DNA from: Nanobdellati archaeon
GTDB taxonomy: Archaea > EX4484-52 > GLR71
NCBI GenBank assembly: GCA_019429125.1
Contig: JAHYJO010000018.1
Location: 1 to 21,730, forward strand
Reading direction: 5' to 3'
DNA length: 21,730 nucleotides
Shown: piece by piece, positions 1 through 21,730 of the stretch
Position numbering within the stretch: position 1 is the first letter of the stretch
Layout of the letters: each line of letters begins with the position of its first letter
Position numbers and translations under genes: made by a program
The notes under the pieces: model-generated
What the model was told of the DNA's origin: nothing
What the model saw: only the letters and a program-made list of their open reading frames with translations
Database searches by the model: none

Positions 1-275
1 TTATTTGTATTTTGGCGTTCTTAATTGAAAAAATTATAGAACGATTCACAAATGGAAGTGCAGAAAGTATAATTGATGAACTTAAAAGAGTTAGAATTTC
101 TGAAATTAATATGGGTTCTTTAAAGACAAAAATAATTACAGAATATAGTAAAGAAACTGAAGATATTTTCAAAAAACTTAAGATTGAATCACCTTCTTTA
201 AATTTAATTCGTAACTAGGAAATTGGCTGTAGTGCCCAAATTCGGCGGTCTTTTCCGGGAAGTCCCAAACTTGAG
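1..275 (+). mobile_element. Right end of a probable IS1634-family insertion sequence
   Basis: The transposase tail is followed by a locally GC-rich stretch, TGTAGTGCCCAAA...GTCCCAAACTTGAG (228-275), resembling right-end sequences of this family as recalled. The left end and target duplication are not in the window. Confidence 0.5.
3..218 (+). CDS. C-terminal end of a transposase, probably IS1634 family (5' part lies outside the window)
   Basis: The frame is open from the window edge: ICILAFLIEKIIE...SAESIIDELKRV...TEYSKETEDIFKKLKIESP. This resembles, from memory, the IS1634 transposase tail (H.FIC.LA..L...LE ... S...I.EELK.I ... T.....Q..IF..L.I..P). Confidence 0.65.
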   Translation: MCILAFLIEKIIERFTNGSAESIIDELKRVRISEINMGSLKTKIITEYSKETEDIFKKLKIESPSLNLIRN

Positions 276-505
276 ATATATGAGCTGTCTACAATTTTTT
301 GCGGTATGCATGAGGTCTCTTTTCCGATTATTATGTAATTTTTATTTTTGTATATTGTCAGCAAAAAATCCATTAATTCTTTGTCTTGTATATATTCTGG
401 TTCGCCTATTGAATAGAACATTACCATAATCTCTCCTCGGTTAAGTTCATCCTCAACAAATTGTTGCCATGTGAAATCTTTTTAAGGTTGACCTAGATAA
501 TTCAT
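276..505 (-). pseudogene. Remnant of a hypothetical gene cut by the IS
   Basis: ORF 215..427(-) runs into the inferred IS end after ...DSSYI. The same frame extends upstream (KDFTWQQFVEDELNRGEI) to an in-frame TAA, beyond which lies MNYLGQP. A GAGGAG motif also precedes the ATG at 427. Confidence 0.35.
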
Positions 506-573
506 AAGTACCCAGACATTTTGTTTTCATATCAGACAAAGCTATATAAACACATAGCTGTAAATTATGGTAT

Positions 574-1854
574 ATGTCTAATTATTCATCTCTTTTTATT
601 CTTCTTGCCCTCATTGCCCTCGTATATATATTGGACCGTAAGAATTTCAAAAAAGAAGGGACTTTGTTTTATCTGCGCAGGACTGAGAAAGGTCTGAAGT
701 TTATTGAACTTTTTTCTGTTAAACATAAGAAATTTTTTGGGATATTTGCTGATCTTGGGATACTGTTCAGTTTCGGGACACTGGGTGCATGGTATCTTTT
801 AAAGTGTAAGAAAGCAACAGGTGTGTTATGGAAGACTATTATTTCATTTTCACTTTTTTATATGGTATTTGGTGTGCTATTAAAGATTATATTTTCTGGA
901 GTTTTGTCTTTGTTTGGTGCGTCTGGATTCATTGTCGCTTATCTACTAAAATCTGCCATGGATATAATTACTGCGCCAGCAAGTGTTGCTGCGGTTCAGT
1001 TAGTGTTGCCAATCAATATACCTAATATACCAATATTTTATGTGCCTATTGACTTATGGTTGATATCTATATTTGTCATACTTGTAGCTCATGAATTCTC
1101 TCATGCGTTTGTCGCAAAGGCACAAGGTATCAATGTCAAAGCACTCGGTTACGGGTTCCTTGCGATATTGCCTTTAGGTTTTGCTGAGCCTGATGAGAAA
1201 CAGATTAAGAAGTCAAAGTCTCTTGTTAAGACGCGTATATATGGGGCAGGGTCATTTGCTAATTTTATTGTCGCTTTGATGTCTATACCTTTATTAATTG
1301 GAGTTATGTTTGCATATTCACATTCGGTTGATGTTGTCGGTGTATCTTATAATGATACGATTTCTGATATGCCTGCGGATGGTCTTCTTCCTATGGGTGG
1401 AACAATAACTATGATTTCTGGAAATGAAACTCTTGATATTTACAATTTATCTTTAGTGTTGAACTCTTTTGGACCAGGGGATACGATAACAGTTACAGTT
1501 GATGGTGCGAATTATGATTTGGTTCTTGCAGCTAATCCTGATAATTCAAGTCGCGCGTTTATAGGTATATCAAATCTGGAACAGGAAACTGTCAATACAA
1601 TTCCTGGACATATGGGTGGAATTATAGTTTCTGTATTGTTGTATCTTTTGACTTTGTTTAATTTCATATTTGGTCTTAATCTTGGAATCGGTCTTTTTAA
1701 TCTTCTTCCAATTAAACCCCTTGATGGTGGATTTATGTTTGATGAGATTGTCAAGACTACGGGTGTTAAACGTTTTGAAAATGTTGCACGATTCGTATCA
1801 ATTTCAGTATTGTTACTTTTAATGTTTAATATACTGGTTCCGTTTTTTCTTTGA
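574..1854 (+). CDS. Site-2 protease (peptidase M50) intramembrane zinc metalloprotease with PDZ-like insert
   Basis: HEFSH zinc motif, GFAEPDE, GAGSFAN and NLLPIKPLDGG motifs; multiple hydrophobic segments; a soluble PDZ-like region (MPADG...GPGDTITVTV...FIGI). Confidence 0.95.
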   Translation: MSNYSSLFILLALIALVYILDRKNFKKEGTLFYLRRTEKGLKFIELFSVKHKKFFGIFADLGILFSFGTLGAWYLLKCKKATGVLWKTIISFSLFYMVFGVLLKIIFSGVLSLFGASGFIVAYLLKSAMDIITAPASVAAVQLVLPINIPNIPIFYVPIDLWLISIFVILVAHEFSHAFVAKAQGINVKALGYGFLAILPLGFAEPDEKQIKKSKSLVKTRIYGAGSFANFIVALMSIPLLIGVMFAYSHSVDVVGVSYNDTISDMPADGLLPMGGTITMISGNETLDIYNLSLVLNSFGPGDTITVTVDGANYDLVLAANPDNSSRAFIGISNLEQETVNTIPGHMGGIIVSVLLYLLTLFNFIFGLNLGIGLFNLLPIKPLDGGFMFDEIVKTTGVKRFENVARFVSISVLLLLMFNILVPFFL

Positions 1855-1870
1855 TTTTTTGTTTTTTTTT
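1855..1870 (+). terminator. Oligo-T tract, possible archaeal terminator
   Basis: TTTTTTGTTTTTTTTT directly follows the S2P stop codon. Confidence 0.45.
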
Positions 1871-1909
1871 GAACAATTAATTTTTAAGTATTCAGAATAA
1901 AAGCAGTCT

Positions 1910-2518
1910 ATGATATTTCAATATAAGGATTTTTCAATCGAGACAGATAACAATGTATATGAACCATCGGAGGATACTTATCTTTTGATTTCTGCGCTAG
2001 AGAAGATTGTTCTGAAAAAAGATTTTAAGATTCTTGAAGTTGGTTGTGGTACTGGGATTGTTAGTATTTCTTTGTCTTCTAAAGTTGCATCAGTTGTAGC
2101 TTGTGATATTAATTCTTATGCTGTAAAATTGGCTTTATCTAATGTTGAAAAAAATAGATGTAATAATGTTAAAGTTATTGAATCTGATTTGTTTAGTAAT
2201 ATTTCTGGTAAATTTGATTTGATTGTGTTTAACACTCCTTATCTTCCGCAAGATGCTGATGAGGATGTTTCCGGTGAGATTAATTATGCATGGGATGGAG
2301 GTGTGGATGGTCGGAAAGTCATTGATAGGTTTCTATCTGGAGTTTCGGATTTTCTTTCTGAAAAAGGTTGTATTCTCTTTTTAGAGTCATCTCTGTCTTC
2401 TTATGAGAAATCTATTAAATCTCTTGAATCTGTGGGGTTTCAGGTTGATGTTATAGGTAGACAAAAATTACATTTTGAAGAACTGGTCGTGGTTCGCGCG
2501 GTTAGAGGATTATCTTAA
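1910..2518 (+). CDS. HemK2/Mtq2-family SAM-dependent methyltransferase (probable release factor glutamine methyltransferase)
   Basis: VYEPSEDTYLL, SAM motif LEVGCGTG, FNTPY (NPPY-type), WDGGVDGR and C-terminal FEEL. Confidence 0.9.
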   Translation: MIFQYKDFSIETDNNVYEPSEDTYLLISALEKIVLKKDFKILEVGCGTGIVSISLSSKVASVVACDINSYAVKLALSNVEKNRCNNVKVIESDLFSNISGKFDLIVFNTPYLPQDADEDVSGEINYAWDGGVDGRKVIDRFLSGVSDFLSEKGCILFLESSLSSYEKSIKSLESVGFQVDVIGRQKLHFEELVVVRAVRGLS

Positions 2519-5083
2519 TTTTTCTTTGTCTGCAATCTCGGCATTTGTTGCTCTTGCTATATTACCCATGAATGTGAAATCTGCTGGTTTGTAGAAGAAC
2601 ATGTCACGCATAGGATCTAGACCGTGCGCTTTTATAGCCTGTACCTGCATTGCATAGAAATTGGCGTCAATGCCGAAGAATTGTTCTGGGAGCTCAGTTG
2701 GTTTTGTGTTTTTTTTAAGTTCTCCTGCTAGGGCTCTTAAGGCCAATGGCGCTTCATAAGTGCCACCGCCTGTATCTTTACCAACTTCCCAAACTAAGTA
2801 TGCAGCTTTCATACCTTTATCTTTTAAAACGTAGAGCCAATTATAGATGTATTCAACATCAAAAGACATCTTTTTTATTATTTTATGAAGACCTTGCGCA
2901 CCTGATGGTGGATTTATGTGAATCATTGATATATATTTTGCGTCATCCCCCTCTAAAAGAGCTATTTGTTGACGTGGATTAAGAAGATTTCCTGTTAGGT
3001 GCTCAAAGTCCATTGTATATGAGACATTATCGAAACCATAATGGTCTTTAAATGCTTTAATTATCTCTATATGGTCTGTCAAACTCATTATTCGTACTTT
3101 GCCTCGCCATTCTTCATTTAAGACATCTTGTGTTTCTATGAAAAAATGAACACCTTCATCAAACATATATCTATATATACTTTTTATATTTTCAAATACC
3201 ATCACTTTTGAGGAGTCTATCATTATATTTTTTTCTTGTCTATCCATACTGCCTTTGAAATGATTTTTTTCTCCTGGTTTTGAACTTTCAAGATAAAGAT
3301 TTCTGTCTGTTTCCATTGGTCTGTCAAGGTGTCCTTGAATATATTTTGCAGATACTGCGGCGACTAATTTTCTTAAGGGTATAATAATACCACCACCAGT
3401 AACGTTGGTGTATGCAATTATGTTATCGGGGTCAAGAAAACGAATCTTATTTTCTTTGTCTGTTTCATTAAAGTCTCCGAAAAGTTCGCGTTTATGTTTT
3501 TCTACATTTTTTTTGTTTTCATCCCACCAAGTACTTACTTCTCGATCTTCTATGACAATCTTTTCGTAAAGGTGGTCTTTTATGATATACATCCATTTGG
3601 CAAGTGTTCTATAAGCTACCTGTTCTTCGCCTTCCGAACCTTTTTGAACCCAATAGTCAAAATTTTTGGAAACGTTTCTTCGTGTATAATATTGCATAAC
3701 ATCAAGATAACCGTTCTCTTTAACATCTTCAAGAATTTTAATTTGTTCTTTAAGGTTTTTTATTTCTGAAACTTCAGTTATAAATGGGTGTTCTGATGGT
3801 GTTGTTTCACTTTCATCATTTTTTGTTCCTTCACCAATACTTTTATTAAATAAATCCAGAATGCCAGAAAAATCTCTGTCAAAAATATCTTTAGTAGTAA
3901 AACCATGTTGTTTTTCATGTGTGAGGATTGTATTGAAATAATAATCATATTCTTTTCTAAAATCAAAATACTCGTCAATGGTTGCATCATCTTTTTTTAA
4001 TTCAATTGAGTCTTTTTCATTGCTTGTTTTAAGCATCTCATTTATTTTATATTGTACATAATTGATTAGGTTTTCAGGGGGTATATCTTTTTCTTTTGGG
4101 AGGTATTTTGTTATTATTTTTTGTAATTCCATATTTTTAGAGTTATCAAGTTTATCTATTATTTTTCTCCAAGTACCAATGTCTCTGTCGAATAATTTTT
4201 TAAATACACCATATGCTTTATTATAATTATCTTTTATTTCACGGAACGTTTCTACATTTTTCATAGAAACCATTATGCTTGCTTCAGGTATTGTTCCTGG
4301 AAACCAGATGTCTTTGACAAATTTTGATATGGCCCAGTCTTTCAGTGTAGGTTCTGTTTCATTTTCTTTACATTTTGGTTTTAGTAAAACATTATATTTG
4401 TCTATTTTGTCTTGGTCTAAAATACTATCCTCATTTGCTGAATAGATATTCCATTTTAATCGAGGCACAAGAGGAGTTGTCTTATCAAGTAATCTCTTTC
4501 GTGTCTCATGATCATAACATAAAGGTGATTCAATGAATGTAGCAAGATTGTCTTTCCAAGGTGTCAGTAATGTGCTTGGTTGTGTTCTTGATGCTGCTTC
4601 TCCAAATTCAAGGATAGGTGTTGATGCGCTGTGCATCAGGATAAAGTTTGCCTTTACGACTTCGGTTGCGCCTAATACACCTGTCACTAAAGATTTATGA
4701 TTGACTTCCCAGATGGGACCGAGTGCGCTTGTGAGGTCTAGATTAACTCTTAGATGAATTCCTAAATCCATTCTATGTGTCTCTCGTATCTGTTTTATCC
4801 TTTCTGCAAGATGTGGCTCAAGAATTTCTGCATCATTCCAGAGATCAAGTTCAAGAAAATCGTAACCTTCTTTTGCGCCCTTGACTATTTTTCCGGCAAG
4901 CCCAGCATAATTGAGCATTGCACCCCCTACAATTGTTGGTTCACCAGGTGTTCCTGCAACTATATAGTCGGTTGGGCGGTTGGTTTTGGGGTCAAGGGGT
5001 GTGTGGTAAACAGTTCTGCGACCTTTGTAATTAATAGGAAATTGTGGCGCATTGTTTGTATTATTTTTCTTTGTCTCAGCCAT
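2510..5083 (-). CDS. Large hypothetical protein with a split xylose-isomerase/AP-endonuclease-2-like TIM barrel and a ~480-aa helical insertion
   Basis: 857-aa ORF with SD GAGG. Strand-end motifs occur in family order: FLELDL, LGIHL, ILMHSAS, [insert], FFIETQD, YTMDFEH, MIHINPP..GLH, LVWEVG. The fold call is from motif recognition only. Confidence 0.65.
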   Translation of the reverse strand: MAETKKNNTNNAPQFPINYKGRRTVYHTPLDPKTNRPTDYIVAGTPGEPTIVGGAMLNYAGLAGKIVKGAKEGYDFLELDLWNDAEILEPHLAERIKQIRETHRMDLGIHLRVNLDLTSALGPIWEVNHKSLVTGVLGATEVVKANFILMHSASTPILEFGEAASRTQPSTLLTPWKDNLATFIESPLCYDHETRKRLLDKTTPLVPRLKWNIYSANEDSILDQDKIDKYNVLLKPKCKENETEPTLKDWAISKFVKDIWFPGTIPEASIMVSMKNVETFREIKDNYNKAYGVFKKLFDRDIGTWRKIIDKLDNSKNMELQKIITKYLPKEKDIPPENLINYVQYKINEMLKTSNEKDSIELKKDDATIDEYFDFRKEYDYYFNTILTHEKQHGFTTKDIFDRDFSGILDLFNKSIGEGTKNDESETTPSEHPFITEVSEIKNLKEQIKILEDVKENGYLDVMQYYTRRNVSKNFDYWVQKGSEGEEQVAYRTLAKWMYIIKDHLYEKIVIEDREVSTWWDENKKNVEKHKRELFGDFNETDKENKIRFLDPDNIIAYTNVTGGGIIIPLRKLVAAVSAKYIQGHLDRPMETDRNLYLESSKPGEKNHFKGSMDRQEKNIMIDSSKVMVFENIKSIYRYMFDEGVHFFIETQDVLNEEWRGKVRIMSLTDHIEIIKAFKDHYGFDNVSYTMDFEHLTGNLLNPRQQIALLEGDDAKYISMIHINPPSGAQGLHKIIKKMSFDVEYIYNWLYVLKDKGMKAAYLVWEVGKDTGGGTYEAPLALRALAGELKKNTKPTELPEQFFGIDANFYAMQVQAIKAHGLDPMRDMFFYKPADFTFMGNIARATNAEIADKEKLR

Positions 5084-5118
5084 AGCAATCCTCTCTAATG
5101 TTCTCTAATCTTTATTTC

Positions 5119-5616
5119 TTATTTCAATTCTTGCATACCACTTATGTTCTTGAATGTGTCTCTTAATTTGTATATATATTTCTCAGAAGTTATTCTGCAT
5201 CTGTTCCTGTATGTTTTGTAGAATGACTTGTAATACATCCACCAGAGCGTTTTCTGAAAAGAATTTACGTAAGGAAATTTAGTCTCAAGAACTCCGTATA
5301 TCTTTATGTTTATTGAGCCTTCATGTGTCTTAAGGTTTTCCTGGCCACTATAATCTGTATATAGAAATACATTTGTAAATTGGTCATAACCTCTTTTTGC
5401 ATGTATGTGGGTACGAAAACTGCCATCTGTTGCATCGTATTTGAATAATGATGTGTACAGACCACTTGAAGCTACATCAGCTCCAATTTTCATTATCATC
5501 TCTGCTTGTTTAAAAATGGTCAGAGGTCTTGGACCTTTATAGTTTATCGTTATCTTTTCAACTGGTGAAAGTACATAATCTTTGATGGTTATTTCATTCA
5601 AACTTTCTTTAGCCAC
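5119..5616 (-). CDS. Hypothetical protein, paralogue of the upstream 173-aa protein
   Basis: 165-aa ORF with a GTG start overlapping the upstream stop. Shares ITINYxGPxP and FP...Q...W....FY...R motifs with 5609..6130. Confidence 0.85.
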   Translation of the reverse strand: MAKESLNEITIKDYVLSPVEKITINYKGPRPLTIFKQAEMIMKIGADVASSGLYTSLFKYDATDGSFRTHIHAKRGYDQFTNVFLYTDYSGQENLKTHEGSINIKIYGVLETKFPYVNSFQKTLWWMYYKSFYKTYRNRCRITSEKYIYKLRDTFKNISGMQELK

Positions 5617-6130
5617 CTTGTCTCAACTCCTCTGCATACTGTTTTAAACCTTCAGCAAAGTCATTTGTAATCTTTTTGGTGAATTCATGATATCTGTCTC
5701 TCTTTTTCTGATAGAAAAGAGTCATCCAAAGACGCCATCCTAATTGCCAGAATATTGTCTGTTGTAAGAGTGTGTCTTGTGGAAATTCGCTCCAGAGTTG
5801 AGGCTCAAATAATATTTTTGCGGTTCCATTAGAACCTTCAACAAAACCTTCAAGTCCCACTTCTATTTTTGCAAAAGAATATACATCAAATACTTTAGAA
5901 ACTATCCAGCTGAACTTGAATTTTTGTTTTTCTCCTGCCTTTTCCCAAGTGTAAGTTACTTCCTGTATGTGTTCTTCAGGTACTTTGAATACTGTCACCA
6001 TCAGTTCACGGACTTTGTTGTAGAATCTTTGTGGATTTGGACCTGAATAGTTTATAGTTATGTCTTTCCTGAATTTTGACTTATCATAAACGTCATCGTA
6101 AATTGTTAACTTTGTCCTTGCAAAAACCAT
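5609..6130 (-). CDS. Hypothetical protein, first gene of the leftward operon
   Basis: 173-aa ORF with SD GAGG before the ATG. Alternating beta-strand pattern followed by a Trp/Tyr-rich C-terminal helix. Confidence 0.85.
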   Translation of the reverse strand: MVFARTKLTIYDDVYDKSKFRKDITINYSGPNPQRFYNKVRELMVTVFKVPEEHIQEVTYTWEKAGEKQKFKFSWIVSKVFDVYSFAKIEVGLEGFVEGSNGTAKILFEPQLWSEFPQDTLLQQTIFWQLGWRLWMTLFYQKKRDRYHEFTKKITNDFAEGLKQYAEELRQGG

Positions 6131-6294
6131 AAATATCCTCTTTAAATATTATTGATGTCTGTGGTATATATATATTATCTGTCTTGATTGGATATATGAT
6201 GTGGTGTAATTAATGGCTTAGTGCGGTTGTTTATAAATTCATATTTTAATAAATACCAATAATCTATTTAAATATGTAAATATATTTAATTGAT
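6131..6294. promoter_or_regulatory. Divergent promoter region with candidate TATA boxes
   Basis: AT-rich spacer between divergent genes, containing TATATATATA (~6166-6175), TTTATAAA (~6230-6237) and TTTAAATA (~6267-6274). Confidence 0.5.
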
Positions 6295-6627
6295 ATGGAA
6301 ATTATTCCTGCAATTATGGTTGGTTTCGGATTATTTATTATTTTCTATACTGCAATCCGAAATGAAAAAGCAGTGAATGACTTGATATTTCAAAAAAATA
6401 TTATTTTTGCAATCCTTCTTGTGGGTATAGGTGCCTATATACTTTTTTCTGGTGTGTCTGCTTCGTTATTGAGGATGAAATTTATAGGTCTTGTATTGGC
6501 TTTATTTGGTTTTTTCCTCACATTTAAGTTTCCATATTGTGGTGCATATAATCGTGGAATGGATGGGACTGCAATGTTTTTTGGGATAATCATATTTATT
6601 GTAGGTCTTATTGTCTTGATCTTTTGA
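6295..6627 (+). CDS. Small integral membrane protein (about 4 TM segments), unknown function
   Basis: 110-aa ORF with four hydrophobic stretches separated by short polar loops. Confidence 0.8.
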   Translation: MEIIPAIMVGFGLFIIFYTAIRNEKAVNDLIFQKNIIFAILLVGIGAYILFSGVSASLLRMKFIGLVLALFGFFLTFKFPYCGAYNRGMDGTAMFFGIIIFIVGLIVLIF

Positions 6628-6708
6628 GTATTATATATTTTGTAAGTATTTTTCACAAAATTTTAATATACTAGTTAATTATAAGTAATTGTATCAGTTG
6701 GGTTTGTT

Positions 6709-8670
6709 ATGGGCGTTGATAGTTTAAGTTGGGAGAAAGGCGGTCTGGGTGATGGTCATCCTGATCATATGAAACGGAGTGGTTGGGTGGCTGTAGGTCT
6801 CAATACTTATCGTAAAGTCAATCTAACATCTACTTTAGGAGCTACACAAGGTATATATGATGGTCTTCTTTTCGGGTTGGGTAATAAGGAATATAAAATT
6901 ATGAAAGTCAATGAAGATTTTCATGTAACTCCGCATGCACAGAATCCGTTTTACCAGAATGCAAAGGCACAGAGGGGTGAGCTTGAAAGAATCATAAGTA
7001 CTACTCTTAATGATATTGGTAATGAGGTAGGGCAATGGCAGCTTCTTCAGCATGATGTAAGGAAAGCTGAGGAGATGCTCAATTATTATACTTCTGATGA
7101 TGAGGCAGCACTTAAAACTATTTTTGTTGATCAGGTTGATTATTATACTGGCGGTGGTGGTGGCCAGGGTGAAGGACGGCTCAGTATGGCATTTATGCGC
7201 AAATCAAATATAATGCCCACTATTGTTGAAGATTTTCTTAGTATGGCAAATTTGGATGATCTTGCTGAAGGGGGCTCATTAGGTAAACTGCCACAGGTGG
7301 AAAAGAATTTTCTTAAAGCTAAATGGGCTGCATTTGCGCAGTGGAAAAATCTGTTCAAGGACGGGATAGATGAAAGATACCGGACTGTGAAATCACTCTG
7401 CAATTCTAAAGAGAGATTTATTGCAGAGAGACGGAATTGGCTCAAGCCACATGTTATGCAGCATAAGATGCTCAATAATTCATTGTCTACTGAGGGGGGA
7501 AGAGCTGGTCAGAATAATAATTTCTTTGACAGACCAGGGGAGTCAAGAAGCTTTACAAACCAGACTGTATGGCTTTGGAAACCTATAAGGACACGGCATA
7601 ATATTGACAGGGTTCCTGATGAGATGTATCAAAATCCTAGATATTTGGGTAAAAATGCTAAATATGGAGTGGTTAAAGCTTACGATTATCATGTACAGGA
7701 AAAATTTATTTATAATGCTGACTCTAATAAAGGTGGTTTTGTCGGCAGATATAATTGGATTACTGAAAAACAGATTGAGGCTTATGTTGAAGGTCTGACT
7801 CATATGAGTGATGCACAACATAAATTTGATCATCATGGGAAGTTAGATGAGAATGAGTGGTATTATACAGTCTTTACGATTGATTTTGAAAAAATAATAT
7901 TTAATGTAATGGCAAATGGTTCGCCTACACCGTTTGAGGATGGTACTTGGACAATACACGGATATATTGTCACAAAAAATATGTTGCTTATGAAACTTTT
8001 AGAACGAACGTGTGAAGATGAAAAGATAGAGATTGAGATGAATGATATTATCAATATGGATACGGATAAATATTATCTTAAATACCATTGCACAAAAGAG
8101 TTCGGGTCATATATGATGACTAAAGAGAATATGGTGTATGCACACAAAAAAAAGATACTTAAAGGCAAAGATTTCAAAGCTGCAGATGAAAATGGTAAAT
8201 TGGATGTTGATGGGAAAAAGTATGTTGAATCAGATTTCATATTGTTTGCTGAAGATGACCTTAAAAAGCTTGAGGAAGATGGAGGGGCTGGTGGACTCTC
8301 TTTTGATAAGGCGGGCAATCTTTTAATACCTGGTAGTTATTATGATGGTGGTGTGCGTAAGATTCGTGATGTTGCACTTGATGTACTAAAAAAAATTGTT
8401 CAAAAAAAGATTCGTAAATTCAATGATCATAGTGATATTGTGTTGCAGAGGGTTTCTGCGCCAGTTAAAAATGAGAGCAAATTTGTAAAGACTACAAAAG
8501 GGTTTTTCAAGAATTTTGGTGTCGACTTTAAATGGAAGGTTGAGGACGGACCATACCAGAGCGAGATGCTGGACGCACTCACACAAGGCACTTTCAAGCT
8601 TGCAGGGAGCACTTTCTGGGGACCTGAGATAATAGGTCCGCTTTATAGTTCATTTAATATTCCTTGGTAA
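6709..8670 (+). CDS. Large hypothetical protein with a predicted helical/coiled-coil N-terminal half
   Basis: 653-aa ORF with no recognised catalytic motif. Segments ALKTIFVDQVD, MPTIVEDF, KWAAFAQWK and RNWLKPH resemble an uncharacterised DPANN family as recalled; Gly-rich loop TGGGGGQGEG. Confidence 0.85.
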   Translation: MGVDSLSWEKGGLGDGHPDHMKRSGWVAVGLNTYRKVNLTSTLGATQGIYDGLLFGLGNKEYKIMKVNEDFHVTPHAQNPFYQNAKAQRGELERIISTTLNDIGNEVGQWQLLQHDVRKAEEMLNYYTSDDEAALKTIFVDQVDYYTGGGGGQGEGRLSMAFMRKSNIMPTIVEDFLSMANLDDLAEGGSLGKLPQVEKNFLKAKWAAFAQWKNLFKDGIDERYRTVKSLCNSKERFIAERRNWLKPHVMQHKMLNNSLSTEGGRAGQNNNFFDRPGESRSFTNQTVWLWKPIRTRHNIDRVPDEMYQNPRYLGKNAKYGVVKAYDYHVQEKFIYNADSNKGGFVGRYNWITEKQIEAYVEGLTHMSDAQHKFDHHGKLDENEWYYTVFTIDFEKIIFNVMANGSPTPFEDGTWTIHGYIVTKNMLLMKLLERTCEDEKIEIEMNDIINMDTDKYYLKYHCTKEFGSYMMTKENMVYAHKKKILKGKDFKAADENGKLDVDGKKYVESDFILFAEDDLKKLEEDGGAGGLSFDKAGNLLIPGSYYDGGVRKIRDVALDVLKKIVQKKIRKFNDHSDIVLQRVSAPVKNESKFVKTTKGFFKNFGVDFKWKVEDGPYQSEMLDALTQGTFKLAGSTFWGPEIIGPLYSSFNIPW

Positions 8671-8746
8671 AAATGTAAGTAATATGGCAATGTTTTTAAA
8701 AGTAATAGCAACAATTAATAGTCCGTAATATGTAATTTATTATAAG

Positions 8747-9967
8747 GTGTTCTTATTTAGCGAAATTCTGGTCACAAAAAAACAGTTGAAAGCTCTCATC
8801 CGTGAACTTGGTTCATATAGGGGGCGTCATACTGAACTTGTATCTATAAGCGTCCCTTCAGGTTATAATATTAATGAGATAACAAATCTTGTGCGTCAAG
8901 AAGCAGGCACTTGTGCAAACATAAAATCCAAGACTACAAGAAAAAATGTCATGACTGCGCTTGGACGGATTGAGCAGGCATTGAGAGATTATAAAGTCAC
9001 ACCTACTAACGGTCTTTGCATCTATAGTGGCAATACTTCTGAAAAGGAAGGTGTGGCGGATATCGGGCTTTGGATGTTTGAACCTCCGGAACCAATAAAT
9101 CTTAGGACTTATCGTTGTGAACAGACATTCTTGATTGATCATCTCAAAGAACTTGTTGAAGAAAAAGAAGTGTATGGCCTTGTAACTATTGATAAGTCTG
9201 AGGCTAGTATTGGGTTTCTTATTGGAAAAAGCATAAAGATGCTCAATCATTTTGATTCTATGGTGCCTGGTAAGACTGGTAAGGGTGGGCAGAGTGCTCA
9301 GCGGTTTGAGAGAGTGCGTGCAGGACTTCTTTTAAATTTTATGAAGATGATTGGAGAAAGTGCAACAAAATCATTTGAGACTAATAAGTATCTTAAAGGT
9401 ATACTTATTGGCGGTCCTGGACCTGTAAAAGAGACATTTGCAGATGGTGATTTCCTTTCTGAAGCCTTGAAAAAAAAGATAATTGGCATAAAAGACCTTT
9501 CATATTCAGGAGAACCTGGACTTAAAGAACTTCTTGAAAGGTCAGAAGATGTCTTAAAAGATGCATCGTCTACTACTGAGAGGAACATAATAATTGATTT
9601 TTTTGAACATCTGAAAAAAGAGGACGGTCTTGCAACTTATGGATATCACGCTGTCATGAATGCGCTTAAGATGGGTGCAGTCAAAAGATTGGTGGTGTCT
9701 GAAGATTTGCCATTGCGTGATTTGGAGATTAAATGTCGTTGTGGCTTTTCTGAAGAAAAAGTTGCTAAAAAAGAAAGTATTCCTGATGTCTGTCCTAAAT
9801 GTTCATCACAATTGACTATCTCTGAAAAGAGTAATATCTTTGAGATGCTTGAAAATACAGCTGAGGATATGGGTACTGAATATAAAGAAGTAAGCTCTGA
9901 GACTCCTGAAGGCGCACAGTTTATACAGTTGGGTGGGATTGGGGCAGTGTTGAGGTATAAGCATTAA
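8747..9967 (+). CDS. prf1: Peptide chain release factor aRF1
   Basis: GRHTELVS, NIKS, YRCEQTF (YxCxxxF), KGGQSAQRFER and a C-domain zinc mini-domain (CRC...CPKC), ending GGIGAVLRY. The exact start codon is uncertain. Confidence 0.97.
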   Translation: MFLFSEILVTKKQLKALIRELGSYRGRHTELVSISVPSGYNINEITNLVRQEAGTCANIKSKTTRKNVMTALGRIEQALRDYKVTPTNGLCIYSGNTSEKEGVADIGLWMFEPPEPINLRTYRCEQTFLIDHLKELVEEKEVYGLVTIDKSEASIGFLIGKSIKMLNHFDSMVPGKTGKGGQSAQRFERVRAGLLLNFMKMIGESATKSFETNKYLKGILIGGPGPVKETFADGDFLSEALKKKIIGIKDLSYSGEPGLKELLERSEDVLKDASSTTERNIIIDFFEHLKKEDGLATYGYHAVMNALKMGAVKRLVVSEDLPLRDLEIKCRCGFSEEKVAKKESIPDVCPKCSSQLTISEKSNIFEMLENTAEDMGTEYKEVSSETPEGAQFIQLGGIGAVLRYKH

Positions 9968-10476
9968 TTGTATTGTGACTTTTTATCTTTCTTTCTTTGA
10001 TCTTTTGTCTTTAAAATTATCACTTTATCTGCTGCGTGCTGTAATGATTTTGAAAATCCTGGTTCAAGCCCTATGACAAAAACCTGTTTGCCCATCTTTT
10101 TTGCAAGCTGTATGACTGGTAAGAAATCAGCATCTCGTGTTGCAAGTGCTATTATGTTTATGTGAGGATTATAAATTGCAGATACTGCTGCAGTTGCGAC
10201 ATATACGTCTACATCACTTGTTATATCATCTTTTTTTTCGCCCACGCCTATCACTGGCTCAAAACCATGATTTGCTATTGCTTCTATAAGTTTATCTGGA
10301 GCAAACTGGTTAAGGAAAACTTTTGATTCTCTAACTGAACCATATGCTTCAAGATCTTTTCTAATTTGATTTAAATCAATCTCAAATTCTTTCCTTAAAA
10401 GATTTGGACCATCAAGAAAAAGTGCAATTTTGGGTTTTTGACTTTTATTTATTATTTTTTTAATATTTTTCAACAA
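9964..10476 (-). CDS. NYN-domain (PIN-like, TIGR00288/LabA-DUF88 type) putative ribonuclease
   Basis: IALFLDGPNL, SDVDV and LATRDADFLP acidic motifs. The likely start is TTG at 10476, after SD GGTGAT; the ORF track starts at the GTG within that SD (10485). Confidence 0.88.
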   Translation of the reverse strand: MLKNIKKIINKSQKPKIALFLDGPNLLRKEFEIDLNQIRKDLEAYGSVRESKVFLNQFAPDKLIEAIANHGFEPVIGVGEKKDDITSDVDVYVATAAVSAIYNPHINIIALATRDADFLPVIQLAKKMGKQVFVIGLEPGFSKSLQHAADKVIILKTKDQRKKDKKSQYN

Positions 10477-10569
10477 AAAAATCACCGTATTATTATAATT
10501 ATTAGACTATTATTTAATTTATTATAATTCAAACTATTATTATAAAAAGGTTTGGCTATTATTTTTTGT

Positions 10570-10932
10570 TCACTTCACAGTCAAGAACTTGTCTTTTGCG
10601 GATCTTATGGTCCCTGTTACACCAAGCGTTTTAAATATCAATGGTTTGTTATCTATGGACTTTATTAGTGCGAGTGATGCGCGTACTTGCTGTACATGAT
10701 TATGACTGCATCTTATAATTCCTGTATTTGTATTTTCATTGTATAGGTTTGAAGGAATCCATACATTAAATTCTGATGAACCTACTTCTCCGAAAAGTTG
10801 CAGGATTGAGGACCATATGGTTTTTACTGTGTTTTCAAGAGAATATTTGTTTTCTGAAACTATGCTAAAGATTATGTATCTTTCACGGATTTCCATTGTT
10901 GGAGGCAGTCTGTTTATTTTCATAATTATCAT
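10570..10932 (-). CDS. rnp2: Ribonuclease P protein component 2 (Pop5/Rpp14)
   Basis: LPPTM..RERYIIF, LFGEVG, GIIRC, VRASLALI and GVTGTIRSA motifs; ATGA overlap with rnp3. Confidence 0.93.
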   Translation of the reverse strand: MIIMKINRLPPTMEIRERYIIFSIVSENKYSLENTVKTIWSSILQLFGEVGSSEFNVWIPSNLYNENTNTGIIRCSHNHVQQVRASLALIKSIDNKPLIFKTLGVTGTIRSAKDKFLTVK

Positions 10933-11672
10933 ATGTCCTTGTTATTTATTACTTCAACGCCGGGCATGATGTAATTTGTGTCTTTTACTTTTTTTGCATG
11001 GTTGATGATATTTTCAGGTATTTGCGAGATACAGTCAAGAGATTGCGCAAGTTCAAGGTCTATCAAAGAACCAATGGATGCAAGTTCTCGTCCTGCACGC
11101 ATATCAAAAATACTTTCAGCACCACTTGTGATTACTAATGGTGTTTTGTATTTTTTTGCGAGAACGACGTTGGTTCTCATGTGTGAGAGCAGATGTGACC
11201 TGACTTTTCTATAAGAATTAAGTACATATTTAAAGTTTAATTCGATAGCTACTCCATTTTCTGTTGCAAGTTTTGCCATTACATTATCAAGACCTGAATC
11301 TTTTCTTCCCAGTTCCGGATGCGCAAGGATATCTACTCTTGGATTTTCAACAGCGACTCTATTTATTTTTGGATTGCCACCTGAAACAATTATTATGTCT
11401 GCTGTATCTCTTAATTTTTTTACTTGGAGTCTCATTATTTCAGGGTCATCTGTGCTTACTTCTATACCTGTGTAGATTTTAATGTCGGTCTTGTGTTTTA
11501 TAATTTCGTCTCTTAGAGCATTTAGATTATCTTTATTTTTATCTTTGACATAATCTATTATGCAAATGGATGAAAGTCCTAAGGACTCTGCCATCTTTAT
11601 AATATCTGCGATACTGTTTTGACCTATGGATAAGTTTGAATAGATGTGTAAGTCAGTAAATTTGCGTTCCAT
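10929..11672 (-). CDS. rnp3: Ribonuclease P protein component 3 (Rpp30)
   Basis: PHP-like barrel: FTDLHI, VSGG..KINRVAVE..RVDILAHP, VAIELN, TSGA.SIFDMR; adjacent to rnp2. ATG at 11672 is preferred to GTG at 11681. Confidence 0.93.
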   Translation of the reverse strand: MERKFTDLHIYSNLSIGQNSIADIIKMAESLGLSSICIIDYVKDKNKDNLNALRDEIIKHKTDIKIYTGIEVSTDDPEIMRLQVKKLRDTADIIIVSGGNPKINRVAVENPRVDILAHPELGRKDSGLDNVMAKLATENGVAIELNFKYVLNSYRKVRSHLLSHMRTNVVLAKKYKTPLVITSGAESIFDMRAGRELASIGSLIDLELAQSLDCISQIPENIINHAKKVKDTNYIMPGVEVINNKDI

Positions 11673-11782
11673 ATATATCACATGTCAATAATAATTAGTC
11701 TTTTTCTTTTTAAATAGATATTTTTTGGTTTAATTGATATAAATTAATGAAAAATTAAAAGAATTATTAAAAAAACAAAAGC

Positions 11783-12583
11783 TTATACCTTCTCGAAACT
11801 ATTTTTTATGAAATTATTGTTTGGGATAATAAAGTTTTTGTGTGTGGATCTTATTTCTGTAACGAATGTGCCAATATTTATAATTTCACCTGAAATGCCT
11901 GATATGACTACTTTGTCTTTCTCATTAAGGCCTATGTTTTTCATTTGAATTCCTGCTATAAAATTGGGTGCAAGGTCTTTCAAAGATATTATAAATAGTG
12001 CTGAAGCGGTCAATAAAAGGACTCCCATAAGGACAGTTATTGCAGTGGGGTCAACACCTAATACTCTAAGCGCTATTATTATTGCAATTATGTATAGCAT
12101 AATGCTTGTGAATGCAGATACCAATGTCACAAGTCCATTAAGTTCGCTTCTTTTATTTTTGCCATGTATCAATTCAGATATTATCTTACTGAAAAGGTCA
12201 GCAACAAAAGAACCTATTATTATTATTATTACTGCAACAACAATGTTTGGTAAATATTTTACAGTTGTCGAAAATATTGCTGAAATTTCTTTAAGGCCTA
12301 TTATCTCAAATGCTGAGGATAATGCGAGCATGTATACAAATAATCGTGTGATGTCTGCAACAAGATTTATTGCTGAACCACGGTATCCAATCTCTTTAAG
12401 AATAATGTGTACCTTGCTTGATTTCATCATATCGTCAATGCCTGTCATTTTAGATAATCGGAGTATGATGTATTTGATGAGGATCCCACCAAGGTGACCT
12501 AAAAAGATTATCCCTATAAAATTAAAGAAAACAGGATTAAAATAATATATATCTGTCAACATGTCTTGAACAATAAAAACCAT
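11783..12583 (-). CDS. MscS-like small-conductance mechanosensitive channel protein (TM-helix repeat type, short C-terminus)
   Basis: Multiple TM helices, YLPNIVVAVIIIIIG repeat motif, SLKDLAPNFIAG, and a beta domain (DKVVISGISGEIINIG...IIPN). SD AGGTGA precedes the start. Confidence 0.8.
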   Translation of the reverse strand: MVFIVQDMLTDIYYFNPVFFNFIGIIFLGHLGGILIKYIILRLSKMTGIDDMMKSSKVHIILKEIGYRGSAINLVADITRLFVYMLALSSAFEIIGLKEISAIFSTTVKYLPNIVVAVIIIIIGSFVADLFSKIISELIHGKNKRSELNGLVTLVSAFTSIMLYIIAIIIALRVLGVDPTAITVLMGVLLLTASALFIISLKDLAPNFIAGIQMKNIGLNEKDKVVISGISGEIINIGTFVTEIRSTHKNFIIPNNNFIKNSFEKV

Positions 12584-13456
12584 CTATCTTTTCACCTGAG
12601 TCTCTATATAATCTATTATTCTTTTTGCTATATTTATATCTGTTGCTTCTGTCATCCCTTTTATTCCTGGGTTGAGATTGACTTCAATTACTACTGGTCC
12701 GTCTTTGCTTTCAAGGATGTCTACGGCTAAGATTTTACAATTCATGATTTCTGCAACTTTAAGGCTTATCTCTTCAACTTCTTTTGTGGGTGTATATCGT
12801 ACTCCGGTACCGCCAATCTTTATGTTTGCGCGTTTCTCTCCTTCTTTTGCAACTCGTTTGTATGCGCCTGCAATCTCTCCGCCTACTATTAGAACTCTTA
12901 TGTCTTCACCTGGATTGTCTATGAATTCCTGTATCAAGACTTCTTGTTTTAATACTTCCATCGATTTTAATATTGATTTCATGGTGTTTGATTCCTTGAC
13001 ATACATTATACCTTTGCCACCACTGCCACCTTTTAGTTTTACCATGATCGGAAATTTTATTATGTCTACCATTTCTTCAGAATTCTCTCCGGTCTTGAAA
13101 AGATAGGTTTTGGGGACACATATCTTATTTCTTGCAAGCAATTCTGTCGTCAGGAATTTGTCATGCGCTATAAGTATTGTTTCAGCCTTATATGGTTTTG
13201 GTACATCAAAAAAATCAAATGCTTTAATTATCTGGTATCCGTATTCTTTTCGTGGTGCATCAATTTTTGGGAGAAAATAATCAACATTTGTAAGATCTTG
13301 CCTGTTGTATTCACATCTTATCTTATCTTTGTCCACTATAAGATTCATACGGTTTATGGGTACATATTTTACATTGAACACTTTTTTTGCCTCATCAATT
13401 ATCATCCGCGTTGTAGTTGATAGCTTTCCTGGCGATGCTATAAGTATCTTATTCAT
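12584..13456 (-). CDS. RimK-family ATP-grasp amino acid ligase (intact motifs)
   Basis: HDKFLT, VPKT, FPIMVK..GSGGKGI, LIQEFI, DIRVLIVG, RANIKIGG, AVDIL and VIEVNLNPG. SD GAGGTGG precedes the start. Confidence 0.93.
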   Translation of the reverse strand: MNKILIASPGKLSTTTRMIIDEAKKVFNVKYVPINRMNLIVDKDKIRCEYNRQDLTNVDYFLPKIDAPRKEYGYQIIKAFDFFDVPKPYKAETILIAHDKFLTTELLARNKICVPKTYLFKTGENSEEMVDIIKFPIMVKLKGGSGGKGIMYVKESNTMKSILKSMEVLKQEVLIQEFIDNPGEDIRVLIVGGEIAGAYKRVAKEGEKRANIKIGGTGVRYTPTKEVEEISLKVAEIMNCKILAVDILESKDGPVVIEVNLNPGIKGMTEATDINIAKRIIDYIETQVKR

Positions 13457-14333
13457 GTGATTTCCACCTCATATCGTGAAGCCACTCTAAGAATTTGTTG
13501 AATATTGGGTTCTCATCTTTTATTGTTGTGCGTTGTCCTAGGTAAGAAAGACATTTATCTAAAAGATTAATGTCATATATATCTCCATAAAAATGGATTT
13601 TTGGTTTTATGTTAAATCCTACAACCATGGCTTTATCATTAGCTTTTAATAGGTTTATCTGACATATTGTCGCTTTTAATAGTTGGGTTACAGACATTAT
13701 GGTATTTCTTTCTTCAGTAGTTAATTTATATCGTGAATTTTTTCCTTTGACTGCATATGTATTGTTGCCTATGACAAGAACGCTTATTGCGGTTGCATCT
13801 TTAAATGTCTCTTGTAATGTTATTGGTTGATTCAAAGTTTCAAGTGTATCTACCACACCCTTTGCGGATTCTGCTGAATCAAGAACAATTGTTCCAGTCT
13901 TACTGTATGGTAATTTTAGTATTGCTGGATAAATCATTGTATCTATACTTTTTTCTATTGCAGTCCGGGACATTGAAAGATATGTCCGTGGTGTCTGTAT
14001 CTTATTGTTGTTTAAAGAGAATGGGAGAAGGAATTCATTATAGCCATAAAGAAGTGATTCGCTGCTTAATGGTGATAAGATCTTGTGCTGTTCAAATATT
14101 TTCAAGAGCACATAACCAAAGTCTGCATTTCTTTTGCTAATTCTTGGAAATATGACATCAAAATCTAAAAGATTTATGTTTTTGAAGAAAGGCGCTGCCG
14201 TTTCTTTGCAGGTTTCTATCCGAATCATCTCAATTGGCGCATAAAGGACTGAGTCAAACTCTTTTTTTGCCAGTTCCATCAGGTCAATTTCGCCCTGTGA
14301 TCTTTTATCAGGACCGATTATGCATAATTTCAT
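13449..14333 (-). CDS. Degenerate RimK-like ATP-grasp protein (probable pseudoenzyme)
   Basis: Retains DVIFPRI, TPRTY, YPAILK and TLQETF, but lacks the Gly-rich loop, DIR, RAN..GG, the D of VD and the E of ExN. SD AGGTGA precedes the start. Confidence 0.75.
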   Translation of the reverse strand: MKLCIIGPDKRSQGEIDLMELAKKEFDSVLYAPIEMIRIETCKETAAPFFKNINLLDFDVIFPRISKRNADFGYVLLKIFEQHKILSPLSSESLLYGYNEFLLPFSLNNNKIQTPRTYLSMSRTAIEKSIDTMIYPAILKLPYSKTGTIVLDSAESAKGVVDTLETLNQPITLQETFKDATAISVLVIGNNTYAVKGKNSRYKLTTEERNTIMSVTQLLKATICQINLLKANDKAMVVGFNIKPKIHFYGDIYDINLLDKCLSYLGQRTTIKDENPIFNKFLEWLHDMRWKSHE

Positions 14334-14678
14334 CAGAAGCCACTCACCTTAAATAAAGGGATGAAAATTATTTGTGGAGGGAACTATATAAAGATTAAGG
14401 GGGGGTGGCACTGTTCAAAAAGTGAGTCATTTTGGATTTTTTGAAAAGTATTTTTGTTTATAATACTATATTAATACAGGTCTGATAAGGACCTTCTATG
14501 TATTTTGCATAAGACATTAGGTTTGTTTTAAAATGATTGTATTAGTTGAAAACACTTCGAAAATGAACAGTTCTGTTTGTGTGCGTTTAAAAATAAAATA
14601 GACATTGCAATACATATTTCTATAAATGTTGATGGGATTATAACAATACTTAAAAGCTTTTATCTGTCATTACTTTTG

Positions 14679-16103
14679 GTGGTTTTTATTATAGATATTC
14701 CTAGTTCGGGTACACTTTATTCTGCAGATGGTGTTGAGATTAAATTCTCTAAAGTTGGGACTGATAAAAAGTTTGCAGGGAAATACAAGGATAAAGATGA
14801 TAAATCGTATCCTGAACGCGGGACTTATAGCCAAGGCAATTCATTGTCACCTGTTTCGGTTGTAATCCCTATGCCTGATAAGAAAGCTATACAGAGCGCA
14901 ATTGAGGCGGGTGCTGCAATGGCCGGGTCTGTGGTCACTGCAAACATCGGTGTTGAAAAGATAGTCCTCAATACGATATCAAATCCTAATATAAGATACA
15001 TTGTCCTTTTCGGTAAAGATTCGGCTGGGCATTTTTCAGGTGATGCAATATATAATCTTCATGCAAATGGTGTTGATGAAAAGAGGAAGGTCATAGGGTC
15101 AAAAGGGCTTACTCCATATCTTAAAAATATACCTATTGAAGCTATCAACCGGTTTCGTGAACAGATAATATCTGTAATTAATGTCATGGGTATTGATGAT
15201 TTATCTGTGCTTGAAAAAGTGATACATTTTACAATTCAGGAACCCGAAAATGCAATTAAGATAGATATTGTCTGTGATGGAGCTATTGAATCATTTGTTC
15301 TTTTTGATCCTGGTAAATTCGATAAGGCGCCATTGAACATATCTATAACTGATACAATTGCATCTAATGGTCTATATGAAGCACTTACTCATTATTCATC
15401 ATCAATTATTGCGCCGTCTATAGCTACTGCGTATCCTTTACTTGTTGATGCTGTGATGTCAGCAGGGCTTGAACAGAACCTGCCTGATGAAAGGCTGGCG
15501 TATACTCGTGAGCTTCTTAATGTTATAGTCCATATTGAAAGACCGCTTGAAGATATGGTACCTCTTGGATATAAGCCTGAAGCATGGCTTAAAGATTCAA
15601 AAGAAGTTCAACAGTATCTTGGAAAGTACGCAAATACATATTTCAGCGATGATTTGGCTGTAGGTCTTGAAAATGGTAAGATTTCAAATGTGACAAAGAA
15701 GAAAGGTAAAGACGGGATGGAGTACACTTACGGGTATTTCATACAGAAACATTATGAAGTCCAGCAGATATTAAAGGTTGCAAATGAGGTAGCAGACAGT
15801 ATTAAAAATAAAGAACCTTCAAGACGTATATTGATATCTTTGCCTGATCCTAAGATATTTAAGAAAGTCAGTGAAGTTCCTTGCTTTATTGATTACCAGC
15901 TTTTCCCAAGATATAATAGTTATGAAGATTTCTGGGAGTTGCATGCGACTGCGCACATGAGGTCTCATGATGTAAAAAACGCATTTCCTGCTAACGCTTA
16001 TGCTTTTGCTACAATTCTTGATAAGATAAGTTCAATAACAGGTACAAGACCTGGCTCATTGACTATGTTTTTGGGTAGTGCTCATGTTTATCTGAATAGA
16101 TAA
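14679..16103 (+). CDS. Fusion of an MtrA-like corrinoid-binding domain with an archaeal-type thymidylate synthase (ThyA) domain
   Basis: N-terminal: AGAAMAG..TANIGVEKIVLNTISNPNIRYIVLFG..SAGHFSG...LHANGVD...IGSKG..PYLKNIP.EAINRFREQ (MtrA). C-terminal: RELLNV, EYTYG, SRR, VPCF, MRSHDV..AFPAN, GSAHVY (ThyA). The start is uncertain: the frame is open from 14577, with candidates at 14676-14691. Confidence 0.9.
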   Translation: MVFIIDIPSSGTLYSADGVEIKFSKVGTDKKFAGKYKDKDDKSYPERGTYSQGNSLSPVSVVIPMPDKKAIQSAIEAGAAMAGSVVTANIGVEKIVLNTISNPNIRYIVLFGKDSAGHFSGDAIYNLHANGVDEKRKVIGSKGLTPYLKNIPIEAINRFREQIISVINVMGIDDLSVLEKVIHFTIQEPENAIKIDIVCDGAIESFVLFDPGKFDKAPLNISITDTIASNGLYEALTHYSSSIIAPSIATAYPLLVDAVMSAGLEQNLPDERLAYTRELLNVIVHIERPLEDMVPLGYKPEAWLKDSKEVQQYLGKYANTYFSDDLAVGLENGKISNVTKKKGKDGMEYTYGYFIQKHYEVQQILKVANEVADSIKNKEPSRRILISLPDPKIFKKVSEVPCFIDYQLFPRYNSYEDFWELHATAHMRSHDVKNAFPANAYAFATILDKISSITGTRPGSLTMFLGSAHVYLNR

Positions 16104-16136
16104 TAAAATGGTATAAAAAAATAAAAATAAAAAAGA
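16104..16136 (-). terminator. T-rich tract downstream of tfb in a convergent intergenic region
   Basis: A-runs on the + strand (AAAAAAATAAAAATAAAAAAG) read as oligo-T on the - strand just after the tfb stop. Confidence 0.45.
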
Positions 16137-16143
16137 AGGTAGA

Positions 16144-17097
16144 TTAATTACGTTCTTCACTGATTCCGCGCTTTTCGTTTTCGGCAGCTTTCTTTTCAAC
16201 TTCTTCTTTTATGCCTAGTTTCTCTACAAGATCCTTATATCTGTTTCTTATTGTCACTTCAGTCACACCGACAACGTCTGCTATGTCTCTTTGTGTTCTC
16301 TTTTCACCGCAGAGTACTGCTGCAATATAAAGGGCTGAAGCAGCTATTCCTGTAGGGCCTTTACCTGAGATTATATCTTCATCGGCTGCTTTACTAAGGA
16401 TCTCTTTTGCTTTTGCATGGACATTTCCTGAAAGACCAAGAAGTGAACCGAATCGTGGTATATATTCTTTTGATGTTGCTGGAAGGATTCTTATGTTTAA
16501 TTCACGGCAAATGTATCTGTATGCACGGCCAATCTCTCTTTTTTCTATACCTGATGCAGCTGACAGTTCTGCTAGAGTTCTTGGCGAACCGTGTTCTCTT
16601 GCAATAGCATAGATTAACGCAGTTATTATGCTTTCCATGGACCGTCCTCTTACGAGACCCATAGTGACTGCTTTTTCGTAAAGTCTTGCGACTTCTTCAT
16701 GGATGCTGTTGTTAAGGCCTAAGTATGAAATCTGTCGTACTAGTTCGGATAAGGAATAGGATAAGTTTCGGTCTTTTGATTTTGTAAGCCTTTTGTTCCA
16801 TTTTCGTAATCTGTAATACTGTGCTCTTTTTTTGATTGGAACCTTGTAAAGTTCTGCTGTGCTGTTGCCTATGTCTGTAGAAAAACCTTTGTCGTGTTTT
16901 GTAAATGTTATCGGTGCTCCGGTTCTTGTCTTTTTTGATTGCTGTTCAACGTCAAAAGCTCTCCATTCTGGTGAACTGTCAACATCATTGATATCAATCA
17001 TTGTGCCACATCTCATACAGATAAGTTCTCCTTTTGTAGAATCTCTTGTGAACTTTTCAAAACCACACTCTTTACATTTTTTTTCACTTTCAGACAT
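16144..17097 (-). CDS. tfb: Transcription initiation factor IIB
   Basis: Zn ribbon CKEC...CMRCG, PEWRAF B-reader, two cyclin repeats (GLVRGRS, GKGPTGIAA) and HTH VTEVTIRNRYK. Confidence 0.98.
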   Translation of the reverse strand: MSESEKKCKECGFEKFTRDSTKGELICMRCGTMIDINDVDSSPEWRAFDVEQQSKKTRTGAPITFTKHDKGFSTDIGNSTAELYKVPIKKRAQYYRLRKWNKRLTKSKDRNLSYSLSELVRQISYLGLNNSIHEEVARLYEKAVTMGLVRGRSMESIITALIYAIAREHGSPRTLAELSAASGIEKREIGRAYRYICRELNIRILPATSKEYIPRFGSLLGLSGNVHAKAKEILSKAADEDIISGKGPTGIAASALYIAAVLCGEKRTQRDIADVVGVTEVTIRNRYKDLVEKLGIKEEVEKKAAENEKRGISEERN

Positions 17098-17144
17098 AAT
17101 TAATCCCTCTATAGTGATTATTTTGTAAAATACTCGATGTTTTT

Positions 17145-17250
17145 AGATACCTTTATAATATTTTTTGTAAAAAGCGAAATAAATTTATAAAGCTTTCTAA
17201 AAATAGCGTAAGCTTTATATACTTTTTGGGATTTATAAGTGTTTGGGTTT
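17145..17250 (-). promoter_or_regulatory. Stacked BRE-TATA candidates upstream of tfb with a 10-bp inverted repeat
   Basis: On the - strand: AAAAAGTATATAAA (17227-17214), AAAAAATATTATAAA (~17166-17152) and CTTATAAAT (~17239-17231). Inverted repeat TATAAAGCTT (17186-17195) / AAGCTTTATA (17210-17219). Confidence 0.5.
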
Positions 17251-17355
17251 GGCGGTATATTGGTATAGTGCGATATAAATTGTCATATTTTACCTATATT
17301 AACCTACTTAGGTGGTTACTCATTTATATATGGGCTGTATATTTAATTCAATTAT

Positions 17356-17697
17356 ATGTCAAAAGTCAAGCATATATTTGATACATTGAAAATCGGTGCG
17401 GGTATTATTGGTGCTAAAGAGGGTATTGAGTATGTTAATGGTGGTGGGGGTTTTGATACTATGTTTGAGAACATATATATGTCTGTTGTTGATGGTGGAG
17501 AGATACTTTATGGATTTTCAAATTCAAGTATAGATTATCTTAGCACTATTTCTAATAATGAGCTTATGATGGGTTTTGGGATTGGTGTGATATCTAATAT
17601 TGCTGCAGGGTTTATTAAAAGTGAATATGGAAGCATTACTAATCTTATCAAGCGCAAGAGGCTTAAAGAAGAGCCAATCTACAGTAGGTTTAGGTAG
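17356..17697 (+). CDS. Hypothetical protein, possibly membrane-associated
   Basis: 113-aa ORF. TTTATATA lies ~25 nt upstream of the ATG, consistent with a leaderless transcript. Two Gly-rich hydrophobic segments and a basic tail; 19-nt convergent overlap with the glycosyltransferase. Confidence 0.6.
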   Translation: MSKVKHIFDTLKIGAGIIGAKEGIEYVNGGGGFDTMFENIYMSVVDGGEILYGFSNSSIDYLSTISNNELMMGFGIGVISNIAAGFIKSEYGSITNLIKRKRLKEEPIYSRFR

Positions 17698-18812
17698 ATA
17701 TCTTTTGTATTTTTTGCGATATTTGTCCATGAATAGTTTTTTGATGCGCATTTTCCGTTTTCAGACAAAGTAGTTTTTAATGTTTCATCTTCCAGTATTG
17801 ATGATATTGCATTCTTTAGTGATTCTGAGTTGCGTTTCTCTATCTTTAATATGTCAATTCTGTCTGTAAGGTCTTCAGCTATTCCTGCGTCTTTTGTTGT
17901 TATTGCAGGTGTGCCGACTGTAAGTGCGTCAAGGATTGATATGCCAAAAGGTTCGTATATTGAAGGTGCAACCACTATTTCTGCCTTGTGGTAATATTCT
18001 TCTATATTTTCTATAGGTATGAAGCCTGTGAATTGAATCGAATTGTCTATGCCTAAGAGCTGAGCAAGGTCTTTTAATTGTTTTTCCATGTAACCTTTAC
18101 CTATTATTACAAATTTTGTGTTAGGGTGGTTTTTCAATATATCTTTTGCTGCAAGAAGTAGATATTCCACACCTTTTTGGCCTGCTAAACGTCCGCAATA
18201 GACAATTAGATTTTTTTCTTTTTCTGTGTTTTTTGTGCCGTCTTTGAATGTCGGGCCGTTTGGTATTACTGTTATTTTATCTTTTGGCTTATTGTATCTG
18301 TTTATGATTTCTTCTTTCATTAATCGGCTTACTGTTATTATGTTGTCTGCATCTTTAATTCCTTTTTCTTCGATTTTACTGATGTGTCCTTGTGATTGCG
18401 GGTTATCAATTATGGTCCTCATGTATTCTAAAGAATGGACTGTTAATATCAATGGTATGTTTAGACTTTTTTTTAGGGCGATACCTGCCTCGATACCTAA
18501 CCAGTCGTGGACATGGACAATGTCTGGCTTAAAGCGGGTGGTTGAAATCTTATTGTTGTAGATTTCAACAGATGTTATCAGGTCATCTGTAGTATTTTTG
18601 CCTATCTTTGTGTCTATCGGATGTATCTTGATGTTATCTGGACATCGGTTCTGTTCGGGTATGTTCATCTTTGGCAGAAAAAGGTCAATATGAATGTCTT
18701 TATGGGTTGACAGAGCACTTGTAAGGTTGTATATGTGTGTGTCAAGACCACCCTCAATATGTGGTGGCCAGCCCCAACCTACCATGAGGATTCTTGTGGT
18801 TTTTGGAACCAT
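17679..18812 (-). CDS. GT4-family (GT-B) glycosyltransferase
   Basis: WPPHIEGGL, DIVHVHDW, TVHSLE, VIPNG, GRLAGQKG and PSIYEPFGISILDA. Confidence 0.93.
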   Translation of the reverse strand: MVPKTTRILMVGWGWPPHIEGGLDTHIYNLTSALSTHKDIHIDLFLPKMNIPEQNRCPDNIKIHPIDTKIGKNTTDDLITSVEIYNNKISTTRFKPDIVHVHDWLGIEAGIALKKSLNIPLILTVHSLEYMRTIIDNPQSQGHISKIEEKGIKDADNIITVSRLMKEEIINRYNKPKDKITVIPNGPTFKDGTKNTEKEKNLIVYCGRLAGQKGVEYLLLAAKDILKNHPNTKFVIIGKGYMEKQLKDLAQLLGIDNSIQFTGFIPIENIEEYYHKAEIVVAPSIYEPFGISILDALTVGTPAITTKDAGIAEDLTDRIDILKIEKRNSESLKNAISSILEDETLKTTLSENGKCASKNYSWTNIAKNTKDIYLNLL

Positions 18813-18835
18813 ATCAATTTATTTGACTATTAAGA

Positions 18836-19372
18836 TTAAAAATCTATAGTTTTTATGAACTCGTCGACTTTTTCGTAAAGTTTATCCAAAGTGTCGTTGT
18901 TTTCAATATCATAGTCTGCCATCTCGAGCACGTCACCCATACCTTTGTTTTTCCTGTCACGTTCGTCACGCGCAAAAAAATCAGTCTCAGTTTTAGGGTC
19001 TTTTTCGGAGCGTCTTTTGTATCTTTTGTCATCATCTGCTACAATGGATAATAGGATAAAATGTGATGATTCCTTTTTGAAAAGGTCTGTCTCTTCTGGG
19101 CTTCTCACCCCCGATATTATCGATTTTGGGAACTTTTTAGCTTTTTCAATGGTCTTTACGGCAACTATATCGTTGCCGTATTCTTTTCGCATTGCATCTC
19201 CTACATGAGATAAGTTATCTTTTGTTATTTCCAAGTTTCGTTTCATACATTCGCTTTTAAGCATGTCACTCATGGTAAATACTTTGAAATTGTATTTATC
19301 TGCAATGTAATCTGCGACGGTGTCTTTACCGGCTCGCGCAAGACCTGTTATGCCTATTATTATATTTGACAT
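18836..19372 (-). CDS. P-loop kinase, dephospho-CoA/nucleoside monophosphate kinase-like (UPF0200 type)
   Basis: IIGITGLARAGKDT Walker A, SGVRSPEE, RYKRR lid and ADYDIEN. Confidence 0.85.
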   Translation of the reverse strand: MSNIIIGITGLARAGKDTVADYIADKYNFKVFTMSDMLKSECMKRNLEITKDNLSHVGDAMRKEYGNDIVAVKTIEKAKKFPKSIISGVRSPEETDLFKKESSHFILLSIVADDDKRYKRRSEKDPKTETDFFARDERDRKNKGMGDVLEMADYDIENNDTLDKLYEKVDEFIKTIDF

Positions 19373-19397
19373 CTGAAATCACTATTGATTTTTGTGA

Positions 19398-19949
19398 TTA
19401 AATGTTTTTAAGCTCTTCGCATTCTTGGCAGATCCATCTATTTTCAAAATTTCTTAATTCATCTGAATAGTTGCCACAATCTTCACAGATTCCATCACTT
19501 AATATTCTTTCTGTTACAGGGATTATTTCACGTTCTGATTCTTTTTCGTAGAGGTAATTGACGATTGCTGGTATTGTCTTTAGCATGTCTGTCTTTGTGA
19601 TTATTCCTTTCAGGTTTCCTTCACGGTCAAGAATTGGTATTCTTGAGACATTGTTTGCACCCATCTTCATTGCGACATCTGTCAACAGTTCATCAACTTG
19701 CGCTGTTATCATACTTGAACTCATTATATCACGTACTTTGACATCTATTGGTGATAGATTTTCTGCCACTACTTTTTTTACTATATCATCAAGAGTGAGG
19801 ACTGCAACTGCATTATCGTTTTCAATAACTATAAGGCCTGATACGTTTTTTTCTCGCATCATATGTGCAACAGTCTGGATGTTTTCATCAATATCTATTA
19901 CAAATACGTTTTTGGACATGATTTCTGAAACTTTTACTTGTTCTGGCAT
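19398..19949 (-). CDS. CBS-pair protein with C-terminal zinc ribbon
   Basis: VSEIMS, VRDIMS and LKGIITKTD CBS motifs; C-terminal CEDC...CQEC. The ATG at 19949 follows SD AAGGAG. Confidence 0.9.
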   Translation of the reverse strand: MPEQVKVSEIMSKNVFVIDIDENIQTVAHMMREKNVSGLIVIENDNAVAVLTLDDIVKKVVAENLSPIDVKVRDIMSSSMITAQVDELLTDVAMKMGANNVSRIPILDREGNLKGIITKTDMLKTIPAIVNYLYEKESEREIIPVTERILSDGICEDCGNYSDELRNFENRWICQECEELKNI

Positions 19950-19950
19950 A

Positions 19951-21177
19951 TTAGTCAACTCCTTCAAAATATATTGTCTGTCTTCTGTTTTCTTGCATAT
20001 TGTGTATTATTTTTTCTTGTGACTGAATGACTAGACGTTCTATCTTATCCATCAGCTGGCCGAATGCATCACGCATGTCCCAACTATCATGACTTGCTAC
20101 AAAGATGTGTTTAGCTGTGGAAAGACGGCATCTTAAACTGTATTTAATCCGTTTGCCTTCAATGTTATATGTCTTGACATGGACTGAAAATGCATTTATA
20201 TCTGTCTTTTTTGAAAGCTTTGAAGCTGTCTCTTCAATCATGCGATACATTTCCCTGAGATAAAAATTATCAAGAACAATATTTCTGGCGCCAGATATCC
20301 ATATGAGCATTGTCTTTTTTTCGACAAGATCGCTTGTGTGGCGAACAATGTCTTTTGGTGTAATTATGCCTATTAATCTGTCATTTTCTTTAATGAGGAC
20401 TGTAGGTATGGGTCTTTCACCTTTTGATGTGTAAATATCTGAGATTTTATCGTCTGGGTGGCCAATGACCATTTCTGTTTTCATAAATGATGAAATATTT
20501 ATTGTCTTGTCAGATATCTTTTGTGAAATATAGGAATGACTGTCAACTGTTGACCCTTTACCGGAGGGTGATATCTCCATTAAGCCACCATAACTCTCTT
20601 TTAGAGTTAGGATATGTCCTATTATGTCTTTTGATTCCACAAGTCCTTTGATTATTCCATCTTTGTTTAGTATGGGGATGTGGCTTATGTTGTGTTCGCG
20701 CATGATTTGAAGCGCTTTTGCAAGAGTCTCGTCATCTTGCATTGTTATAGGTTTTGGTGACATTATGTCTTGCGCTCTTATCTCTTTGAATATCTTTGAG
20801 TTGATTGCTTCTTTAACTATATCTGATTGAGTTATCACTCCTCTCAGTGCGTCATCATCACCTATCGGGATAATTTTAAGATTGAGTTTGTGCATCTTAT
20901 CTGCTATTTGCGGAAGAGTTGTGTCGGGGGGTATTATTGGAGGTCTTTGGATGTATGGTTTTATTGATATTTTTTGGATATCTTTTCCGTAAATGCTGAA
21001 AAGTTGTCTGTAACTGAAGATTCCTTTGTATTTTTTTTTTGAAAGGACAATCAAATTTTTTATGTTGTTGTTTCTAAGCTGTGTTATTGCATCATTTACT
21101 GTTGAACTTTCATCAATAGTTACAATTGTCCGGGACATAATATCGATAGCATTAAAACTAGATATATCATCAATCAT
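19951..21177 (-). CDS. Four-CBS-domain protein with C-terminal HPF/RaiA-like domain (probable archaeal ribosome hibernation factor, HibA type)
   Basis: Four CBS repeats (DIMS, GVITQSD, DIMSPKP, GIITPKD), then a ~95-aa beta-alpha-beta-beta-beta-alpha domain (SVHVK...KYSLRCRL...FVAS..SWDMRDAF..LMDKIER). The ATG at 21177 follows SD GGGGTGG. Confidence 0.8.
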   Translation of the reverse strand: MIDDISSFNAIDIMSRTIVTIDESSTVNDAITQLRNNNIKNLIVLSKKKYKGIFSYRQLFSIYGKDIQKISIKPYIQRPPIIPPDTTLPQIADKMHKLNLKIIPIGDDDALRGVITQSDIVKEAINSKIFKEIRAQDIMSPKPITMQDDETLAKALQIMREHNISHIPILNKDGIIKGLVESKDIIGHILTLKESYGGLMEISPSGKGSTVDSHSYISQKISDKTINISSFMKTEMVIGHPDDKISDIYTSKGERPIPTVLIKENDRLIGIITPKDIVRHTSDLVEKKTMLIWISGARNIVLDNFYLREMYRMIEETASKLSKKTDINAFSVHVKTYNIEGKRIKYSLRCRLSTAKHIFVASHDSWDMRDAFGQLMDKIERLVIQSQEKIIHNMQENRRQTIYFEGVD

Positions 21178-21538
21178 AATCAATCCACCCCTTGAAGTTT
21201 TTATGTTATACATATAGTTTTTGAATATTAAAAATGTGTGGGTCATTTTATGTGAAACGCAGTTTTTTTTGGTTTTATAGCACGGTGCAGTATCTAAAAC
21301 AACAGATATCCAAACATATACTATTATTTATGAATACTTTTTTTGGTTATGTCCTCTATAAATTGTGATTTTATGAAAAAAAGAGACCTGAAGGTCCATA
21401 AAAATCAAATGAATGGGAACGGATTGTATATAGTATTTGATAAAAAATAAAAAATGACTATAAATCTTTTTTTGTACTTGTTTAGCTAAATTTTGTCTTA
21501 CTTGCTTACGATTTTTTTGATAGGGTCAGTATTTGTTG

Positions 21539-21666
21539 AAATATTTTTAAGTTATAATTTTCTACGTTACTTGCAGGCTATCGATTTTACAAAAAAGGGT
21601 AAATATTTTTTAACAAAAATTAACTACACATTTTCAAGCTGTAGCTATTGATTTTATAAAAAGTAT
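21539..21666 (+). repeat. Degenerate two-copy tandem repeat, ~62-66 bp unit
   Basis: Copy 1 (21539-21600): AAATATTTTTAA...CTAC...GCTATCGATTTTACAAAAAAG. Copy 2 (21601-21666): AAATATTTTTTAA...CTAC...GCTATTGATTTTATAAAAAG. Confidence 0.4.
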
Positions 21667-21730
21667 AATGTATGTAAGTTACATCATAATGGTCGTAGCA
21701 TGCCGATTATTTTTTTGCTAAACAAGTACA

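What the first reader, a model, noticed from the sequence alone, without database searches (positions are those of the whole stretch)
14679..16103. Soluble MtrA (cobamide-binding)-thymidylate synthase fusion: candidate corrinoid-linked route to dTMP
Seen: one ORF joins a complete MtrA-like domain (~14808-15330) to a ThyA domain. The MtrA part keeps the GH motif (His codon 15030-15032). The ThyA part keeps the PC cysteine (codon 15882-15884), RSxD, the downstream Asn and SAHxY. There is no membrane anchor and no other mtr, DHFR or methanogenesis gene in the window. Established: MtrA is the corrinoid-carrying subunit of the methanogen Mtr complex and uses this His as cobalt ligand; ThyA uses the Cys nucleophile and the Asn selects dUMP. 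Inference: the fusion may supply the C1 unit or reducing power for dUMP methylation via a cobamide or scavenged host methyl-pterin, instead of the methylene-THF/DHFR cycle. This would suit a symbiont with minimal folate metabolism. I recall related MtrA-like/ThyA/DUF4346 architectures in annotations but no biochemical characterisation. It also means mtrA hits here should not be read as methanogenesis.
Basis: partly seen in the sequence, partly recalled or inferred. Interest (0 to 1): 0.85.

Follow-up and report, generated by a model that had tools for sequence, protein, structure and literature searches.

The report
Corrinoid-linked thymidylate synthase fusion
A tiny symbiont-type archaeon makes its DNA base thymine with an enzyme fused to a vitamin-B12-binding module, and the gene neighbourhoods of its relatives suggest a B12-mediated methyl-transfer route to thymidylate that nobody has tested.

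Summary
Window 14679-16103 (+) is one 474-aa ORF joining an MtrA-type corrinoid-binding domain (Pfam E 3e-41) to a short, methanogen-type ThyA domain (E 8e-15). The fusion recurs in about 55 protein clusters and in 6 of 7 other genomes of the genus, so it is not a mis-assembly.

The 1.16-Mb, 93%-complete genome has no ThyX, second ThyA, thymidine kinase, DHFR, SHMT, MTHFR, MtrH or pterin-binding protein. In its phylum (42 genomes), ThyX and the MtrA/ThyA genes are nearly complementary.

Relatives with unfused genes link the parts repeatedly:
- dCMP deaminase-MtrA-MtrH operons
- dCTP deaminase-MtrA pairs
- MtrH-ThyA pairs
- an MtrA-MtrH fusion followed by a ThyA-like gene
- MTHFR and SHMT close by

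Best reading (about 0.5): ThyA acts as a methyl-corrinoid:dUMP methyltransferase, so no dihydropterin forms and no DHFR is needed.

Two problems remain. Lineages with the fusion, including this one, lack any known enzyme to re-methylate the corrinoid. Two sister genera carry a degenerate MtrA domain. No biochemistry exists, and my literature searches found no description of this enzyme.

The parts
14679..16103 (+). Whole gene: MtrA-like::ThyA-like fusion, 474 aa, GTG start, TAA stop
   Evidence: ORF list and translation. Same length and start as the public gene call and the orthologues. Pfam finds both domains.
14808..15260 (+). MtrA-type corrinoid-binding domain (about residues 44-194)
   Evidence: PF04208 E 3.2e-41. 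phmmer to 5LAA E 3.4e-32. Foldseek to 5L8X/5LAA gives a target TM-score of 0.92.
14937..14945 (+). T87-A88-N89: Thr53 and Asn55 of MtrA are kept, Glu54 is replaced by Ala
   Evidence: Alignment to 5LAA and residue roles from PMC4915002. The triplet is T-A-N in 49 of 55 fused proteins and T-E-N in all 7 unfused relatives examined.
14982..14996 (+). N-P-N-I-R motif of the MtrA fold (residues 102-106)
   Evidence: N102, P103, N104 and R106 are invariant, and I105 is kept in 54 of 55 fused proteins.
15030..15032 (+). His118, equivalent of the cobalt ligand His84 of MtrA
   Evidence: Codon CAT. Aligned with His84. Kept in 51 of 55 fused proteins.
15261..15413 (+). Beta-rich connector (about residues 195-245) with conserved Q187-E188-P189, D210 and G212 just before and inside it
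   Evidence: Secondary structure of the AlphaFold2 model and conservation. In unfused relatives this stretch belongs to the N-terminus of the ThyA-like protein (profile positions 201-448).
15414..16100 (+). Short methanogen-type ThyA domain (about residues 246-474), ending at E. coli ThyA position 212 of 264
   Evidence: PF00303 E 8.2e-15. TIGR03283 scores 81.6 bits, below its cut-off of 174.55. hhalign to E. coli ThyA gives probability 99.2%.
15729..15734 (+). Y351-G352, equivalent to Tyr94-Gly95 of E. coli ThyA
   Evidence: Y351 is kept in 53 of 55 and G352 in 55 of 55.
15822..15827 (+). R382-R383, equivalent to Arg126-Arg127 (phosphate binding across the ThyA dimer)
   Evidence: R382 is kept in 54 of 55.
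15882..15884 (+). Cys402, equivalent to the nucleophile Cys146
   Evidence: Codon TGC. Invariant in 55 of 55. Aligned.
15960..15995 (+). R428-S429-H430-D431 ... N439, equivalent to Arg166, Ser167, Asp169 and Asn177 (dUMP binding and uracil selection)
   Evidence: R428 is kept in 55 of 55, S429 in 54, D431 in 54 and N439 in 53.
16083..16091 (+). H469-V-Y471, equivalent to His207 and Tyr209
   Evidence: H469 is kept in 54 of 55 and Y471 in 55 of 55.

Best explanation
The gene encodes the only recognisable thymidylate synthase of a reduced, DPANN-type archaeon.

The C-terminal domain is a short ThyA of the methanogen type. It binds dUMP and activates C5 through Cys402. This is inferred from residue conservation.

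The N-terminal domain is a soluble MtrA-type module. It most likely holds a cobamide base-off/His-on through His118. This is inferred from 8 of 9 contact residues.

The most likely mechanism is a methyl relay of the kind used by three-component corrinoid methyltransferase systems. The corrinoid carries the one-carbon unit as methyl-Co(III). The ThyA domain acts as the methyl-corrinoid:dUMP methyltransferase and releases dTMP and Co(I). The pterin would therefore never be oxidised to the dihydro form, and no DHFR would be needed.

In relatives with unfused genes the rest of the chain is encoded next to these genes: SHMT (methylene-pterin), MTHFR (methyl-pterin), MtrH (methyl-pterin to corrinoid), and dCMP or dCTP deaminase (dUMP).

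In the window's own lineage all of these upstream enzymes are missing. How the corrinoid is re-methylated there is unknown. It could be a host-derived methyl donor or an unrecognised methyltransferase.

What is shown: the domain composition, the residue conservation, the gene linkages and the phyletic patterns. What is inferred: corrinoid binding, methyl transfer to dUMP, and the identity of the product.
For: 1. Both domains are real and under selection.
- Family matches.
- In 55 fused proteins the following are invariant or at least 90% conserved: Cys402, Arg428, Ser429, Asp431, Asn439, His469, Tyr471, Tyr351-Gly352, Arg382, and the MtrA residues Thr87, Asn89, Gly91, Asn98, NPNIR and His118.
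- The AlphaFold2 model is confident as one body: pLDDT 91, pTM 0.84.

2. The corrinoid contact residues listed for 5LAA (PMC4915002, section 6 read) map as follows: Tyr18 to Y50, Thr53 to T87, Asn55 to N89, Gly57 to G91, Val61 to I95, Asn64 to N98, His84 to H118. Only Glu54 changes, to Ala88.

3. It is the thymidylate synthase.
- The own genome has no ThyX, no second ThyA-like hit and no thymidine kinase. It does have a dCMP deaminase.
- In the phylum, ThyX and the MtrA/ThyA genes are nearly complementary: 28 genomes have only the latter, 9 have only ThyX, 3 have both, and 2 have neither (those two are 68% and 72% complete).
- ThyX is found in 0 of 12 fused-gene genomes from other phyla.

4. 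No DHFR accompanies it. DHFR is found above its cut-off in 1 of 42 genomes, G017. There it sits between a ThyA hit and SHMT, and no MtrA-like gene was found in that genome.

5. Linkage of MtrH, MtrA and ThyA.
- G041 carries the operon dCMP deaminase-MtrA-MtrH, with ThyA-like, a flavin reductase, MTHFR, SHMT and DUF4346 within 20 kb. The homologous MtrA and MtrH neighbours occur in 3 of 3 genomes of that genus.
- MtrH and ThyA-like are adjacent on one strand in G002, G005, G006 and G008.
- A dCTP deaminase lies directly upstream of MtrA-like in 2 of 4 loci examined.
- In G031 an MtrA-MtrH fusion is followed by a divergent ThyA-like gene.
- An independent metagenome operon reads MtrA-MtrH-marker 14-MetE-like-ThyA.
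- A dCTP deaminase lies directly upstream of fused genes in L186, L187 and L192.

6. MTHFR is present without MetE in genus g6 (4/4 against 0/4) and in G041. In those genomes MtrH is the only recognised user of methyl-pterin.

7. Folate-specific features of canonical ThyA are absent. There are no Trp80/Trp83 equivalents, Leu172 is Asn, Phe176 is Ala, and the C-terminal 52 residues are missing.
Against: 1. The 13 genomes of the phylum that carry the fused gene (genera g1, g10, g12 and G036) have no MtrH, SHMT or MTHFR (0 of 13 each). The own genome has none by HMM or by tblastn. It also has no MttB, no URO-D-type methyltransferase, no classical B12 domain, no RACo-type activase and no B12-dependent ribonucleotide reductase. 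The relay therefore has no known first half in the very organism under study.

2. MtrH was found in only 3 of 12 fused-gene genomes of other phyla.

3. In genera g10 and g11 the MtrA domain of the fusion is degenerate, with His replaced by Phe and NPNIR lost, while every ThyA residue is kept. These genomes have no ThyX either. Four of the 55 fused proteins replace the His by Tyr or Trp. The ThyA domain may therefore work without a His-ligated corrinoid.

4. Glu54 of the His-Glu pair is lost in 55 of 55 fused proteins: Ala in 51, Ser in 3 and Pro in 1.

5. 65 of 80 metagenome loci with stand-alone methanogen-type ThyA show none of the partners within 6 kb.

6. The ThyA residues that are kept (Tyr94, Asp169, Asn177) are equally compatible with the classical methylene-transfer chemistry.

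7. There is no biochemical datum, and I could not measure the His-to-Cys distance because the tools do not give model coordinates.
Confidence: 0.5

Rival explanations
1. Classical chemistry with an accessory domain. The ThyA domain takes a methylene group and a hydride from a scavenged methylene-tetrahydropterin, as canonical ThyA does. The MtrA-like domain is structural or regulatory, or it handles the cofactor in some other way, such as holding or recycling the pterin.
For: All residues of the classical mechanism that can be aligned are kept. Fused proteins of genera g10 and g11 have a degenerate MtrA domain but an intact ThyA domain. Fused lineages lack MtrH. Unfused relatives of the ThyA part reach or nearly reach the cut-off of TIGR03283 (182.2 and 172.9 bits against 174.55), the family that NCBI names thymidylate synthase. 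From recall only, methanogen extracts were reported to use methylene-H4MPT-type cofactors for dTMP.
Against: No DHFR was found in 12 of 12 genomes searched of the 13 that carry the fused gene, and no SHMT in any of the 13. The folate-stacking Trp residues and the C-terminal lid are absent. This reading does not explain why MtrA-like genes sit in operons with dUMP-forming enzymes and MtrH, why MtrH sits next to ThyA-like, or why MTHFR occurs without methionine synthase. The corrinoid tail-binding residues are invariant in the fused family, which is not expected of a mere scaffold.
Confidence: 0.2
2. The corrinoid acts as reductant. The ThyA domain attaches a methylene unit to dUMP, from a methylene-pterin or from formaldehyde. 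Co(I) of the MtrA domain then delivers the two electrons that the pterin (in ThyA) or FADH2 (in ThyX) normally provides.
For: It would explain a fused enzyme that works without MtrH and without DHFR. The loss of the His-Glu pair in fused forms could fit an altered redox role.
Against: No specific evidence supports it. It does not explain the MtrH and MTHFR linkage in relatives. No low-potential reductase or activase was found next to the gene. No methylene source is encoded in the genome. I recall no precedent for such chemistry in MtrA-type proteins.
Confidence: 0.12
3. Not a thymidylate synthase. The protein makes another C5-modified pyrimidine nucleotide (hydroxymethyl-dUMP, or a dCMP derivative), or it is a decaying relic in a genome that imports thymidine nucleotides.
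For: The fold also matches T4 dCMP hydroxymethylase and phage dCMP hydroxylases. Two family members (P0033, P0034) carry Asp in place of Asn439. DPANN-type genomes import many metabolites (general knowledge).
Against: Asn439, the uracil-selecting residue, is kept here and in 53 of 55 members. The family is complementary with ThyX across 42 genomes. No thymidine kinase is present. Conservation is strong within the genus, at 76-89% identity. dUMP-forming enzymes are neighbours in relatives.
Confidence: 0.08
4. Assembly chimera: the two domains belong to separate genes that were joined by mis-assembly.
For: None found. Read-level data were not available.
Against: The same full-length fusion occurs in 5 other genomes of the genus, with one more cut by a contig end. 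It also occurs in about 55 protein clusters from independent assemblies and in contigs of Methanoperedens, Thermoprotei and Aenigmatarchaeota bins. The reading frame is continuous, with a conserved connector.
Confidence: 0.01

Closest known systems
Canonical thymidylate synthase ThyA (EC 2.1.1.45, Pfam PF00303)
   Same: Same fold. The Cys nucleophile, the four phosphate-binding Arg, Ser167, Asp169, Asn177, Tyr94, His207 and Tyr209 are all kept.
   Different: It stops at E. coli position 212 of 264, has no Trp80/Trp83 equivalents, and has Leu172 replaced by Asn and Phe176 by Ala. It is never accompanied by DHFR in this phylum. It carries an N-terminal corrinoid-binding domain.
Methanogen-type short thymidylate synthase (NCBIfam TIGR03283, thy_syn_methano)
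   Same: This is the best-matching ThyA model over the whole domain (profile 3-194 of 201). Unfused relatives in the same phylum reach or nearly reach its cut-off, at 182.2 and 172.9 bits against 174.55.
   Different: The window's domain scores only 81.6 bits and is fused to MtrA. The cofactor of this family is, as far as I recall, not settled with pure enzyme. My one search for its M. jannaschii locus tag, as I recall that tag, found no paper.
MtrA of the methanogen Mtr complex, and the cytoplasmic MtrA homologues (PDB 5LAA, 5L8X; PMC4915002)
   Same: About 50% identical over 144 residues with the same fold (target TM-score 0.92). The His84 ligand and the nucleotide-tail contacts are kept.
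   Different: There is no transmembrane helix and no mtr operon. Glu54 is Ala. It scores below the TIGR01111 cut-off, at 131 bits against 249. Its partner is a ThyA domain rather than MtrH and coenzyme M.
Three-component corrinoid methyltransferase systems (MT1, corrinoid protein, MT2), for example the MtrH-family enzyme MtgA with its corrinoid protein
   Same: In relatives an MtrH-family enzyme (also similar to MtgA, 186 bits), an MtrA-type corrinoid protein and a candidate methyl acceptor enzyme are encoded together.
   Different: The proposed MT2 has the ThyA fold and its acceptor is a carbon atom of dUMP, which has no described precedent in the searches I ran. The window's genome has no MT1 and no known activase.
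Flavin-dependent thymidylate synthase ThyX
   Same: It fills the same physiological slot: it replaces the MtrA/ThyA genes in 9 of 42 genomes of the phylum. It also yields dTMP without producing dihydrofolate (established knowledge).
   Different: The fold and the cofactor are unrelated.
Bifunctional DHFR-TS of protozoa and plants
   Same: It shows the same design logic: ThyA is fused to the module that deals with its cofactor. These are structural hits.
   Different: The partner domain here is not a reductase of the DHFR family but a corrinoid binder.

Membership tests
ThyA (PF00303) | Profile match above the curated cut-off | tested here: met
   55.1 bits against 24.3, although only profile positions 88-213 of 266 are matched.
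ThyA (PF00303) | Catalytic Cys plus the dUMP-binding residues (Arg126/127, Arg166, Ser167, Asp169, Asn177, His207, Tyr209, Tyr94) | tested here: met
   Alignments to human, mouse and E. coli enzymes. Conserved in 53-55 of 55 relatives.
ThyA (PF00303) | Folate-binding elements: Trp80/Trp83, the Leu172/Phe176 pocket and the C-terminal lid | tested here: not met
   No aligned Trp, Asn434 and Ala438 instead, and the protein ends at E. coli position 212. The N-terminal third of that alignment has low confidence.
ThyA (PF00303) | Methylene-tetrahydrofolate-dependent dTMP formation with dihydrofolate release | not testable with these tools
   Needs an enzyme assay.
Methanogen-type ThyA (TIGR03283) | Score above the equivalog cut-off | tested here: not met
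   81.6 bits against 174.55. Unfused relatives score 182.2 and 172.9.
MtrA (PF04208 / TIGR01111) | Profile match above the cut-off | tested here: inconclusive
   Pfam gives 141 bits against 25, which is met. The TIGR01111 equivalog gives 131 bits against 249.15, which is not met.
MtrA (PF04208 / TIGR01111) | His84 lower ligand of cobalt | tested here: met
   His118 aligns with His84.
MtrA (PF04208 / TIGR01111) | Glu54 hydrogen-bonded to His84 | tested here: not met
   Ala88. It is Ala in 51 of 55 fused proteins.
MtrA (PF04208 / TIGR01111) | Contacts of the nucleotide tail (Tyr18, Thr53, Gly57, Val61, Asn64) and Asn55 | tested here: met
   Y50, T87, G91, I95, N98 and N89. They are invariant or at least 90% conserved, apart from I95, which did not reach my 85% conservation cut-off.
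MtrA (PF04208 / TIGR01111) | C-terminal membrane helix and a place in the mtrEDCBAFGH operon | tested here: not met
   No hydrophobic segment. No mtr genes in the window, and no MtrH in the genome.
MtrA (PF04208 / TIGR01111) | Binds a corrinoid | not testable with these tools
   Needs reconstitution and UV-visible or EPR spectroscopy.
Three-component corrinoid methyltransferase system | A methyl donor:corrinoid methyltransferase (MT1) encoded in the genome | tested here: not met
   Own genome: no MtrH, Pterin_bind, MttB or URO-D and no tblastn hit. It is met in relatives with unfused genes, where MtrH is found in 15 of 42 genomes.
Three-component corrinoid methyltransferase system | Corrinoid protein and acceptor methyltransferase physically or genetically coupled | tested here: met
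   They are fused here. In relatives they are linked by operons and by alternative fusions.
Three-component corrinoid methyltransferase system | Reductive activase for the corrinoid | tested here: not met
   No RACo_C_ter hit and no DUF2114 hit in the own genome. DUF2114 is only my candidate for this role, based on its neighbourhood in relatives.

The most novel reading that the evidence does not exclude
This family would represent a third mechanistic class of thymidylate synthase. A ThyA-fold enzyme would methylate dUMP with an intact methyl group taken from a protein-bound methyl-cobamide, loaded in most lineages by MtrH from methyl-tetrahydropterin. dTMP synthesis would then draw on the methyl rather than the methylene level of the C1 pool and need no dihydropterin reductase. 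The unfused partners belong to the methanogen-type ThyA family (TIGR03283), and one operon couples them with methanogenesis marker 14 and a MetE-like protein. The same route could therefore be the normal one in methanogens and many other archaea, and could give a function to soluble MtrA/MtrH pairs in non-methanogens.
Probability: 0.4. Interest if true: 0.92.

Novelty: new variant of a known kind. Interest (0 to 1): 0.8.

Why it matters
Only two ways of making thymidylate are established, ThyA and ThyX. Both take a methylene group from a folate-type cofactor. A route that passes a methyl group through vitamin B12 would be new enzymology for an essential step of DNA synthesis.

If true, it would explain several things:
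- how many archaea with a ThyA-like gene do without DHFR;
- a role for the MtrA and MtrH genes that keep turning up in non-methanogens, where a preprint I read in passages says only that they have been repurposed;
- why reading mtrA hits as methanogenesis in metagenome surveys can mislead.

It also poses a sharp question for symbiont biology. The fused enzyme persists in the most reduced genomes although every known supplier of its one-carbon unit is gone. The missing input probably comes from the host.

The hypothesis is directly testable with recombinant proteins and labelled methylcobalamin.

Tried and rejected
- Conserved neighbours of the fused gene. I clustered ORFs around fused genes from several lineages. 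The RimK pair and TFB are shared only within the genus, so this is plain synteny. DUF1512 recurs in Aenigmatarchaeota loci and in G041. Nothing suggests a missing methyltransferase.
- Partners in the own genome. tblastn with MtrH (two versions), MTHFR, SHMT, DUF4346, DUF2114 (two versions), a MetE-like protein, a flavin reductase, a dCTP deaminase and two unknown ORFs of the G041 cluster found nothing. Only the dCMP deaminase and DUF1512 queries hit.
- Complex prediction on the two domains of the window's protein as separate chains gave no verdict (score 0.01, mark 0.32). It is reported here only.
- The look-up of sequencing runs for window 14400-16200: none was listed and no RNA holder was listed. 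Read laying was therefore not used, and there is no read-level check of the junction.
- Distance from His118 to Cys402: the tools return no model coordinates, so I could not measure it.
- Generalising the linkage to all methanogen-type ThyA genes: 65 of 80 metagenome loci had none of the partners in the flanks, so the extension to methanogens stays speculative.
- I first thought that the ars-linked stand-alone MtrA-like proteins shared the T-A-N motif. The count shows that 50 of 67 have T-E-N and 12 have T-A-N, so I dropped that idea.
- Literature. Ten searches found no paper that links MtrA or MtrH with thymidylate synthase, and none that holds the word DUF4346 or the locus tag I recalled for the M. 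jannaschii enzyme. The supplementary alignments of PMC4915002, which list MtrA homologues of bacteria and non-methanogens, might mention fused forms, and I could not see them.
- Papers recalled but not seen: Krone et al. 1994, Xu et al. 1999, Nyce and White 1996, Schroeder and Thauer 1999. They are used only as marked recall.
Full report
THE OBJECT

Window 14679-16103 (+) is a single open frame. A TTG at 14577 would add 34 residues. The public gene call (P0002, 474 aa) and all close orthologues begin at the position of the GTG at 14679.

Pfam finds MtrA (PF04208, E 3.2e-41) in the first half and Thymidylat_synt (PF00303, E 8.2e-15, profile positions 88-213 of 266) in the second half. NCBIfam adds that the whole second half fits the short methanogen-type model TIGR03283 (profile 3-194 of 201). 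The score is 81.6 bits, below the cut-off of 174.55.

No 19-residue window exceeds a Kyte-Doolittle mean of 1.49, so there is no membrane helix.

The rest of the window is archaeal housekeeping: TFB, aRF1, RNase P subunits p30 and Pop5, two RimK-type ATP-grasp ligases, a glycosyltransferase and CBS proteins. The genome is 1.16 Mb in 32 contigs and 93.5% complete. That is the profile of a DPANN-type symbiont.

THE MtrA HALF

It is about 50% identical over 144 residues to the solved cytoplasmic MtrA homologue of Methanothermus fervidus (5LAA, E 3.4e-32). The AlphaFold2 model superposes on 5L8X and 5LAA with a target TM-score of 0.92.

The paper on that structure (PMC4915002) names the contacts of the cobalamin. 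I read passages and all of section 6. In the alignment they map as follows:

| 5LAA | This protein |
|---|---|
| Tyr18 | Y50 |
| Thr53 | T87 |
| Glu54 | A88 |
| Asn55 | N89 |
| Gly57 | G91 |
| Val61 | I95 |
| Asn64 | N98 |
| His84 | H118 |

In an alignment of 55 fused proteins, T87, G91, N98, N102, P103, N104 and R106 are invariant. N89, I105 and H118 are at least 90% conserved. Eight of the nine contacts are thus kept.

The exception is Glu54, which hydrogen-bonds the ligand His in MtrA. It is Ala here and in 51 of 55 fused proteins. The triplet with the His reads T-A-N/H in 49 of 55. All 7 unfused MtrA-like proteins of the phylum that I examined, and the MtrA-MtrH fusion, keep T-E-N/H.

THE ThyA HALF

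phmmer alignments to human, mouse and other enzymes, and an hhalign comparison of the family profile with E. coli ThyA (probability 99.2%, E 2e-18), give these equivalences:

| E. coli ThyA | This protein |
|---|---|
| Tyr94-Gly95 | Y351-G352 |
| Arg126-Arg127 | R382-R383 |
| Cys146 | C402 |
| His147 | F403 |
| Arg166, Ser167, Asp169 | R428, S429, D431 |
| Asn177 | N439 |
| His207, Tyr209 | H469, Y471 |

These residues are kept in 53 to 55 of the 55 relatives.

The folate side of the pocket differs. Nothing aligns with Trp80 or Trp83. Leu172 is Asn434, and Phe176 is Ala438. The protein ends at E. coli position 212, so the last 52 residues, including the C-terminal lid, do not exist. The N-terminal third of that alignment has low confidence. 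I therefore do not claim the fate of Glu58.

The whole protein folds as one confident body: pLDDT 91.0, pTM 0.84.

NOT A MIS-ASSEMBLY, AND NOT RARE

The word-based search found about 55 clusters with both Pfam domains. They are named after Nanohaloarchaea, Aenigmarchaeota, Thermoprotei and unclassified archaeal bins.

The profile search over 1.84 billion representatives found 411 proteins at E <= 1e-30. Pfam on ten of them showed further arrangements:
- MtrA-ThyA-DUF4346
- MtrA-DUF4346-ThyA
- ThyA-DUF4346
- MtrA-DUF4346
- TusA-MtrA

A search with one MtrA-ThyA-DUF4346 protein found about 50 more of that type. A few are named after Thermoproteota, Parcubacteria and Aenigmarchaeota bins and annotated simply as thymidylate synthase.

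In the genus of the window, 6 of 7 other genomes have the fusion, one of them cut by a contig end. Contigs assigned to Methanoperedens, Thermoprotei, Thermoproteales and Aenigmatarchaeota carry it as well.

IS IT THE THYMIDYLATE SYNTHASE?

In the own genome I found no ThyX, no second ThyA-like hit, no thymidine kinase and no DHFR. A dCMP deaminase is present.

Across the 42 genomes held for the phylum, the family profile hits 31 and ThyX hits 12. The cross-tabulation is:
- 28 genomes have only the MtrA/ThyA genes.
- 9 have only ThyX: all 4 of genus g5, all 4 of g9, and G035.
- 3 have both: G018, G039 and G040.
- 2 have neither: G023 and G027, which are 72% and 68% complete.

Relatives are not independent, so I give no statistic. 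The switch nevertheless occurs in several genera.

None of 12 genomes from other phyla that carry the fusion has ThyX. Their completeness is not given.

DHFR passes its cut-off in a single genome, G017. There it lies between a ThyA hit and a bacterial-looking SHMT, with no MtrA-like gene. It serves as an internal control for what a classical ThyA-DHFR-SHMT cluster looks like.

THE COMPARATIVE ARGUMENT FOR A METHYL RELAY

Three genera of the phylum have the two halves as separate genes: g4, g6 and g13. MtrH (15 of 42 genomes) is found in g4 (7 of 8), g6 (4 of 4), g13 (3 of 3) and in G031 of genus g3, and in none of the other nine genera.

MTHFR follows the same three genera: g4 6 of 8, g6 4 of 4, g13 1 of 3. 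It also occurs in 2 of 4 genomes of the ThyX genus g9. DUF4346 follows too: g4 7 of 8, g6 3 of 4, g13 3 of 3, plus G031.

The genes are linked in several independent ways:

- (a) G041 carries, on one strand, DUF1512 - dCMP deaminase - MtrA-like - MtrH (Pfam E 8e-81). Then comes a 3111-aa gene on the other strand. After it lie ThyA-like, two unknown ORFs, a flavin reductase, MTHFR, SHMT and a stand-alone DUF4346. All of this lies within 20 kb. The MtrA-MtrH pair and its deaminase neighbour recur in the other two genomes of the genus.
- (b) In genus g4, MtrH and ThyA-like are adjacent on the same strand in G002, G005, G006 and G008 (coordinates).
- (c) In g4 a dCTP deaminase gene ends 10-16 bases before the MtrA-like gene in both loci examined. 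In the two g6 loci the upstream gene is different. Two unrelated dUMP-forming enzymes therefore sit in front of MtrA-like genes in different genera.
- (d) G031 has MtrA and MtrH fused in one 544-aa protein. It is followed at once by a 454-aa protein whose first half is a divergent ThyA-like domain (hhalign probability 96.7%, E 3.5e-10).
- (e) A metagenome contig (L143, with a near-copy L137) has MtrA-like, MtrH (E 9e-119), DUF2114, a short MetE-type methionine synthase and ThyA-like on one strand. The last two genes overlap. NCBIfam names the DUF2114 protein methanogenesis marker 14 (524 bits).
- (f) A dCTP deaminase lies directly upstream of fused MtrA-ThyA-DUF4346 genes in L186, L187 and L192, and of a stand-alone ThyA in L183.

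MtrH-family enzymes move methyl groups between N5 of a tetrahydropterin and a corrinoid protein. This is established for Mtr. NCBIfam also matches the G041 protein to the tetrahydrofolate enzyme MtgA.

MTHFR makes methyl-pterin. In g6 (MTHFR 4 of 4, MetE 0 of 4) and in G041 there is no MetE-type methionine synthase to use it. I did not search for MetH. Mer was found in 0 of 42 genomes.

The simplest chain that uses all linked genes is this:
1. Serine gives methylene-pterin (SHMT).
2. Methylene-pterin gives methyl-pterin (MTHFR, perhaps with the flavin reductase).
3. Methyl-pterin gives methyl-Co(III) on MtrA (MtrH).
4. Methyl-Co(III) gives dTMP (ThyA-like), with dUMP supplied by the deaminase.

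Chemically, the C5 carbanion formed after Cys addition to C6 would attack the methyl-cobalt bond. The equivalent carbanion attacks S-adenosylmethionine in C5-pyrimidine methyltransferases. This last step is an inference without precedent in the searches I ran.

The net reaction would leave the pterin reduced. That fits the absence of DHFR.

WHAT DOES NOT FIT

The 13 genomes of the phylum with the fused gene are the own genus, g10, g12 and G036. They have none of MtrH, SHMT or MTHFR (0 of 13 each). They have DUF4346 only as a weak match inside the fused ORF of G036.

The own genome also lacks:
- Pterin_bind, MttB and URO-D-type methyltransferases;
- the classical B12-binding domain;
- the RACo activase;
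- B12-dependent ribonucleotide reductase.

tblastn with the partner proteins of relatives finds only the dCMP deaminase and DUF1512, which are adjacent on contig 13.

MtrH occurs in 3 of 12 fused-gene genomes of other phyla.

The first half of the relay is thus missing exactly where the fusion exists. Fusion, loss of Glu54 and loss of MtrH go together.

In genera g10 and g11 the MtrA domain has decayed. His is replaced by Phe, NPNIR is lost, and the tail contacts are changed. Every ThyA residue is kept. Four of the 55 aligned proteins have Tyr or Trp at the His position.

Three readings are possible. These enzymes may bind the corrinoid without a protein ligand. The ThyA domain may be able to work without it. 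Or they may be decaying.

These facts keep my confidence in the methyl-corrinoid mechanism for this particular protein near 0.5. My confidence that it is the cell's thymidylate synthase is about 0.8.

The rival readings are set out separately with their evidence: classical chemistry with an accessory domain, the corrinoid as reductant, another product, and a chimera.

COMPARISON WITH WHAT IS KNOWN

The protein works like, and is homologous to, ThyA on the dUMP side and MtrA on the corrinoid side. It fails defining features of both families: the folate elements and equivalog scores for ThyA, and Glu54, the membrane helix, the operon and the equivalog score for MtrA.

It resembles DHFR-TS in design and ThyX in physiological role.

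Ten full-text searches found no paper that connects MtrA or MtrH with thymidylate synthase, and none that contains DUF4346. A preprint on Methanonezhaarchaeia, of which I read only passages, says only that MtrAH has been repurposed in diverse non-methanogenic lineages. Subscription journals and supplementary files are outside what I could search.

From recall only, the cofactor of the purified methanogen enzyme was never settled, and the methanogen MetE homologue was reported to use methylcobalamin. If that recall is right, the L143 operon, with MetE-like and ThyA-like genes behind MtrA and MtrH, would make sense as two acceptors served by one methyl-corrinoid carrier.

VERDICT

The object is a new variant of known kinds. 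If the mechanism holds, it would amount to a new class of thymidylate synthase.

Noticed in passing
L027-L093 (genome-contig loci), MtrA-like gene at about 8000-8700 of each locus: Stand-alone soluble MtrA-like proteins (about 225-285 aa) of many bacteria and archaea sit in arsenic-resistance-type clusters. The taxa include Acidobacteriota, Planctomycetota, Chloroflexota, Bathyarchaeia and Methanoregula. An Acr3-type SBF permease occurs in 37 of 80 loci, ArsP in 29, an ArsR-type regulator in 37, a small thioredoxin in 22, a DsbD-like membrane protein in 17 and a Methyltransf_31 enzyme in 15. MtrA fused to an LMWPc/ArsC-type domain also exists. This may point to a corrinoid protein in arsenic methylation or demethylation.
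   Followed up: partly
L143:3739-5058 (+) and L101:1532-2872 (-): DUF2114, which NCBIfam names methanogenesis marker 14 (TIGR03285, 524 and 295 bits), lies inside an MtrA-MtrH-...-MetE-like-ThyA operon. It also lies next to the MtrA-MtrH fusion of a DPANN-type genome with no other sign of methanogenesis. It may serve soluble MtrA/MtrH, for instance as an activase, but that is untested.
   Followed up: partly
G000 contig 13, 29383-31034 (L107:1420-3158, - strand); L100:1160-2916; L022-L024: A DUF1512 gene directly precedes the dCMP deaminase gene in the window's genome and in G041. DUF1512 also lies a few kb from the fused gene in three Aenigmatarchaeota loci. Its function is unknown.
   Followed up: partly
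G041:C1:215020-216530 and the equivalent places in G002-G008, G039 and G040: A stand-alone DUF4346 gene (about 110-130 aa) lies next to SHMT in 10 genomes of the phylum (coordinates; Pfam). The same domain ends many MtrA-ThyA fusions and dihydropteroate-synthase-like proteins.
   Followed up: partly
L101:4693-6057 (+), protein P0222: This 454-aa protein follows the MtrA-MtrH fusion of G031. Its first half is a divergent ThyA-like domain that keeps YTYG, the Pro-Cys pair, R-V-H-D and P-A-N. By eye, its second half looks like a second, more decayed copy. It may be a single-chain pseudo-dimer.
   Followed up: partly
Proteins P0033 and P0034 (fused family members, 460 and 465 aa): The ligand His is replaced by Tyr, the uracil-selecting Asn439 by Asp, and Tyr351 by Pro. 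These could be a dCMP-directed offshoot of the family.
   Followed up: no
G039:C25:2177-3265 and G040:C25:4679-5779: Two divergent ThyX-like domains lie in tandem within one open frame of about 430 aa. These genomes also keep the unfused MtrA, MtrH and ThyA set.
   Followed up: no
window 12584-13456 (-) and 13449-14333 (-): Two overlapping RimK-family ATP-grasp genes are transcribed divergently from the fusion gene. The first is a good rimK_fam member, with partial similarity to MptN, LysX and CofF. The second is much more divergent. The pair is conserved next to the fusion gene only within the genus. A role in glutamylating a scavenged cofactor is pure speculation.
   Followed up: partly
window 2510-5083 (-), 5119-6130 (-), 6709-8670 (+): Four ORFs (857, 165, 173 and 653 aa) have no Pfam match at E <= 0.01.
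   Followed up: no
window 18836-19372 (-): A 178-aa P-loop kinase has weak matches to deoxynucleotide monophosphate kinase and to the kinase part of an anti-phage dCTP deaminase model. It may be a nucleotide kinase relevant to dTMP use.
   Followed up: no
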